A stretch of DNA of 64,000 nucleotides, from contig CBDANF010000003.1 in the NCBI GenBank assembly GCA_965197475.1, positions 2,496,001 to 2,560,000 on the forward strand, given 5' to 3'. The position numbers and the translations under genes are program-made. Source of the stretch: Candidatus Poribacteria bacterium (lineage in GTDB: Bacteria > Poribacteria > WGA-4E > WGA-3G). The notes beneath the pieces are model-generated. The model was not told the origin of the DNA. It did not search any database and saw only the letters and a list, made by a program, of their open reading frames with translations. This document shows positions 1 through 64,000 of this stretch, in pieces. How positions within the stretch are numbered: the stretch's first letter is position 1; every line of letters starts with the position of its first letter.

Positions 1-581
1 CCGCGCGCAGCATCATAGGTGACATCCTCGGCGTACTCATAACCCAATTTGTTGTTTTCAGTTTTTAGCCACCAATCTTGGTTTTTAACCTGATGAGGGG
101 GCTTTTCTTTCGGATCGAATCTCGGATCGAAATCTAATTTCGGTTTATTTGAACGAATGACATACCCGTCAGCATTTGTGATAGTTACCTCACTTCCACT
201 TCTATAGCCGCGTCTTCTATAACCGCCAGCATGAGTCTCTAACAATCGAATACTACTATCTAATTCGCTCCATGCTTTAAAAAAACCATCAAGATTTTCG
301 TTAACTTTGTTAGTAATAATAATTTTTTGAATATTAGGCAGTTCCGTACGGATTTTTCGTATCTTGTCAGAAATAGCGCGATCTACTCGGAAAAGTTTTT
401 CTTGTGCAAGTAAAGCCAAACCTTCGCCAACACTGCTTTTCAAAGCGTTTCCTCCTAACACTTTGATAGTCAATGAAACAACTAATAACGGCGTGAGCGA
501 AACAAGCAGAAACAGAACAACCTGTTGACCACGCAGTCCCATCTTAAACCAAAAACGCATCACAGGTTTTTTGTCCTTCAT
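1..581 (-). CDS. Partial membrane sensor protein (N-terminal TM helix plus Cache-like extracytoplasmic domain), runs off the window edge
   Basis: Manual translation from ATG at 581 (AGGAG RBS upstream): MKDKKPVMRFWFKMGLRGQQVVLFLLVSLTPLLVVSLTIK...WWLKTENNKLGYEYAEDVTYDAAR. Lies downstream of a STAS gene, so a SpoIIE-type phosphatase or a kinase is plausible (inference). Confidence 0.6.
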   Translation of the reverse strand, partial: MKDKKPVMRFWFKMGLRGQQVVLFLLVSLTPLLVVSLTIKVLGGNALKSSVGEGLALLAQEKLFRVDRAISDKIRKIRTELPNIQKIIITNKVNENLDGFFKAWSELDSSIRLLETHAGGYRRRGYRSGSEVTITNADGYVIRSNKPKLDFDPRFDPKEKPPHQVKNQDWWLKTENNKLGYEYAEDVTYDAAR

Positions 582-666
582 TTCTGCTCTCCTGTAGAGG
601 AAGGCTTCTTCACGTTTGTTCAGAAACTCATGCCGCATTAGCGAGTACTATGTTGAATCCCCCAAC

Positions 667-1002
667 TTACGAAAAAGCGTTGCGCGCGGCCTCCTCAGTC
701 TCGTATACCTCTAAAATTGACGTAAGACGTGTAACTTCCAATATGCTGCTGACGGCTTTTTGCGGATTCAGCAGCACCAATTTTCCACCCGATCTTTGCA
801 AAACTTGTAGTGTCACAATTATGACACCAAGTGCAGTGCTGTCAAGGAGTGGGACGTTCTTTAAATCAATAATCAGTTTATTGTTCCCATTTTGCAGTTG
901 CTGTTCTATCTCCTCACTGAACTGTATAACTGTATTGCCAATAATTTTTCCCTCAACGTGGACAACTGCAGTATTTTGAGCGTCTGTTGTAATATCAAAC
1001 AT
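667..1002 (-). CDS. STAS-domain anti-sigma factor antagonist
   Basis: DLKNVPLLDSTALGVII motif with the phosphorylatable Ser; likely start ATG 1002 after a GGAAGGAG RBS. Confidence 0.9.
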   Translation of the reverse strand: MFDITTDAQNTAVVHVEGKIIGNTVIQFSEEIEQQLQNGNNKLIIDLKNVPLLDSTALGVIIVTLQVLQRSGGKLVLLNPQKAVSSILEVTRLTSILEVYETEEAARNAFS

Positions 1003-1065
1003 TCCATAAATCTCCTTCCCTGGTGAGCTGCTATTGCCAAACAAATTATAGTAAAGCTTGTAATT

Positions 1066-1187
1066 CAGGACTTACGCAGCTGGTTCACAAGTTCCCTTGA
1101 TAAGGGGGATTTAGGGGGTTAAAATACCGAAATAACGACTTTTTAAGTCCAATATTTCCTTTTTTTACTCAATTTGCGTAAGTTCTG
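1066..1187. mobile_element. MITE with CAGGACTTACGCA / TGCGTAAGTTCTG terminal inverted repeats
   Basis: 13-bp imperfect TIRs, TAATT direct repeat on both flanks, internal CCCTTGATAAGGGGGATTTAGGGGG repeat. Confidence 0.75.
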
Positions 1188-1305
1188 TAATTATTGAGAC
1201 ACCGTTGATAGCGCGCCTACAAGCGAGTGTCTACTTATCTCTATACTTTACTATAAATCATCACATAACGCAACTACAGACAAGAACCGTAAGTTGCCTG
1301 AATTC

Positions 1306-1980
1306 TTAACTCCCTGTATCAACACGACTTATAACAATGTAGTTGCGATTAAGTTGTGCAATACGGCTTGTGTGCACCCTTTCAATTTTTGCACCAAGTT
1401 GATGCAGTGCTTTCTCGCTTTGGAGAATCTCCTTATCTTTCTCATTGGATTTATAGGCTATCCATCTACCGGTAGCGTTAAGCAACGGCAAACAATATGT
1501 TGCTGACTTTGTCAGCGCGGCAACATAACGTGTCAAGACCCAATCGTAAGTATTTACAAACGCATCGCTTTCAGCACAAATTTCAGCACGTTTCGCGAAA
1601 ACCTGAATTGATGTATCAAATCCTAATTGAGAAATCAGATATTTGAGAAATGCAACCTTCTTATGAGAGGCTTCAACAAGCGTGAGACGAATATCGGGGA
1701 TATAGATTTTAAGCACAACTCCCGGAAAACCGGCACCGGTCCCAACGTCAATAACGGTGTGTCCTGCCTCAATAGTCCAATGTTCAAGGACACTTACGGA
1801 ATCAAGGAAATGTTTGTAGATCACCTCTGTGTCGTCACGAAGTGCCGTTAGGTTAATATGCGTGTTCCACCGTTTCAATTCCGAGTGATACACGGTCAAC
1901 TGTTCAATCTGCGTTGATGTCAGTGGAAATCCGTAACGGTTGAAAACTTGTTTAAGTAAATGGCGAAATTGTGTCTCCAT
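1306..1980 (-). CDS. rsmG: 16S rRNA m7G527 methyltransferase
   Basis: WNTHINLTA, HFLDS and DVGTGAGFPG motifs; downstream of mnmG. Confidence 0.95.
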   Translation of the reverse strand: METQFRHLLKQVFNRYGFPLTSTQIEQLTVYHSELKRWNTHINLTALRDDTEVIYKHFLDSVSVLEHWTIEAGHTVIDVGTGAGFPGVVLKIYIPDIRLTLVEASHKKVAFLKYLISQLGFDTSIQVFAKRAEICAESDAFVNTYDWVLTRYVAALTKSATYCLPLLNATGRWIAYKSNEKDKEILQSEKALHQLGAKIERVHTSRIAQLNRNYIVISRVDTGS

Positions 1981-2035
1981 GTTTTTAGCAATGACTATTC
2001 TAATTCAAAGTCGCAGAAACCTCCCGAGTGTTGCG

Positions 2036-3910
2036 TTATCGGTTTTGCTGATGCAGCATGACCATTAAAATTGAGATGTCCGCGGGGGAAACGCCAGGAA
2101 GCCGCGACGCTTGCCCTATAGAAGCAGGACGAATTTTTTCGAGTTTCTCACGTGCTTCCGTTTTCAACCCGCGTACATCCACATAGTGGAACGTATCCGG
2201 TATGCGGAGGTTCTCCAATTTTTTGAACTGATGAATCTGTCGTTGTTGCCGTTGGATATAACCATCGTATTTAATTTGGATTTCGACCTGTTCTGTAACC
2301 GCAGATGGCAGATCTTTTGATGATGGTGCCAGACACGCTATGTGTTCATAACAGAGTTCAGGACGTTTGAGCAGGTCTGCCAACAACGTAGGCTGCTTCA
2401 ACGCCCCAGTTTTGACGATATTTGTCAACCTATCAACGGTCATTGCGTTGGGTATTAGACGCGTTTCACCCAACCGCTTAAGTTCTGACTGAATAAATGA
2501 CGCTTTCTGTTGGAATCTGTTGTATGTGTCATCATCAACAAGTCCAATCTGTCTACCGATTTCGGTGAGGCGCAGATCGGCATTATCCTCTCGTAAAGCT
2601 AACCTATATTCCGCACGCGATGTGAACATGCGGTAGGGTTCACGGATGTCCAACGTAACCAAATCGTCAATGAGAACGGCTATGTAGGCTTGGGACCTGT
2701 CAAGGATGAGGGATTCTTCACCTTTTACCTTCAACGCGGCATTGATTCCCGCCATCAATCCTTGCGCTGCGGCTTCCTCATAACCGGTAGTGCCGTTAAG
2801 TTGCCCTGCGAAATAGAGCCCAGGAACCCCTTTTGTCTCAAGTGTCGGTTGGAGTTGGGTAGCAGGTGCAAAGTCATATTCGACAGCGTATCCAAAGCGC
2901 ATAATCTCTGCGTTCTCTAATCCTTTGATACTATGCACCATGTCCACCTGCACATCTTCAGGCAAGCTTGCAGAAATGCCGTTGAGGTATATCTCATCGG
3001 TATCTAAACCTTCCGGTTCAACAAAGACCTGATGTTTCGTTTTTTCGGCAAAACGGACAACTTTATCTTCAATTGAGGGACAATAACGGGGTCCGATGCC
3101 GACGATGCGACCACTGTACATCGCGGAACGGTGAAGGTTTTTTCGGATAACGTCATGTGTTTTTTCATTGGTATAGGTAAGGTAACACGGTACTTGCGGC
3201 TGCGTAATACGTTCAGTAGAAAATGAGAACGGAAGCGGATCTTCATCACCCGGTTGAATTTCCATCTGGTTAATGTCAATGGTGTGTGCATTCACACGAG
3301 GTGGTGTGCCCGTTTTGAGCCTGCCAATCTCAAAGCCAAGGTTCAGAAAACTTTCAGAGAGTTTTTCGGCAGAGGATTCGCCTGCCCTGCCAGCACTATA
3401 CGACACATCTCCGATATGAATTAACCCTCTCAAAAAAGTGCCTGTTGTTAGAATCACAGCATTTCCAAAATAAGCAGTCTGTGTTTGGCTTTTAATCCCA
3501 ACGCACCGTCCATTTTCGGTAAGCAATTCTTCCACTAATACTTGTTTGATGTCAAGCCGTTCTTGCCTTTCCAACACACGCTTCATCTCATCTTGGTAAG
3601 CCTTTTTGTCTGCCTGTGCGCGGCTTGATCGTACCGCCGGCCCCTTTTTGGTATTCAAGCGGCGGAATTGGATGCCGGTCTTATCAATGTTTTTTGCCAT
3701 CTCCCCGCCGAGCGCGTCTATCTCCTTCACGAGATGCCCTTTGGCGAGTCCACCGATAGCAGGATTGCAAGACATCTTTGCAATAGTATCCAGATTGATG
3801 GTGACGATGAGTGTTTCACAACCCATGCGCGCAGCGGCAAGCGCAGCTTCACATCCAGCATGGCCTGCTCCTACAACAATAACATCGTAATTTTTGTGAT
3901 ATGTATTCAT
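2036..3910 (-). CDS. mnmG: tRNA uridine-5-carboxymethylaminomethyl modification enzyme GidA
   Basis: GAGHAGCEAA, MSCNPAIGG, GPRYCPSIEDK and GTTGYEEAAAQG motifs. Confidence 0.98.
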   Translation of the reverse strand: MNTYHKNYDVIVVGAGHAGCEAALAAARMGCETLIVTINLDTIAKMSCNPAIGGLAKGHLVKEIDALGGEMAKNIDKTGIQFRRLNTKKGPAVRSSRAQADKKAYQDEMKRVLERQERLDIKQVLVEELLTENGRCVGIKSQTQTAYFGNAVILTTGTFLRGLIHIGDVSYSAGRAGESSAEKLSESFLNLGFEIGRLKTGTPPRVNAHTIDINQMEIQPGDEDPLPFSFSTERITQPQVPCYLTYTNEKTHDVIRKNLHRSAMYSGRIVGIGPRYCPSIEDKVVRFAEKTKHQVFVEPEGLDTDEIYLNGISASLPEDVQVDMVHSIKGLENAEIMRFGYAVEYDFAPATQLQPTLETKGVPGLYFAGQLNGTTGYEEAAAQGLMAGINAALKVKGEESLILDRSQAYIAVLIDDLVTLDIREPYRMFTSRAEYRLALREDNADLRLTEIGRQIGLVDDDTYNRFQQKASFIQSELKRLGETRLIPNAMTVDRLTNIVKTGALKQPTLLADLLKRPELCYEHIACLAPSSKDLPSAVTEQVEIQIKYDGYIQRQQRQIHQFKKLENLRIPDTFHYVDVRGLKTEAREKLEKIRPASIGQASRLPGVSPADISILMVMLHQQNR

Positions 3911-3967
3911 CTTTCGTAGAATTTTTATGATATGGGTATCCTACTGATTCCGGTCCATTTGAAAACT

Positions 3968-4396
3968 TTAATTCCCTTCAGGTTCCGGGTCAGCGATACT
4001 CACAAAGTAATTCGGTTCCGCGTGCTCAACACCAGGAACAGTAACCAATTCCTCTATAATCGGCAAAACATCAAAGTCACCTATATATATAACTTCAGCA
4101 CGAATAAAATCAAATATATCCGTTACCTCTGGTTTGTACCCTTTTTCGGCAAGAAACTTTTTCACAGCAGGTATAGGTGAAGTGTGTTGTGCCCAAGTTG
4201 CTTCATCGTACTGTACTAATATGACACCGCATTCATACTCACTATCCTGTTGACAAGGTTCGCCAGATGCCGGGCCTTCAGTAATCGGTTCAGGTAAAAC
4301 TTTGTCAATAGGAGATGGTTCAGGTTCCATCTGTTTCTCACACCCGATAAGAATCCCAATGCTGAGTATAACTATAAAAAGTGTAAAAAATCTCAT
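3968..4396 (-). CDS. Hypothetical lipoprotein
   Basis: Signal peptide with lipobox LIGC; C-terminal HAEPNY resembles a subtilisin pro-domain (I9-like). Confidence 0.6.
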   Translation of the reverse strand: MRFFTLFIVILSIGILIGCEKQMEPEPSPIDKVLPEPITEGPASGEPCQQDSEYECGVILVQYDEATWAQHTSPIPAVKKFLAEKGYKPEVTDIFDFIRAEVIYIGDFDVLPIIEELVTVPGVEHAEPNYFVSIADPEPEGN

Positions 4397-5355
4397 TTTT
4401 TACCTCCTAGTCCTTTATAAATAATGTTAAGAACAAGTGTGCCCACAATCTCCAAACTTTTCGGACTACATTTGTCCACTGTATCTTCAAGCGTATGCCA
4501 GTGCGGATAATCAAAATCAATAATATTAACCATCGGTATGCCAGCTTTGATTAACGGAACATGGTCATCCATGACTGCGGGACCTAATTTGCGTTGAAAT
4601 GGGGCTAAACCGAGGTTTTCCGCCTGCTTCCAGATGGCATCCGCAAATTCGCGGTTTGCCACCCAAGAGTATCGTTCTATTGGTATCTGTAAATCCTTAT
4701 CGCCGATCATATCCAAAAGAATGCCGTAGTCGGGTTCCCATTTTCCCATGTTTTTTGCGAAGTAGCGGGACCCCATGAACATTTGGTCGGTTGTTTTTCC
4801 ATAATCCTCGCCATCAAACAAAATAATAATAATTCGTTTCGGTGGTGGTGTTTCCTTTAATATCCTTGCGATTTCAAGTAAAACTGCCACACCTGAGGCA
4901 CCATCATTCGCTCCAACAATAGGCTCACGCTGATTTTCCTGATTCGGGTCTTTATCAGCACAAGGGCGCGTGTCCCAATGTGCTGCGAGAAGAAGTGTTT
5001 CACTATGACTACTGCCGAATTCAGCGATGATGTTGTTCATGTGCAGCGTTTTGCGTTGCGGTGGAACAGTATTCGTATCTACATCATAAGTGTAGGGTTG
5101 AAGCGTCACAGTATCAGCATATTTCTTGAGTTCGGTGAAAAGATAGTCCCTTGTTTTCCGATGTGCTTCTGAATCCGGAGGGCGCGGTCCGAATTCACAC
5201 TGCTTTTTCAATATTTCAAAGGCACGGTTGCTGTCAAAGGACAAAAATGCTTTTCGCGATGGTGAGTTCGTTGGCTCCGCACACGCCCAAGTGAATATTC
5301 CACAACATAGGGCTAAAACGAGAACGATCAATTGTATGATTTTCATTGACAGCAC
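4393..5355 (-). CDS. M28 family peptidase / glutaminyl cyclase-like protein
   Basis: AHWDTR, GANDGASG, FDGED, LLDMIG, DDHVP and HWHTLED motifs; signal peptide. Confidence 0.9.
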   Translation of the reverse strand: MLSMKIIQLIVLVLALCCGIFTWACAEPTNSPSRKAFLSFDSNRAFEILKKQCEFGPRPPDSEAHRKTRDYLFTELKKYADTVTLQPYTYDVDTNTVPPQRKTLHMNNIIAEFGSSHSETLLLAAHWDTRPCADKDPNQENQREPIVGANDGASGVAVLLEIARILKETPPPKRIIIILFDGEDYGKTTDQMFMGSRYFAKNMGKWEPDYGILLDMIGDKDLQIPIERYSWVANREFADAIWKQAENLGLAPFQRKLGPAVMDDHVPLIKAGIPMVNIIDFDYPHWHTLEDTVDKCSPKSLEIVGTLVLNIIYKGLGGKK

Positions 5356-5495
5356 GCCTATTATTATTATTAAAAGTAAATATGGAAATCAGAGAGATCA
5401 ATTTAAAATTGAATACTTTCAATCTATCTCACCTGACTTCCTATTTTAACAGATTTGTTTTATATTGTAAAGCCTATTATTGCCTAAAGACTACA

Positions 5496-5643
5496 GCCTA
5501 TCTCATAAATCGTTAAACACGGTTCCGTTCAGAGAATCCAACTTCATCGTAGGGGCGGGTCTCTGTGCCTGCCCGTTGTTTCCGTTCTCAAGACATGGCG
5601 AGGCACAGAGACCTCGCCCTACAAATGATTTATGAGATACGCC
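5496..5643. repeat. MITE-like element with a nested REP-like inverted pair
   Basis: TATCTCATAAATC / GATTTATGAGATA ends; internal GTAGGGGCGGGTCTCTGTGCC...GGCACAGAGACCTCGCCCTAC. Confidence 0.65.
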
Positions 5644-5755
5644 CTATACACTGCGCCTACTTTAGTATAATGTAAGAGGCGCGTGAATTGCGCGACTACA
5701 ACGCTACAATGCTAAAAATAGATGTATTGGTCTTTAGATTTACTATAAGGTATGC

Positions 5756-6355
5756 TTACACTGCGCGCCTACCTTCTAAAGCTTTCGCGAGGGTCACTTG
5801 GTCAATATATTCTAAATCTCCTCCAATAGGAATACCGTAGGCGATTCGGGTGACGCTTACCTGAAACTGTTCAAGTTGCTGCGTAAGGTAAAGTGCTGTT
5901 GCCTGTCCTTCTGTGTCCCAGTTGGTAGCGAGGATAACCTCTTTGACAGTGCCATTGTGGACTCGGTTAAAGAGAGTCTTTATTCGTAGAGAATCTGGAC
6001 CGACCCCATCTAATGGTGACAAAACGCCTCCGAGAACATGATAAAGCCCTTTATAGCTTTCAGTTCGTTCAATCGCCCATAGATCGTCGGGTTGTTCAAC
6101 AACACAGATTTCCTGTTGGTCGCGCCTCGGATTTGAGCATATCTGACACGGGTTAATGTCGGTGATAGTACCACATATCTTGCAATCTGACAAGTTTTTT
6201 TTAACTTCCAAGATTGCTTCTGCGATTTGGTTGGTCTCCATGTCCGGTAGTGTTAGCATAAAAAAAGCTAAACGTTGCGCGGTTTTGGGACCAACTGTCG
6301 GAAGTTTTTGGAGCTGCATGATGAGCCTCTCCAACGGTTGCGGGTAGCCTTGCAT
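5756..6355 (-). CDS. recR: Recombination mediator RecR
   Basis: LPTVGPKTAQRLAF, C4 zinc finger, YHVLGG TOPRIM motif. Confidence 0.97.
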   Translation of the reverse strand: MQGYPQPLERLIMQLQKLPTVGPKTAQRLAFFMLTLPDMETNQIAEAILEVKKNLSDCKICGTITDINPCQICSNPRRDQQEICVVEQPDDLWAIERTESYKGLYHVLGGVLSPLDGVGPDSLRIKTLFNRVHNGTVKEVILATNWDTEGQATALYLTQQLEQFQVSVTRIAYGIPIGGDLEYIDQVTLAKALEGRRAV

Positions 6356-6425
6356 GTTTTCGCCTACTGCTTCGGTTGAATATTGCGACAGATCTTAGAG
6401 AAAATTATTGTTCATCAATCCGTTG

Positions 6426-6734
6426 TTACGGTAGCCCCGGAATCTTGAGACCGCCGGTTAGTTTGCTCATCTCTTCAGACATCAATTCTTGCGATTGTTG
6501 CAACGCCTCGTTCACAGCGGCGACGACTAAATCTTCAAGCATTTCAGTGTCATCTGGGTCAACAACTTCCGGTGTAATGTGGAGTGAAACAAGTTCCTGT
6601 TGCCCATTGACAATGGCAGTGACCATGCCGCCTCCGACGGTTGCCTCGACAGTCTGGTTTGCGAGTTCTTCTCGGATTTCGAGCATACGTTTCTGCATCT
6701 GCTGCGCCTGTTTCATCAAATCATTCATTTTCAT
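6426..6734 (-). CDS. ybaB: YbaB/EbfC nucleoid-associated protein
   Basis: LMKQAQQMQ...GGGMV...DLVVAAVNEA; located between dnaX and recR. Confidence 0.95.
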   Translation of the reverse strand: MKMNDLMKQAQQMQKRMLEIREELANQTVEATVGGGMVTAIVNGQQELVSLHITPEVVDPDDTEMLEDLVVAAVNEALQQSQELMSEEMSKLTGGLKIPGLP

Positions 6735-6779
6735 AATAGCAAATGGTTCCGATTCTCAAAAGAGAAATGGAATATCTCC

Positions 6780-8540
6780 TTATCGGGTTTCTAAAATTCT
6801 TGCGTCAAATATATCAAGCACGGGTCTGATTTGTTCATCTTCTTCGGCTTGGATTCTACGCATCATAGGTGTTGTTTTTACTTCTTCTTCAGACAATTCA
6901 GTGGCTTCATCCGTTTGTGGTGCCACTTTTTCTTTAACAAGTTCAATCTGAACCGGTTTTCCGAGGACATCATTAAAAATCCTATTGATGTTTTGTTTTG
7001 CCTCATTATCAGCTAAAGAAAAACTTGCTTGAGGACAATTGATTTTTATCCGATCTTCTCCATCTGCAGTTGGCACCGCATTCTCAAACAACCCAAGGGC
7101 TAATATACGTGGAAGTCGCTGTTTCACCTCTTCCCAAATGGTAGGTAATTCATCTAAACTACGAACTGCTATTTGATCAGACTGATCCATATTTGAAACT
7201 GGTTCACTCTTTTCTGGATCCTGTTTTGGAGGCGTTTGAGGTGGGGGTTCTGATTCAAGTGAAGAGCGAATAGGGTTTTCTACTTCAAATGTCGGTTGGC
7301 GTGTTTTACTTTTGTGGATATCGGAAAGCGTGGATTGTGAAGTGGTCTCTGGTTCCGCTTCGGAACTACCAATTTTTTGTTCTATGGCAATCAGTTTGTT
7401 GACAATTTCGTCAAGTTGAATACCTTCTCTAATAGCGTTAATCTGAATTAACGCACTCTCAAGCTGCAATTGGACATAACCGTATTCTTTGATTTCGCGA
7501 TTGGTGTGCATCAGGATTTTTATGATCCGAGACAACCGATCTACTGAAATTTGTTCTGCTTTTTCCTTGAGTGCTGAAAGTTCAGATTTTGGACTCTGGA
7601 TAAGTTCCTCAAGTTGGTTATCAATAGCGAGGAGCCGCAGGTCACGGAAATAGGCGATGAGTTGGTGGAGGCATTGTGCCAAATCCATGCCTTGTTTGGA
7701 TAGTTTGTTTAATGTCGCAAGAGCCGCAGCAAGGTTCCGCGCTGTGATCGCCTCCGTAAGTTCGTGAAGAAGGAAACTTGAACCGAGCCCAAGTGTCTCT
7801 TCAACATTCGATAGTGTCAACTCTTTCCCAGCGGATGAGACCAAGCGTTCAAGAAGATTTTCTGCATCACGGAGACACCCCTCGGATTGACGGGCGATGA
7901 GCGAAAGCACTTCACTCTCTGCGGAAATATCTTCATCATCGGCTATAAGTTGTAAGCGAGAAATTATTTGATCGGGGATGAGATTCCGAAAATCAAAGTC
8001 TTGGCAACGGGATATGATAGTCTTCGGAATTTGCGAATGTTCAGTAGTCGCCATGATGAAAATCACATGCGGCGGCGGTTCCTCAAGTGTTTTGAGTAAC
8101 GCGTTGAACCCTTCTGAGGTGAGCATGTGAACTTCATCTATGATGTAGATTTTATACTTATAAGCTGCAGGGGAGAGTTTGACGTTCTCACGAAGATCAC
8201 GAATCGTGTCAATTCCACGGTTGGAAGCGGCATCCATTTCTCTGACATCAAAAGATGAACCTTGTGTAATTGAATCACAAGCTTCACATTGATTGCACGG
8301 TTCTCCAGTAATTACTGAACCTACCTCGGTTTCTTGTGTGGGATTCAGGCAGTTGACAGCTTTGGCAAGAAGACGTGCGACTGTTGTTTTACCGGTGCCT
8401 CTTGGACCCCAAAAAAGATACGCGTGACCGAGACGCTCAGACCGAATTTGGTTCTGTAGCGTGGTTGTCACGTGCGCCTGTCCAACAACATCGCGGAAGC
8501 ACTGAGGGCGCCATTTCTGTGCAAAAACTTCATAAGACAT
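6780..8540 (-). CDS. dnaX: DNA polymerase III subunit gamma/tau
   Basis: KWRPQ, GPRGTGKTT, DEVHML, NALLKTLEEPP and SRC motifs. Confidence 0.97.
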   Translation of the reverse strand: MSYEVFAQKWRPQCFRDVVGQAHVTTTLQNQIRSERLGHAYLFWGPRGTGKTTVARLLAKAVNCLNPTQETEVGSVITGEPCNQCEACDSITQGSSFDVREMDAASNRGIDTIRDLRENVKLSPAAYKYKIYIIDEVHMLTSEGFNALLKTLEEPPPHVIFIMATTEHSQIPKTIISRCQDFDFRNLIPDQIISRLQLIADDEDISAESEVLSLIARQSEGCLRDAENLLERLVSSAGKELTLSNVEETLGLGSSFLLHELTEAITARNLAAALATLNKLSKQGMDLAQCLHQLIAYFRDLRLLAIDNQLEELIQSPKSELSALKEKAEQISVDRLSRIIKILMHTNREIKEYGYVQLQLESALIQINAIREGIQLDEIVNKLIAIEQKIGSSEAEPETTSQSTLSDIHKSKTRQPTFEVENPIRSSLESEPPPQTPPKQDPEKSEPVSNMDQSDQIAVRSLDELPTIWEEVKQRLPRILALGLFENAVPTADGEDRIKINCPQASFSLADNEAKQNINRIFNDVLGKPVQIELVKEKVAPQTDEATELSEEEVKTTPMMRRIQAEEDEQIRPVLDIFDARILETR

Positions 8541-8682
8541 GCTTAATAACCTTAGACAGGCAAATATAGAACCTTATATTTACTACGCGTAGATAGCAAG
8601 ACGATGTGCAAACTCAAAAGCACACCTTTGAAATTGGCAGGTGATGTGTAGCATTGAAACACCACATACATTAAAATATAAA

Positions 8683-8954
8683 TGGCTATGCACCCAGAGT
8701 TGACAAGCCTTTCCGGGCGTTGCCCATGTCGTTGGCTCAAGCCAGGCTACCTTGCGTCACACGAGAAAACTTATCTGCCGCTGCTTCTTTCCAGACCTGA
8801 CGGGGTTCAACAAGCTCTCGTTGCTCAAGACCTAGCTATCAACGCTACGTGCATGGGACAGTCCCCACAAAGACAGGCCGCATACTGGGAATTCCGTTCT
8901 GCTATAGCGGATTGCAGATACAGGGCACCGCTACCTCCCCACCTAGCATAGCCA
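8683..8954 (-). ncRNA. ffs: Large (Alu-domain-containing) signal recognition particle RNA
   Basis: About 272 nt with complementary ends; Alu 5' sequence GGGGAGGTAGCGGTGCCCTGTA; S-domain TCAGGTCTGGAAAGAAGCAGC; upstream of dnaX. Confidence 0.92.
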
Positions 8955-9041
8955 AGCCGTTAAAGTTGTTCATCAAATGTGAAATATGCTGGTCGGGATA
9001 CGATCAGTTGCCGCGTAAAAAACCGACCTTACTCCTAAAAA

Positions 9042-9133
9042 TGGCGGAGAGAGTGGGATTCGAACCCACGGTACTGCAAAACAGCACACATGATTTCCAG
9101 TCATGCCAGTTCAACCAACTCCTGCATCTCTCC
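9042..9133 (-). tRNA. tRNA-Ser(GGA)
   Basis: Cloverleaf with long variable arm, anticodon arm CATGA-CTGGAAA-TCATG, encoded CCA. Confidence 0.95.
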
Positions 9134-9151
9134 GATAAGTATAGTAAAAAG

Positions 9152-9224
9152 TGGAGCAGACGGGATTCGAACCCGTGACCTCATCCGTGCGAGGGATGCG
9201 CTCTCCCAACTGAGCTACTGCCCC
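9152..9224 (-). tRNA. tRNA-Ala(CGC)
   Basis: GGGGCAG/CTGCTCC acceptor stem with G3-U70; CATCC-CTCGCAC-GGATG anticodon arm. Confidence 0.95.
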
Positions 9225-9291
9225 AAGAAAATCATAAAAAGTTAAAAGTGTAGCAAGCACCCGGAGCGTCACATAATATTCAATCAAAAAA

Positions 9292-9376
9292 CGGAGAGAG
9301 TGGGATTCGAACCCACGGTGACTTGCGCCACAACAGTTTTCGAGACTGTCCAGTTCAACCGCTCCTGCATCTCTCC
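9292..9376 (-). tRNA. tRNA-Ser(CGA)
   Basis: ACAGT-CTCGAAA-ACTGT anticodon arm, long variable arm. Confidence 0.95.
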
Positions 9377-9495
9377 CTATTGTGTATGGTTATCGGTTTT
9401 TAGTAATCATTGATGTGCGCGATTGTTCTCGTAATGGTATGTTCTTTTAGTTGTAATAATGTTGTTAGATTAGTCCTTCTCTGTAAATTTTGGAT

Positions 9496-9915
9496 TTATA
9501 ATCTTGGTGGTTCTCCATATCTGTTTTTATAGGGGGACCCTCTAAAAAATCCGCACACGATAAGCAGGTATAAACTACCAACACAAGGAACAAGTCCCCA
9601 TAAAATATTCAACCCAGATCGGTCTGTGTCATGTAAACGTTTGATAACTATAACTATATCAGTATAAATAGTTATAAGACCGGGCGATACGAAAAGAATA
9701 GCTAAAACAGAATCTGGATCATCAGGGTCTCTTCCTACTGCAGTATAAATAAAAGCTACAAGAATATAAAAGAGAATAACCCCTATGGCATACATCCAAT
9801 ACTGAAAACGATTAATTCTACCCTTAAAAGAGAAAAGAAAACTTAACATTTCATTTCCAAATAATATTCTTATTTGAATTTTCGTTGTGCTTTTTGTTCT
9901 TCGCGTTCCTTGCAT
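9496..9915 (-). CDS. DUF805 family membrane protein
   Basis: FSFKGRINRFQYW, KRLHD and NRYGEPP motifs; AT-rich; true start probably the later Met (MLSFLF). Confidence 0.85.
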   Translation of the reverse strand: MQGTRRTKSTTKIQIRILFGNEMLSFLFSFKGRINRFQYWMYAIGVILFYILVAFIYTAVGRDPDDPDSVLAILFVSPGLITIYTDIVIVIKRLHDTDRSGLNILWGLVPCVGSLYLLIVCGFFRGSPYKNRYGEPPRL

Positions 9916-9979
9916 TCATACCCAACCAACTAACAAATCCTACCACTCTCTATACACAATACAGCCAAGAATAACATCA

Positions 9980-10492
9980 TTAACGACGGTTCTTAAAAAA
10001 TGATTTCAATAATGCGCTACTCTCTTCTGAACAGACACCGCTTACCAATTCCACTTGGTGATTCAATCGCTCGTCTCGAACAATATTATAGAGTGTTCCA
10101 GCTGCGCCTGCTTTTGGATCAACGGTAGCATAAACAACCTTCGGAATACGCGCCAGAACTATTGCCCCAGCACACATTGGGCACGGTTCCAAAGTTACAT
10201 ATAAGGTTGTATTCGTCAAACGCCAGTTGCCAAGTTTTTGCGATGCTTCTTGTATCACCAGCATTTCGGCGTGTGCAATTGGATTTCCAGATTGTTCCCG
10301 TATATTATAGGCAGCAGCTACACAAGTATTGTCTTTAACAATTATAGCACCAACAGGCACTTCGTCCTTTTCCCCTGCTTGTCGCGCTAATTCGAGTGCT
10401 TGCTTCATCCAGAAAACATCACTGTCCAAAATTTGACCAATAGGGACAGTATTTGAAACCGCTTTTAATTTTTCTGACTCTTGAGTGCTCAC
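9980..10492 (-). CDS. tadA: tRNA adenosine(34) deaminase
   Basis: EVPVGA, HAE and TLEPCPMC motifs; directly downstream of tRNA-Arg(ACG). Confidence 0.95.
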   Translation of the reverse strand: MSTQESEKLKAVSNTVPIGQILDSDVFWMKQALELARQAGEKDEVPVGAIIVKDNTCVAAAYNIREQSGNPIAHAEMLVIQEASQKLGNWRLTNTTLYVTLEPCPMCAGAIVLARIPKVVYATVDPKAGAAGTLYNIVRDERLNHQVELVSGVCSEESSALLKSFFKNRR

Positions 10493-10515
10493 AAGACATG
10501 CCCCAAGATTCTAAA

Positions 10516-10589
10516 AGCGCCTGAGAGGATTCGAACCCCCGGCCTTCTGATCCGTAGTCAGATGCTCTAATCCACTGAGCTACAGGCGC
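10516..10589 (-). tRNA. tRNA-Arg(ACG)
   Basis: TCTGA-CTACGGA-TCAGA anticodon arm; GCGCCTG/CAGGCGC acceptor stem. Confidence 0.95.
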
Positions 10590-10727
10590 ATCTTTCACCA
10601 ACACATGGCGATCAAAATATGATTTAGTTAGGTTTTACTACGTTCAACTCAACCGACAAACTTAACACACGTTATACAGCACACAACACCGATTCAGATG
10701 GTGTGTAGGTGATTATAAGTTGAAAAA

Positions 10728-10812
10728 CGGAGAGGGTGGGATTCGAACCCACGATGGCTTTCGCCATAACTGCTTAGCAGGCAGTCCAGTTCAACCACTC
10801 CTGCACCTCTCC
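10728..10812 (-). tRNA. tRNA-Ser(GCT)
   Basis: ACTGC-CTGCTAA-GCAGT anticodon arm, long variable arm. Confidence 0.95.
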
Positions 10813-10824
10813 AGACTTTAAATT

Positions 10825-10912
10825 TGGCGGTGGGAGTAGGATTCGAACCCACGGTGACTTGCGCCACAACGGTTTTCAAGACCGCCGCTTTCGTCCACTC
10901 AGCCATCCCACC
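10825..10912 (-). tRNA. tRNA-Ser(TGA)
   Basis: GCGGT-CTTGAAA-ACCGT anticodon arm, long variable arm, encoded CCA. Confidence 0.95.
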
Positions 10913-10935
10913 ATTTTTGATAATTAACCGATTTA

Positions 10936-10964
10936 ATTATAACACATATTAGACCTTTTGTCAA
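10936..10964 (-). promoter_or_regulatory. Consensus sigma70 promoter of the tRNA-tadA cluster
   Basis: TTGACA-N17-TATAAT on the minus strand with a TG extension. Confidence 0.85.
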
Positions 10965-11100
10965 GCGAATTCGTTGGGCGGGCAGAGGTTTAATTTTCTG
11001 GTAGGAGCAAGCATTGAATCGCAACATTCCACTGTGAATTAACGCCAATTAGAGGATGCGCAAAATTTAGAGGATGCGCAAAATATTTCCGTGTATGCGT

Positions 11101-14100
11101 CTACGACAGCGTATAGATGCCCCATTGAACTCTTGTAATTTCACCTGTATCTACAAGATGGCTGAGCTCATTTTTTATTGCTTTTGGATGTCCCTCAATG
11201 GCTTCAATAAGTTCTGCAGTTCTTTTCTCGCCATCAGCAAGGAGAGATAAGATTTGGTCTCGGAAGGGAATACGAAGAGGTTTTCCTCCTCTGAGTTTCT
11301 GTAAAACTCGGTTTGCTTGTCTTGAGGAGCATCCAAGGATATGCTCCACTTTTTCTCTACTGGATTCGACAGTTAGATTGTCACGTTCTGTTTCAAAACG
11401 TTCGCGTATCGCAATCATTTCAGGAAGTTTGTCAAGTCCACCGGCAACTTCAAAATCTTCCCAGTCAAAAAGAAGTGTCTCAGGTCTGTCAATGATTTGG
11501 GGCAGTGCCAAACTTGAGATTAATACAACTTTCTTATTCGGCAACTTGTCCAACTTCGCACGCTGTACAACCCGCGAGAGTATGGATATAACACTCTGTT
11601 CATAAACACTCCGAACGCGTGCATCTGTATAATGACTGGATTCTGTATCTTCATCATAGGTGAGGGGTTCTTTGTCGTTTCCAAACAAAACCTGTGCTCG
11701 CTGCCAAATGAGTTTTTGTTTCTGTGTCGGTGTGCCGATTATCCAGACAACATGTGCCTCTTCAAAAGCGTCACTCAATCCTTCCATCTTTTTAAAATCC
11801 GCCACAAAACAAACGTTTTTCATTTTTGCGAGATCCACTAACCGTGAGGCAACTGATTTATAGGTGATAATCGCATGCTTAATGTTCGGGTCTTTCTCAA
11901 TCTCAGCCCGGATACCGAGCAAAAACCGCTGACCCGTTTTAGACATGCCGATGAGGTCCCAGTTGCTGTTGTAATCTAAAATCGCTTTGCGTGGATAGAT
12001 TCCTGTCCGTATCTGAAAAACTTTGTTTCCTGCGACCCAATCAGTTAGTTCGGTGCGGCGCACTTCAATTTTCTTATCCGGAAACGCTCTGCGAAGATGT
12101 TGATCAGAGAGGTTTGCTGACATTAACAACAGACGTTTGACGTTAGGATGCAGTACCGGCGGCACCCAGAACTTTAGCACTTTGCCGGTCCACCGTATTG
12201 GTGCATCCGCATCCCGCGTGTAATGTGCGAAGAAACTTTCAAGTTGATGCCAAAACGTCCAGTCTGGATTCGGACAGATTATCGGTAATTTCTGAATGTC
12301 TTTGACGTTCTTTATGGCGAAGATACCTAATTCGATGGCTTTGGACATCGGCATATAAATTTTCAGGTCTTCGTTAAGTGCAAGTGACGGCAGTGAAAAA
12401 ATGGGTAGGCCTTTTGCCGTGAGTTTTTCTGCAGCGTTATTGTCAAGAGGAGTGTAAGCAGACGCGCCTCCTTCAAACTCAACGGTAAAACGTGCTAATT
12501 GCTTTCCGGTGTCAGGATCAATAAACTCACGCGTGATAATTTTACCCCGTACATTGACGAGACACATCTGTTGAATGAGGCTGTCTTGCTGCCATTCAAA
12601 TGCACGCATCACTGCGCGAATCCGCTTGACCGCATCCGCATGAGGTTTGTCTTTGATTTCTACTGCATGGAGTAAAGCTTTGGCAAAGTTTCCCAAGGCA
12701 CCTCCTTGCCAGTTGACACTCCATTCTTCCAATATCTTTTTCGATAGTTTACATTCCGGAAACAGTTCGTACGCGTGTATTCTATCAATGACACAAAGCC
12801 TTTCCGTCTCATCCATCTGCCTGAGGATTTCTTCTGCCATTTCCGCGTGTTGTGGGTCGAAAAAAAGTTGGGGGAGTGCTAATATCTGGGTCTTGGCGAG
12901 TTGTAATGAGGAGGGTTGCGCCAAGAATCCACGCTGCTGACATTGTGTATAGACGGGGCACTGTGGACAAATGCTTTCACGCGCATCACCGCCCTTTTCT
13001 TCAAGCGCATCACATCGCTCCGGATCCTCACAGACATTACCCAATTGAAACGGGGTTACCATGCGAACGTCAATAGGTATCTTTTTCACCTGCTCCCACA
13101 GGTACATCCGAGGTTTTCAGCGTTTGGACAATGGAAAATTTCGGTTTTGATAGCGGTTTTCTAATTTTTCTGCTAATTTGTAGGTTGGCACGTTTAAGCA
13201 GGTTGCACTACCTTTACTGACATTGGATACGGCTTCATAATGTTTCTCTGAGTCTGTTTCCGCAATTAGTCCGAGAATACGATCAGTTTGATCGAAAATA
13301 TTCTGTATCCGAACACCATTCTTTTCGAGTGTCTCATAAACCTTTTCTGTCTGTTCTGACTTGTGCAACATAGGAGAAGGGCGTTTTATCGCCAATGGAC
13401 TAAGTTTTCCTTTTCGGACTGTGAGCATCTTTTTGGATATAGGCATACCGGCAAGAGGTATCAGAGAAACAATCCCCGTATCGTCCCATATATCCGTTAT
13501 TGGTGTGGACATCATGGGCAGCCCTATATCGGGTGCCGATGCGCGTAACCACACCTTGTTCTCGTTTTCCCACAACGATATGTAGGTACCTCCAACATTA
13601 CTGTTGGGTGCTCTCCATCGGTGAGAGTCGTTATCTTGCAGGATATAAGAAAAACCCCGCTTTACAAGCGTCTCTTTTGCGAGATCAAGGTTATACGAAC
13701 CCAGAGAGAAGGGTACTTCGCGGACAATTTGTTCCTGTTTTATTTTTTCGGGGGCGGGTTCATGAAGTACAGCGCGTAGGGCATCAATAGGCGCAAAGAC
13801 GACCTCTTTAGCAATGACGGGCGGATCTAACAGATTTCCAAGCAGAATTTCATTGCGCGCATCCCACTGATTGTGTCCCTCCTTACCAAAAACTTTAAGA
13901 TATACATCTCGTTTGTGTGGACTTTTTGGAGTGGGTACGTGCTTGTAGATATAAGATTTCATCTCCTCGTCATTTGGGTGGAGGTAATCCGGTATTCTGC
14001 AAGAAAAACGCAACCCTCCAGCTTTTGACATCGTCAAAAGTGGATTCGGAACAGCGTCAATGAGTGCCTCTATGCATGTAAGAATAGCATCAGGAGCGAC

Positions 14101-14484
14101 ACATAAGGCTTGATATGTAAAATTGAAGTCGTGCCACTGGGCACCGTCAAGTTCGGAGGGGATACCGGTATATATCTGAATTCCCCATGATGCGCGCCAT
14201 CGTCTCATTCCCCAATCTTGTATTCCCTGCCGTTTCAAAAAGCGTTCACCTCCCAAAGTTCGCGGGCCACGATCATTCTCAGGAGCCTGACCTATGGGCA
14301 TGAAGGAGATGTTTGCTTGTTCTAAGTCAGCAAGCAGCATAGGGTTTCTGTACGCACAATAGACTGTAAGATGATAAGGATAACCCTTATTGTACAGCGC
14401 AGGTGTTACTACTGTTTTCCGCTGCCGAAGCGGTTTTTCGTGCCGTTCATGGCAACGTTGAATAAGGTATTGCAAGGTATTCAT
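11101..14484 (-). pseudogene. Large hypothetical protein resembling a degenerate primase-polymerase / SF2-helicase fusion with a C-terminal wHTH, interrupted by one in-frame TGA (13117-13119)
   Basis: ORFs 13117..14526 and 11101..13107 are in the same frame (...LSKR*KPRMYLW...). Degenerate AEP-like motifs (WHDFNF, SKAGGLR), helicase-like motifs (AETDSEK, VPTYKLA, CVIDR) and a Cys cluster. Confidence 0.55.
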
Positions 14485-14741
14485 AGCTAAAAAAAAGATT
14501 GGTATGAAAACGAAGATGTTTAACAAACGACAACTTTACAACATAGTATAACATAGAATCAGGACACGGTTAACTATAATTATATTATAATACTTCTTTT
14601 TAATCAAGTTTTTTCTTCTTTTTAATCAAGTTTTTTTGTTTTGACAAGAAGATTGGCTGACCCCTGAGATTCGAAAAATTGATAAAAGTCATAGAATTGC
14701 GCGTTTTCAAGCCAATTAAATATTTTTTTTGGCAGATTTAC

Positions 14742-14771
14742 TTGACTTGTGTGGTTAAGTTGTGGTATAAT
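14742..14771 (+). promoter_or_regulatory. Sigma70 promoter upstream of the di-heme protein gene
   Basis: TTGACT-N18-TATAAT with TG extension. Confidence 0.65.
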
Positions 14772-15004
14772 TAACTGTATTGAGACATATTTATAATATT
14801 TATATATAAATAAATGGAAATGTCATAATATGGCTTTGGGTAAAGATAATTTTCAATTTAGGTTTGAAACTTAGGAATCTCTAATCTGTTAGATATTCTG
14901 TGTCTGTTCGCTGCTGGATTTGAATAGACAAGTTATTCGAACATTTCGTGTGCATAATCAACCGTGGCGCGATAAATCAAAAATCATAATGGGAGGATTG
15001 GAAA

Positions 15005-16219
15005 TTGAAAAGTTTTTACATACTATTTCTTGTTTTATTTGCAGTCATAAGTCTTGGTGGATGTAATGAAATGGTTCAAGTTGCGAAACCACTCATTCAA
15101 GACGAAGTTGACCTTGAAAGAGAAGGCGATAATTACACTACACCTTTTGATATGCTGTCCTATGATTTGAGCGCGACATTCATACGAGGAGAGGAGGCAT
15201 TTCAAAAAGTGTTTTTAGTCGAAGATGGGCTAGGTCCAATTTTTAATAATACCAGTTGTGTAGGTTGCCACCCTGGAAATGGCAGAGGCACACCAGATTT
15301 AGCACTCATACGATTTAGCAGGGGACATGATCTTATCCTTGATATGGGTGGACCACAGTTCCAAGATAAAGTTATCCCGGGTATGCCTTATGAAATGCTT
15401 CCTGAGGGTGTTGATAAATCAACACGACTCCCACCACCTGTTTTTGGAGTGGGACTGATAGAAAATATTCCAGTTGAAACGATTTTGTTCTATGCTGATG
15501 AGTTTGATGCTAATGGCGATGGTATTTCTGGAAGGCCTCATTGGGTAATTCCACCCGAATTTGTTCCAGCTACCGAGGTTGGTGGTGGATCGGGAGAACA
15601 ACTTGGCAGATTTGGGCGAAAAGCATCAGTTTCGTCATTAGTCCAGCAGACTGCAACAGCTTTTCAACAAGACATGGGTGTTACCAGCGGTTTCATACAA
15701 GAGGAAACCGTCAATACTGGTGACACAGTTCCTGATCCGGAGGTTGATAGTTCAACCGTCATGGACATCGTAGTTTTCATGCGGTTGCTTTCGCCACCAC
15801 CACGTGGTGTAATAACAGAAGAAGTTAGACAGGGAGAGAAACTTTTTGACACAATTCAGTGTGCTACTTGTCACGTCCCAACGATGCAGACAGGACCGTC
15901 CCCTATCCCCGCTTTGAACAAGGTAGATGCTCACATCTACTCTAACTTTCTTTTGCACGATATGGGTGAGGAATTAGCGGACAACCGTCCAGATGGTTCT
16001 GCAACCGGAAGAGAATGGCGGACTGCACCGCTTTGGGGAACTCGCTTGGTAGCGAAATTCCTTGGCGGCACCCCGTTTTACCTTCATGATGGGCGCGCCA
16101 CTACTCTTGAAGGCGCAATTCGAGCGCATGGCGGTGAGGCTCAGAATGCAAAGGAAGCATTTTTCAACCTGTCTGAGACAGAACAGCAAACTGTTATTGC
16201 CTTTCTTGAATCGCTTTAG
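15005..16219 (+). CDS. Di-heme oxidoreductase family lipoprotein (DUF1111/DHOR-like)
   Basis: Lipobox LGGC; CVGCH and CATCH heme motifs; GLGPIFN, LLHDMG, WRTAPLWG, YLHDGRA. Confidence 0.9.
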   Translation: MKSFYILFLVLFAVISLGGCNEMVQVAKPLIQDEVDLEREGDNYTTPFDMLSYDLSATFIRGEEAFQKVFLVEDGLGPIFNNTSCVGCHPGNGRGTPDLALIRFSRGHDLILDMGGPQFQDKVIPGMPYEMLPEGVDKSTRLPPPVFGVGLIENIPVETILFYADEFDANGDGISGRPHWVIPPEFVPATEVGGGSGEQLGRFGRKASVSSLVQQTATAFQQDMGVTSGFIQEETVNTGDTVPDPEVDSSTVMDIVVFMRLLSPPPRGVITEEVRQGEKLFDTIQCATCHVPTMQTGPSPIPALNKVDAHIYSNFLLHDMGEELADNRPDGSATGREWRTAPLWGTRLVAKFLGGTPFYLHDGRATTLEGAIRAHGGEAQNAKEAFFNLSETEQQTVIAFLESL

Positions 16220-16442
16220 GAATGTAGAGCAGGGCCAAGACCATTTTAGATTCTGTGTTAAATGACGATATTACAAAGACGTAAACACCTCGCCCTGGGG
16301 AGAGGCGATGAATGCCAACGCGCATACTGCGTTGATTGGCATACTAATAATGTCCCCTGAATAACCAATTCATTAGAGTTGTTATTCCTCCTAGCGGGGG
16401 AGAAATCCCCCGCGCTAACAAGAAGTGGGTTTTGTCTGAACG

Positions 16443-16481
16443 AATCAACGCTGAATATTATATGTGAATTCGGCGTTGATT
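16443..16481. repeat. Palindromic repeat / possible bidirectional terminator (AATCAACGCYGAAT family)
   Basis: AATCAACGCTGAAT...ATTCGGCGTTGATT between convergent genes. Confidence 0.55.
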
Positions 16482-16504
16482 CAAGAAGCGAATGTTATAG
16501 CAGC

Positions 16505-17455
16505 TTATAATGGTAAACGGGTTTGGTCGGTATACTGTCTGATCCGTTCGTGCGCCAGATCAATATATTTTTTTTCAATATCGTAGCCGATATAATGCCG
16601 ATCCGATTTCAGAGCACTCAGACAAGTTGTGCCACTTCCACAAAATGGGTCCAAGACGACATCCCCTACGAAAGTGTAGAGTTGAATTAAGCGATGTGGT
16701 AGCTCTTCAGGAAATGGAGCAGGATGGCCGATGCGTTTGGCTGAAACAGAGAGGAATGTCCAGACGCTTTTTGTCCATGCCAAGAAATCTTCTTTGCGAA
16801 TAGAATTCTCTTTGTCGTTGTGTTTCCGAGAAAAGGAATCTTTTGAGAAAACGAGGATATATTCGTGAACATCTCTCAACACAGGGTTCGCTGCTGATAA
16901 CCAACTTCCCCATGCCGTAGAACTTCCCGCACTTGCGGCTTTATCCCAGATGATCTCACCGCGCATGTAGTAGCCTATTTCCAACATATCTTCTATGATG
17001 TGACTGTGCAACGGGATATACGGTTTCCTTCCTAAATTGGCAATATTAATGCATGCCCTTCCACCGGTTACTAATTTTTTATAGGTTTCGGCAAACACGG
17101 TGCGGAGAAGTTCTCTATATTCGTCTAACGACAGATCGTCGTCGTACTCCTTTTTCGCATTGTAGGGCGGTGAGGTAACCATCAGATGGATGCTGCCATC
17201 TGGAATTTCGGACATCTGTTCGCTGGAGGCACAATAGAGACGGTCAAGGTTTTCAGTCGGAATTGGGTTGTCTACCCACGTTTCGGGTTCAGGAGGCTCT
17301 TGGTTTGCATAGAGTTTACCCTTATAAAATTCAGTGGAGTCGTGATTGATTCTTCCGGGTGTTCCGAATGCGCTTGTCTGGGTGCCTTGCTTTTGAGATT
17401 CCGAGTTCGTTCTTCTCATATCTTCTATCCACCTCAATACCGATCTGGATACCAA
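16505..17455 (-). CDS. Orphan beta-class N4-C/N6-A DNA methyltransferase
   Basis: TSPPY motif IV precedes DPFCGSGTT motif I; HPAPFPEEL; no adjacent endonuclease. Confidence 0.92.
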   Translation of the reverse strand: MVSRSVLRWIEDMRRTNSESQKQGTQTSAFGTPGRINHDSTEFYKGKLYANQEPPEPETWVDNPIPTENLDRLYCASSEQMSEIPDGSIHLMVTSPPYNAKKEYDDDLSLDEYRELLRTVFAETYKKLVTGGRACINIANLGRKPYIPLHSHIIEDMLEIGYYMRGEIIWDKAASAGSSTAWGSWLSAANPVLRDVHEYILVFSKDSFSRKHNDKENSIRKEDFLAWTKSVWTFLSVSAKRIGHPAPFPEELPHRLIQLYTFVGDVVLDPFCGSGTTCLSALKSDRHYIGYDIEKKYIDLAHERIRQYTDQTRLPL

Positions 17456-18630
17456 AAAATTATATCGCGTTTCGGAAACAACGTTCCTAAAAATGCAGAA
17501 ACCGAAGCATCCGAATTGACCTGTTCCCAGCCTATTTCACCAAACAGCAGTTGCCAAAAATTTTCTTCATTCATTCCCAAACTGACTGCATCCGAAGTAT
17601 CATCCACAATTTGAATCGTGTCGTTACCGTTGTAACGCAACACTGCCTGTTGGTTGTTGACAATCGGAAATTTTACTGCGATTTGTGGAAACGATTCCTC
17701 GGAAGCAGCAATCTGCGATTCCCACTCCACCACGAGCCGCCGCAGAAGCACGGGTAAACGGACGGCATAGAGCATCATTGCTGTATCTGTGATTGAATTT
17801 AGCTCTCTGTTGGACGTTGTTATGAGGCATTGGACAAACGGATGTTGGGGTGAAAACATGCCCTTTATCTCTTCAACCTGATTTGCTTCACACGCTTGCA
17901 AAAGGTGGCAGACAAGCGCGTCCAAAACATCTGGATTATCGGGTAGGTGTCCTACTTCACGCACCTTCGCACACTTTCCGTCAATCTCATAGTTGAGGTA
18001 TCCACAGATATTCCCATTGCAATGAGCAACAACGGTTGGAAGAATGCCACGGATACGCGAGGGTTCCATATCCCAATAAGCGCGCGTGCGAGAAACGGTT
18101 CCACTCTGTTGCGCGTTCGCTGTGTCGTGTATTGATGCCACAGCATCTAAATCGGTTTCTGCGTTGAAAGCCCTAATCTGCAAGTCTGATGGTTTTTCAG
18201 TTGTTGCCGAGTTATATTTTATCTGGAAACCGTGTAGCGGAAAGGATGTCCATCCGAATTTGCGGTAAAATTCCTCCGGAATGATGGTAAACAACACCCC
18301 AACGTCATACCCCGTTGTCTGCAGATACCCGATTGTGTGTTGCATGAGTGCAGATGCATAACCCACTCCACGATATTTTGGATGGGTGCAGACACCACCG
18401 ATACCACCCATCGTCACAAGGGACGCACCGACCCTTAACCGACGTTCCCAAACGCGCAAGGTCGAAACAACCCGATCATTCACGACAACGACTCGGGTCT
18501 GCGAAAGTCTATAACTGCTATCCCCTCGGACGTACTGCCAATAGCGTTCATGCTGGTTCGGATTGAACGCCATGCAGTTGAGTTCAACGACCTGTTCTAA
18601 TTCTGATTCCTGTGCTGCTCTTATTTCCAT
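17434..18630 (-). CDS. Eis-like GNAT acetyltransferase
   Basis: GIGGVCTHPKYRGVGYAS and FYRKFGW motifs; tandem GNAT length. Confidence 0.85.
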   Translation of the reverse strand: MEIRAAQESELEQVVELNCMAFNPNQHERYWQYVRGDSSYRLSQTRVVVVNDRVVSTLRVWERRLRVGASLVTMGGIGGVCTHPKYRGVGYASALMQHTIGYLQTTGYDVGVLFTIIPEEFYRKFGWTSFPLHGFQIKYNSATTEKPSDLQIRAFNAETDLDAVASIHDTANAQQSGTVSRTRAYWDMEPSRIRGILPTVVAHCNGNICGYLNYEIDGKCAKVREVGHLPDNPDVLDALVCHLLQACEANQVEEIKGMFSPQHPFVQCLITTSNRELNSITDTAMMLYAVRLPVLLRRLVVEWESQIAASEESFPQIAVKFPIVNNQQAVLRYNGNDTIQIVDDTSDAVSLGMNEENFWQLLFGEIGWEQVNSDASVSAFLGTLFPKRDIIFWYPDRY

Positions 18631-18650
18631 TCCTTTGTCCTAACGCCAGT

Positions 18651-19715
18651 TTATCGCATTGAGAAGATAACCCCTAACGCCTCATTTGGGGTTTGAATCA
18701 ATTTTTCACATCCGTCTGCGGCTTGATCAATTGGCACAATATCTGTAATCAACGGTTGTACCTTGATTTTACCCTCAGACATTAACCGCAGTGCTAATTC
18801 TAAATTGCGCTGTGTTAGCCACGGAACAAACACAGGCGGGTAATCTGCACCGTGTTCATAATCCTCATCGTGGTAGCCGGGGCCGGTACGCGCCGCGCTG
18901 ATAACATCAACATTGCCAAGTCCTGCTGCAAAGCCGTGGGTAATGCTGGCACCACCAACGATGACAATCCGTCCCATTTTGTGCGTATCCGGTGCTGTTT
19001 TCAGCATCGCGCGGATCTGTTGAAATGCACTCGTTGCATCTCCGCCGAACGCTATTATCCCACAATCCATGCCATAGCCACGTGTAAATTCCTTCGCAAT
19101 CGGAATCGGATCCGTTTCAGAGACATTTATAGTGCGGTGTATCCCTGCCCCACTCTCTAAACAAACGTCAGCAATTCTGATTCGTAACGGCAGGCGGTCT
19201 AAACCGATAACATAAGCACCCGCTATTTTGGCAATTTGGGACGCGAATTGTCCTACGATGCCTAATCCTGCAACCACAACGTTTTCACCAATGCAGATAC
19301 GTCCGCGTTGCACCGCGTGCAGTGCTGTCGCCGCGAGGTGGATAGACGCAGCTTCTTCATATTTGACGTTATCAGGGATTTTAGCACATAGGTTATGCGG
19401 CACACAAGCATACGTGGCATGTAGTGCATAGCCACCTCCCATGCCTGCCACCCTGTCACCAATCTCAAATTCGTCACAATCTCCCGCTTTGCCGATAACG
19501 ACCCCAGCGTTGGTATATCCGAACGAACGTTGCTGCGTTTCGGAACCCGGATTCTCCCGCCTCTGTTTGATACCACCAAGTTCTGTCCCCGGACTAACCA
19601 TTGAGGAGTGAACTTCAATCAGCAGTTGCCCAGGTTTCGGTGTGGGTGTTTCCTGTTCTTCTGTCAAGATACGTCCTGCTTCATTCCTCATCACAACTTT
19701 TCTTGTTTTACTCAT
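18651..19715 (-). CDS. MDR-family (zinc-binding type) alcohol dehydrogenase
   Basis: VSPGTE, GYTNAG and GLGIVG Rossmann motifs. Confidence 0.85.
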   Translation of the reverse strand: MSKTRKVVMRNEAGRILTEEQETPTPKPGQLLIEVHSSMVSPGTELGGIKQRRENPGSETQQRSFGYTNAGVVIGKAGDCDEFEIGDRVAGMGGGYALHATYACVPHNLCAKIPDNVKYEEAASIHLAATALHAVQRGRICIGENVVVAGLGIVGQFASQIAKIAGAYVIGLDRLPLRIRIADVCLESGAGIHRTINVSETDPIPIAKEFTRGYGMDCGIIAFGGDATSAFQQIRAMLKTAPDTHKMGRIVIVGGASITHGFAAGLGNVDVISAARTGPGYHDEDYEHGADYPPVFVPWLTQRNLELALRLMSEGKIKVQPLITDIVPIDQAADGCEKLIQTPNEALGVIFSMR

Positions 19716-19915
19716 TTTGTTCCTTCATATTGATTTTTACAAACACGACTTCCCTATCTTGTAGTCGGAGTTTTTAACTCCGACTGTATTTTATTCTATT
19801 TTCCATTTGTTGTCAAATCAAGTATAGACATAAAAAATTATTTTTATGTCGGAATTCTCCCCAAATCTACGTGATTATTAATGAAGGCAACAATAGATTT
19901 TCTTGGGGGAGGGAA

Positions 19916-20660
19916 ATGGATGGTGATGCACTGCATCGTTGGTTTTTAGAGACAGGCAGCGAAGAAGCATTAAATTTGCTTATGCAGAAGTACTATAAAC
20001 CAATTTACGATCACGTTTTCGCGATCTTGAGAAATCATCACGATGCCGATGAAATCACGAATGAAACCTTCCGAAAAGCCTTCAAAGAGAGGGAAAAGAT
20101 CCAGTATCCTGATAAACTTGTCGGATGGTTATATACCACCGCGAAACATGCGGCGATTGACCGCTTAAGAGCCAGGCAGCGAGAAGTCAACCGTATGCCA
20201 GAATTAGTCTCTCTTGATAATTTGGATGGTGAAAGAAAAGCTGCAGCTGCGTCAATACTTGCGGCACTGCAAGCAGAACAGACTGAGACGGACCAATATC
20301 TGTTGACAGGTCTCCTGCGACTTCTCTCTGAAAAGGATCGTGAGGTTGTCCAATACCTATTAGATGACCTAAAGCCGAAGCAGATCGCTGAAGCGATAGG
20401 TTCCACAGCCGAGGCAGTTCAGAAAAGGTGGGAACGGATACTCAAGTGGTTACGCCCGATTGCTCATCAGTTAGACGAACTGCTTGATAATCTTCCATCT
20501 CAAGAACAGAAGGTTATGGAACGGTATTTAGACAATCAACCTCTTGAATATAATAGGTGAAAAATTAGGTATCTCCCCGACTGATATTGAAGTATGTGTG
20601 AAACGTGTAGTAAAGCAGTGGAAAGAATTACTAAATAAAACGCCACGAAACGGAGGATAA
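19916..20660 (+). pseudogene. ECF sigma factor with a duplicated region-4 domain; +1 frameshift near 20549 truncates it
   Basis: Region 2 (DADEITNETF, WLYTTAKHAAID), region 4 (PKQIAEAIGSTAEAV); a second HTH (IGEKLGISPTDIEVCVKR) continues in the +1 frame to TAA 20660. Confidence 0.75.
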
Positions 20661-20661
20661 T

Positions 20662-21447
20662 ATGCTTCGCGACATCTGGACAAATAAATGGTTTATCGGT
20701 GGCTTCGGTTTTCTGATTGTTTTCGCGGTGCTGTGCCACTTCTGGTACCAACACGATATAGCATCATTCCAAAAACAGCTATCGGTTAATGATGATATTA
20801 TCCTTCAAGTGTCTCAAAAGGCACAGAAAGCGTCTCAAAAGGCACAGAACCCTGACAAAACAATGGAACAGGCAGATGTCCTGTTGGAAGAATCCTTTGA
20901 ATTCGTGGAAAATATGTCTGAATCTGTTTGGGATACGTCGGTTCCCACAGAGGAGACAACAGAAAAAACCGACACGTTTGCGGAAAACACAGACTTAACT
21001 ACGGATGCTCGGACCTCTCCCTTTGGATTTGGTCCGTACCCTGAAGTTCCCACCGATTTTCCGTTTAGGGAACAACTTTGGGATAACGTCACGCCAGAGC
21101 ATGAGTTGTTAGACCGGGTTCGTGTTAAGTTATGGAAACAGGGCACACAAACTACAGGTGCCATGTTTGATAGTAGTAATGGTCTCATTTATCTATCTAT
21201 TCCTGGTGTCCTTTACGTGCAATGGCATTACGTTGAAGAAGGACCTCCTGAGTACGTAGGGCGACGGTATGCCACACGAGTCATGGGTAACCCAGATACT
21301 ACTGAAAAGTGGAAATCTTCATACCTAACTGATTATATGTTTGAACGCACAGACGTAAACAATAACGTTGAGGCATCAGATATAATGGTTTATGAATACC
21401 CAGATAGGGGTATAGACCCCTACAAATTCCTCGATTTACCGAGGTAA
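20662..21447 (+). CDS. Hypothetical membrane-anchored protein (possible anti-sigma partner)
   Basis: N-terminal TM helix, GGAGG RBS, directly downstream of the ECF sigma. Confidence 0.6.
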   Translation: MLRDIWTNKWFIGGFGFLIVFAVLCHFWYQHDIASFQKQLSVNDDIILQVSQKAQKASQKAQNPDKTMEQADVLLEESFEFVENMSESVWDTSVPTEETTEKTDTFAENTDLTTDARTSPFGFGPYPEVPTDFPFREQLWDNVTPEHELLDRVRVKLWKQGTQTTGAMFDSSNGLIYLSIPGVLYVQWHYVEEGPPEYVGRRYATRVMGNPDTTEKWKSSYLTDYMFERTDVNNNVEASDIMVYEYPDRGIDPYKFLDLPR

Positions 21448-21457
21448 GGAGAATATA

Positions 21458-22633
21458 ATGAAACTGAATCGTGTTCTTTTACTAATTTTCTTTTCATGCA
21501 CAATCCTTTTCGTTGGTGTGGTTAGTGATATTTCAGCAGCTTCGGATTCTGACGTTCCCTATGAGGCTATCGCAGAAGCCGAACGTTTTGATAATAACAG
21601 TCCAATTCTGCAAAACGGATCTCCTATCAATATGTTGGTGGATTTCCCATTAGTACATGTCCGTTTGCATGCGCGTGCTTTATGTAGTTCTCCTGATGGA
21701 AGAAACGGTGCTTACTCACTAGTGTATACAGTACCCAATGTAAATTGGATACTTATGCAGAGTCATTTTCATAAGCCTGGTCATCTAATCCATGGGAAGT
21801 TTGATTATGACAGAACCATACTACGTTTTTACGAACACAACCCAGCCTTCGTTGTCGCAGCTGCTTATGGAAATACTGGTGGAACTGTATCTGGAAGCCA
21901 ACCTACCAGCAGATCTCATTCAGCGGCTATTGGTGATGGGGTGCCAGCGTGGGTCCCTCCTCCTCCTTCAACCATCATCACCCAACCAGATCCCGATCCA
22001 TCCGATCCTGACAGTGACACAGATAGTGATGGTCCGTGTCAGTCGCCTGGGTTATATCCTGTCAATGGTTTGTATACCGCTACGGCAGGAGAGACAAAGG
22101 AGTCTTGCCTTGTGGCCCCCGATCCCTATTACGCTGTGGCTTTGTACGTAAAGAATCCTGGAGATACAAGTCAATACGGAACACGTGTAACTGAAATAAA
22201 CGGTGATTGTATCACCTCAACGGCAACACTGAGTTACACTTTTCCCAGCAATGCCTCTGGCGATTATCTTATCACTGCCGTTGTGGACCCGTGTGGGCAT
22301 GGTCACTATGAATACAGTTACACCGTGTCCGTCACACTCCCACCCGGCATATATCCGACCGATACAGGACCAGCGGGTGCTACTCCTGGTACGCCTTACG
22401 AGTTAAAAGTTATCACCGATGAAAGTTACTACTGGATCAACTGGTATGTAAAGCGGGCAGATGAAGCAGGACTTGGAACTAAGGTAGAATCCAACTCCGG
22501 TGGCACTTCCACCGAGGCGACAATGAGTCATACCTATAATGTTATAGGCGACTATGTCATAACAGCAGTTATTTGGCGCGGTTCAGATATGTCACGTTAT
22601 GAGGAAACCTATAATCTTAGGTGTGATTCTTAA
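21458..22633 (+). CDS. Secreted hypothetical protein with Pro/Asp linker and two repeated beta-rich domains
   Basis: Signal peptide; repeated PG(L/I)YP...Y(Y)xxxxYVK...GDYxITAV units. Confidence 0.65.
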   Translation: MKLNRVLLLIFFSCTILFVGVVSDISAASDSDVPYEAIAEAERFDNNSPILQNGSPINMLVDFPLVHVRLHARALCSSPDGRNGAYSLVYTVPNVNWILMQSHFHKPGHLIHGKFDYDRTILRFYEHNPAFVVAAAYGNTGGTVSGSQPTSRSHSAAIGDGVPAWVPPPPSTIITQPDPDPSDPDSDTDSDGPCQSPGLYPVNGLYTATAGETKESCLVAPDPYYAVALYVKNPGDTSQYGTRVTEINGDCITSTATLSYTFPSNASGDYLITAVVDPCGHGHYEYSYTVSVTLPPGIYPTDTGPAGATPGTPYELKVITDESYYWINWYVKRADEAGLGTKVESNSGGTSTEATMSHTYNVIGDYVITAVIWRGSDMSRYEETYNLRCDS

Positions 22634-22947
22634 ATTATGGTGAATTATTGAAATAATTATACACTTTCCCTGTAGGAGCGATCTCCGAATCGCGACTTAA
22701 CTTAATGATAGTTGGGAATCGGAGTTCCCTCCCGCTGAATGCCAAAAAGCGCATTCAGCGTTGATTCACAGAATAATAATGCGTAAATCATTCAATAATC
22801 TACCATACATCGGTGAGTTGTATTCACAAATCCAAACAAATCGGTAGGTAAAATCTTTGTTTTACCTACCGTCCCTTTGTAAATATATTGTTCCTAACGA
22901 GCATTGCGTAAAGTATTTTCCTGCTGCCGTAGGCATTATGACATCTT

Positions 22948-23194
22948 ATACCATTTCTATATGATAATAGGACATTATTCCGTCCGTCGGGTAGAAGCGA
23001 TAGCGAAACCCAACATGCACGAGGTGATATAAACTACGTGTCCAAATCAACGCTGAATGCGCTTTTGGCATTCAATCGGGTAGAGTGGACGAAACCCGAC
23101 ACGTATGATTGATGGAGGTTTTCCATGTCGGGTTTCGCTGACGCTCTACCTGACCTACAGTTTATTATGACAATTTGTCAATTAGAAATGGTAT
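22948..23194. mobile_element. MITE with nested REP-like palindromes
   Basis: ATACCATTTCTA / TAGAAATGGTAT ends; internal GGTAGAAGCGATAGCGAAACCCAACATG and its inverted copy. Confidence 0.65.
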
Positions 23195-23225
23195 TATGAT
23201 GTAATCCGAGATTCAGACAGGACAA

Positions 23226-23254
23226 TTGACATTTAATCCAACACATGGTAGAAT
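23226..23254 (+). promoter_or_regulatory. Sigma70 promoter for the WD40 gene pair
   Basis: TTGACA-N17-TAGAAT with TG extension. Confidence 0.75.
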
Positions 23255-23340
23255 AAACGCAACATTAAAACGATTTTATATTTGCCCACGGCTTTCTACC
23301 CAGATAAGTGGTGGGAACAGCACAAAAGGAGTACAAACCG

Positions 23341-24627
23341 ATGAAAAACACGTTGTGTTCAATTTTGACAGCACTGTTGATAGTACTCATATTTACACCT
23401 AACAGTTTCACCCAAGATTCACTGCAAGAGGATATAGAGGACTTAATTGAATCAGTACGAAAGGAGTTAGAGGATGCAATACAAGAGAGTTTACGTGATG
23501 ACGAGAAAACGGGCAAGGTCAACAAACTTGTTTATTCTACCGACGATATAAATTTTTCCCACGATGGCAAACGCCTCGCGTTAGCGGGGAACTACGGCAT
23601 TTTGATCTACGACATTCAGAGAAGTCGCAAAAACGTTCAGGTAAGTTACAAACCTATCAAATTGAGGGAACATCAGGGGAGAGGGTGGCGGGTAGCGTTT
23701 AGTCCGGATGGTAAGCTACTCGCAAGTGCAAATGCTACAGGTTTGCTTTATATATGGGATGCGAAAACGGAAAAACTCCTTCGGACAATCGAAGAAGAGC
23801 CAAAATATTCATCTTTCTGGTGTATGGCGTTTAGTCCGGATGGCAGGATGATCGTTACCGGGGGGAATAGGGTTATCACTACGGATCCTTGGAGAAGTGA
23901 GGGCATAGTGCGTTTGTGGGATACACAGACGGGAGAACACATCCGAACACTCACAGGGCATAAGCGTCATGTCCATAGCGTGGCGTTTAGTCCGGACGGC
24001 AGGACTATCGCGACGGGTGGTAGCATAGCTTTCGCTAAGGATGGCAGTACGATAGATGGCGTAGTGCGTTTGTGGGACACACGGATGGGAGAACACATCC
24101 GAACACTCACAGGGCATAGAGGTATTATCAATTCCGTGGCGTTTAGTCCGGACGGAACGCTACTCGCAAGTGGCGGTATTGACAAACCCGTCCGCTTATG
24201 GGATGTGAAAACGGGGCAACAAATCCGAACACTCGGAGAGGGTGGTCCAGGGTATTCTGCGGGTCCGAGAGATCTGGAAGGAGGAGGATTTATAGGTTCT
24301 TTCGGTCCGGTTGATTGCGTAGCGTTTAGTTCAGATGGCAGGACTCTCGCAAGTTCCAATTCTGTAGGTGTTTGGCTATGGGATGTAAAACGGGGACGAC
24401 TCCTCCGAAGATTCAGAGACCAAAACTCAGGCGGTGGTCCTACTGTAGTGGCGTTTAGTCCAGATAGCAGGACTCTCGCAGTCTGTAGAAGTTATGAACT
24501 TGAGCAAATAGTTCCCAAAAGCAATGGCGTTACAATTCCTAAAGAAATAGAACTGTGGGATGCGGAAACGGGAAAACATCTCCATAGGATCAAGTTAGAA
24601 AGGTACAGACTCGAAACTTACCCATGA
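23341..24627 (+). CDS. Secreted WD40-repeat protein
   Basis: Repeated GH...VAFSPDG...VRLWD; signal peptide from ATG 23341 with an AAGGAG RBS. Confidence 0.92.
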   Translation: MKNTLCSILTALLIVLIFTPNSFTQDSLQEDIEDLIESVRKELEDAIQESLRDDEKTGKVNKLVYSTDDINFSHDGKRLALAGNYGILIYDIQRSRKNVQVSYKPIKLREHQGRGWRVAFSPDGKLLASANATGLLYIWDAKTEKLLRTIEEEPKYSSFWCMAFSPDGRMIVTGGNRVITTDPWRSEGIVRLWDTQTGEHIRTLTGHKRHVHSVAFSPDGRTIATGGSIAFAKDGSTIDGVVRLWDTRMGEHIRTLTGHRGIINSVAFSPDGTLLASGGIDKPVRLWDVKTGQQIRTLGEGGPGYSAGPRDLEGGGFIGSFGPVDCVAFSSDGRTLASSNSVGVWLWDVKRGRLLRRFRDQNSGGGPTVVAFSPDSRTLAVCRSYELEQIVPKSNGVTIPKEIELWDAETGKHLHRIKLERYRLETYP

Positions 24628-25802
24628 AAAATAGATTGTTTTCAATTTTGATAGCACTGTTGATAGTATTTACATTTACATTTAACAACCTCGCCCAAGA
24701 TTTACTACGAGAGGCATTAGAGAATGCAAAACGAGAGAATTTACGTGATGGCGAGAAAATGCGCAAGAGCGGCAGCAAGCACTACATCAATGATATGAAA
24801 TATTCCCCTGATGGCACACGTCTCGTGATGGCGGGGAGCTTCGGTATTTTGCTCTACGATGTTCAGAGAAGTGGCAAAAATATTCAGAAAGTTGATAACC
24901 CTGTCAAATTGGCAGGACATCAGGAGAGAGGCTGGCGGGTAGCGTTTAGTCCGGATGGCAAGATACTCACAACTCTCGGTGGTATGGGATCTTTTCGTTT
25001 GTGGGATGCGAAAACGGGACAACACATCCGAACACTCAAAAGGGATCCAGGGACATCGAACTCGTGTGTGGTGTTTAGTCCGGGTGGCAGGATGATCGTT
25101 ACCGGGGGGAACAGGTTTGTCACTAAGGATGGTAAGAGAATGGAGGGCATAGTGCGTTTGTGGGACACACACACGGGACAACACATCCGAACACTCATAG
25201 GGCATAAGCGTCATGTCCAGAGCGTGGCGTTTAGTCCGGACAGCAGGACTATCGCGACAGGTGGTACAGGTAGCATAACTGGCGCTAAGGATGGCAGTAC
25301 GATAGATGGCGTAGTGCGTTTGTGGGACACACACACGGGAGAACACATCCGAACACTCACAGGGCATAGAGGTATTATCAATTCCGTGGCGTTTAGTCCG
25401 GACGGAACGCTGCTCGCAAGTGGCGGTTATGACAAACCCGTCCGCTTATGGGATGTGAAAACGGGGCAACAAATCCGAACACTTGAAGAGGGTGGTGGGA
25501 GGTATTCTATGGGGCCGAGGGATCGGGGAGGAACGCGAAGCCCTATGGGTCCGGTCGATTGCGTTGCGTTTAGTCCAGATGGCAGGACTCTCGCAAGTTC
25601 CAATCATTTGGGCGTTCGTCTATGGGATGTGAAGACGGGACGACTCCTCCGAAAATTCAGAGAACGGAACGGTGGTCATGGCATTACTTTGGTAGTGTAT
25701 AGTCCGGATGGTAGGACGATCGCAGCTTGTGCTAGCAATGAAGTCGATCTGTGGGATGCGGAAACGGGACAACTCCTCCAAAGACTCAAAATGCCCGATT
25801 AA
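24624..25802 (+). CDS. Secreted WD40-repeat protein (tandem paralog)
   Basis: Same repeats; ATGA overlap with the upstream paralog. Confidence 0.92.
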   Translation: MKNRLFSILIALLIVFTFTFNNLAQDLLREALENAKRENLRDGEKMRKSGSKHYINDMKYSPDGTRLVMAGSFGILLYDVQRSGKNIQKVDNPVKLAGHQERGWRVAFSPDGKILTTLGGMGSFRLWDAKTGQHIRTLKRDPGTSNSCVVFSPGGRMIVTGGNRFVTKDGKRMEGIVRLWDTHTGQHIRTLIGHKRHVQSVAFSPDSRTIATGGTGSITGAKDGSTIDGVVRLWDTHTGEHIRTLTGHRGIINSVAFSPDGTLLASGGYDKPVRLWDVKTGQQIRTLEEGGGRYSMGPRDRGGTRSPMGPVDCVAFSPDGRTLASSNHLGVRLWDVKTGRLLRKFRERNGGHGITLVVYSPDGRTIAACASNEVDLWDAETGQLLQRLKMPD

Positions 25803-25879
25803 CGGATTTATCCTATTTTCCAATCTATAGGCGCGGTTTCTAACCACATCTATGATTGGAATCAAGTTAACTTGGTGTA

Positions 25880-25971
25880 ATACCATATTAACTTGATCTT
25901 TCTCGGTAGGCGTGCTTTGTCCGCGCGCTGTCTGCCCAGAAAAATAAGACTAATCCTGTTAATTTGGTGTA
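25880..25971. mobile_element. About 90-bp MITE (inverted homolog at 48549-48640)
   Basis: TACCATATTAAC...GTTAATTTGGTGTA ends; internal sequence aligns with 48549-48640. Confidence 0.7.
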
Positions 25972-26020
25972 AGTGTTAATTGATGGGAAAGTATACCCGA
26001 AAAACATTAGATAGATTGTA

Positions 26021-28060
26021 ATGCCAAACAGATTTGTCCGTAGCATCGCGTCTCTATTTCTTCTCGGAAGCATTCTGCTGCTTTGCTGTTGGATCCGCGT
26101 TCAAGGCACCGAACGGATCCCGCAAGGGCAATTCACTGAAAATGATGCCTACTTCTACTATTGGCAAGCCACCCTAATTTCAGAACAGGGACATCTACCG
26201 GGGCGCGATATGCACCGGTGGTTGCCGCTCGGTAGAGATTTAGGGCAGACGCTCAATGTTTATCCCTATGCCCTCGCTTATACACACAAAGTCGTCTCCA
26301 CAGTTTTTCCGAACGTCACGCTTTACCACGTTATCCTTTACATGCCTATCTTATGTTTTGGCATTGGACTCGGCGCGCTCTGTCTCTTTCTTTATCACAC
26401 TTACGGACTTCTCTTTTCAAGTATAGTAGGCGTACTTCTGGCGATACTTCCGGGTAGTATAGAGCGCAGCACAGCCGGATTTGGAGACAGAGACGCATGG
26501 TGTCTAATGGTAGGCGTTCTTACTGTCGTAACGTATCTTTTCTCCTTGCAGGTACAAGATAAACGTTTCCGACTTTTGTGGACGATTATCAGCGGTTTTA
26601 TTACCTTCTTAGGAGGCATGAGTTGGGAGGGTTTCGGTGTTTTTCTCAGCGTTATTTTTGTTGTGGAACTCTGGCGTTTTCTCACCAATGAAAAAGAAGA
26701 AGACCTCTTGTACTATCTGTTTTGGATGCTCACCTTTGTGCCGATGCTCTGGCTTGCCTCACCCGCCTATCGCAGTGGTTACGGTTTTTCACAACACATT
26801 GCTGTCTTTGTACTTGTACCGCCAGTGGTAATCCTACTACTCCGCAGCTGCCGACATCTTTTCTTGAACCATACCCCTTTTGCTGAAAAACTCCGTCCAC
26901 ATGGGCGTTCGCTTGCACTCGGCTTAACGCTCTTGAGTCTTACACTTGCAAGTCGGCTATGTTCTGACACAGCTTAGCACGTTCGCGAGTACTACCGTGC
27001 CGTTGAGTGATAACAGCTTGATGCAAGCAATGACAGAGTTGAGATCCCCGCCTTACCGGTATTGGGTCGCTATGGCAGCGTCTTTATTATAGGGAGTCTC
27101 GGTTTCGTTCTCATTCCCCTCCATCTCTGGAAGAAACAAGGATTTCTCTTATCAATACCTATTGCGCTCTTTACAGTCTTTTCCTTTTTCCGGCAACAAG
27201 GTGATAACCTCTGGGGGGAACCCTTTGGTAACGTCCTTTTTGGAATTGCTCTCGCGGGGTGTGTGGTCACCCTCATCGGAATCGCATGGCGGCGCAAGAC
27301 TCAAGCCCCATCAGAACTCGTTTTTATTGCTTTCACTGCATGGTTTATTGTCTGGGTTGCGCTCTCTCGTGATGCGAAACGCTACGACTTTTTCATCGGT
27401 TTAGCCCTCGCCTTCGGGACCGCAGCCTTGATATTATTGATTGCACAGACACTCAGTGAGAGATTGAGAAGTTCTGTATATGTCAGTGACAGATTTCGAA
27501 AAGACTTTGAAGCGAACACACTAAAAACAGGAATCGCCATCATACTCCTCATAACAATAATGTGGCTGCCAACAAAAATCGCACATACGCATCGGACGTT
27601 ATATGCAGCGAAAGAGATGCGAAACCCACTACCCGGAAACAACCGTGTCAATGCAGCATTCCAATGGATGAAAAAATATCTTGTTCCCAAAGCAAAAGAG
27701 ACCCCTATTGTTGCTGCACATTGGGGGTACGGTAGCCAACTCAACGTTCTCGCCGGTGTTAGAACCATCACGGACCAGGATACCTACATACCACATTGGG
27801 TACATCTCTATTACAAGCATGTCCACAACACAACGGCGGAACGGGAAGCACTCAGCTACCTAAAAACACACGGTGCAACGCATATTATGCTCACCGGAAA
27901 AGATCCGAGAAAATCTTTTCTCCGCAGACAGTTAAGCGATGCATTTGTCCCTATTTATCCATTCGCCACAAAATTTGAAAAATCGGGGGTGAAAATATGG
28001 AAGATTCACTATCCGGGTAACATTCAGCCAGATCCGAAATACCGAGTGACCAAGTTTTAA
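26021..28060 (+). pseudogene. STT3/AglB-PglB-like oligosaccharyltransferase (GT-C fold) with two frameshifts
   Basis: ENDAYFY, RSTAGFGDRD, AMTEL (in the bridging frame), KRY and AAHWGYGSQL (WWDYG-like) motifs; frameshifts near 26950 and 27065. Confidence 0.8.
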
Positions 28061-28085
28061 AATAGACACGTTTAGGTATATATAC

Positions 28086-28700
28086 ATGCTTGCAAACACC
28101 ATAACCTTCAGCCGCCTCTTTTTAACCTTCGTTGTTATTGCTTTGTTTAAACGGCATCCATTCCTAAATATCGCATGCATCACAACAATCGCTATTATCT
28201 TCGTCCTTGATGCTGTTGATGGCATCGTTGCACGTAAACGAAACGAGACATCTGAGTTCGGTGCTGCTTTTGACATAATCGCAGATAGAATTATTGAAAA
28301 CGTCTTCTGGATTTATTTTACAGTGGCAGGCCATATACTTGTGTGGATACCGATCGTTATCATAACAAGAGGTATTTTAACAGACACGCTGCAACGTTAT
28401 AGCACGCCACCAAAAAGCAAGTTTACACACACCCTCATTCGTTCATATATCAGTCGCGGCACTTACGGGGTACTAAAGATGCTTACCTTTCTTTATTTTT
28501 CATGGATGCATCTATATACCTCTGAAAATCCCATCATGAAACAAGTAGGACTCATACTTGCCACTGTTACCGTTGCAATATGCTTAATTAGAAGCATTCC
28601 TATACTTATTGCGGCATGGGAGGACATCAAACCCTCCGAAAGTCCTACAAACACATTCAGCGTTGATTTAGCGAAAAAAAGCGAAACAAAACACCCCTGA
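28086..28700 (+). CDS. CDP-alcohol phosphatidyltransferase
   Basis: DAVDGIVARKRNETSEFGAAFDIIADR signature. Confidence 0.92.
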   Translation: MLANTITFSRLFLTFVVIALFKRHPFLNIACITTIAIIFVLDAVDGIVARKRNETSEFGAAFDIIADRIIENVFWIYFTVAGHILVWIPIVIITRGILTDTLQRYSTPPKSKFTHTLIRSYISRGTYGVLKMLTFLYFSWMHLYTSENPIMKQVGLILATVTVAICLIRSIPILIAAWEDIKPSESPTNTFSVDLAKKSETKHP

Positions 28701-28905
28701 AATTACACTAAATTCCATCAGGGATAACGTTATACTCAAACCAACACCGCGTACCATCGGTTTTTAGCGTAATCGCACCGCGTTGATCCGTTCGTAGCTG
28801 CACACAATTACGTTCCCGATACCGTGCCACCACATCCGCATGCGGGAATTGATACCGATTCCCTTTGCCGAGAGAAAAGATAGCATAACGCGGCTGCACA
28901 GCATC
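28601..28905. repeat. Inverted duplicate of 51174-51478 (comEC 3' end plus CDP-alcohol transferase 3' end)
   Basis: ORF 28708..28899(-) is identical to the ComEC C-terminus; about 4 transitions counted by eye over ~305 bp. Confidence 0.92.
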
Positions 28906-30485
28906 GTTCCTGCCGATTTTGAAAAAGCAAAGCAGACAGTGTTACCAGATGCTATTTCCTCAGTTGAAGAGGTGACGACCGACCTTGTGAGTTACCTCCA
29001 AGGTATGACTATCTTTGGTCACCCTCGCACACAACAAAATGTAATTGCGCCGACAACAATTCCGAGTCTAATAGGAGTACTCCTTGCTTCTCTACATAAT
29101 CCTAACCTTTGTTGGGATGAATCCAGTCGATTAGTAGCGTTGGCAGAAGTTGAAGTCGTTGCCATGACATCAAAATTGATCGGATACGATCCGGAACAGT
29201 CAGGTGGTGTGTTTACCTTTGGTGGAACCGGAACGACACTCTACGGAGTGAAAATCGGGTTAGAAAAAGCATGTCCGGAAACGATGCATAAAGGTACACC
29301 AGAAGATGCAGTCGTTTTCGTGTCAGATGCAGGACATTACTGTGCTGCGAATATTACGGGTTGGCTCGGAATAGGCACAAACAATCTGATTACTATTCCG
29401 ACAACTGTTGAAAACGAAATTGACCTTGAATTACTTGAGCAAGAGTTGCAAAAAGCACTCACGAATGGAAAAAAGATTGCCTGTATTATTGCTACATTGG
29501 GTACTACCGATGCATTCGGTTTGGACAATTTACTGCAAATCGTTGCTTTGCGAGAAACCCTTGTTGATGAATTTGAACTTGACTATCAACCGCATATCCA
29601 CGCTGACGCTGTCATCGGATGGGCATGGTTTGTGTTCAATAACTACGATTTTGAGGAGAACCTTTTAGGATTTCGTCCGCGCACCATCCGCGCTTTAGCA
29701 GGTGCCTGCAGAAGGATACAACACCTTTCCCTTGCAGATTCTGTCGGCATTGACTTCCACAAAACTGGCTTCGCGCCTTATATTTCCAGCCTCATACTAG
29801 TCAAAAATCAAGCTGATCTGGATATGTTGAAAAGGTCTCCTGAACAGATGCCCTATCTCTATCACTTTGGACAGTATCGTCCCGGAATGTTCACGCTTGA
29901 AACCTCAAGAGCTGGTACAGGAACTCTTGCTGCCCTTGCTAATCTACGATTGTTCGGGGAAGAAGGGTTGCGCGCTATTCTTGGACACATCGTTGAAATG
30001 ACGCAACTTCTACGAGAACATCTGGGAGGACACGAAGGCACAACCGTCCTGAATCGGGGAAATTTCGGGACTGTTACACTTTTCCGTGCTTATCCAGTCG
30101 GTGTAGATACATTTGAAATCAAACGGCAGGAATTTGAAGATGCTGCTAATCGGGACATTTTAATTGCACACAACGTTTACAATCGCGAAATCTTCCAATA
30201 CGTGAATTCTGAGGCGATGGAAGGTCGGGGTGTTTTCATCTCCACAACAGACTGCTACCGTAAAACCGCTTATGGAGAGCCAATTGTCGCCTTAAAATCG
30301 TTGGCTCATGTAAAGAATGAGTGCTAATGAAAAAGTTTAACCCGCTTGGTCATTGTCTTCATTAAAAACAACCGCACACATTCTTTACATGAGCGAAATC
30401 GTTTATCCTATCCCCGTTTGTTGATGAAGAAGATGTGAAAACAGTGGTTGCGAAGGTATTGGAAGCGAGGGAAGCAATTAGTTGA
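28906..30485 (+). pseudogene. Group II PLP-dependent decarboxylase, 5'-truncated and interrupted by a MITE
   Basis: GGTGTT, HIHADAVIGW, DSVGIDFHK (PLP lysine), TLETSR; native C-terminus FILSPFVDEEDVKTVVAKVLEAREAIS* resumes after the insertion. Confidence 0.85.
30303..30395. mobile_element. 93-bp MITE with 8-bp target-site duplication (ISL3/IS1595-like ends)
   Basis: GGCTCATGTAAAGAATG / CATTCTTTACATGAGCG TIRs; AAATCGTT at 30295-30302 and 30396-30403. Confidence 0.9.
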
Positions 30486-30507
30486 AGTGTTGCAATATAC
30501 ACTTCAA

Positions 30508-30589
30508 TGGAGGTGGTGGGAATTGAACCCACTTCCGGAGGAATTTGAAAGCGACCATGCTTTCGCCTCCGTCGAATCCATTCACCCCC
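30508..30589 (-). ncRNA. Minimal tmRNA-like RNA: tRNA-like domain only, no mRNA-like domain
   Basis: GGGGGTG-AATGGATTCGAC-GGAGG-CGAAAGCATGGTCGCTTTCAAATT-CCTCC-GGAA-GTGGG-TTCAATT-CCCAC-CACCTCC-A; G3-U70, A73, tmRNA-type stemless D-loop. Confidence 0.8.
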
Positions 30590-30618
30590 GTGTACAAATA
30601 TAAATATAAGGATACCAT

Positions 30619-30648
30619 ATTCGCACCCACAATATCAAGTGAATAGCT
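30619..30648 (-). promoter_or_regulatory. Promoter for the TLD-only RNA
   Basis: TTGATA-N18-TATCCT with an extended -10 TG, followed by a short AT-rich leader. Confidence 0.6.
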
Positions 30649-30736
30649 CTGGTCAGACACCAATTTGTTGACTTTGCTAAGTGTCTGTGATAACCTATGT
30701 TTATAATAATCAGATTGGAAGGAATAGTTATAGTTA

Positions 30737-31774
30737 ATGGAACATTGGATTGAACAACTTATTGGTGGATTACCCAACGTAGTCCTTTTTCTAATTATTG
30801 CGGTGATGCTTTATACACTCGGCAAAGGCGCAGACTGGCTTGTTGATGAAGCGGTTGTGCTTTCAACCCGATGGGGTTTAGGGAAAGCGATTATCGGTGC
30901 TACGATTGTGAGTATTGGGACAACAACACCTGAGGCTGCGGTCTCCGTGCTGTCTGCAGTACAAGGAAAACCGGGACTTGCACTCGGAAACGCAGTCGGT
31001 TCGATTATATGTGACACTGGACTTATTTTAGGATTAGCATCGCTGATTGCACCGTTATCGTTCAACCGTCAGTTAGCATCGCGCTTGTCCAATGTTCAGG
31101 TGAGTGCTGGTATTCTCTTGGTATTAGCATGTATTCCGTGGTCTTCCCCTATGGAAGTCTTTAAACAAGGTGGCGTACTTCCACAATTTATAGGATTCAT
31201 CTTTGTTGTACTGTTAGGGTTGTATATCTGGCAGTCTATCCGATGGGCAGGTTCAACAACACCCGATCCTGAAGACGAAGAGAAGGCAGAATCAGGTGGA
31301 TCAAGTACTTCCCTTACACTTCTGAAACTCATCGGGTCAATCGCAATCGTCGTAATTTCTGCCCAAATTCTCATTCCGACTGTAAGTATTCTTGCTACAA
31401 GATTTAAGGTGCCAGAATCAATTATTTCGTTAACATTGGTAGCATTCGGCACTTCACTCCCAGAACTTGTAACAGCAATTACAGCAGTTAGGCGTGGGCA
31501 TGGTGAGTTAGCGGTCGGTAACATCATCGGTGCGGATATTCTGAACGTGCTTTTTGTGGCAGGGGTTTCTGCAGCAGCGACAAGAGGTGGGTTAGTAGCA
31601 GACGCACATTTTTTCCTATTCGCTTTCCCCGCAATGTTGTTTATCTTAATAGTTTTCCGATACGGTATTTTCGTTTCAGGTAGCCAGTTAAAACGTCCTT
31701 TTGGGGTTGTTTTAGTCGCAGTCTGGCTTGTAGTACAAATCCTCAGTGGTGTTTTGGGAATAGGGGTGCGTTAG
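30737..31774 (+). CDS. Cation/Ca2+ (sodium:calcium) antiporter, YrbG-like
   Basis: Alpha repeats GTTTPE...GNAVGS and GTSLPE...GNIIGA. Confidence 0.92.
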   Translation: MEHWIEQLIGGLPNVVLFLIIAVMLYTLGKGADWLVDEAVVLSTRWGLGKAIIGATIVSIGTTTPEAAVSVLSAVQGKPGLALGNAVGSIICDTGLILGLASLIAPLSFNRQLASRLSNVQVSAGILLVLACIPWSSPMEVFKQGGVLPQFIGFIFVVLLGLYIWQSIRWAGSTTPDPEDEEKAESGGSSTSLTLLKLIGSIAIVVISAQILIPTVSILATRFKVPESIISLTLVAFGTSLPELVTAITAVRRGHGELAVGNIIGADILNVLFVAGVSAAATRGGLVADAHFFLFAFPAMLFILIVFRYGIFVSGSQLKRPFGVVLVAVWLVVQILSGVLGIGVR

Positions 31775-31824
31775 AAACTTAAGACGATTTAGATTTGACA
31801 GAAATTGGTTTGTGATTAGCCTTA

Positions 31825-32811
31825 TTAAAATGGAGGTGCGGTCAAACGCACAAACGAGCGCGACACCTCATCCAACTCATCCCGAACAGTCGTATCCAAT
31901 TCCCAACCAACACCACCAAGGGTATCATCCAGTTGTTCAATCGTATCACTTCCACTGATAGCGACGGTGACTTCGGGATGTGATACCACCCAAGCCACTG
32001 CAAGTTGCGCAGGCGTTTTTCCTAACTCACCTGCAAGCCGTTTGAGCGTTGTAATTACTTTTCCAGTTGCCCCGCGCATCCGACGATCATATTCATCTCG
32101 GTAACGCCTTGCCCAGAGAGTTCCAGCAGGCGGCGGTCCATCAGGCGAATAGACACCGCTCAATAAGCCAACCGATAACGGACTATAACACATTACCCCA
32201 AGTCCTTCCTCACGCACTAATCCAAACATCTCGGTTTCCAAATCTCGATTTAGCAGGTTATACATATTTTGAACGCACATATAGGACGTCGCGTTGATGC
32301 TATCGGCAATCCAGAGTGCTTTGCAAACCTCCCATGCCTGATGATTACAACAGCCAAGGTAGCGCACCTTACCGGAACGCACCAGATCGTCAAGGGCACG
32401 AATTGTCTCCTCTTGCGGTGTAGTATCGTCCGCCATGTGAATCAGGTAGACATCAATGTGGTCAGTGCCTAACCTTGTCAGTGAACGGTCTATCTCACGT
32501 ATGATATGGTAGCGTGATAATCCGTAGTCGTTTGGTCCCTGCCCGATGTGGCTGCAGACCTTGGAAGTAATCACCACATCATCCCGTTTCCCTTTTATTG
32601 CTTTACCGAGAATAGCCTCAGAACGACCAATATTGGCGCGATCATCCATCGGACCATATACGTTAGCACAATCAATAAGGTTGATACCCCTATCAATCGC
32701 CTGCTCAATCAAACGTTGGGCAGCACTTTCATCGTTTTGTCCTCTAAATCCCAATCCCAACGCAAGCGGACTTACCTTAACACCTGCTTTACCAAAATTG
32801 ACATATTCCAT
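31825..32811 (-). CDS. Aldo/keto reductase
   Basis: IDCANVYG, SLTRLGTDHIDVYLIH, SGKVRYLG and YSPL motifs. Confidence 0.93.
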   Translation of the reverse strand: MEYVNFGKAGVKVSPLALGLGFRGQNDESAAQRLIEQAIDRGINLIDCANVYGPMDDRANIGRSEAILGKAIKGKRDDVVITSKVCSHIGQGPNDYGLSRYHIIREIDRSLTRLGTDHIDVYLIHMADDTTPQEETIRALDDLVRSGKVRYLGCCNHQAWEVCKALWIADSINATSYMCVQNMYNLLNRDLETEMFGLVREEGLGVMCYSPLSVGLLSGVYSPDGPPPAGTLWARRYRDEYDRRMRGATGKVITTLKRLAGELGKTPAQLAVAWVVSHPEVTVAISGSDTIEQLDDTLGGVGWELDTTVRDELDEVSRSFVRLTAPPF

Positions 32812-32863
32812 AATCTATCTCCTAAATAGAAATTACCTTTGACGAGACGAATACCAAAACAAA

Positions 32864-33844
32864 TTATAAATGTGCGCGGACAGACATCCGCAATGCGTCA
32901 ACAAGCCGCTGCATATCTGCTGGCTTTGGTGCTGAAAAAATCATACGTTCATGTGTAACAGGGTGCTCAAATTGAAGGGTACGCGCATGCAATGCCTGCC
33001 GTTTGAGTTGTATAAACGCATGTTTCACGGGAAGCGAGTCCGCATCGTTCAAAGCGCGTTGCTCACCTCCATAAATAGTATCACCGGCAACTGGATGCCC
33101 AATGTGTTGCAGATGCACACGAATTTGATGGAGCCGTCCTGTTTCCAATGTGAGCTGAACGAGTGAGAATTTGTGGTAACTCTCTAATACCTGATAATGC
33201 GTGACAGCCCATCTACCGTTGTTTTTGACTGTGGTCATTCGACGTCTGTCACGGCGGCTCCGTGCTATTTGAGCGTCAATCGTACCCGTAACTTCAGTAG
33301 GGATACCGCAGACAACAGCGACGTACTGACGCGTAATAGTATGTTTTTCGAATTGCACAGACAATTCACGATGCACAACATCTGTTTTTGCAACAATGAG
33401 AACCCCTGATGTATCTTTGTCCAATCTGTGAGCGATCCCAGGCCTCTCTACCCCACCGATACCTGAAAGGTCAGTGCAGTGTGCAAGCAATGCATTGACG
33501 AGTGTGCCAACGTTCACACCGCTTGCGGGATGAACAAGCATTCCTGCAGGTTTGTTCAACACAATTAAGTGGCTATCTTCGTAAAGAATGTCAAGCGGGA
33601 TATTCTCAGGCTGTCCGGTTTCCAAAGGACGGGAATCAGGTAGCAAAAGGCAAACTTGGTCACCAGAACGGAGCTTATAACTGGGGTGTTTGGAAACCGT
33701 ATCATTAACAGTAACCGCACCGTCACGAATCAGTTTTTGAAGATAGGTGCGCGATACATCTTCAGTCACACTCATCAGAAACTGATCTAACCGTTTTCCA
33801 TTGTGCTCTGTCTGAATATGATAGACTTGTCCTGTGGTTTCCAT
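32864..33844 (-). CDS. RluA/RluD-family pseudouridine synthase
   Basis: S4 domain, NKPAGMLVHP, HRLDKDTSG, GRLHQIRVH; likely start ATG 33844. Confidence 0.95.
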   Translation of the reverse strand: METTGQVYHIQTEHNGKRLDQFLMSVTEDVSRTYLQKLIRDGAVTVNDTVSKHPSYKLRSGDQVCLLLPDSRPLETGQPENIPLDILYEDSHLIVLNKPAGMLVHPASGVNVGTLVNALLAHCTDLSGIGGVERPGIAHRLDKDTSGVLIVAKTDVVHRELSVQFEKHTITRQYVAVVCGIPTEVTGTIDAQIARSRRDRRRMTTVKNNGRWAVTHYQVLESYHKFSLVQLTLETGRLHQIRVHLQHIGHPVAGDTIYGGEQRALNDADSLPVKHAFIQLKRQALHARTLQFEHPVTHERMIFSAPKPADMQRLVDALRMSVRAHL

Positions 33845-33863
33845 AACTGTGCATAGATTGGAA

Positions 33864-34202
33864 TTAATCAGCGGAAGTTGAGATGCGGAGGGCTGCGGGA
33901 GGTGTGTTGGCAGGTCTTTTGTGGAGAACAATCTCAATGTCATGGTCCAACTTTCTAAGTAAAGAGAATATCCGTTCAATTGTAAAATGGCGAAAACGCC
34001 CATCTAAAAGGTCTGAAAGTTCAGACTTATCAATACAGAGGATTATAGCTGCTTCGTCTAACTTGAGTCCACGTTCAGTTATTATATCTTCAATCTTGAA
34101 CACAAGATGTGCTTTTGCTTGCATTTCCTCTGGATTAGGAAATCCCAAATCCTTGTAAACATTGCCGCTGCCTATTTCGTATTCTATTTTTTCTTTACTC
34201 AT
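33864..34202 (-). CDS. XRE-type HTH protein (HigA2-like antitoxin) with no adjacent toxin
   Basis: GSGNVYKDLGF N-terminus followed by an HTH, typical of this family. Confidence 0.8.
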   Translation of the reverse strand: MSKEKIEYEIGSGNVYKDLGFPNPEEMQAKAHLVFKIEDIITERGLKLDEAAIILCIDKSELSDLLDGRFRHFTIERIFSLLRKLDHDIEIVLHKRPANTPPAALRISTSAD

Positions 34203-34285
34203 TTTCGTTTTCCTTTGCGTAAATATATTCCATTAAATAATGTCTTGATAAATTGCTCCTGCAACCGCATTTAACGCTTCTTCAG

Positions 34286-34762
34286 TTAGTTCCTCTCGGG
34301 CGACTCCCACGGATTACCGTTCAGGAATATCAGGTGATCCACCAGGTTCTGTATCATCAGCCTCGCGCCATTGAGTGGGGTCGTCACGCTGTTCATCTCC
34401 TCTACCGTCGGTTGAACGTGTACTTCTGGATCGTCGTCCCACGGAACCGACAGCAGGTATTTCATCGCGGCTTTCGGCCGCATCCTTTTGAGTTCCTGTA
34501 TCGCTTGGGCTGTCATCCATGTCGGATACGTCCTGTTCAGACTGGTTAGCCATTGGGGTTCGGGAGTCTGGCTCATCGCCCACTCCATCAGATTCAGCAC
34601 GTGCAGGTGTTCTCCCTGTTCCACCAGTTCCTGATACGTTTGCCCTCCCTCGTCCAGTTCCGTTTCTGTTTGTAGGAGCAACTCCTTCGCCTTCTGGTTC
34701 CACGGGTGGTTGTTCTTCGGAAGTTTCTCTTGTTTCGGTTTACCTATGTTCTGCTCTTGCAT
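34286..34762 (-). CDS. Hypothetical protein
   Basis: 158-aa ORF, GGAG upstream, higher GC than its neighbours; no recognised motif. Confidence 0.45.
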   Translation of the reverse strand: MQEQNIGKPKQEKLPKNNHPWNQKAKELLLQTETELDEGGQTYQELVEQGEHLHVLNLMEWAMSQTPEPQWLTSLNRTYPTWMTAQAIQELKRMRPKAAMKYLLSVPWDDDPEVHVQPTVEEMNSVTTPLNGARLMIQNLVDHLIFLNGNPWESPERN

Positions 34763-34928
34763 TTCTTACTTTCTCCAGTTTTTTGGTAATCAGAAATACT
34801 ATCAACACAGCCATCCACAGCACGGACAGTCGGTTTCTCTTGCCCTGGTTAGGTTTGTGATAAGTATACACTTGATTAAACGAATCTGGATTTGCTTAAA
34901 GTAATGTACTACAAAATTAAATGAAAAA

Positions 34929-35492
34929 TTACTGAGGTGAAGAATTTTCATGGATAAATTTTCTACCGAGTTCTCTACCAACTTGAACTGCTATTCTAAC
35001 AGGTTCAAGAACATTCGTATCAAAATTTACGATGAGTTGTTTACATATATCAGGCAAATCTTCTGTGTCATCGGTAACAACCCCCGATGTATGATAAAGG
35101 TGAATAAGGTTTCTAATACCTTCAAGAGATTTCCAAATTTCTTTGGATATGTAATTGTTTTTGATGCGATTGCTGCTAATTTTCTCAAGAAATTGATACG
35201 CTACAGCGATATTTCCAGTTTTTTGTCCTGTTGCTTTATATGTGCCTGTAACAGCAATAAAGTTCAGTTGAAAAAGATGTGGATAGTTTTCTGCATCAAC
35301 TGATACAAACGCAACATCTTGTAGACTGCGAAGTTCACGTTTAATGTAGCTCTCAATAGACGCTTTCACATCTTTTTCTTCGCAAGACACATTGACATGA
35401 ACCATAAATCTCAAGGATTCGGGAGCGTAAGATATGTTTACATAACTAGCAATTAGCATTACCATAATGATTGAGATAACTCCAATCTTCAT
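34929..35492 (-). CDS. Hypothetical exported protein
   Basis: Signal peptide, AGGAG RBS, AT-rich. Confidence 0.6.
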   Translation of the reverse strand: MKIGVISIIMVMLIASYVNISYAPESLRFMVHVNVSCEEKDVKASIESYIKRELRSLQDVAFVSVDAENYPHLFQLNFIAVTGTYKATGQKTGNIAVAYQFLEKISSNRIKNNYISKEIWKSLEGIRNLIHLYHTSGVVTDDTEDLPDICKQLIVNFDTNVLEPVRIAVQVGRELGRKFIHENSSPQ

Positions 35493-35674
35493 GTATACTC
35501 CTATTTTGAAGTCTTGGTGTGCTATTAGGTTAAGAGGATTGCTGAAACTCTCTATCCAATTCGTGGTTTAATCATGCTACGTATTTTGAAATTAGTCAAG
35601 TTAAATCGAAAATGGAAGGATAATTCAAACCTAAACTACTAATTGCAAATACTATAAGTTGGAAAAAGCAGATT

Positions 35675-37354
35675 TTACCCCGTCACAGCACCTTCAGACG
35701 CAGACGAAACAGAATTTGCATATTTCGCCATAACACCGCGTGTATAGGGAGGTTCGGGAGGAGTCCACTTTTCAAAACGTGCTTGAATTTCAGCATCGGA
35801 GAGGGTAACGTCGAGCCTGCGTGCCTCAGCGTCAATCACGATTTCGTCACCCTCTTGAAGGATAGCGATGGGTCCACCTTTTGCTGCCTCAGGAGCCACA
35901 TGACAAATCATAAAGCCGTGCGTAGCACCAGAGAATCTGCCATCGGTCAGTAGTGCTACATCTTCACTTAAACCTGCACCGACGAGTGCTGCAGTAACGC
36001 CTAACATCTCACGCATACCAGGACCTCCGGTAGGACCCTCATAGCGGATAACAATCACATCACCGGGTTTAATCTGCCCACCTTTGATAGCGGCAAAAGT
36101 ATCCTCTTCGCGTTCAAAAATACGCGCAGGACCACGATGGAGCGTTTTTTTCTGACCTGCTAACTTGATGACGCATCCGTCCGGTGCAAGATTACCTCTC
36201 AAGATAGCAAAACCGCCCGTCGGTTTCAGAGGGGTATCCACCTCTCTAACAACCAGTTGTCCTGCAGTTTCAGTGGCAGCGTTTGCTTCTTCACCGATAG
36301 TTTTTCCAGTAACGGTGAGTTCATCGGGGTGCAGCAAGTTAGCTTCTGTGAGACGTTTCGCTAAGAACTGAATACCGCCCGCCTCGTAAAGGTCGGTAGC
36401 AACAAACTGGCCGCCGGGCTTCAGGTCTGCCAATACCGGTGTTCTCTGGCTAATGACGTGGAAATCCTCAAGCGTCAACGGGATTTGTGCTTCATGTGCA
36501 ATAGCGAGAAGGTGCAAAACACCATTAGTAGATCCGCCAGTAGCTGCAACAGAGGTAATAGCATTTTCAAGAGACTTGCGTGTGATAATTTGACTGGGTC
36601 GGCGATCAGCAGCGAGCATGTCCATTACAAGTTGTCCTGCTTTATATGCTTCCTGATCCTTCTCTTCTGCCACAGCAGGCACACTCCCACTTCCCATTGG
36701 TGCGATCCCCAACATTTCAACAGCAGTTGCCATTGTATTAGCAGTGAACTGTCCACCGCATGCGCCAGGACCGGGACATCCTTTGCTAATCAGATCGTCC
36801 AATTCTTCTACTGTGATTGTGCCTTCAGCATGCTGACCAACCGCTTCGAACACGTCTTGGATAGTTACATCACGTCCTTGAAAACTGCCCGGCATAATAG
36901 AACCACCGTAGAGCGTAAGCGAAGGAATATCTAAACGTGCTAACGCCATCACAGTGCCGGGAACAGTTTTGTCGCATCCGCACAGCGCGACAACGGCATC
37001 AAACATGTTACCAATGGAGACTAATTCAATTGAATCGGCAACAATCTCTCGACTGATAAGCGAGGTTTTCATCCCTTCAGTCCCCATTGTAATGCCATCA
37101 GAAATGCTAACGGTATTGAATTCAAGAGGTGTTCCGCCCGCATCTCGAATTCCCTGTTTGACCTTAGCAGCGAGACGTCTTAAATGGAAGTTACAAGGTC
37201 CGATCTCAATCCATGTATTAGCAACTCCGATAATCGGTTTGTCAAGGTCTTCCGGTGATAGTCCTGCATCGCCGAACATGAGCATAGTACGTGCGGCGGC
37301 GCGATCGGGTCCATCGGTAATCGCATAACTTCGGGGTTTTAGCTTATTGGACAT
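35675..37354 (-). CDS. ilvD: Dihydroxy-acid dehydratase
   Basis: PCNFHL, CDKT, CGGQFTANTM, GGPGMREM and TDGRFSG motifs; likely start ATG 37354. Confidence 0.97.
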   Translation of the reverse strand: MSNKLKPRSYAITDGPDRAAARTMLMFGDAGLSPEDLDKPIIGVANTWIEIGPCNFHLRRLAAKVKQGIRDAGGTPLEFNTVSISDGITMGTEGMKTSLISREIVADSIELVSIGNMFDAVVALCGCDKTVPGTVMALARLDIPSLTLYGGSIMPGSFQGRDVTIQDVFEAVGQHAEGTITVEELDDLISKGCPGPGACGGQFTANTMATAVEMLGIAPMGSGSVPAVAEEKDQEAYKAGQLVMDMLAADRRPSQIITRKSLENAITSVAATGGSTNGVLHLLAIAHEAQIPLTLEDFHVISQRTPVLADLKPGGQFVATDLYEAGGIQFLAKRLTEANLLHPDELTVTGKTIGEEANAATETAGQLVVREVDTPLKPTGGFAILRGNLAPDGCVIKLAGQKKTLHRGPARIFEREEDTFAAIKGGQIKPGDVIVIRYEGPTGGPGMREMLGVTAALVGAGLSEDVALLTDGRFSGATHGFMICHVAPEAAKGGPIAILQEGDEIVIDAEARRLDVTLSDAEIQARFEKWTPPEPPYTRGVMAKYANSVSSASEGAVTG

Positions 37355-37441
37355 TTGTTCGTATTCTCCTACAAATGCTAAAGAAGCGACAGGCAGAAAC
37401 AAGGAATAGTTCCCTATCATGCCGAGATTTGACAATTATGA

Positions 37442-37969
37442 CTACATTGTGAATTCATAAACAAGTTCTAGGTCTTCCATCGGAGGCTGAAAAACGGTAT
37501 ATTTGTTCAAACGTAAAATAATCGTGCCTGCTTGCTGTTGATAAGCCTTCTGATACATAGTTTTGATTGGTGTAAGATCAAAGTGGAAGTCTTCAGTAAG
37601 CAGCACATCACAAGGGCCTATTCTTGAATGTCTGAGTAAAACTTTGAGCTGAACGGGAAATGATTCGATAAACGATTCTGAAACTTCTAAAGTGAAATTT
37701 TCATTTTGGGGACCGCAGTTGCTGAATCTTAAGTTAAGCGTCAACGTATCACCTGTTATCGTAGCGGCGTTGATCCAAAAACCAATGTCTGTTCCAAACT
37801 TGTCGTCCACATCTCCAATGATAACATCGCCCCAATATTGCTTCTCGTTTTGTTCACCGTTATTAGGTTCCACCCTCATCTGATTCTGTATCTGCTGACA
37901 CCCTATTGTAAATAGAATAAACACGCCAACTATAAATCCAATAACATTGTAATACTTCATAATAACCAT
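37442..37969 (-). CDS. Hypothetical lipoprotein
   Basis: Lipobox TIGC; ESFPVQ and FDLTP motifs. Confidence 0.6.
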   Translation of the reverse strand: MVIMKYYNVIGFIVGVFILFTIGCQQIQNQMRVEPNNGEQNEKQYWGDVIIGDVDDKFGTDIGFWINAATITGDTLTLNLRFSNCGPQNENFTLEVSESFIESFPVQLKVLLRHSRIGPCDVLLTEDFHFDLTPIKTMYQKAYQQQAGTIILRLNKYTVFQPPMEDLELVYEFTM

Positions 37970-37987
37970 CCTTTTTTGGGAAATGAA

Positions 37988-40354
37988 CTATTGCATACCT
38001 AACCAACTGCTAAGCACACCACCATATTTTGCGATGAGACCGGCAAAAACAACAGAAACCATTGACATCAACTTAATCAAGATGTTGAGAGAAGGACCAG
38101 ATGTATCTTTAAACGGATCACCAACGGTATCACCGACAATAGTGGCTTTGTGTTGTTCTGAACCTTTTTCACCGTATTCTTCCTTGTGTTTACCTTCTTC
38201 AATAAACTTTTTAGCGTTATCCCATGCGCCACCAGCGTTTGCCATCATGATTGCAAGAACGAATCCTGTTGCCAAACTGCCTGCAAGTAAGCCAAGCACA
38301 CCAGCGACATTAAAAATCAATCCTACTGCGACAGGTATGACGATAGCAATGAGAGACGGGAAAATCATCTCGCGTTGTGCACCAACAGTTGAGATACTGA
38401 CACATTGAGCGTAATCCGGTTTCACCTCACCTTTCATAATACCGGGTTCCTCGCGAAATTGCCGTCGAACCTCTTCTACCATAGCACCAGCGGCACGTCC
38501 GACTGCTTTCATCGTCAACGCGCAGAAATAGAATGCCATTACTGCACCGATAAATAGACCTATCAGGACTTGCGGGTTCATCAAGGTGACGTTGTAGTAA
38601 TCCATAAATTGATCTACCGTAACCTTCAGTGTCTCTACCGTTTCATCGCCGATCTCTATTGTCTTTTTCTCAGCCAGGTGGATGAGTCCGTAGCGAATTT
38701 CTTCAAGATAGGCTGCCAAGAGCGCGAGCGCGGTTAAAGCAGCTGAACCGATAGCAAAACCTTTACCGGTTGCTGCAGTTGTATTGCCGAGGGCATCTAA
38801 CTGATCTGTCCGTTCTCGGACGCTTTCATCCAGCTTCGCCATTTCAGCATTCCCACCCGCGTTATCTGCGATCGGTCCATAAGCATCTGTAGCAAGCGTA
38901 ATACCGAGCGTTGCCAGCATCCCGACAGCGGCTATACCAACGCCGTAAAGTCCCATCAGCGGTTCGCTTTTCCCTCCAGGAAGGTAGTAACTAATGGCAA
39001 CTGCAGCAATAATCGTTATAACAGGGATCGCAGTGGATTCCATGCCGACAGCAATGCCTTCAATAATGACTGTTGCCGGTCCCGTTTGTGCCTGCTTCGC
39101 TATGGCACGGGTTGGCTTATACTCGTGAGAGGTGAAAATTTCGGTAACTTTGCCGATAATCAATCCTGCGGCAAGTCCAGTGACAATTGCGCCCCAAATC
39201 TGCCATTCGTTATCAAAGCCTTTCTCCTTGCCAAGATAGAGCAATACGGGAAGAGAGAGAATTGCGATGCCTATTGCACTGCCGTTGATGCCGAGGTTAA
39301 GTGAACCCATCAACTGCCGCATCGTAGCCCCTTCTTTAGTCCGCACCATATAAATACCGACAATAGAGAGAAGCACGCCGATACCTGCGATAATCATGGG
39401 TGCTGAAAGATACTTAAGCTGAAGCGCGAGGTTATCATGCTCTTTGGCAGCAACAGCAGCAACACCGAGGGCTGCAGTGGCAAGGATAGAACCTGCATAA
39501 GATTCATAGAGGTCTGCCCCCATACCTGCAACATCGCCAACATTATCACCAACGTTATCTGCAATAACAGCGGGGTTGCGCGGATCGTCCTCCGGAATTC
39601 CTGCTTCGACTTTTCCAACAAGATCGGCACCGACATCGGCTGCTTTGGTATATATTCCACCACCGACGCGAGCGAATAGTGCTTGTGTTGAAGCTCCCAT
39701 CCCGAAACTGAGCATGATGACTGTTATCTGAGGTAGAGGGTTCACCTCTAAAAATCCAGGCAATACCTTTGGAAAGATGTAATAGAGAATGAGAAACCAC
39801 CCGGTGATGTCAAGTAGCGCGAACCCGACAACTATCAACCCCATAACTGCGCCAGCGCGGAACGACACCTTTAAGCCAGCGTTGAGACCTTTCATCGCAG
39901 CACTTGTTGTCCGTGCGGATGCGTTGGTCGCGGTTTTCATACCTAAGAAACCACAGAGTCCTGAGAAAAATCCTCCTGTCAGAAAAGCAAACGGGACGAC
40001 CTTATTTTGAGCCTTGAGGACAAAAGCCATGAAGATAAAGATGAGGCAGAGGACAGCAAAAACGATGCCCACCACTTTGTATTGTTGCCTAAGATACGCC
40101 ATCGCACCTTCGCGGACAGACTGTGCAATGTCACGCATTGTTTCATTCCCTTCGTCCTGTTTCATCAATGAGCGATAGAAGTGGAATGCAAAGACTAAAG
40201 CAATAAGCGCACCGACAGGGGCAATCCACCATATTGTCGGCACAGGTGGAGGGTCTGATTGGGCAAAAGCTACGGTGGCTAAATTCAAAACAGGTAGGGA
40301 AATTAGAAATAACTTCCAATTTAGCCACCGTCTTTTGCAAGTGATTTCACGCAT
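37988..40354 (-). CDS. hppA: Membrane-integral K+-dependent (probably Na+-translocating) pyrophosphatase
   Basis: DVGADLVGKVE, DNVGDNVGD, GNTTAA (Ala at the K+-dependence position), GDTVGDPFKD. Confidence 0.95.
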   Translation of the reverse strand: MREITCKRRWLNWKLFLISLPVLNLATVAFAQSDPPPVPTIWWIAPVGALIALVFAFHFYRSLMKQDEGNETMRDIAQSVREGAMAYLRQQYKVVGIVFAVLCLIFIFMAFVLKAQNKVVPFAFLTGGFFSGLCGFLGMKTATNASARTTSAAMKGLNAGLKVSFRAGAVMGLIVVGFALLDITGWFLILYYIFPKVLPGFLEVNPLPQITVIMLSFGMGASTQALFARVGGGIYTKAADVGADLVGKVEAGIPEDDPRNPAVIADNVGDNVGDVAGMGADLYESYAGSILATAALGVAAVAAKEHDNLALQLKYLSAPMIIAGIGVLLSIVGIYMVRTKEGATMRQLMGSLNLGINGSAIGIAILSLPVLLYLGKEKGFDNEWQIWGAIVTGLAAGLIIGKVTEIFTSHEYKPTRAIAKQAQTGPATVIIEGIAVGMESTAIPVITIIAAVAISYYLPGGKSEPLMGLYGVGIAAVGMLATLGITLATDAYGPIADNAGGNAEMAKLDESVRERTDQLDALGNTTAATGKGFAIGSAALTALALLAAYLEEIRYGLIHLAEKKTIEIGDETVETLKVTVDQFMDYYNVTLMNPQVLIGLFIGAVMAFYFCALTMKAVGRAAGAMVEEVRRQFREEPGIMKGEVKPDYAQCVSISTVGAQREMIFPSLIAIVIPVAVGLIFNVAGVLGLLAGSLATGFVLAIMMANAGGAWDNAKKFIEEGKHKEEYGEKGSEQHKATIVGDTVGDPFKDTSGPSLNILIKLMSMVSVVFAGLIAKYGGVLSSWLGMQ

Positions 40355-40384
40355 TAAAAACCTCTCTTTTATTTTTTGGTATTC

Positions 40385-41758
40385 CTAATTAAAAAATTTG
40401 AGTGCTTGCCCAATAAGATAGAGCGAACCAGTCACGCAGATCAAATCTGTCGGTGACGCGGACGATAATCCCTTCGCGAATGCCTTTTCTGGGGATGGAC
40501 AATTTGTTATCTTTTTGCATATACCCGACCACGCATCTTGTATCGTTTCTGCAGGCAGGACACGCGGGTTATCGGAAACTTGTGTAGCAATCACGAAATC
40601 CGCTGTTTTCGAGACAATTTCGCCAATTGTTGCTAAATCCTTATCTTTCATAATACTAACGATAAGAATTGCCTGAGTGTAACGAAAATTATCACGAATT
40701 GCACGGCATAACGCGTCCATTGAGACAGGTGAATGAGCACCATCAAGCACAACAAGCGGTGAGGACATAACTCGCTGAATCCGCCCGTGCCACTGCACGT
40801 TCTTGAAGCCAGCATAAACACTATCTTTGGAAATTACATATCCATTCTGTTTCAGACATTCAATCGCCGCAATGGCAGTCGTAGCATTTACATACTGGTG
40901 GTGTCCGAGTAGTGGTAGTGTAAGCTGCGAATAATGCTCTGAATCCGTTTCCACATCAAATTGCTGTGCTATAGGCACACCGTCTGAATTCAGAACAAGG
41001 TGTGAAACTGATACATCGGGGTCTTGTCGGACAAAATTCTTGACTTCAACAATTGGTGCGTTCCGTTCGCTTGCAACTTTTTCAAGAACAGTTCGCGCTT
41101 CAGAATGTTGCGGTGCAAGTGCAACTGGACATCCCTGTTTAATAATTTCCGCTTTTTCGCTCGCTATCTCGGTATATGTTTCTCCTAATATCGTTGTATG
41201 TTCTAACCCAATCGGTGTAATAACAGATGTTACTGGTGAGACGACGTTCGTTGCATCAAGCCGCCCTCCTAAGCCAACTTCAATAACTGCGAAATCGGTT
41301 GCTTTGTCGGCAAAATAAGTAAAAGCAAGCGCAGTGTATATTTCAAAAAACGAGACGCGTCCGAATTCTGAAGCGGAGACGGTTTCAATAGCAGGTCTGA
41401 GTTTATCAATGTAAATTGCGACTTCTGCTTCTGAGATGAGTTCATCACCAATACGACACCTTTCTCGTGGTGTTATGAGATGTGGGGACGTAAACAAACC
41501 GGTCTTATAGCCTGCATGTGTTAGCACCGATGCGATAAGTGCAGCAGTTGACCCCTTCCCCTTACTCCCTGCGACATGGATCACTTTCAGGCTGTCGTGC
41601 GGATTTCCGAGTAGGTCAAGCAATCGCGAAATACGATTCAGATTGTAGAACCGTGCCTGACGTGAAAAGTCCGGACTTCTTTCATAGTCAATGAACTGGT
41701 CAATGTAGGCAAGTGCCGCTTTGTAGTCCAAATTTTTGTTGCTTATGGTAAAATCCAT
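40385..41758 (-). CDS. folC: Folylpolyglutamate synthase / dihydrofolate synthase
   Basis: HVAGSKGKGS, FTSPHL, EVGLGGRLDATN and LDGAH motifs. Confidence 0.96.
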   Translation of the reverse strand: MDFTISNKNLDYKAALAYIDQFIDYERSPDFSRQARFYNLNRISRLLDLLGNPHDSLKVIHVAGSKGKGSTAALIASVLTHAGYKTGLFTSPHLITPRERCRIGDELISEAEVAIYIDKLRPAIETVSASEFGRVSFFEIYTALAFTYFADKATDFAVIEVGLGGRLDATNVVSPVTSVITPIGLEHTTILGETYTEIASEKAEIIKQGCPVALAPQHSEARTVLEKVASERNAPIVEVKNFVRQDPDVSVSHLVLNSDGVPIAQQFDVETDSEHYSQLTLPLLGHHQYVNATTAIAAIECLKQNGYVISKDSVYAGFKNVQWHGRIQRVMSSPLVVLDGAHSPVSMDALCRAIRDNFRYTQAILIVSIMKDKDLATIGEIVSKTADFVIATQVSDNPRVLPAETIQDAWSGICKKITNCPSPEKAFAKGLSSASPTDLICVTGSLYLIGQALKFFN

Positions 41759-41772
41759 AATTACTTATACGC

Positions 41773-41807
41773 TGTTGTAGCACAAACTATCAGTTTGTGC
41801 TACAACA
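41773..41807. repeat. Intergenic palindrome (REP-like)
   Basis: TGTTGTAGCACAAACT-ATC-AGTTTGTGCTACAACA. Confidence 0.6.
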
Positions 41808-41870
41808 TAGGGCAGTAGATGCGGTTTCAAACCGAACTTCCCAAAGGTGTTCACATATTTTCGGATTTTA

Positions 41871-43121
41871 CTATAAATATTCATAAATCGGAAATTGCAC
41901 GCAGAATTCTTTGACCTTTTCTCGGATTCGCTGTTTTACAGACTTTTTCTGTCTATTTTCAAGTGCCTCAGTAATAAAATCTGCGATGTGAACCATCTCA
42001 TCTTCTTTCATGCCGCGCGTTGTAACCATCGGGGTGCCGAGTCTTATGCCGCTTGTCGTCTTCGGTTTCCTTTTGTCAAACGGAATAGTGTTTTTATTGA
42101 CAATAATTCCTGCATTCTCAAGATGATCCGCCGCCTGTCTACCGCTTAATTTCTCATATTTAGAAGTCAGGTCTACCAACATCAGATGATTCTCAGTGCC
42201 ACCACTGACTAATCGGAAGCCGTTCTCAATTAGCCTTTCCGCAAGCACTTTGGCATTCTTAACGATCTGCGCTTGATACGTTTTGAACTCAGGTTCACTT
42301 GCTTCCTTGAAAGCAACAGCTCTCGCAGCAATCGTGTGTAGGAAAGGACCACCCTGTAAACCGGGAAACACTGCCCGATCAATCTTGGCTGCATGTTCAG
42401 ATTTACACATTATCATCGCACCACGAGGACCGCGCAAGGTTTTGTGTGTTGTTGTGGTAACAACATCGCTGTATGGGACCGGATCAGGATGAACACCGCC
42501 TGCGATAAGTCCAGCAATATGTGCTATATCCGCGAGTAGATACGCGCCAACAGAATCAGCAACATCCCGCCATTCGGAAAAGTCAAACTGCCGTGGATAT
42601 GCTGTCGCACCAACAACGATAAGTTTTGGACGATGCTCTGCTGCAAGACGCGCAACCGCCTCCATGTCAATTAGCTCAGTTTCAGCATCTACACCATAAG
42701 CGGCAACATTGTAATAACGACCAGAAAAGTTCACTTTATCGCCATGGCTCAGATGCCCGCCGTGACTGAGTGACATCGCTAAGATGGTGTCGCCAGGGTC
42801 AAGCAGTGCATGATATGCCGCCATATTCGCCTGTGTGCCAGCGTGCGGTTGGACGTTGACGTGTTCGGCACCAAAGAGTTCTTTGGCACGTTCAATTGCG
42901 AGCGATTCCACCCCATCCATAAACTCGCAACCGTTATAGTAACGTTCACCGGGATAACCCTCAGCGTATTTATTCGCTAAGATACTCCCCTGAATTTCCA
43001 TAACGGCTCGACTGGCGTAATTCTCCGATGGAATCAACATGAGAGAATTTTGCTGACGTGCTAAGTCTTTGGCGGTAATTTCAACAATTTGTGGGTCTAC
43101 CTCTGCCAATAATTTATTCAT
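41871..43121 (-). CDS. glyA: Serine hydroxymethyltransferase
   Basis: [20 protein letters not shown] and [12 protein letters not shown] motifs. Confidence 0.98.
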
Positions 43122-43205
43122 TTCTTTTCACCGTTTGTGCTTGACATCGGGTTATGTTTGTAAAAAAGAAATTTTATCACAAAATTGACACAATTACAAG
43201 AAAAG

Positions 43206-43234
43206 TTGACATATATGCATGCACATGTTATATT
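43206..43234 (+). promoter_or_regulatory. Sigma70 promoter with a palindromic operator-like spacer
   Basis: TTGACA-N17-TATATT; the spacer contains imperfect palindrome ACATATATGCATGCACATGT. Confidence 0.7.
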
Positions 43235-43354
43235 AGTAGTAACGGATTTTCGTTACTTCAAAAATTCTGCCCATTTACAACTATAATATTTCTAGCAATT
43301 AGTAGTTTCGGCATAAACGGACGAAATTAAATCGCTATAATAAGGTGATATAAT

Positions 43355-44914
43355 ATGTTCAAAAAAGTTTTCTTAACGAGTATAATTTCAACAATCCTAT
43401 TTCTTAGCGTCACATTCCTAACCACAAACGCCAATGCAGTAGATCATATAATAAAAGCGGTATATTTTGTTCCCAAAAACCGCCCATCCCAAAAACACAT
43501 ACCTCCCAAATTATCAGATCCGATAAAACAAACTCAAGAATTCTATGCAGACCAAATGGAATTTCACGGATACGGTAGAATGACTTTTGAATACGAAAAG
43601 GACGCAAACAATAACCCCGTAATCCATCAAGTTATAGGTAAATTTGACGACGCATATTACCATCACAACACGATCGTTAAAGTAGAAACGGAGATAAAAC
43701 AAAGGTTTCATGATGTAGACGACAATATCTATATCATATCTATTGACGTCAGTAACGGACTAATAGGCGGTTATTGTGGTAAGGCACAATATGAAGGCGG
43801 TCCAGTTTGCATTCCCACAACGGGCAAATGCGTAAGTGAAGATAACGTTGTAAATTTGATAGCTCATGAACTTGGTCATGCCCTAAATCTTAGGCATGAC
43901 TTCCGTGACGTTAAATACATTATGGCCTGGGGCGGCCCGCAATGCACACAATTTTCAGAATGTTCGGCAATGTTATTATCTGTTAGTCCATTCTTAAATA
44001 AGGCCCACAATCATGAAAATGAAAGAGGTCACATTGAGATGCTATCACCTAACATATATACAATAAACTATAGAAAACATAAGCTCAAATTCCAAGTCAG
44101 TGACCCCGATGGAATAAATCAAGTCATATTAGAGTATTCAACACCCGATAGGATGGCAGGAATAGACAGTTGTCAGTCTATTTCGAATAAACTAAGATCA
44201 GAAATAATATTTGATATGCCTGATGATGCGATAAATGCAACAACAGCAAAAATTTGGCTACATGTCGTAGATAGAAACGGATATCTAACTACAAAAGAAT
44301 ATCAACTTATAGGCACAGAAAAGAAAGACTTGCTTTTCACATATCTAACCCTTGAATACGATAATCCCAATGCACTTACCCCTATAAATCCACCCAAAGA
44401 GTGGGGCTGGAATTGGAACTGGAACGGTTGGCAGCATACTTGGGAAAAAGAACCTGACGGTGAGATTCCCCAGATGCCACATCAAGGTTTTCAAAAACCA
44501 GAACACATACGATTTATAGATAAATGGGATCACTGGTTTTACGCACACGCGGAAGGACGATTTATATATGATCTAACACTAACAGAAATAGATCATAAAG
44601 TTTTTGGTGCCGATTTCTATCTGCCGAATCCTTGCGAAAATGTAGCATCAGTAGAAATGATATGCAGTGCAGATAAAGTAGAAATCTACAAATCAGGGGT
44701 AATCAGATGGGCACAAGCACAAAATAAACACATCACATTCGACATTCCTGATAACACAAAAGAATTTATTATAAAAATTACAGATGCCGGTGATGATATA
44801 ACTTGTGACCATTATATTATCGCGAATGCGAAACTCTTAGCCCCCGAACCCAGATCCGTTGAAGCAAAATCAAAATTAGTCTTAACTTGGGCAAACCTTA
44901 AAAAGAGTCAATAG
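43355..44914 (+). CDS. Secreted zincin metallopeptidase with an NPCBM-like C-terminal domain
   Basis: HELGHALNLRH plus Met-turn YIM; ITDAGDDITCDH; terminal SVEAKSKLVLTWANLKK. Confidence 0.75.
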   Translation: MFKKVFLTSIISTILFLSVTFLTTNANAVDHIIKAVYFVPKNRPSQKHIPPKLSDPIKQTQEFYADQMEFHGYGRMTFEYEKDANNNPVIHQVIGKFDDAYYHHNTIVKVETEIKQRFHDVDDNIYIISIDVSNGLIGGYCGKAQYEGGPVCIPTTGKCVSEDNVVNLIAHELGHALNLRHDFRDVKYIMAWGGPQCTQFSECSAMLLSVSPFLNKAHNHENERGHIEMLSPNIYTINYRKHKLKFQVSDPDGINQVILEYSTPDRMAGIDSCQSISNKLRSEIIFDMPDDAINATTAKIWLHVVDRNGYLTTKEYQLIGTEKKDLLFTYLTLEYDNPNALTPINPPKEWGWNWNWNGWQHTWEKEPDGEIPQMPHQGFQKPEHIRFIDKWDHWFYAHAEGRFIYDLTLTEIDHKVFGADFYLPNPCENVASVEMICSADKVEIYKSGVIRWAQAQNKHITFDIPDNTKEFIIKITDAGDDITCDHYIIANAKLLAPEPRSVEAKSKLVLTWANLKKSQ

Positions 44915-45057
44915 TTTTATTAGAGAATAAGCAGGCACGTAGTCGAAAGTATAATACTTGCAAAGACAAATTAAACTACAAAATATCCAAAACTACTAAT
45001 TGCGATAAATTTTACATTAACGATACACCTACGGAAAGTGTTATATTTCACTATACT

Positions 45058-47277
45058 TTGTCAATTATGTTCCAAATAATCAAATACATTACTCTTATTG
45101 TACTCCTATCAATTGTTATCCCTTTAAGTTTTCTGTCAGGTTGTAATTCCCAAGATAAACCTCAGAATTCGCCATCCCCAAAAACCGATTCTCCTGAAGT
45201 CATTACGCCTCCCATCATCCCGCTTCGTGCTGAAGATTGGCACATGTTTATGCATGACTTGCAATTTTCTGGAAAGAGCCCGGATCAGAAAATTAAGCCA
45301 CCGCTTCAGTTGCTGTGGCAATTTAAAACTGGTGGTCCTATACAAGCTTCGCCAGTAATTGTAAACGGAATTCTTTACATCGGTTCCACAGACGGTAACC
45401 TTTACGCTTTAAATGCCAAAGAATGGGGAATCAAATGGGTTTTCAATGCTGGCAGTGCTATCCGTTTTTCGGTTGCCGTATGGGGTGGACGCGTCTATTT
45501 CAGCACACGTGATAACAAATTCTACGCGCTTGATGCAAAAACAGGTGAAAAACTTTGGGAATTCAAATCGAAAGGGTGGATGGACGCACCTCCGGTTGTG
45601 TTTGATGGGGTAGTTTATACTGGTGCGTTTCCAACGCGAATATACCTGCTGGATGCCATCACTGGAAAACTCAAATCAGAACGTAACCGTGCCGTGATAA
45701 TTAACGGGATTGAATACGGGTGTGCAAATGCAGTGCTCCGACCCGTTCTTCCACAGCATAACACGAATTTATGGCGTGGCTATACGGAAGGAAGTGATAG
45801 TTTTCCTGTCATTGCGAACGGTTTTGTTTATGTCGGGGCGCGAAACGGAAAGATTCATGCAATCAATATAGGTTCTAAGACAGAGACGTGGTCACATCAG
45901 GTCGGTGGTCCTGTTGATGCAGCACCTGCGATTTCCGATGGTATTCTCTATGCAGCATCAACTGATGGTTCTGTCTATGCCTTTGCTAATGCGACAGATA
46001 GCACACCCTCTGCAGCAGATACCCGAAAACATGGTGTTGTTACGCGTGATAACGCACCGGTATATACCGAAAAAGACGACACTTCACCGTTATACCATCT
46101 CAATGATGGCACAAGTTTGCCGATTCTCAAAACCACAGCGGATTCGTATCAGGTTGAACTACCGAACAAAGAAATAGTCTGGTTAGATAAATTGGCTTTT
46201 GGACAATTTAAAGAAACAAATGGAGTTATGTTCAACACTGACTTTTGTGGAACCCCTCGGATGATACATTTGATCGAAGGTGCGGAATACCCGTATTGGA
46301 GCCCAGATGGCGAACATATTGCCATGCTAAAGAGAACGGATTTAAGTGGAAGTTATTGGGAGGCAAGCGAACTCTGGATTATGGACAAAACAGGGAAACG
46401 AGCAAAAAAACTCTATGAAGGTCAATTTTACAATCCACATGTATCGTGGTCGCTGGATAACCGTCTATTGGCATTTGAGGTCGAAGTAGAGGGAAATCGT
46501 TATATCTATACCGTCGATTGGGAATTGGGACATATCAAAAAACTGGTGCAGGGTGCAGGTCCAGCATGGTCCCCTACCGCCAATCAACTGGCATTTAGAA
46601 GACGTGAAAAGGGGTATGATATTGTTTATCGGATTAACAGCGATGGTAGCGGCGGTAGAGCAGTTGCGCGAGCTCTATTTAAACGACCTCGATACGCTTA
46701 TACCTATCTGCACGCGCCTTCTTGGTCACCAGATGGGAATAGACTCGCTTTTGAGGTCGTCCAGGAGCAAAAAGTTGGCAACGGCACAGTGCCTTACGCA
46801 GCAATCCGTATCCAAAGTATAGAAGGGGAACGTTTGAAACAGATTCCAACCCAGCATCAACATGTCCGCCAACTCCAGTGGTCGGCCGGTGGAACACGAC
46901 TTGCCTACGTGCTTTCTGGGAGCAATCGCTCCGATCCAGTTCTCGATAAGCGGCTCCATATTGCCGGAATTACTGACGAATCGGCGAAACATTGGATTCT
47001 CAAACACACTACACCTGCATGGTCACCAATAGGTAATCAGTTAGCATTTTTTGAACGTGAAGATTGTGTGGGGCTCCGCTGGAAAATTTGGGTATATAAC
47101 TTGGATAGCGGTAAGAAATATCCGATTGCCCGGACATCTATGAAACTTGCCTCTATCGTCTGGATGCCTGATGGGAAAAGCCTCTGCTTATGGCACACAT
47201 CTGATTATCTGCGAAATAATGTCTATAAGCCCGCAAATACAAAGGGTTGGATTATACCCATTAATCTGTCTCCGTAG
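45058..47277 (+). CDS. Lipoprotein with a PQQ-like beta-propeller, an SH3-like domain and a TolB-like propeller
   Basis: LSGC lipobox; ASPVIVNGILYIGSTDGNLYAL repeats; PxWSPDG repeats. Confidence 0.85.
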   Translation: MSIMFQIIKYITLIVLLSIVIPLSFLSGCNSQDKPQNSPSPKTDSPEVITPPIIPLRAEDWHMFMHDLQFSGKSPDQKIKPPLQLLWQFKTGGPIQASPVIVNGILYIGSTDGNLYALNAKEWGIKWVFNAGSAIRFSVAVWGGRVYFSTRDNKFYALDAKTGEKLWEFKSKGWMDAPPVVFDGVVYTGAFPTRIYLLDAITGKLKSERNRAVIINGIEYGCANAVLRPVLPQHNTNLWRGYTEGSDSFPVIANGFVYVGARNGKIHAINIGSKTETWSHQVGGPVDAAPAISDGILYAASTDGSVYAFANATDSTPSAADTRKHGVVTRDNAPVYTEKDDTSPLYHLNDGTSLPILKTTADSYQVELPNKEIVWLDKLAFGQFKETNGVMFNTDFCGTPRMIHLIEGAEYPYWSPDGEHIAMLKRTDLSGSYWEASELWIMDKTGKRAKKLYEGQFYNPHVSWSLDNRLLAFEVEVEGNRYIYTVDWELGHIKKLVQGAGPAWSPTANQLAFRRREKGYDIVYRINSDGSGGRAVARALFKRPRYAYTYLHAPSWSPDGNRLAFEVVQEQKVGNGTVPYAAIRIQSIEGERLKQIPTQHQHVRQLQWSAGGTRLAYVLSGSNRSDPVLDKRLHIAGITDESAKHWILKHTTPAWSPIGNQLAFFEREDCVGLRWKIWVYNLDSGKKYPIARTSMKLASIVWMPDGKSLCLWHTSDYLRNNVYKPANTKGWIIPINLSP

Positions 47278-47311
47278 CAGGACTATTCTGTTTGGCGGTT
47301 ACATTGAAATA

Positions 47312-48493
47312 TTAGAAGGCAGCCTCAAGTAAATGCAACATATCCTGCTCTGTGCACTGCCTCGGATTGAGTTTATAACAGTGGTCAAGCATCGCATCGG
47401 CGGCAAGTTTTGGGATCTTTTCTCTGTCTAATCCAGCTTCTCCGAGTCCTGTAGGCATATTAAGTTCCTCGTTCAATTCCCGAATCTCATCAATTGCCGC
47501 GCACGCTGCCTCTCCTTTAGACATACCTTCTACATTAACGCCTAAAGCATCAGCAACATCAGCGTACTTCTCAATCACGTAGGGCAGGTTAAATTCCATC
47601 ACGGGGGGTAAGAGGATTGCGTTTGCCACACCGTGCGGGATGGGTGCGTCAGTTGACAACTGATGTGCAATGGAGTGAACCGCCCCAAGACCTTTCTGAA
47701 ATGAAAACGCTGCCATACAAGACGCTAATAACATCTCTCCCCTCGCGACAATATCATCCCCTTGATGATATGCAGTTCTGATATTTGCGCCCAACATCTT
47801 CAGTGCTTTCAATGCCACACCCTCGGCAATCGGGTGATATTTTGTTGCCACATACGCCTCAATCCCGTGCGTAATAGCATCCATGCCGGTCGTCGCGGTC
47901 AATGCCGATGGCATCTTCACAGTTAACGCTGGATCAAGAAGCGCGAGGTTAGACATATTGAAACGGGTAATAATAGCGCGCTTTCGCCACCGATCAGTTG
48001 TCCGTAACGAGGTGTCTGTAATTATCGCTCCCTGAGATACTTCACTACCTGTCCCAGCTGTTGTTGGCACACATATCAACGGTGGCATACCGTCGCGAAT
48101 CTTATCTGCCCCATCAGAGTCTACATAGTACGGTTCCAATGGTGGAGCATGTGTTGTCAAGAGGCGGATAGCTTTAGCGGCATCCATCACACTCCCACCG
48201 CCAACAGCGATGACGACATCGCATTTTTCTTTCTGGTAGACCTCCACCCCTTGCGATATACTAACATCTGTGGGATTCGGTTCAATATCTACATAGATAG
48301 CATAGGATAAATTGGCATCTTCCAACGGCGCGACCGCTTGGCTCAATATCCCCACTTTTTGGATACCCGCATCGCTAACGATAAGCGGTTTTTTGTCACC
48401 GAAAACCTTGACATGATCTGCCAAGTTTGCGATAGCATCCTCCCCAAATTCAATACGTGGCGGTGAAAAATAGTTAAGAATTTCCTTGTTCAC
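47312..48493 (-). CDS. Iron-containing alcohol dehydrogenase
   Basis: GGGSVMD, PTTAGTGSE, DAITHGIE, HSIAH and HGVANA motifs. Confidence 0.95.
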   Translation of the reverse strand: MNKEILNYFSPPRIEFGEDAIANLADHVKVFGDKKPLIVSDAGIQKVGILSQAVAPLEDANLSYAIYVDIEPNPTDVSISQGVEVYQKEKCDVVIAVGGGSVMDAAKAIRLLTTHAPPLEPYYVDSDGADKIRDGMPPLICVPTTAGTGSEVSQGAIITDTSLRTTDRWRKRAIITRFNMSNLALLDPALTVKMPSALTATTGMDAITHGIEAYVATKYHPIAEGVALKALKMLGANIRTAYHQGDDIVARGEMLLASCMAAFSFQKGLGAVHSIAHQLSTDAPIPHGVANAILLPPVMEFNLPYVIEKYADVADALGVNVEGMSKGEAACAAIDEIRELNEELNMPTGLGEAGLDREKIPKLAADAMLDHCYKLNPRQCTEQDMLHLLEAAF

Positions 48494-48548
48494 ACTTGAT
48501 TCCTTTGTCTTAGTTAATTACCTGATATGTGTACATAATTATTTGTAT

Positions 48549-48640
48549 AATACCAGATTAACGAGATTTATCTTATTTTTCTGGTCGGACAGCGCGCTTA
48601 CAAAGCGCGCCTACAAGTTGAATCAAGTTAATTTGGTATA
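48549..48640. mobile_element. About 90-bp MITE, inverted homolog of 25880-25971
   Basis: ATACCAGATTAAC...GTTAATTTGGTAT ends; shared core TCTTATTTTTCTGG..GACAGCGCGC..CAAAGCGCGCCTAC. Confidence 0.7.
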
Positions 48641-48845
48641 ATACATAGATTTTGACACACTTCGGAACATCTTCACCTGGATTTACTGGGTTTGTAATCG
48701 CGCAATTCATTGCCCTCTTTGACTTGTGTGCCGCACGCAGAACGTGCCTACTACCTTCAAACACTTTAATATCAGTTATTTATGCACACCCTCAAATATA
48801 TCATACCTTATAATAAATTTCAAGACGTTTGCACAGACATAAATC

Positions 48846-51371
48846 TTGATAATTTTTATAGCACCCAATATAATGAATAGCATATTCCCGCAAAATTCTA
48901 CACAAACTGAAATGACATTTAAACCGCGCCCAGCCCTCTACTTCCTCATCCCTTTCCTACTCGGTATCTTAACAGGTGAATGGACATCAATTCCGATCCT
49001 GTGGCTATGGATATTTGTGTTAATATGCTTTATCAGTAGCATCCTGACAAGAACTCGATCAAGATATTTGTGTTATCTGTTGCTTCATATTGCAGTCTTT
49101 GCAGGCGGAATGCTGAGATTGGGAATCGCTACCGTCCCGATAATTCCGCACCATTTTTATGACCAACCGGTTAGCTTTACAGGCGAAACTGTGTATCAGC
49201 CGGAACGCGGCGAAACTTGGGAAGCAAGCTATGCTGCCGGGCAGATTCAACTTTTATCTGATCCAGCACAGACAGTGTCAGCAAAATTCTTGATAAGATT
49301 TCAGGAATTGATACCACTACGTTACGGTAAACACCTAACGCTGACGGGTGTGCTGCGTCAACCTCAAACACAGAGAAATCCTGGAGGCTTTGACTATCGA
49401 TCCTATCTCGCTAGGCAAAATGTTTCTGGGATAATTTATCACCAAGGACTGCTTCATATAGGCGAACAATCCGGATTTCCACCGCTGCGTTGGATAGAAG
49501 CACTTCGCCTTCGGACTGAACGAATTATTGATGCTGCCTATTCGGGGTTGGAAACCCTTCCTACAAAGAGTAACGCGTTGCATGCGCAATTGCTAAAAGG
49601 AATCCTGCTTGGAAAACGAGGAGATGTGCCATCAGAGACTTTGGATGTCTTTCGCAACAGTGGCACTTTTCATGTGCTGGCGGTGTCGGGTTTGCATGTT
49701 GGACTCATTGCACTGTTTTGTTACCTCGGCTTGTCAATATTTCGGATGCCCAAAAAGGTGGTTTGTCTATTGACGATTGGGGCAGTTTTTATTTACGCGT
49801 GTTTAGTCGGTTTCCGTCCATCTGTCTTTCGTGCCTCACTCATGGCGATCCTATTTCTATTCGCAACAATCATCGATCGTGATGCAGATATTTTCAACTT
49901 GCTTGCGGTTGCTGCGTTGGCATTACTCTTTTTAAGTCCTACTCAGGTGTGGGATGTCGGTTTTCAACTCTCATTTGTTGCTGTGGCTTCCATCGTCTAT
50001 TTTGTTCCGAAAATGGAGAAACCTTTACGGAGGCTATGGGATACCGGTGAATCAGATGATATAAGTATACCAGTCAAATTTAAGAACACTGCACTAAAAT
50101 GGTTGGTGTTATCCTACCTCGTGACATTCGCTGCACAACTCGGCACCGGACTGCTTATCGCTTTTCACTTTCATCGGGCATACCCGCTTGGCATAATTGT
50201 AGGACCGTTTGCGGTTGGGCTTGTATCGTTAATCGTTGGTGTGGGAATAGCATCGGTTTGTATTGGGTTTGTCTTACTTCCACTCGCTAAACTGCTGGCA
50301 CTGGTTAATCATGCCTTGATCTTCATGCTTCTAAAACTCATCGGAAATTTCGGACAGGAATGGGGTGTCATGAAGTTAGCACCGCCAACGTTAGGTCTCG
50401 TCGTTGTCTACATAGCGGTATGTTTAGGTATTACCTATTGGCGATACGTATATAAGCAGTGGAAAATGGCAAGCCTCATCGGACTATCGGTGGTGACGAT
50501 CTGGGTGTGGGACAGTGCGTTTCATGAAAAAGGTCGCCTACTGGAAATCATTACGCTTGATGTTGGACAAGGGGACGCAGCTCTCGTCAGATTTCCTGAT
50601 AGGCGAACGATGTTGATTGACGGCGGCATCCAACGCTCATATTACGATGAAAAGCGGCAGAGAGAGGTTGAATATGACGTAGGTGAACGAATTATTGAAC
50701 CTTATCTTGATGCTAATAGCATTCGGGAACTTGATTTGGTGGTACTCACGCATCCGGACATTGACCATGGAGGCGGGCTCGGGCATATCTTACAGAACTA
50801 TAAGGTGAAGCGGATACTCGGACTATCGGATATGGTAATTAATTCCCAAACCCATCAACGATTACGCAGTATTGCCAAAGCGCGAGACATCCCTTATGCT
50901 TTCCAGTTCGTAGGTGAAATTGAATTGACCACAACTGCAACGCTTAACCTACTACATCCGATTGATAAAGCGTCCACTGATCTTATGGACGATGATAAGA
51001 ATGACGATTCGCTTGTCATGAAGGTTAGTTACGGTGAGGTAGATATCTTATTCACTGGCGATATTGAATCTAAAGCTGAAAATCGGTTAATTGCATCTCA
51101 GCAGGATTTAAGGTCGGAGATTATAAAGGTGCCGCATCACGGAAGCCGAACCTCAAGCAGCGCGCAGTTTTTAGATGCTGTGCAGCCGCGTTATGCTATC
51201 TTTTCTCTCGGCAAAGGGAATCGGTATCAATTCCCGCATGCGGATGTGGTGGCACGGTATCGGGAACGTAATTGTGTACAGCTACGAACGGATCAACGCG
51301 GTGCGATTACGCTAAAAACCGATGGTACGCGGTGTTGGTTTGAGTATAACGTTATCCCTGATGGAATTTAG
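48846..51371 (+). CDS. comEC: DNA uptake channel ComEC/Rec2
   Basis: RNPGGFDY, HVLAVSGLHVG, GFQLSF, DVGQGD, THPDIDH and KVPHHGS motifs; exact start uncertain. Confidence 0.96.
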   Translation: MIIFIAPNIMNSIFPQNSTQTEMTFKPRPALYFLIPFLLGILTGEWTSIPILWLWIFVLICFISSILTRTRSRYLCYLLLHIAVFAGGMLRLGIATVPIIPHHFYDQPVSFTGETVYQPERGETWEASYAAGQIQLLSDPAQTVSAKFLIRFQELIPLRYGKHLTLTGVLRQPQTQRNPGGFDYRSYLARQNVSGIIYHQGLLHIGEQSGFPPLRWIEALRLRTERIIDAAYSGLETLPTKSNALHAQLLKGILLGKRGDVPSETLDVFRNSGTFHVLAVSGLHVGLIALFCYLGLSIFRMPKKVVCLLTIGAVFIYACLVGFRPSVFRASLMAILFLFATIIDRDADIFNLLAVAALALLFLSPTQVWDVGFQLSFVAVASIVYFVPKMEKPLRRLWDTGESDDISIPVKFKNTALKWLVLSYLVTFAAQLGTGLLIAFHFHRAYPLGIIVGPFAVGLVSLIVGVGIASVCIGFVLLPLAKLLALVNHALIFMLLKLIGNFGQEWGVMKLAPPTLGLVVVYIAVCLGITYWRYVYKQWKMASLIGLSVVTIWVWDSAFHEKGRLLEIITLDVGQGDAALVRFPDRRTMLIDGGIQRSYYDEKRQREVEYDVGERIIEPYLDANSIRELDLVVLTHPDIDHGGGLGHILQNYKVKRILGLSDMVINSQTHQRLRSIAKARDIPYAFQFVGEIELTTTATLNLLHPIDKASTDLMDDDKNDDSLVMKVSYGEVDILFTGDIESKAENRLIASQQDLRSEIIKVPHHGSRTSSSAQFLDAVQPRYAIFSLGKGNRYQFPHADVVARYRERNCVQLRTDQRGAITLKTDGTRCWFEYNVIPDGI

Positions 51372-51478
51372 TGTAATTTCAGGGGTGTTTTGTTTCGCTT
51401 TTTTTCGCTAAATCAACGCCGAATGCGTTTGTAGGACTTTCGGAGGGTTTGATGTCCTTCCATGCCGCAATAAGTATA

Positions 51479-52473
51479 GAACTCATAGCGAGTAAGAGCT
51501 AAGCATCGTTGAAAGTTCTCCGAAAGTTTATCATTGAATATGCTAAATTACGAAAACCTAAACGGGTTTCTTTCAGTTTATCATAACTAAGGGCAAGTTT
51601 CCGATAAGTCCCTTGCCAACCAAAGGTTCGCTCCACTTTATATCGGTCTTTGTCCATTTTCTTGTTAAACCACCGGAACGGACGGGCGATTACAATAGGT
51701 TCTTTGGCATTCCGCCGGTTCGGATATATCACTGGGAGCAGCCCGTGTTGTTTGATAATCTTATGATTCTTTTTGGAATCAAAGCCGGAATCCAGTGTTA
51801 GAGCGGAAGCACTAAGATCCATTCCAATACGATTAGCAAAGGCGATAAGATCGGTGAATGTTTCGGGCAAAATCTTTGTCCCATGTTGGTTGACAGGTTT
51901 GATGGTTATCGGGCTGATGATGAACCCTTGATTGTCAGTGATGATCAACTCTTTTTCACCTTTTTGATGTTTGTGGCCTGAATAACCGATGTTGTCACCC
52001 CTTTTTTCACGGCGGTATTTGACCCATCTCCATGAAGTTGAGAGGTGTCAAGTTGGTCGGTGTCAAGCACGTGTATCACTGATGCCTCAAAAAGTTTCTG
52101 ATACGAGCCATCTTTTGACCACCGATTATGCCATTTATAGATATTAGACCAATGGGGTTCAGGCACCGGGTTCGGAGTTGATCCCATTGAATACCCGTAT
52201 GTAAAACATAGAGGATATAGTTGAATATCTTGTCCAAGGAGAGTTTCGGTTTCGGGCCTTTGACTCGTTTCGCTAAATGTGGTAAGATATAACGATTGAA
52301 ATCTTTACGGGAAACCTGTTTGGGAATACATTTGTATTTTGGGCTTTTGAGTCTTGTCTGTCATAATAACATCTTTCATAATGTGAATGGATATATGAGG
52401 TAGAAAGGGACGTAAAGATCCCCTTTTCTTTCCCTATTTTACCACATCTTTATGTTTTACTCAATATGACTTC
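51479..52473 (-). mobile_element. Degraded IS5-family insertion sequence (~995 bp)
   Basis: TIRs GAACTCATAGCGAGTAA / TTACTCAATATGACTTC; transposase fragments (ILYVLHTGIQW, WHNRWSKDG, DGS, LDSGFDS, RYKVERTFGW); A6G slippery site ~52001-52007 plus extra frameshifts. Confidence 0.88.
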
Positions 52474-52759
52474 GTCCAAAAAATGCATTTTGAAAACCGA
52501 ACGTGGTTTCAACTACATAGTGTGCAAAATCGTGCTGCACAAATCCACGTTGAATATGTGTCCACGTTACACTCCCATCGTCCCGAATGCAGGTGAGTGT
52601 ATCAGGCTTATGTTTATGTTGGTTTTTGCCTTTTTTAAAACGGATGAGCACGTGTTGTAAGTCTTTCCAATCAAAGTTTACGCCGATTCCATCATAACAC
52701 ACCCATTTAAAGAGCATGCTTACAAAATACCCCAATGTTGGGTTATCTGGTTGTTCCAA
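52474..52759 (-). pseudogene. Hypothetical protein, 3'-truncated by the IS
   Basis: ...VQHDFAHYVVETTFGFQNAFFG runs straight into the IS terminal repeat. Confidence 0.55.
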
Positions 52760-52762
52760 AGG

Positions 52763-53029
52763 TTAGGTTGCCGATTTCGATGCTGCCGCAATACGTTCCA
52801 CGATCCATTCTTGAATCAAATGTCTAGGTGAAATATCGCGTGCCTCAGCTAGTTCTAAGACAACCTCTATTTCTTCTTCAGTTAGCCACACAGAAGCTTT
52901 GTAACCATCTTCTGTCTCCACAAGTGCGCCATCATATTCAGCAGCTTCTTGTGCGGCTAAGAATTCATATTCGTCATAGACATCAAGGTATTCTTCATCT
53001 CCGGTGAGTAGATAGTCTTCACGGTTCAT
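52763..53029 (-). CDS. Small acidic protein with a C-terminal ribbon-helix-helix/CopG-like region (antitoxin-like)
   Basis: GGAGG RBS before ATG 53029; VLELAEARDISPRHLIQEWIVERI. Confidence 0.55.
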   Translation of the reverse strand: MNREDYLLTGDEEYLDVYDEYEFLAAQEAAEYDGALVETEDGYKASVWLTEEEIEVVLELAEARDISPRHLIQEWIVERIAAASKSAT

Positions 53030-53084
53030 TGGTTCCTCCAACCTATCGTGTTGTTTTCTGACATGTAACACCCAATTAATAAGT

Positions 53085-53699
53085 TTATACGTTCTGTTCT
53101 TCAATTTGATGCAATGCTTCACTGATGTATCGGCGGACCCATTCACTTTCAGTCGTTTCTGCTAATGCATTGAGTGCGGAAATGGCTTGCGGGTTGCCGA
53201 TTCTCCCTAATGCCACGACAACGGCTGAGCAGACGGATCTATCGGCATCCGTGACACTGCTTATCAATGCATCTATTACTTGTACGGGAGGGTTTGCCCC
53301 TCTCTCTTCGGTCAGTCCCAATTCACCAAGTGCCACAACAGCAGCACAACGCATATCAGGTTCTTCGTCTTGTAGGAACAGAATGAGTCCATCAATGGCA
53401 CGCGCATCACGGAGGTGTCCGAGGGAGGAGATGGCAAAGCGGCGGACAGCAGTGTTATCATCAGATAACGCGTCAATGAGCGGGGAAACAGCATGCACAT
53501 CGCCGACATTACCTAAACCTTCCGCAGCGTATGCACGCATTTCAGCGGATTCTGATCGCAATTTTCGGAGTAAAACCCGAGTCGGGAAAAATCGCCAATT
53601 CCGTAAAGGACCGTCTTTACACGAAAGCAGAATTATCAGTCTACGAATCTTTTCTTGCAAGGATAGATCCGAAACAGAGTTTGAGGACTCGCGTGCCAC
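53085..53699 (-). CDS. HEAT/PBS-lyase repeat protein
   Basis: Repeated VRxxAxxALGxIG...AxxxLxxxL units. Confidence 0.88.
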   Translation of the reverse strand: MARESSNSVSDLSLQEKIRRLIILLSCKDGPLRNWRFFPTRVLLRKLRSESAEMRAYAAEGLGNVGDVHAVSPLIDALSDDNTAVRRFAISSLGHLRDARAIDGLILFLQDEEPDMRCAAVVALGELGLTEERGANPPVQVIDALISSVTDADRSVCSAVVVALGRIGNPQAISALNALAETTESEWVRRYISEALHQIEEQNV

Positions 53700-53826
53700 T
53701 GTGACACCTCGTTAGCCGGTAAATTGCCGTTATTATAGCATGTATTCTATCCAGTAGCAATTTGTTTTAAATTAAAACCTGTGAACGGATTTGGGTTTCG
53801 CTTACAGAAAAGTTATTTAACCGATT

Positions 53827-55620
53827 TTATAGAATTCTGTAGTAGTCCCTTATCTTCGTAGCCATGAGTTTTCTACGTTCTTCCAAAAACTTTGGGTAGT
53901 TCTCAAAAGTTACTGTTTCCATACCAAGGGGAATACAGTGTTCATCATAGTTGGTTTGCAACTCTTCGGAATCATCTATTCTTCCGTAAGTGGATTCACC
54001 GGTTTCACATCCATTGTGCAACGTTGAAAAGTATGTTGCAGGTGGCTTGTTTCCAATTGCAATGTTAATCTCTTGCTGCATCATCACCAAGTTTGCTATC
54101 TGATTGTAATCCTTAGGAGCAAAATTATGACTTTGTAGATAGCTACGTGGAAAAATATGGTGAATGTCTTTTTGTCCTTCAAGCAAGGTCCGGACTGTAA
54201 TGTCCCGAGAAAGAAAACCTTTGTTATTTTCTTTTACTTGACTAGCTAGAAAAACATTAAAATAAGGACTCTTTGTACTTGAAGTTTCCATCTGTTGCGG
54301 TAGTGCCACATTCCAGAAAGTATCTGAGAGATTTGCTTGATCTATGATATTGAGATACTCTTTTGCTCCACGGTTGATGATACTCCGAATATCTTCATCA
54401 AATGCAGTTTCGGTGGTTCCAGTATATCTACTTGTCAATATTGACATCACAAACCATCGCTGTACCAATCCTTCAATTTCCTGGGGGGTTGTCCCATCCG
54501 CACGCAGCATCAAATATAACCCATAAGCGAAATTTACAGTATTCACTGAGTTAATCATTGAACTATCTACAAATCCTGCTGATTCCAATATCATTACGAA
54601 ACGCTTAAAGTCAACTCCGTTAATATAGCGAATAAGTCCATCTTCAAGCCGAGAAAAAGAATTCTCAGCAATTTCATCCTCAAAGGTTCGTGTTTCAAAA
54701 TTTCGACCAGATAGTAACGCGACCAAGTCCCTTAAGCGTCCACGCTTGAACCCTATCATAAAAATTACTCGAAGCAGATCGGTATAAGAAGGTCTGTAGA
54801 GATCATTTCTCCAATTCTCAAGCCATTTCATTTTCGTGAAATATTTGGTATGAACGAAATCTGAGTTGGCAGCTAACTTACTGTATGCCCCTGGTGAGGA
54901 TACCAAATAACAAAAATAGTCAATACACTTGCGATGTAGGTGCCCACCATACTTTTCTGCAGAGGCAATCTTGGACATTGCAAAGTCTGATGCATTCAGT
55001 GTAACTCCTTTAGAATTAATACGAACAAATATATCTGTCACCGTTTCTACATCCAATTCCGATTGCAATTCAACAACCCCAAGGCTATTACCCCGGATTT
55101 TTTGCAGGCGATCAATACAATTGAAAACTTCGTCTCTATCTATCCCATCATTATCCTTACAGTACTCCTCTAAGTAGTGAAGAATTTTAAAGTTTGAATC
55201 AAACAGAACTGAAATATCAGAAATCCATCCTTCATCCTTTTTGATAACAGGGTTGGATACTTCAAAACGTTCCTCAATTGGATAAAATGCAATAACAATT
55301 CGCTCTTGCTTGTAATTTTTTTTTCACAACCTTTTCCCTAGTAATGCTGCCTCAAGGGAAATAACGCGCTGCTGACCGTCAATCAAGATTCGCTGACCAA
55401 TTGATTGTGTTCCATCTTTGAGGCGAACATCCGGAGCTTTCCACGTTATAAGATATCCAACAGGATATCCCCGGTACAGAGAATCAATAAAATCGCGCAC
55501 CTTTGTAGCCTGCCAAACAAAAGGTCTTTGGATTTCAGGTATTGCAATTTCTTTGGTCTGAATCCAATTTAACAAGTTTCCTACAGAGTAATCGTTTACA
55601 GAATATTGCTGATCTGGCAT
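53827..55620 (-). pseudogene. GmrSD-like (DUF262 plus C-terminal HNH/DUF1524) type IV restriction nuclease with an in-frame TGA at 55324-55326
   Basis: [26 protein letters not shown] and DIHHIFP...IANL motifs; both ORFs and the gap between them are in one frame. Confidence 0.85.
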
Positions 55621-55735
55621 CTTCTTCCTCACTTATAGTTTGTATCAAATGACCCCATGAGTTATACTATTAGTATTCGTTAAACTAACGAGTAGATGTC
55701 CTCGGATCCCCGATAATCTATTCATGGAGGTCAAT

Positions 55736-56536
55736 ATGAACCGCAAGAAGGATACCGCTTACGGTATCACTCGGCTCGAATCCAAGAATGCCAGAGCCGC
55801 GATTATTCAGAAGATTTCAGCAGACTTTAATCTAATGCCTCTCGTTGCTGAAGCCTACTATAAACAGATTTCCACCTACTTTGAACAACACGCCGATGTG
55901 CACCTGACATCAGGGCAAATCTGCTACGAGGCAGTCGCCGCAGAGGAACCCGCAGGTAAACATATCGCTTTAGCGAAAAAAGTTTCCTGTCGGCTAACTC
56001 TCAATGACACAAACGCCGATCTTGAAGTCTTAGCGAATTATGGTCTCGCAGGACTCAGACGGCATCGGATCCTCCGATTGACCCAAGAAGCTTATGACCA
56101 AGATGCCTTACTGAGCTACGAGGATTTAGCTGTATTATTAACCACCAGTCCTGCTACAGTCAAACGCGACATTCGACACTTGAAGCAGGATGGGTATTTC
56201 GTTATGACGCGCGGGACGAAACACGACATGGGCCCCGGCACTTCTCATAAAACCCAGGTCCTGGAGTTATATTTCAAAGCCTATACCTTCACCGAAATCG
56301 AGAAAAAGACGAACCACAGCGAACGAGCTGTCTACCGCTACTTGAAAGACTTTACACAAGTCGCTACGCTCCATCATCAAGGCTTTCCTAACGCACAGAT
56401 ACGCCTGATCACCCATCTATCTGACCGGTTGATCCGCGAGTATCTCTCACTCTATGAGGAATACCAACACACAGATCGCATGACCCAACTCCTTCACCCA
56501 GAACCTGAGGACACAAAAAAGGGGGACCTCTCATGA
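55736..56536 (+). CDS. DUF1670-like protein A
   Basis: RLTQEAYDQDALLSYEDLAVLL...TRGTKHDMGPGTSHK...HSERAVYRYLKDF; GGAGG RBS. Confidence 0.8.
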   Translation: MNRKKDTAYGITRLESKNARAAIIQKISADFNLMPLVAEAYYKQISTYFEQHADVHLTSGQICYEAVAAEEPAGKHIALAKKVSCRLTLNDTNADLEVLANYGLAGLRRHRILRLTQEAYDQDALLSYEDLAVLLTTSPATVKRDIRHLKQDGYFVMTRGTKHDMGPGTSHKTQVLELYFKAYTFTEIEKKTNHSERAVYRYLKDFTQVATLHHQGFPNAQIRLITHLSDRLIREYLSLYEEYQHTDRMTQLLHPEPEDTKKGDLS

Positions 56537-57417
56537 GCAAACCTCTAACCCGCACGCAAATCAACGAGAAGAAATTCAGACGCATCAACGATAAGTCCCT
56601 ACGACAGTTGCTCATTCACCGCTTTCTCAATGACTATGGTTATGACAAAGGCGAAGTCACTGCCACCGCCATTGTTGATGATATTCTTAAGACCGTTGAA
56701 GACTATTTCGTGATTACCCTTCCTTTGGAGAAACTCGCCACCGGCGATCAACTCCCGGATGAGCGTTTCTTGAGTTATGGACAACTCGTTTGGATGGCCG
56801 TCCCTATTGAAGAGCATCCAGAAAGAGGAAAGTCCATCGTCAAAACCCGCATGAAACCCGTCATCCTGACTTACCTCGCCGCAGAGGATATTGAATCCTT
56901 TCGCAACGGTTTCACCTCCCGGCAATTGCGGATCAATCGCTTGGTCCGCTGGTGTCATCAAGCTTATGACCAAGGGGCATTATTGACACAACTCGACTTG
57001 GCAGTTTTGCTCAATGTCTGCGATGCCGTTGTCTGTGATTATGTTAATGAATGGCAAAAAACCACTGGAGAACTCTTGCCCACCCGTGGCAATATCCATG
57101 ACTTATCGGGGGCTATTACCCATAAGAAAGAGATCATAACCCTCTATCTTCAAGGACATCTCACCCCCAGGATTGCCGCAAAGACCAAACACTCTAAGGA
57201 GGCAGTTGACCGATACATTCGCGATTATGAGAGCGTCAAAGTCGTTCGGAAAGCAACCGCAGATATTGATAAAATCTCACAGATTACACGACTTTCTAAA
57301 CGCGTCATCTCTCAATATCTCGACCTCATACCGCAGCACCAACTCCAAGCCATAGATGCAGACCTTGCCAATTCAGACTCAAACGATGAAGCCACTCACC
57401 AAGGAGAAGCCCAATGA
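56533..57417 (+). CDS. DUF1670-like protein B (paralog, ATGA-coupled)
   Basis: RWCHQAYDQGALLTQLDLAVLL...PTRGNIHDLSGAITHK...HSKEAVDRYIRDY. Confidence 0.8.
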   Translation: MSKPLTRTQINEKKFRRINDKSLRQLLIHRFLNDYGYDKGEVTATAIVDDILKTVEDYFVITLPLEKLATGDQLPDERFLSYGQLVWMAVPIEEHPERGKSIVKTRMKPVILTYLAAEDIESFRNGFTSRQLRINRLVRWCHQAYDQGALLTQLDLAVLLNVCDAVVCDYVNEWQKTTGELLPTRGNIHDLSGAITHKKEIITLYLQGHLTPRIAAKTKHSKEAVDRYIRDYESVKVVRKATADIDKISQITRLSKRVISQYLDLIPQHQLQAIDADLANSDSNDEATHQGEAQ

Positions 57418-57484
57418 GACCCTAATCCTATGTTCCCGACGAACTTTACTTCGCAAAACCGGGGCAGGTGCCTTGAAAATATGG

Positions 57485-57513
57485 TTGACAACCGCTACTG
57501 GTTTTGCTATACT
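57485..57513 (+). promoter_or_regulatory. Near-consensus sigma70 promoter inside the element, pointing at its right end
   Basis: TTGACA-N17-TATACT. Confidence 0.75.
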
Positions 57514-57644
57514 TTAGACACGTTTATCGCTAAACGCATCATTTCTCAAAGAGGATGCTCGCGATCCCAACGCAACCCACTCATCAACGATCGCTGGGAA
57601 GCCAATAAACATCAGCCTTCCAGCTATCCTATGGTCATTTGATA

Positions 57645-60600
57645 CTATTTCAGAATAAGCATTTTCCGTAAAAGGGATTTATTATCTGCTTGCAGTTGAT
57701 AGAAATAGATACCACTCCCGACACGTTCGCCAACAGCATTGGTGCCATCCCAATGTGCAGCACGACTCCGACTTGTATAGTAGCCTGCCCGCTGATGTCC
57801 GAGTTCTAAACGGCGGACGGCGACACCCCGCGCGTCGTAGATAGTAATCTGCACGTCGCTCGCTTTTGCTAAGTGATACGGTATCCACGTCTCTGGGTTG
57901 AATGGATTGGGATAGCTGGAGAGCAGGACTGTGGTAGTGGGAAGTGTTTGACTTGCCGGTGCTGCGTTGCCATCCTCTGCAGGAATCTCAATATCTATGG
58001 TTAGACCCGGATTGTTCGCCTGCATCCTGCGGAGCGGTGCGTAATCTGAAATAGAATTCCCACTGAGCCTTAACGTTGTCAGCGCAGTCAACTCTTCGAG
58101 TGTTGATATATCGCTGATGTCGTTACGGGACAGATCGAGTTTTATCAGTGAAGTCAACTCTTCAAGTGCCGATATATCCCTGATGCCGTTACCGTAAAGA
58201 TCGATCGTTTCCAGTGCTGTCAACTCTTCAAGTGGCGATATATCACTGATGCGGTTAGAGGACATATAGAGCCGTGTCAACGCAGTCAACTCTTCAAGTG
58301 CCGATATATCGCTGATGCGGTTAGAGGGCAGACCGAGCGTTGTCAGCGCAGTCAACTCTTCAAGTGCCGATATATCGCTAATGCTGTTAGAGGACAGAAT
58401 CAACTGTGTGAGATTGGTCAACTCTTCAAGTGCCGATATATCGCTGATACGGTTAGAGGACAGAGAAAGCGTTTCCAGTGAAGTCAACTCTTCAAGTGCC
58501 GATATATCGCTAATGCTGTTATTTCTCAAAGAGAGCTGTGTCAGCGCAGTCAACTCTTCAAGTGCCGATATATCGCTAATGCTGTTAACGGACAAAGAGA
58601 GCGTTGTCAACGCAGTCAACTCTTCAAGTGCCGATATATCGCTAATGCTGTTAACGGATAGATCGAGGTATGTCAGATTGGTCAATTCTTCAAGTGTTGA
58701 TATATCGCTGATACGGTTAGAGGACAGATTGAGCGTTGTCAGTGCTGTCAACTCTTCAAGTGCCGATATATCACTAATGCTGTTAGAGGACAGATTGAGC
58801 GTTGTCAGTGCTGTCAGGTCTTCAAGTGCCGATATATCGCTGATGCTATTATTGTTTAGAACGAGCGTTGTCAACGCAGTCAACTCTTCAAGTGCCGATA
58901 TATCGCTGATGCGGTTAACGGACAGCCAGAGCGTTGTCAGTGCGGTGAGTCCATCAAAATCACCGTCTTGCAGTGTTGTGATTTGTCTATATCCAAGATC
59001 AAGCGCAGTAATCGCGGCAAGATGTGCCGCTGTCACATCATCCGCGGAGTTAATCCCTGGCACTGCTCGGACAATAGCATCGCGTACCTGTTGCGTGCGG
59101 TCACTGACCGGGGTCACATTCTCGTTTACATCTTTGACGTTAATAGTGACGGTGGTAGTTGCGCTCCTCTTTTTCCCATCGGAGACAGTGATCTTCACCG
59201 TATAGGTTTTCTTCGTTTCATAATCCAGGGATGCTTTCGTTTTCAGTTGTCCGGTTGTTCTGTCAAGGCTAAACGAGTCCGCATCTGTGCCACTGGACGC
59301 GTATGTCAAGGTATCGCTGGTATCCGCATCTGTAGCATCGACTGGCGTGCCGATGTTTGTGTCCGCCGCCGTGTTTTCATCTATGGCGCGGGTTGTGCTT
59401 TCGCCATCCGTGAACACGGGTGCACTGTTTGTTACTTGCGGTGCCCTGCGGGTAGCAGTAACCGTCACGTCAACGCTCGCACTCCCCCCGTTGCCATCAG
59501 TAGCAGTGACGATGACTGAATAGTCAGATCGCGTATCGCTAATGAAAGCGGCAGTGGTTTGCAGCTGCCCTGTTGTGCTATCAATGTCAAACGATGCAGC
59601 GTCTGTGCCACCGAGCGTGTATGTCAAGGTGTCGTTGTCCGCATCTGTCGCAGACACAGGATCCCCGATATTTGTACCGGCGGTATCCCCATCTATTTCT
59701 ATGCTCCGGATGATATTACTTAGTAAGAACACGGGGGCACGATTCGGTGCAGCCACAGAAACAGAGATACTCTGTGTCGCTGTTAGCTTACCATCGCTCG
59801 CTGTCACGGTGACTGTCGTATTCCCTGCTCCTTCTGGCGTGATCGTCACAAGGGAGCCAGATACACTTGCGGTTGCTACACTAATATCATCCGAACTGGC
59901 GGTATAAGTGAGCGTGTCATCATCAGGATCCGAAAAGTTGCCAGATACATCCACACGCACAACTGAACCACCCGCTATCAACGTATAAGAAGAAATTGAA
60001 CCGACTGCCACAGGCGCACGATTCGGCGCAGCCACAGAAACAGAAATGCTTTGTGTTGCTGTTAACTTACCATCGCTTGCTGTCACGGTGATTGTTGCGT
60101 CCCCTGTTCCCTCTGGTGTGATCGTCACTAAAGAACCAGATACGCTTACGGTTGCCACACTGGTATCATCCAAGCTGGCGGTGTAGGTGAGCGTGTCATC
60201 ATCGGGATCCGAAAAGTTGCCGGCTACATCTATCTGCACGGAAGAATCCCCTGCTGTTAAGGTATCAGCTGAAATCGTGCCAACTGCCACTGGTGCACGA
60301 TTCGGCGCAGCCACAGAAACAGAAATGCTTTGTGTTGCTGTCAACTCACCATCACTCGCTGTTACCGTGATTGTAGCGTCTCCTGTTCCTTCTGGTGTAA
60401 TCGTCACTAACGCACTGGACACGCTCACGGTTGCTACACTGGTGTCATCTGAACTCGCGGTATAGGTGAGCGTGTTATCATCGGGATCCGAAAAGTTGCC
60501 GGCTACATCCACGCGCACAAGTGAACCACCCGCCACCAACGAATAAGACGAAATTGTGGCGATTGGCACAGGCGCACGATTCGCCGCAGCCACAGAAACA

Positions 60601-63600
60601 GAGGTGCTTTGTGTTGCTGTCAACTCTCCATCGCTCGCTGTTACCGTGATTGTTGCGTTCCCTGCTCCCTCTGGCGTGATCGTCACTAAAGAACCGGATA
60701 CACTCACGGTTGCCACACTCGTATCATCCGAGATCGCACCATAACTGAGGTTATCATTGTCAGGGTCTTCAAAGTTGCCAGATACATCTACGCGCACAAC
60801 TGAGCCACCTGCCACCAACGAATAAGATGAAATCGTGCCGACTGCCACTGGCGCACGATTCGCCGCAGCCACAGAAACCGAGATACTCTGTGTCGCAGTC
60901 AACTCGCCATCGCTTGCTGTCACGGTGATTGTTGCGTCTCCTGCTCCCTCTGGCGTGATCGTCACTAAGGCACCAGACACGCTCACGGTTGCCACACTCG
61001 TATCATCCGAGATCGCACCATAACTGAGGCTATCATTGTCAGGGTCTTCAAAGTTGCCGGACACATCCACGCGCACAACAGAACCACCCGCCATCAACGT
61101 ATAAGATGAAATCGTGCCAACTACCACAGGCGCACGATTCGCCGCAACCACCGAAACCGAGATACTCTGCGTTGCCGTCAACTCGCCATCACTCGCTATC
61201 ACTGTCACGCTTGCATTCCCCACACCCACCGGTGTGATTGTTACTAAGGTATCAGCCATACTCACGGTTGCGATATCGGTATCACTGGAGCTCACTGTAT
61301 AGGTGAGTGTGTCATCATCAGGATCTCGGAAATTGCTGGATACATCTATTTGTTCTGAAGAACCTTCAGATACCAGTGTACGGGACGAAATCGTACCAAT
61401 TGCCACAGGCGCACGATTCGCCGCAACCACCGAAACCGAGATACTCTGCGTTGCCGTCAACTTGCCATCGCTCGCTACAACGGTGATTGTCACACTTCCT
61501 GCCGCTACCGGGGTGATAGTGACTTGGGAACCAGACAGACTCGCTGCCGCAACATTCGTGTTATTCGAACTTACACTATAGCTGAGGTCGTCATCGTCTG
61601 GATCCTCAAAGCTGCCGGATACATCCACAACTACCGAATCCCCTGCTGTTGTTAGTGTTTGAGCGGAAATCGCTCCCACGGTGACGGGCGCACGATTGGC
61701 AACAGGCGCAGCGGTGACAGTGACGGAGATTGTCTGTGTTGCTGTCAACTTGCCATCGCTTGCCGTCACCGTCACGACAGCATTCCCTGCTCCCACTGGT
61801 GTCAGCGTAACTAAAGCATCAGCCACGCTCACTGTCGCTATATCTGTGTTTTCCGAACTTGCACTATAACTGAGGTCATCATTGTCAGGGTCTTGGAAGT
61901 TGGCAGACACATCTACAACGACCAATGAATCCCCCACCGTCAGCGTCCGATCAGAAATCGCCCCCACGGCGACAGGCGCACGATTCGGTGCAACCACTGA
62001 AACCGAGATAGTCTGCGTTGCTGTCAACTTGCCATCGCTCGCCATCACCGTCACGACAGCATTCCCTGCTCCCACTGGTGTCAGCGTAACTAAGGAATTA
62101 GACACACTCACAGATACAATACCCGTGTTATCCGAACTCGCACTATAACTGAGGTCATCATTGTCAGGGTCTTGGAAGTTGGCAGACACATCCACGCGCA
62201 CAGACACACCACCCGCTGTCAGCGTGCGAGGGGAAATCGCCCCAACGGCGACAGGCGCACGATTTGGCACAACCACTGAAACAGAGATAGTCTGCGTTGC
62301 TGTTAACACGCCGTCACTTGCTGTTACCGTCACAACAGCACTCCCCGCACTATACGGCGTAAGTGTTACTTGGGAACCGGATATACTCACTGTCACAATA
62401 TCTGTGTTATCCGAACTCACACTATAACTGAGGTCATCATTGTCAGGGTCTTGGAAGTTGCCGGACACATCTACAATCACGGATGCACCTGCCGCTGTGA
62501 GCGTCCGGGTAGAAATCGCACCTACTGTGACAGGTGCGCGATTAGCAACAGGTACAGCGGTGACAGTGACAGAGATTGTCTGTGTTGCTGTCAATACGCT
62601 ATCGCTCGCTGTCACCGTCACAATAGCACTGCCAGCACTGTGCGGGGTGATTGTGACCTCGGCACCAGTCACACTTACTGCTGCAACACTTGTGTCATCT
62701 GAACTCACACTATAACTAAGATTATCAGCGTCCGGATCCGAAAAGCTGGCGGATACATCCACAACCACGGATGCACCTGCCGCTGTTAGCGTGCGGCCGG
62801 AAATCGTCCCTACGGTGACGGGTGTCCGATTCGGCACAACTTGTGGTGGTTCGTCTATTTCAACATCAACATAATACATATTCGGAAGACTTGCAAGTGG
62901 GGAAGTGTCGGTAATCGGATTCCCCGTAAGTCGTAGCAATAGAAGTTTTTTTAGATTTATCAAAACGCTGATATCGCGGATTTGATTATGAGAAAGCCCT
63001 AAGACCTGCAGGTGTATCAATTTTGTAAGCGGCTTGATGTCGGTAATGAGATTGTTATCAATAAGTAGCAAAGCAAGTTTTGTCAAGTTTTCAAGCGGCT
63101 TGAGATTACGAATCTGATTTTTATGTAGCATTAATGTACGCAAATTTGTCGCATGTTCCAGTCCGGTGAGGTTAGTTATTCCAAGCGCAATTGCACTTAG
63201 TCTCGTTAGGCTTTGCATGGCATGTGGCGTGATGCGCACATTTACTCCTAAACCTAACGCTTCACGTACTACTGCTCGTAAATTCGCATCGGTGATAACA
63301 CTCGGTATCTCAATATCAACATCACTCAACTTCGGGAGGTTCACAAGTAGGGTCGTATCTGTAATCGGATTACCCGCGAGGCGTAGCCATTGAAGTTCTA
63401 CCAAGTTTTCCAAGGCACTTACATCGCTGATTTGATTTTGCGGAAGTCCTAAGAATTTTAGGTTGATCAACTGTTCAAGTGGACTGATGTCCGTAATTGG
63501 ATTGTTAGTAATATAGAGAAGCGTAAGATTTGTTAACTTTTCAAGGGGTTTAATATTCTGTATCTGATTTTCCCAAATTACTAACGATATGAGTTGTGTA

Positions 63601-63842
63601 GCGTGTTCTAAACCTGTGAGGTTCGTTATTTCTTGTTTTGGGACATAAAGACCTGTTAAGTTCAGCATCTGCTGTTGCGTAAGTGGTTCATCTGCGTCAA
63701 GCTTGAGTGCAGTTCGGACTACGGTTCTAAGATTCGCATCTGGCATCCAAGTAGATGCATCCTGAGCATTTGCAATGTTAATGGAACTAATCAGTGCGAA
63801 AATAATAATGACCGATAGTTTTGTAATATATTTTTTAAACAT
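57645..63842 (-). CDS. Giant secreted protein: two N-terminal internalin-like LRR blocks, ~11 Ig-like repeats, 2 cadherin-like repeats, ~14 LRRs and a C-terminal FlgD-Ig/sorting-like domain
   Basis: Signal peptide; WMPDANLR caps; NRAPV...FxDPDxDxLxY repeats of ~93 aa; 22-aa ISDISALEELT repeats; YPNPFNPETWIPY...GIYFYQL. Confidence 0.92.
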   Translation of the reverse strand: MFKKYITKLSVIIIFALISSINIANAQDASTWMPDANLRTVVRTALKLDADEPLTQQQMLNLTGLYVPKQEITNLTGLEHATQLISLVIWENQIQNIKPLEKLTNLTLLYITNNPITDISPLEQLINLKFLGLPQNQISDVSALENLVELQWLRLAGNPITDTTLLVNLPKLSDVDIEIPSVITDANLRAVVREALGLGVNVRITPHAMQSLTRLSAIALGITNLTGLEHATNLRTLMLHKNQIRNLKPLENLTKLALLLIDNNLITDIKPLTKLIHLQVLGLSHNQIRDISVLINLKKLLLLRLTGNPITDTSPLASLPNMYYVDVEIDEPPQVVPNRTPVTVGTISGRTLTAAGASVVVDVSASFSDPDADNLSYSVSSDDTSVAAVSVTGAEVTITPHSAGSAIVTVTASDSVLTATQTISVTVTAVPVANRAPVTVGAISTRTLTAAGASVIVDVSGNFQDPDNDDLSYSVSSDNTDIVTVSISGSQVTLTPYSAGSAVVTVTASDGVLTATQTISVSVVVPNRAPVAVGAISPRTLTAGGVSVRVDVSANFQDPDNDDLSYSASSDNTGIVSVSVSNSLVTLTPVGAGNAVVTVMASDGKLTATQTISVSVVAPNRAPVAVGAISDRTLTVGDSLVVVDVSANFQDPDNDDLSYSASSENTDIATVSVADALVTLTPVGAGNAVVTVTASDGKLTATQTISVTVTAAPVANRAPVTVGAISAQTLTTAGDSVVVDVSGSFEDPDDDDLSYSVSSNNTNVAAASLSGSQVTITPVAAGSVTITVVASDGKLTATQSISVSVVAANRAPVAIGTISSRTLVSEGSSEQIDVSSNFRDPDDDTLTYTVSSSDTDIATVSMADTLVTITPVGVGNASVTVIASDGELTATQSISVSVVAANRAPVVVGTISSYTLMAGGSVVRVDVSGNFEDPDNDSLSYGAISDDTSVATVSVSGALVTITPEGAGDATITVTASDGELTATQSISVSVAAANRAPVAVGTISSYSLVAGGSVVRVDVSGNFEDPDNDNLSYGAISDDTSVATVSVSGSLVTITPEGAGNATITVTASDGELTATQSTSVSVAAANRAPVPIATISSYSLVAGGSLVRVDVAGNFSDPDDNTLTYTASSDDTSVATVSVSSALVTITPEGTGDATITVTASDGELTATQSISVSVAAPNRAPVAVGTISADTLTAGDSSVQIDVAGNFSDPDDDTLTYTASLDDTSVATVSVSGSLVTITPEGTGDATITVTASDGKLTATQSISVSVAAPNRAPVAVGSISSYTLIAGGSVVRVDVSGNFSDPDDDTLTYTASSDDISVATASVSGSLVTITPEGAGNTTVTVTASDGKLTATQSISVSVAAPNRAPVFLLSNIIRSIEIDGDTAGTNIGDPVSATDADNDTLTYTLGGTDAASFDIDSTTGQLQTTAAFISDTRSDYSVIVTATDGNGGSASVDVTVTATRRAPQVTNSAPVFTDGESTTRAIDENTAADTNIGTPVDATDADTSDTLTYASSGTDADSFSLDRTTGQLKTKASLDYETKKTYTVKITVSDGKKRSATTTVTINVKDVNENVTPVSDRTQQVRDAIVRAVPGINSADDVTAAHLAAITALDLGYRQITTLQDGDFDGLTALTTLWLSVNRISDISALEELTALTTLVLNNNSISDISALEDLTALTTLNLSSNSISDISALEELTALTTLNLSSNRISDISTLEELTNLTYLDLSVNSISDISALEELTALTTLSLSVNSISDISALEELTALTQLSLRNNSISDISALEELTSLETLSLSSNRISDISALEELTNLTQLILSSNSISDISALEELTALTTLGLPSNRISDISALEELTALTRLYMSSNRISDISPLEELTALETIDLYGNGIRDISALEELTSLIKLDLSRNDISDISTLEELTALTTLRLSGNSISDYAPLRRMQANNPGLTIDIEIPAEDGNAAPASQTLPTTTVLLSSYPNPFNPETWIPYHLAKASDVQITIYDARGVAVRRLELGHQRAGYYTSRSRAAHWDGTNAVGERVGSGIYFYQLQADNKSLLRKMLILK

Positions 63843-64000
63843 GAAAATTCTCCCCTTTTTAGGTTTGTAGATTGTTTTCCGCTCTTATCTATAATTTACT
63901 ATATTTCAGCCGACACCCTGCTCACATTTAAAAAGAAGAGGGTATCCCTGGTGACCAAACCAAAACACCCAATTTACACTGGATATGGGATACCCGTAGT

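Follow-up and report, generated by a model that had tools for sequence, protein, structure and literature searches.

The window, i.e., the whole 64-kb stretch of DNA that was analysed, carries at 30508..30589 of the minus strand an 82-nt mini-tmRNA gene that comprises only the tRNA-like domain (TLD) of tmRNA; the assignment relies on the sequence, a match to the Rfam model RF00023, the minimum free energy (MFE) fold and the alignment of 24 homologues. In the minus-strand reading, G1 of the mature RNA is 30589 and the discriminator A (equivalent to A73) is 30508; CCA is absent from the gene sequence. The gene is surrounded by ordinary metabolic and transport genes: a PLP-dependent decarboxylase (28840..30327, plus strand) is its convergent neighbour and a Na/Ca exchanger family protein (30737..31774, plus strand) is its divergent one, both identified from the gene annotation and from relatives.

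The decarboxylase ORF stops at 30327, and a 101-nt insertion (30295-30395) cuts it off from the conserved segment that encodes its C-terminus, which runs on to 30485 in a different frame. In a metatranscriptome contig from a related strain, 30294 is followed immediately by 30396. Part of the insert was seen at high depth in other contexts, and it may be a small mobile repeat. Directly 3' of the mini-tmRNA lies a hairpin without a T run (30482..30507, minus strand), which is common to one relative (G003), is absent from most others and overlaps the stop codon of the decarboxylase frame (30483-30485, plus strand). Elsewhere in the window, a large (Bacillus-type) SRP RNA (184.9 bits) adjoins a minus-strand cluster of six tRNA genes (four Ser, Ala and Arg) at 8686-10912. 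At 23308-26977, two WD40 beta-propeller proteins of 439 and 392 aa are encoded side by side, followed by a protein with an STT3-like oligosaccharyltransferase N-terminal domain; the WD40 and STT3-like proteins are eukaryote-like features.

Structure and promoter-like site of the mini-tmRNA gene

The RNA is composed, from 5' to 3', of the acceptor 5' strand, a D-loop analogue, helix 2a, a hairpin, a GGAAG junction, the T arm, the acceptor 3' strand and the final A. Its MFE fold (-35.1 kcal/mol, z -3.25; two of 200 shuffles were equally good) consists of a 7-bp acceptor stem with G3:U70, a 6-bp helix 2a, the GAAAGC/GCTTTC hairpin and a 5-bp T arm. The coordinates of these parts all refer to the minus strand. 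The acceptor 5' strand GGGGGTG (30583..30589, G3 at 30587) is invariant in the 24 sequences save for G1 in one of them, and the 3' strand CACCTCC (30509..30515) provides U70 as the partner of G3. The stemless D-loop analogue AATGGATTCGA (30572..30582), which ends in GGATTCGAC, is aligned by RF00023 to the tmRNA consensus GGaUUCGAC; all of its positions but one were invariant in the first alignment. Helix 2a is formed by CGGAGG (30566..30571) and CCTCCG (30536..30541), with compensatory changes in three pairs. It is capped by the hairpin GAAAGC-ATGGTC-GCTTTC (30547..30564; two compensatory pairs), the loop letters T-G-G-T of which were invariant in the first alignment; this hairpin occupies the place of the pseudoknots and the tag ORF in a full tmRNA. 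In the T arm GTGGG-TTCAATT-CCCAC (30516..30532), a U:A pair is swapped for C:G in three of the 24 sequences.

The first-pass annotation described, at 30508-30648, a stand-alone TLD without a tag ORF, with every helix closed and with its own promoter. Considering the fold, the end-to-end match to the tmRNA model and the promoter-like site, this description is accurate. The tmRNA 5' and 3' signatures stand in the normal order; only 41 nt, from GAC to GGTTC, separate the TLD halves, all of them in helices, and the MFE fold coincides exactly with the structure proposed there. As regards the coordinates, the start at 30508 stands; the end has to be corrected, since the range up to 30648 takes in the promoter and the RNA stops at 30589.

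The promoter-like site, TTGATA-N18-TATCCT with a TG extension (30609..30638, minus strand), was found in a promoter scan and is conserved in relatives. The scan of the region gave two sites against 1.9 expected by chance, so that the support for the promoter comes from its conservation rather than from the lone site. The upstream alignment can be written as TTGAnA, a spacer of 16-18 nt and (TG)nTAnnnT; a loose -35/-10 pattern matches in 22 of the 24 copies, and the elements are retained in six genomes with a different upstream gene. In the two copies that lack this pattern, another transcription unit on the same strand immediately precedes the RNA: a CRISPR array in G013 and an hsdR-ygjP pair in G091. 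In most copies the -10 element ends 9-14 nt short of G1, and the leader would therefore be only a few nucleotides long. At the sequence level, the proposed own promoter is thus supported by a sigma-70-type promoter-like site that is conserved in most species. An upstream inverted repeat was considered as a specific operator and rejected, since it occurs only where the Na/Ca exchanger gene adjoins; on the plus strand it is the exchanger's own promoter-like site TTGACT-N17-TAACCT.

Sponge metatranscriptome contigs from two runs cover 30396-30591 and 30564-30918 at a depth of about 5. Both belong to a related strain and extend past the ends of the RNA, through the promoter region, and for this reason they show neither the small RNA nor its absence; they may represent DNA or read-through. 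In runs X5 and X9, coverage falls only on other parts of the 64-kb stretch.

Relation to tmRNA and to the host smpB-ssrA pair

The mini-tmRNA scores 66 bits with RF00023 in the whole-window and whole-genome scans, i.e., above the Rfam gathering score of 47 bits, and 45.5 bits, just below it, in the sub-region E-value scan. The alignment spans model positions 1-374, with about 310 internal positions deleted. At both ends the TLD aligns letter for letter with the canonical one-piece tmRNA, and the RNA possesses the G3:U70 acceptor stem, the stemless D loop and the T arm of a tRNA-like domain. The difference from canonical tmRNA lies in the missing ~270 nt, i.e., the pseudoknots, the resume codon and the tag ORF; the mini-tmRNA cannot template a tag. 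In particular, no mRNA-like domain (resume codon, tag ORF and stop) was found in the sequence, in the fold or by ARAGORN, and the RF00023 alignment contains none of the pseudoknots PK1-PK4. The 5' and 3' TLD halves are non-permuted and joined directly, with no CDS, which is the form named "Standard, no CDS".

Several other assignments were considered and rejected. ARAGORN calls neither a tRNA nor a tmRNA at the locus; the RNA is not a tRNA-Ala, as no tRNA is called and a cloverleaf with a D stem and an Ala anticodon arm is absent. (The scan of the source genome, G000, gave three 73-nt cloverleaf-type sequences with G3:U70, two of which ARAGORN named tRNA-Ala.) The mitochondrial tmRNA model (RF02544) has no match in the source genome at E <= 1. 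A protein-coding reading was also discarded: at the 24 loci, the open frames across the RNA range from 29 to 124 codons, i.e., their length is not constant.

The source genome has a complete smpB-ssrA pair on the same contig, 1.8 Mb from the mini-tmRNA. A full ssrA (354 nt, 177.8 bits), for which ARAGORN gives the tag ADQELALAA, sits 32 nt downstream of smpB, the only smpB match in the genome. The mini-tmRNA matches this ssrA exactly in the acceptor stem and at the beginning of helix 2a. The D loop of the mini-tmRNA is shorter, its T stem is GTGGG/CCCAC versus GCGGG/CCCGC, and its junction is GGAAG versus GGAC; these differences suggest an old paralogue and not a fresh deletion copy. The first-pass annotation proposed to look for a full ssrA and smpB elsewhere in the genome, and for a full-length ssrA at this very locus in relatives. 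The former two are present, one smpB followed by an ssrA with a tag ORF, and the relatives carry the same mini-tmRNA at the locus rather than a full ssrA. Assembly collapse or a recent deletion within ssrA is rejected, considering the intact pair and the occurrence of the mini-tmRNA in 22 independent genomes. As for other rescue factors, the domain queries gave no match to an RqcH-type NFACT_N domain in the source genome, which is 92.7% complete, and a single match to the RF-1 domain (the number of matches does not give a copy number), so that no ArfB-like back-up is seen there.

Conservation and loss in Poribacteria

Candidatus Poribacteria are sponge symbionts, and a search of public runs returned sponge metagenome libraries. 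A covariance model built from 11 mini-tmRNA copies (R1) recognizes intact copies, at 90-114 bits, in 22 of the 40 genomes of the genus. Outside the genus, in the 151-genome sample of the order, it finds two copies in one genome of another family (G091) and no intact copy in the other 112 genomes. A 100-nt match in a sister genus (G140, L278:1001-1100) comprises the last ~70 nt of ssrA and a GGGGGAG start; it was rejected as a mini-tmRNA of the Poribacteria type, being an ssrA 3' fragment with an unrelated 5' end. A pattern scan of metagenomes for the Poribacteria type yielded only three stretches.

The same PLP-dependent decarboxylase is convergent to the mini-tmRNA in 20 of the 22 genus genomes, and the same Na/Ca exchanger is divergent from it in 15. 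The decarboxylase is only 82-95% identical among these genomes, and the flanking intergenic DNA is barely alignable; the mean column identity of the mini-tmRNA is 94% (11 copies, first alignment). In the 24-sequence alignment, which was fitted to the model structure and consists of related sequences, standard pairs are found in 99.0% of 597 cells. Six pairs are changed on both sides (22 cells), as against one or two pairs in controls with the partner shifted by 1-3 columns, and the observed covariation score is reached by none of 500 shuffles. G3:U70 and the discriminator A are present in all 24 copies.

Considering that 18 of the 40 genus genomes have no intact copy, the mini-tmRNA is dispensable. 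The decarboxylase is still present in such genomes. A decayed 3' part of the RNA remains at the locus in G042, G005 and G035, none of which has an intact copy (R1 gives 22.5 bits in G042, and the BLAST identity over the last third is 75-78%). In nine further genomes without an intact copy, the match is limited to the C-terminal coding part of the decarboxylase. The near-perfect conservation in 22 species, set against the quick decay elsewhere, indicates a selected gene that was lost several times; it is vertically inherited, at a locus separate from the single smpB-ssrA pair. The earlier view that the element is maintained by selection and is not decaying is upheld by its conservation in 22 of 40 genomes and by the compensatory changes; in particular, both conserved synteny and compensatory stem changes, which were suggested as a check, are found in the relatives.

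Pieces of the 3' end were also observed apart from the intact gene. In the source genome, a truncated copy (G000:C3:32574-32682) contains the last 33 nt of the mini-tmRNA, 100% identical, together with the decarboxylase C-terminal region (92%, 109 nt), and has a sharp breakpoint within helix 2a. In G017, the 3' end of the mini-tmRNA is repeated ~500 nt downstream as a direct repeat, as at tRNA-type integration sites.

We infer with high confidence that 30508-30589 (minus strand) is a functional TLD-only RNA gene. Alternatively, the element could be devoid of any RNA function of its own: either what is left of an ssrA duplicate that lost its interior, or an attachment site or processing signal retained on other grounds. 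The duplicated 3'-end pieces, which follow the tRNA-type integration pattern, and the 18 genomes without an intact copy speak for such a reading. It is nonetheless very improbable, considering that all four helices are kept with compensatory changes, that the 5' half is intact, that a promoter-like site is present and that the RNA decays quickly where it is lost; an attachment site, in addition, needs the 3' part only.

TLD-only RNAs elsewhere and the possible role of the mini-tmRNA

The first-pass annotation knew tmRNAs lacking the mRNA domain from protist mitochondria only, which is an incomplete list: the available parts of PMC4131195 and PMC11915505 add phage DS6A, plastids and perhaps two bacterial groups. 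According to these parts, mycobacteriophage DS6A is classed as "TLD only" (Hudson, Lau and Williams 2014, PMC4131195); a DS6A-like molecule strongly inhibits tmRNA in E. coli, perhaps by titrating SmpB (PMC4131195, PMC11915505), and it does so whether the molecule is chargeable or not (PMC4131195, citing Mao et al. 2009). The 2025 tmRNA database, as presented in the available part of PMC11915505, includes nine "Standard, no CDS" sequences among 97,179; the same source names plastid forms of ~65 bp and DS6A, as well as two bacterial groups in which a tag frame may be missing. Mitochondrial tmRNAs, it states, have no tag frame although SmpB occurs alongside them, and presumably assist with incomplete mRNAs. 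A full-text literature search found TLD-only forms only in the available parts of these two papers, both from the Williams laboratory. It found no paper that links Poribacteria to a tmRNA variant, with the proviso that the nine entries in the supplement of PMC11915505, a source available in part, could include one. It also found nothing on a cellular second-copy TLD-only RNA or on a natural cellular regulator that mimics tmRNA.

Judging by its description in the available part of the source, the DS6A RNA resembles the mini-tmRNA in being non-permuted, in having little beyond the tRNA-like domain and in having no tag frame. Unlike the phage-borne DS6A gene, the mini-tmRNA is chromosomal, syntenic (20/22) and accompanied by a full smpB-ssrA pair, it has its own promoter-like site, and a conserved hairpin of 6 bp closes off its helix 2a. 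The CDS-less tmRNAs of mitochondria (RF02544) and of Mallomonadaceae plastids, as far as the available text describes them, likewise combine a TLD without a tag frame with the co-occurrence of SmpB; however, an organellar RNA of this kind is the sole tmRNA there and is usually permuted, whereas the mini-tmRNA coexists with a full ssrA and is non-permuted. The mini-tmRNA is new in that it is cellular and syntenic, accompanies a complete smpB-ssrA pair, and has its own promoter-like site and a distinct conserved hairpin.

A degenerate pattern, in which the tmRNA 5' and 3' ends lie 18-48 nt apart and U70 is left free, was used in scans of bacterial, archaeal and viral contigs. In bacterial and archaeal contigs (one genome per species) it matched 70 stretches, 21 of which are of the Poribacteria type. 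The remaining ones are scattered and include three in Nostoc (L087, L100, L120), three in Balneolaceae (L096, L130, L146), two in Christensenella (L125, L135), two in one Microvirga (L082, L098), several in actinobacteria, and others. TLD-only tmRNA-like genes are conserved within other bacterial lineages: the three Nostoc copies have promoter-like upstream sequence in common, and the Christensenella copies encode CCA and are located after a tRNA gene.

In viral contigs, the pattern matched at least 120 stretches (L151-L270) with at least 96 distinct TLD-only sequences, mostly of 77-80 nt. Among the matches listed, U is opposite G3 in all 96 distinct viral sequences, the 5-bp T stem is present in 96/96, six or more middle pairs in 89/96 and the GGAC junction in 70/96. 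The viral RNAs share with the mini-tmRNA the 7-bp acceptor with G3:U70, the GGNTTCGAC D-loop analogue, the 5-bp T arm and the single helix that replaces the mRNA domain. Their recurrent design is a 7-9-bp helix with an A-rich bulge and a 3-4-bp hairpin; those among the matches listed mostly have the GGAC junction, the A-rich bulge and the 3-4-bp mini-hairpin, whereas the Poribacteria RNA has GGAAG or GGATG and a 6-bp hairpin. In one viral contig (L260, 7355-7423), a 5' end and junction of the Poribacteria type are combined with a plain 7-bp hairpin. At about ten of the 96 viral loci, among the matches listed, the RNA lies between the portal/prohead-protease and major capsid genes on the same strand. 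BLAST of the 78-nt mini-tmRNA of a Mycobacterium MAG against GenBank phages, which is an insensitive search, returned nothing beyond matches of the T arm to annotated tmRNAs, to one attR and to unannotated stretches. Considering that nine database entries compare with at least 96 distinct viral and dozens of bacterial sequences, the TLD-only class seems, so far as the sequences tell, to be much larger than recorded. The alanine identity pair is strictly kept throughout these RNAs, which suggests that charging, and hence ribosome delivery, matters in nature.

Nearly all bacteria use trans-translation, which is also a drug target. G3:U70 is the determinant for AlaRS, SmpB binds the elbow of the TLD, and the TLD, once alanylated, enters the empty A site together with SmpB and EF-Tu. 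We presume, if with only slightly more confidence than doubt, that the mini-tmRNA acts as an alanine-accepting, SmpB-binding competitor of tmRNA, which would divert stalled ribosomes from tagging. A short precursor would be matured in the manner of a tRNA, with RNase P acting at the 5' end, 3' trimming and CCA addition, and would be charged with alanine by AlaRS. The charged RNA would then be bound by the only SmpB of the cell and by EF-Tu, and would enter the empty A site on a non-stop mRNA in competition with the full-length tmRNA. There it would accept the nascent chain and offer neither a resume codon nor a tag ORF; it could lower tagging because it takes the chain and supplies no template. 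In this way, a share of both the SmpB pool and the stalled ribosomes might be drawn away from ADQELALAA degradation tagging, and the net effect would be either a brake on trans-translation or a tag-less bypass. Inhibition by chargeable and non-chargeable molecules alike, as given in the available part of PMC4131195, fits simple SmpB titration better than ribosome entry. The competitor model leaves the invariant T-G-G-T of the hairpin loop unaccounted for and gives no reason for a cell to keep a brake on its own rescue system.

Up to peptidyl transfer, the competitor model coincides with a reading that differs from it only in the outcome: the alanyl mini-TLD with SmpB would free non-stop ribosomes by adding one or several alanines, and the product would leave via drop-off and peptidyl-tRNA hydrolase, or in a further round, without the ADQELALAA degron. 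Such a rescue was proposed for the CDS-less organelle tmRNAs, with which SmpB co-occurs, and natural two-residue Ala-Ala tags exist (both from the available part of PMC11915505). The strict retention of the alanine identity elements (24/24 here and 96/96 in the phage forms among the matches listed) also agrees with it, as do the missing NFACT_N (RqcH) match and the single RF-1-domain match in the 92.7% complete source genome. However, the cell already has a complete tmRNA, the reading names no release mechanism, and the published TLD-only experiment gave inhibition rather than rescue (PMC4131195, available part). We therefore regard this outcome as unlikely, albeit worth keeping in mind.

Some copies of the mini-tmRNA lie beside defence loci. 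The two copies in G091 (L276:2641-3275 and 4556-6086; L277:3001-5970, which represent both loci) are non-syntenic and are located in defence loci. The first is placed between cas6 and cas1, ~60 nt upstream of a duplicated leader-like segment with two degenerate repeats of the adjoining 21-repeat CRISPR array; the other follows the genes for a type I restriction R subunit and a YgjP-like protein. In G013 (L037:1699-3069), a CRISPR array with 19 repeats, each 37 nt long, ends ~110 nt upstream of the mini-tmRNA on the same strand and stands in place of the usual promoter-like site and exchanger gene. The G013 repeat is related to that of G091; a repeat of this type is absent from the source genome.

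It is tempting to relate these neighbours to a phage-host conflict, in which the mini-tmRNA would be a decoy or guard, kept by the host, for phage or toxin factors aimed at tmRNA, tRNA-Ala or SmpB, or else a phage anti-tmRNA gene that has been domesticated and blocks those phages which depend on trans-translation. The abundance of TLD-only RNAs in viral contigs (at least 120 stretches), the two G091 copies in defence loci, the G013 copy that abuts its CRISPR array, and the SmpB-like domains in predicted RNA-targeting defence systems (PMC11090510, available part) are all in line with this proposal. Nevertheless, defence neighbours accompany only three of the 24 copies, and none were found in the examined flanks of the 21 others, the source copy included. 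In addition, the G013/G091 repeat is absent from the source genome, defence islands are general insertion hot spots, and the acceptor stem identical to that of the host ssrA fits a host origin. For these reasons we consider a role in such a conflict quite unlikely.

On a wider scale, the mini-tmRNA may belong to a broad and almost undescribed class of alanine-accepting mini-tmRNAs that act on SmpB and stalled ribosomes, are abundant in phages, in some cases within the portal-protease-capsid operon, and were adopted independently in Poribacteria, Nostoc, Balneolaceae and Christensenella; we put this forward tentatively, as a possibility that falls somewhat short of probable. If it is true, the gene in Poribacteria would be the first example from a cell that is inherited vertically and coexists with a full tmRNA; it would let the cell switch between handling stalled ribosomes with and without tagging, or shield it in conflicts with phages. 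A host-encoded TLD-only RNA beside smpB-ssrA would show that rescue is tuned by an RNA competitor, or that rescue is split from tagging. The mini-tmRNA would also offer a compact natural substrate for the delivery of a message-less tRNA-like domain by SmpB and EF-Tu.

If the same proposal holds, Poribacteria would also possess another family of reduced RNAs that are tRNA-like and carry alanine identity. These RNAs are ~68 nt long and occur outside the window; one example is L003:1477-1595 (G000:C3:2722673-2722791, minus strand). None of the family members is called by ARAGORN. Each has a 7-bp acceptor stem with G3:U70 (11/11), a 3-bp mini D arm, a T arm and a 5-bp arm with a 7-nt loop of the motif N-T-T-N-N-C-N. 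A leader/trailer helix of 15-17 bp, with T's after it, encloses each RNA, and every copy has a promoter-like site of the TATAAT type to itself. RNAalifold predicted 39 pairs for the family, 15 of them with compensatory changes. A model of this family (R2) finds one to five copies in 19 of 39 genomes of the genus, with five in tandem in G037, and matches in two of 59 genomes of a sister genus; the neighbour genes vary from copy to copy.

Follow-up and report, generated by a model that had tools for sequence, protein, structure and literature searches.

A mobile two-gene DUF1670 element in the last codon of T9SS-sorting-domain genes of Poribacteria: a candidate family of site-specific insertion sequences

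Relation to described transposition systems

Insertion sequences of the IS3 and IS1 families have two overlapping ORFs, expressed as OrfA and, by −1 frameshifting at A AAA AAG/C, as OrfAB, and possess circle-junction promoters. IS630/Tc1-mariner elements are flanked by a 2-bp duplication, TA. IS110/IS1111 elements encode bridge-RNA DEDD recombinases, and IS110-type elements insert at specific sites in a specific orientation, with a core of 2 bp. Tn7 is directed to attTn7 by TnsD, which reads the 3' end of glmS.

We compared these systems with a compact element carrying two DUF1670 genes, found in a stretch of 64,000 nucleotides (the window) of the genome of a sponge symbiont, Candidatus Poribacteria. 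Its likeness to IS3 and IS1 consists of two overlapping ORFs, the first encoding a small HTH protein, terminal inverted repeats with a short flanking repeat, a candidate in-frame A_AAA_AAG heptamer shortly ahead of the overlap, from which the −1 frame continues into ORF2, and a putative outward promoter near one end that would drive the genes only once the ends join. In contrast to both families, ORF2 encodes another DUF1670 HTH protein rather than a DDE/RNase-H-fold domain, and the target is a single defined site, whereas theirs is loosely chosen. No IS3 or IS1 model matched the element: among the NCBIfam transpos_IS* models and the Pfam DDE and rve models, the only hit at E 1 or better was IS1 (E 0.056, 13.4 bits against a cut-off of 100), which covered the HTH only. 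The 2-bp flanking duplication and the bipartite HTH_23/28/29-type DNA-binding region recall IS630/Tc1-mariner, but the element is without DDE_3, its AA lies within a long specific site instead of being TA, and such elements persist in a genome without any DDE_3 match (G035).

Like the element, the IS110/IS1111 and IS607/serine recombinase systems insert in a fixed orientation at a defined sequence, with 2 bp of shared core, and use REP-like hairpins as alternative targets; a circular intermediate is presumed. However, the element has clear terminal inverted repeats and neither a DEDD nor a Resolvase domain. A conserved structured RNA, as in IS110/IS1111, was not found in it by Rfam or consensus folding, and its tail is not conserved family-wide. 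The inverted repeats and the 2-bp flanking repeat also distinguish it from elements with HUH transposases (IS200/IS605, IS91). Tn7 and the IS1202 group (reported beside dif/pdif sites) likewise home to a harmless conserved position that is defined by a conserved sequence at or near a gene end; the element differs from them in inserting inside the last sense codon and rebuilding it, in targeting a multi-copy domain-coding sequence (45 strong sites) rather than a single attachment site, and in being without TnsABC or DDE machinery. The CRISPR repeat-binding protein Cbp1 shares tandem HTHs with weak, non-significant matches (NCBIfam HTH_Cbp1, E 0.064; PDB 2lvs, Foldseek E 0.18) but is not part of a mobile element.

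Borders, copies and target site of the element

A perfect 13-bp inverted repeat, GTATCAAATGACC, was present at positions 55642-55654 and 57633-57645 (two matches versus 0.10 expected from shuffles). It had been reported in an earlier note on this DNA, which took its outer edges, 55642..57645, as the borders of the element; in fact the element extends beyond them by 7 nt on the left and by 3 nt on the right. The entire element occupies 55635..57648 (plus strand, ATAG...CTAT) and measures 2014 bp, or 2016 bp counting one TT. The left terminal inverted repeat, ATAG-TTTG-TATCAAATGACC (55635..55654, plus strand, 20 nt), is longer than the right one, GGTCATTTGATA-CTAT (57633..57648, plus strand), by an insert of 4 nt. 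The ends are thus imperfect inverted repeats matching at 16/20 nt with a 4-nt indel between them, in short form ATAG(TTTG)TATCAAATGACC / GGTCATTTGATACTAT, with the duplicated AA outside. Near-palindromic TCAwwTGA boxes lie in both ends. The element is flanked by TT at 55633..55634 and at 57649..57650 (plus strand); in gene orientation, these copies of a 2-bp direct repeat are, on the left, the AA of the target Lys codon and, on the right, the AA with which the target gene's terminal Lys codon begins. Of the 87 insertions with readable flanks, 84 had TT on either side, and the earlier statement that no target-site duplication is evident was thus not quite right.

Directly before the left repeat, TTATAGTTT was found in 18 full-length copies and a 1772-bp derivative, and TTCATAGTTT held this position in a 432-bp derivative. 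We regard AAACTATAA[AG]T as part of the element, since 19 of its 25 occurrences in the genome adjoin an element copy and none of the other six follows a CTD gene end. The left terminal repeat was kept in the same 19 copies, with single-base variants in two, and was also conserved across phyla. Position 55635 is where DNA contigs from public runs break off.

The element is both real and mobile. Its genome contained 20 copies bounded by the repeats, as the earlier note had suggested searching for: 18 of ~2.0 kb, one of 1772 bp and one MITE-like copy of 432 bp. Over 2016 bp, three other copies were identical to that in the window and two differed by one base. Near-identical copies at unrelated loci, sharp common borders, inverted repeats at both termini and a short direct repeat in the flanks, the general features of insertion sequences, were all observed. 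Perfect or one-mismatch repeat matches in this genome (G000) all paired at ≤2.0 kb, except for one lone one-mismatch match. Both ORFs were intact in 14 of the 18 full-length copies, and the copy tails showed 0-4 differences in 228 nt, with dS of 0.18-0.45 for the ORFs of those copies. The same MITE-like deletion joint occurred in two DNA runs, metagenome contigs of 2010-2020 bp carried the same two genes, and presence among relatives was patchy (11 of 41 genomes). Neither a circle junction nor a tandem junction was seen in contigs of four runs or in 176 Poribacteria genomes.

The right end abuts, as had been noted, the stop of a giant LRR gene, which lies on the minus strand (57645..63842) and encodes a 2065-aa surface protein (LRR, Big_9, cadherin-like) with a C-terminal T9SS type-A sorting domain, ...LLRKMLILK* (TIGR04183, 33.8 bits, cut-off 23; PF18962, 30.3 bits, cut-off 27). 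Part of its last codon and stop now comes from the element. The insertion splits the final Lys codon after its second base, at the AA dinucleotide, and the right terminal repeat, read on the minus strand, provides the missing A and a TAG stop. With A-TAG at the element end rebuilding both the Lys codon and the stop, the host protein stays the same; secreted-protein genes receive the element in their final codon and are not harmed by it. The displaced original gene end, G TGA (third base of the Lys codon and old stop), was located at 55629..55632 (minus strand), with GGAAGAAG and then the ATG of the GmrSD gene (55620-55618, minus strand) beyond it. The pre-insertion junction reads ...ATT CTG AA|G TGA GGAAGAAG ATG, the old TGA stop overlapping the Shine-Dalgarno of the GmrSD gene, and replaces the previously proposed ...CTGAAA-TAA-AACTATAAGTGAGG..., which was wrong.

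The element inserts at a specific site and in a specific orientation, in the last codon of genes with a T9SS sorting domain. All 20 copies had one orientation relative to the abutting ORF, a ...[RK][KR]M.I.K peptide preceded 18 of them, and of the 45 ORF ends in the genome with the strongest CTD-type character, 17 were occupied by the element. At 74 of 87 insertions from several phyla a CTD-like tail was present, and 76 of 87, again from several phyla, retained an [A/G]+stop relic after the distal AA (chance for the 4-mer ~2%). One subclade targets the loop of a REP-like hairpin (palindrome) instead of a gene end. In G035, empty paralogous hairpins of this kind read X-AA-Y, as predicted for clean insertion with a 2-bp repeat; the search for empty sites recovered none at an orthologous position. 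The rebuilding of codon and stop by site- and orientation-specific last-codon insertion in T9SS-sorting-domain genes, the main feature of the locus, was absent from the earlier note.

The element belongs to a wider family. Among 69 related elements with both ends located (Poribacteria, Gemmatimonadota, Ignavibacteria, KSB1 and other MAGs), none exceeded 2.56 kb or left space for a third gene. Of 70 metagenome loci from distant relatives (25-50% identity), 62 contained two or more DUF1670 ORFs, mostly in the same two-gene tandem, and units with locatable ends measured 1.66-1.8 kb. The element ends stay conserved across phyla while the proteins drop to 61-68% identity; more distant subfamilies have repeats of their own, with a core of the same kind. 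Neither G000 nor the 69 related elements nor the 70 distant loci yielded a longer master copy encoding a transposase. As no third ORF was present in any lineage, down to 25-50% protein identity, the element is not a deletion derivative. This refutes the alternative that its transposase had been deleted, for which longer copies with a third ORF had been anticipated; none of the 20 copies exceeds ~2.0 kb.

The DUF1670 proteins and the non-coding tail

Both proteins belong to PF07900, and the description of the genes as two overlapping DUF1670 paralogs was borne out. ORF1 (paralog A, 55736..56536, plus strand) encodes 266 aa from an ATG after GGAGG (E 4e-62, 209.9 bits, gathering score 25 bits); an alternative in-frame upstream ATG at 55724 would give 270 aa, and homologs are mostly 264-266 aa long. 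ORF2 (paralog B, 56533..57417, plus strand) encodes 294 aa, overlaps the ORF1 stop in ATGA and scored 208.3 bits (E 1.2e-61). Both proteins consist of an N-terminal α/β domain, a winged HTH and further HTHs, the AF2 model of ORF1 showing the α/β domain followed by a winged HTH and an HTH. Model confidence was moderate (pLDDT 70, and 77 for ORF2).

Searches with Pfam and NCBIfam returned DUF1670 and HTH families only for both ORFs, with no DDE, HUH, Tyr or Ser family, in agreement with the earlier reading of the sequence. Neither ORF matched the Resolvase catalytic domain (PF00239), neither protein had a Pfam or fold match to a Phage_integrase-type catalytic domain (RKHRH-Y), and the element matched no HUH Y1/Y2 transposase HMM and no DEDD transposase in Pfam or NCBIfam. 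Fold matches of ORF2 were winged-HTH and HTH only (Z 6.3 or less), and with VIA-align those of both proteins were likewise limited to winged-HTH/HTH (Z 7.1 or less). The suggested fold search with AF2 models and Foldseek gave no match at E 0.001 or better. Taken together, HMM searches and fold searches, the latter barely probing the N-terminal domains, detected none of the DDE, HUH, Ser, Tyr and DEDD domains, and an RNase-H-like fold was absent among the fold matches.

The DUF1670 HTHs resemble transposase-type HTH_23/28/29 domains. Residues conserved superfamily-wide (H197, H220, Y228, D190, K198, R139 and Q147 in ORF2 numbering) map to the inter-HTH linker and the HTH recognition helices. 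The conserved R/H/D/H/Y residues pointed out previously lie at such positions, where DNA binding alone could explain them and a catalytic role is not required. Judging from dN/dS of 0.09-0.15 for ORF1 and 0.03-0.07 for ORF2, both ORFs are under strong purifying selection. Natural A-B fusions exist, as do proteins with two or three DUF1670 domains and no other catalytic Pfam domain. Some sources label relatives 'biotin operon repressor'.

At 56515..56521 (plus strand), the A_AAA_AAG heptamer in the ORF1 frame is a candidate −1 slip site from which reading would continue directly into ORF2, giving an A-B fusion. The IS3/IS1-type arrangement that marks a candidate frameshift, an in-frame heptamer ahead of the overlap from which the −1 frame stays open into ORF2, is present here; such a heptamer with the −1 frame open for at least 200 codons occurred in 30 of 51 distinct elements, all Poribacteria-type. 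The right non-coding tail (57418..57632, plus strand) is nearly invariant among the copies of this genome and contains a putative outward-facing sigma-70-like promoter at 57485..57513 (plus strand; TTGACA-17-TATACT with a TG extension, 11/12 consensus matches), ~135 nt from the right end. A comparable site 132-170 nt from the end was found in 44 of 46 distinct Poribacteria-type tails, and none was located upstream of ORF1. RNA-library contigs span the element and the right junction, not the left flank. The tail had no Rfam match and a weak consensus fold (−5.2 kcal/mol, two compensatory pairs), and its length ranged from 31 to 238 nt across the family.

Explanations for the mobility of the element

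With a probability of roughly 0.55, we favour reading the element as a recently active, autonomous representative of a new and earlier undescribed family of site-specific insertion sequences whose transposition machinery is the DUF1670 pair. Counting against this reading are the lack of any catalytic domain or motif, the conserved residues that DNA binding could explain, and the failure to find circle or tandem junctions and orthologous empty sites. The two multi-HTH proteins would act as a heteromer and, in Poribacteria, may additionally work as a −1 frameshift fusion. They would bind the TCAwwTGA boxes at either end, read the conserved coding sequence immediately upstream of the target AA, and perform or direct breakage and joining with a 2-bp stagger; the pair itself may catalyse the reaction. 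The presence of a conserved outward promoter near the right end and of none before ORF1 suggests that the genes would be expressed mainly from a joined-end intermediate, circular or tandem, comparable to copy-out/paste-in insertion sequences. The earlier proposal that the DUF1670 proteins perform or target recombination is favoured in its general form, with either catalysis or targeting alone as their possible role.

It is possible, though we hold it clearly less probable, that the pair is a specificity and architecture module (end binding, target choice, synapsis) and that breakage and joining are done by a near-universal enzyme of the host, for example a tyrosine recombinase of Xer type or some other nuclease or topoisomerase with a housekeeping role, much as some integrative elements exploit host recombinases. 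This would agree with the make-up of both proteins, which break down into DNA-binding modules of HTH type in which neither a catalytic fold nor a catalytic motif was detected, and with the location of the invariant residues in HTH elements; the joined ends are predicted to form a palindrome, GATACTAT-TT-ATAG(TTTG)TATC, resembling a recombinase core site. However, DUF1670 tandems, with inverted repeats of their own, are found in widely differing hosts, and a match was also obtained in the Methanosarcina acetivorans control genome, so one partner conserved across all of them would be needed. Canonical serine recombinases were absent from four of the five element-bearing genomes searched (no Resolvase match in the whole genomes G000, G021, G026 and G035), no dif-like site was evident, and Xer-type enzymes are not known to give a 2-bp stagger. 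An RNA guide, with a tail ncRNA transcribed from the outward promoter pairing with target and donor in a bridge-RNA-like manner and the DUF1670 proteins as partners, seems improbable to us. The strong conserved promoter predicted to read ~130 nt of nearly invariant non-coding tail and the site- and orientation-specific insertion with a 2-bp core are in its favour, but in other phyla the same CTD target is kept with tails of 31-127 nt, and the tails of L095 (CTD target) and L090 (hairpin target) are nearly alike. Similarity of tail or UTR to the target was not significant across subfamilies (one hit at p ~0.02 in 52 tests, in a UTR segment absent from other CTD-targeting subfamilies), and the Rfam and folding results given above point the same way.

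Mobilisation in trans of a non-autonomous element (a large MITE or deletion derivative) by the transposase of another insertion sequence, for example of IS630 type, is very unlikely, even though IS630-type elements are abundant in G000 (~40 DDE_3 matches), the DUF1670 HTHs are similar to HTH_23/28/29 and the flanking repeat is 2 bp, as for IS630. That repeat is AA, against TA for IS630; G035 carries four elements with identical scores and no DDE_3 match; no genome or metagenome locus examined held a longer master copy with these ends; and purifying selection on two ORFs would be unexpected in a passive passenger. The proteins do look like transcription regulators, as the name given to some relatives implies, and the locus could be read as an immobile conserved regulatory cassette of two genes that lies downstream of T9SS cargo genes by chance. 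This last reading, to which we assign next to no probability, is refuted by identical 2016-bp copies at unrelated loci, their sharp borders and the displaced old stop, and is further contradicted by unoccupied paralogous sites, MITE-like derivatives, collapsed 2-kb contigs and the patchy presence among species.

Borders and copies of the element

The earlier note had described a mobile element with 13-bp terminal inverted repeats that carried two DUF1670 paralogs and no recognisable transposase. The observation was real: the 5.7-Mb host genome contains 20 repeat-bounded units, of which 18 measure about 2.0 kb, one 1772 bp and one 432 bp. Compared with the window copy over 2016 bp, three copies were identical, two differed by a single base and the rest by 4 to 152 bases. 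The perfect 13-bp inverted repeat GTATCAAATGACC was found at window positions 55642–55654 and 57633–57645 as described, but the outer limits had been drawn too narrowly. With the copies aligned in one orientation, TTATAGTTT immediately 5' of the left repeat was invariant in 19 copies, namely the 18 full-length ones and the 1772-bp derivative, and the right repeat was followed by TAT in 20/20 copies. In the host genome, 25 occurrences of AAACTATAA[AG]T were counted; because 19 adjoin an element copy and the remaining six are never preceded by a sorting-domain gene end, this string is part of the element. The unit therefore extends to window 55635–57648 (plus strand).

The element ends are ATAG-TTTG-TATCAAATGACC on the left and GGTCATTTGATA-CTAT on the right, which form a 16-nt inverted repeat interrupted on its left side by 4 additional nt. 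TT is present on both flanks (55633–55634 and 57649–57650), and the unit including one TT is 2016 bp long. This length agrees with that of the 2010–2020-bp contigs that carry many of the database homologs and are of a kind typical of collapsed repeats. Contigs of public DNA runs break at 55635, the left border.

Two ORFs lie between the repeats on the plus strand, ORF1 (paralog A, 55724–56536) and ORF2 (paralog B, 56533–57417), and share an ATGA overlap. Both were intact in 14/18 full-length copies; ORF1 was damaged in three, and one contained a natural ORF1–ORF2 fusion of 564 aa. The 432-bp copy consists of the first ~295 nt joined to the last ~150 nt, and a similar deletion joint was detected in two DNA runs. 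Among the diverged copies in the host genome, the non-coding ends (82 nt on the left, 228 nt on the right) differed at 0–4 positions despite an ORF dS of 0.18–0.45, and the divergence was mosaic, with ORF1 or ORF2 diverged independently. This argues that the non-coding ends (window 55635–55723 and 57418–57648) are strongly constrained, that copies or subfamilies recombine, or both. In two pairs of copies in the host genome, one flank was identical and the other different: the distal flank in C2:1160548/C3:845190 and the proximal flank in C2:1472043/C3:49950. Such pairs suggest rearrangement, whether through recombination of one copy with another, through duplication of segments or through joins made in assembly.

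Insertion into sorting-domain gene ends

The gene that ends exactly at the right repeat lies on the minus strand; its 2065-aa product has LRR, Big_9 and cadherin-like repeats. A type IX secretion system (T9SS) type-A sorting domain makes up the final 90 residues (TIGR04183, 33.8 bits, cut-off 23; PF18962, 30.3, cut-off 27), with a FlgD_ig match as well. All 20 local copies shared one orientation with respect to the ORF abutting the right end, and in 18 of them this ORF ended in ...[RK][KR]M.I.K. Such a gene end is hereafter called CTD, as in ...ACGCGGAAGATGTTGATTCTGAAGTAA... In gene orientation, with carets marking the boundaries, the junctions read ...CTG AA ^ ATAG TATCAAATGACC ... GGTCATTTGATAC AAAC TAT ^ AA ^ [G/A] T[AA/AG/GA] ... 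The insertion point falls within the last Lys codon, after its second base and before its third. The element end supplies A and TAG, by which Lys and stop are restored, and the old third base and old stop are displaced to the far junction.

On the opposite side of the element, the GmrSD restriction gene starts at 55620 on the minus strand. The empty site that the earlier note had reconstructed was incorrect; the pre-insertion sequence is ...ATT CTG AAG TGA GGAAGAAG ATG, in which the stop overlaps the GmrSD ribosome-binding site. The GmrSD gene (53827–55620, minus strand) is split into a 98-aa ORF holding the start of GmrSD_N, an ORF-less gap of ~255 nt, and a 413-aa ORF that carries the GmrSD_N end together with weak matches to GmrSD_C/HNH. 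The gene may have decayed after the insertion severed its link to the upstream gene whose stop overlapped the GmrSD ribosome-binding site.

A custom HMM of the sorting-domain tail, built from occupied sites, found 55 ORF ends in the host genome. At E-values of 1e-19 or better, 17 of 45 such ends were occupied by the element, as measured with this HMM derived from occupied sites. Unoccupied CTD sites end in AAG or AAA followed by TAA, TAG or TGA, and no feature was seen in this genome that would tell them from occupied ones. The sequence CATTTGATAC at the right end resembles, by eye, the stretch ATG-TTG-ATA-C of some targets (7-nt match, 1-nt offset); occupied and unoccupied sites did not differ in this stretch, and the similarity is a lead only.

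The insertion rule extends well outside the host genome, as judged from 80 related loci in records named as Poribacteria, Gemmatimonadota, Ignavibacteria/Ignavibacteriales, KSB1, Bacteroidetes, Phycisphaeraceae and Pseudomonadota MAGs. In 69 loci both ends could be identified; two of these were dropped because of flanks too short for reading, and the 20 local copies brought the set to 87 insertions. A or G plus a stop codon came straight after the distal AA in 76/87 insertions (chance ~2%), and a sorting-domain-like C-terminal peptide was present in 74/87. Neither feature was present in eight, five of which (L090–L092, L098 and L100, from genomes G035 and G026 and one other assembly) lie inside the loop of the palindrome AAACCGAGTTTT-GAAGAA-AAAACTCGGTTT. 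The palindrome is REP-like (AAACCGAGTTTT-loop-AAAACTCGGTTT), has 70 copies in G035 and 34 in G026, and is the alternative target of one element subclade. The commonest empty hairpin is exactly the X-AA-Y of the occupied ones and serves as a paralogous empty site. By this comparison the insertion is clean and has a direct repeat of 2 bp; static sequence fits a duplication of 2 bp and a 2-bp crossover core equally. Some of the palindromes form regular arrays with a spacing of ~159 or ~193 nt (in G026 and in G035, e.g., C1:3456489–3457155 and C1:1894819–1897594).

A search with the left flank across 40 genomes of the genus recovered no orthologous empty allele; matches were just 65–72% identical. 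The regions upstream of these matches were not CTD genes, by a weak check in which the protein query was 2 nt out of frame. The MITE-like 432-bp copy (host genome C3:94120–94551) has TC in place of TT before ATAG and AGTC in place of [A/G] plus stop after it, and is the sole local copy that breaks both flank rules.

The simplest reading of target choice is that the conserved coding DNA (ACNCGNAARATGNTNATN...AA) is recognised by protein. An RNA guide encoded in the non-coding tail or 5' UTR is unlikely to direct it. The tail is 31–127 nt long in elements of other phyla, yet the target is unchanged there. L095, inserted at a sorting-domain end, and L090, inserted in a hairpin, have nearly the same tail and 5' UTR but different targets; their proteins are 94% and 90% identical, with differences concentrated in ORF2 residues 113–135 and the second HTH of ORF1. 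The element also had no Rfam match, and its consensus fold was weak. Pairing between the tail or 5' UTR and the target, assessed by local alignments against shuffles, was rejected: one hit reached p ~0.02 among 52 tests, and the UTR segment concerned is absent in other CTD-targeting subfamilies.

Through this unusual targeting, which lands within a single codon and rebuilds that codon and the stop, the element occupies over one third of the strongest gene ends with a T9SS sorting domain in the host genome and leaves the proteins intact. The element is thus a natural model for homing to harmless sites and might yield compact tools for site-specific integration. T9SS cargo gene ends are repeat hot spots in Poribacteria, Ignavibacteria, KSB1 and Gemmatimonadota MAGs, and therefore hot spots of assembly breaks and rearrangements.

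The DUF1670 proteins and the candidate recombinase

Pfam DUF1670 matched nearly the full length of both ORF1 (E-value 4e-62) and ORF2 (1.2e-61). Their other Pfam matches were exclusively HTH (HTH_11, HTH_23/28/29 and sigma-70 region 4), and the best match to NCBIfam, whose models NCBI uses for naming IS transposases, was to HTH regulators at an E-value of 0.002. AF2 models (pLDDT 70 for ORF1 and 77 for ORF2) consist of N-terminal helices and a β-hairpin, a winged HTH, a linker and further HTH units; the linker, P.RG..HD.G...THK, is disordered and highly conserved. Foldseek of the ORF1 model against PDB yielded nothing at an E-value of 0.001 or better. A wide VIA-align search with both models yielded winged-HTH and three-helix HTH folds only, with Z up to 7.1, a range that the tool calls unspecific; a topoisomerase VI-A CAP-like domain (Z 6.3) tied with ordinary regulators and was given no weight. 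A profile search of the DUF1670 alignment against PDB sequences gave one match, in the HTH region (8vd6, 'CAP REPEAT', E-value 2.4e-4), and the ESM Atlas gave small archaeal HTH clusters with a top score of 0.80, under the useful range. The predicted ORF1–ORF2 heterodimer scored 0.13 against a mark of 0.32, which speaks neither for nor against pairing.

Among 76 sequences of 25–40% identity, H197, H220 and Y228 (ORF2 numbering) were invariant and G83, L112, R139, A144, Q147, L151, P183, G186, D190, G192, K198 and Y262 nearly so. In our reading, HS...VDRYI.DF has the pattern of an HTH_23/28-type recognition helix, and THK would begin the first helix of that HTH. Because they are located in HTH elements, the conserved residues are explicable by DNA binding. 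Residues conserved in one type alone (R13, K17, E71, K75, E129, D130 and S229 in A; D119 in B) are candidates for chemistry, nothing more. Both ORFs had dN/dS of 0.03–0.15 among the diverged copies in the host genome.

The family offered no longer master copy. Elements with both ends measured 1737–2031 bp, with a single exception of 2559 bp that has disrupted ORFs. No copy long enough for a third gene was found among the host-genome copies, the 69 related both-end elements or distant metagenome loci. An ORF2 search of 1.84 billion representatives yielded 1017 clusters at an E-value of 0.001 or better. The long hits were double (~520 aa) or triple (930–950 aa) DUF1670 fusions, with other Pfam matches to HTH families only. 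Four single polypeptides contain three DUF1670 modules (P0135, P0137, P0143 and P0145, 930–952 aa), and P0218 (400 aa) joins DUF1670 to a CHC2 zinc ribbon of the DnaG type. A metagenome scan seeded with six relatives of 37–46% mutual identity yielded 70 loci; at least two same-strand DUF1670 ORFs, mostly overlapping tandem pairs, were present in 62, and one ORF in the other eight. Where ends could be found in distant loci, inverted repeats of like style bounded a unit of 1.66–1.8 kb: ATGCGGACATATGCCAGATT in eight loci, ATAGTGCCAAATGACACTAGG in L176, and TCATATGACACC beside ...CTGAAATAG in L134. DUF1670 matched in 11/41 relatives of the host and in the control genome of Methanosarcina acetivorans; tblastn of ORF2 against a plasmid collection gave no match.

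The suggestion that the element is a derivative whose transposase was deleted is refuted, as every lineage examined was devoid of a longer copy or third gene. The alternative, a little-characterised mobile element in which DUF1670 performs or targets recombination, gains support. Judged by the Pfam, NCBIfam and literature comparisons, the element represents a new IS family with site-specific insertion; an uncharacterised entry may exist in ISfinder. The literature consulted contained nothing on DUF1670 or PF07900, or on this element.

To our knowledge, all well-characterised prokaryotic ISs belong to one of a few catalytic classes (DDE, DEDD, HUH, serine and tyrosine). The element resembles classical ISs in having inverted repeats, a short repeat at its flanks, derivatives of MITE type and perhaps an intermediate with joined ends. 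It is also like IS3/IS1 in gene layout, IS630 in the 2-bp repeat and HTH type, and IS110/IS607/Tn7 in strict site and orientation specificity, but the catalytic domain that defines each of these families was not detected in it. An abundant, evidently active IS family whose sole genes are a DUF without detectable catalytic domain, with ~1000 protein clusters and several phyla in genome records, represents either a new recombinase class or a new mode of borrowing host enzymes. The odds lean slightly towards the DUF1670 pair being the complete transposition machinery. Our specific proposal, with a probability of roughly 0.45, is that the A/B heteromer or an A–B fusion is a transposase or site-specific recombinase of an undescribed catalytic class. 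It would combine winged-helix/HTH modules with a small α/β domain, perform a 2-bp staggered exchange and, by reading ~20 bp of coding sequence, direct insertion to the last codon of T9SS cargo genes. That the pair instead recruits a host enzyme, perhaps a universal one, for breakage and joining we regard as less likely. No canonical serine recombinase was detected in the host genome, G021, G026 or G035, and IS630-type DDE_3, abundant in the host genome, was absent from G035, which has four elements of identical score. Remaining rivals have small odds.

If the recombinase proposal is true, DUF1670, with ~1000 clusters at 50% identity from bacteria and apparently also from archaea, would be a whole new IS superfamily; DUF1670 in any case gains a biological context. 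The ~40 DDE_3 matches in the host genome include many that score identically and lie in short open frames (135–217 aa), a pattern indicative of a second major IS expansion.

Expression signals

Facing out of the right end, a promoter close to consensus (TTGACA-17-TATACT, extended by TG) was predicted at 57485–57513. A comparable outward site was present 132–170 nt from the end in 44/46 distinct Poribacteria-type tails, and the same comparison gave no promoter-like site ahead of ORF1. Outward promoters that drive the transposase only once the ends are joined are known from several IS families, and we infer that the element genes would be driven in this way. No circle or tandem junction was found in 176 Poribacteria genomes or in the contigs of runs X1, X2, X3 and X5, in which rare forms are dropped.

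A heptamer A_AAA_AAG is in frame shortly before the ORF1 stop (56515–56521), and the -1 frame continues into ORF2. Heptamers of this type with a long open -1 frame were present in 30/51 distinct elements, all Poribacteria-type; elements of other phyla have GGAGG ahead of the ORF2 start instead. A -1 frameshift yielding an A–B fusion is possible, and it would not be general, since the heptamer is confined to Poribacteria-type elements. Natural gene fusions show that a joined A–B protein is tolerated.

In two sponge metatranscriptomes, the element is covered by RNA-library contigs, one of which spans the right junction (57638–57879), and the left flank was without cover in both runs. These contigs, which carry neither strand nor ends, hint that the element is transcribed. 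In the integrated state, the plus-strand outward promoter would give antisense RNA over 57645–57900, where the minus-strand target gene encodes its terminal sorting domain, and such RNA could affect expression of the cargo gene.
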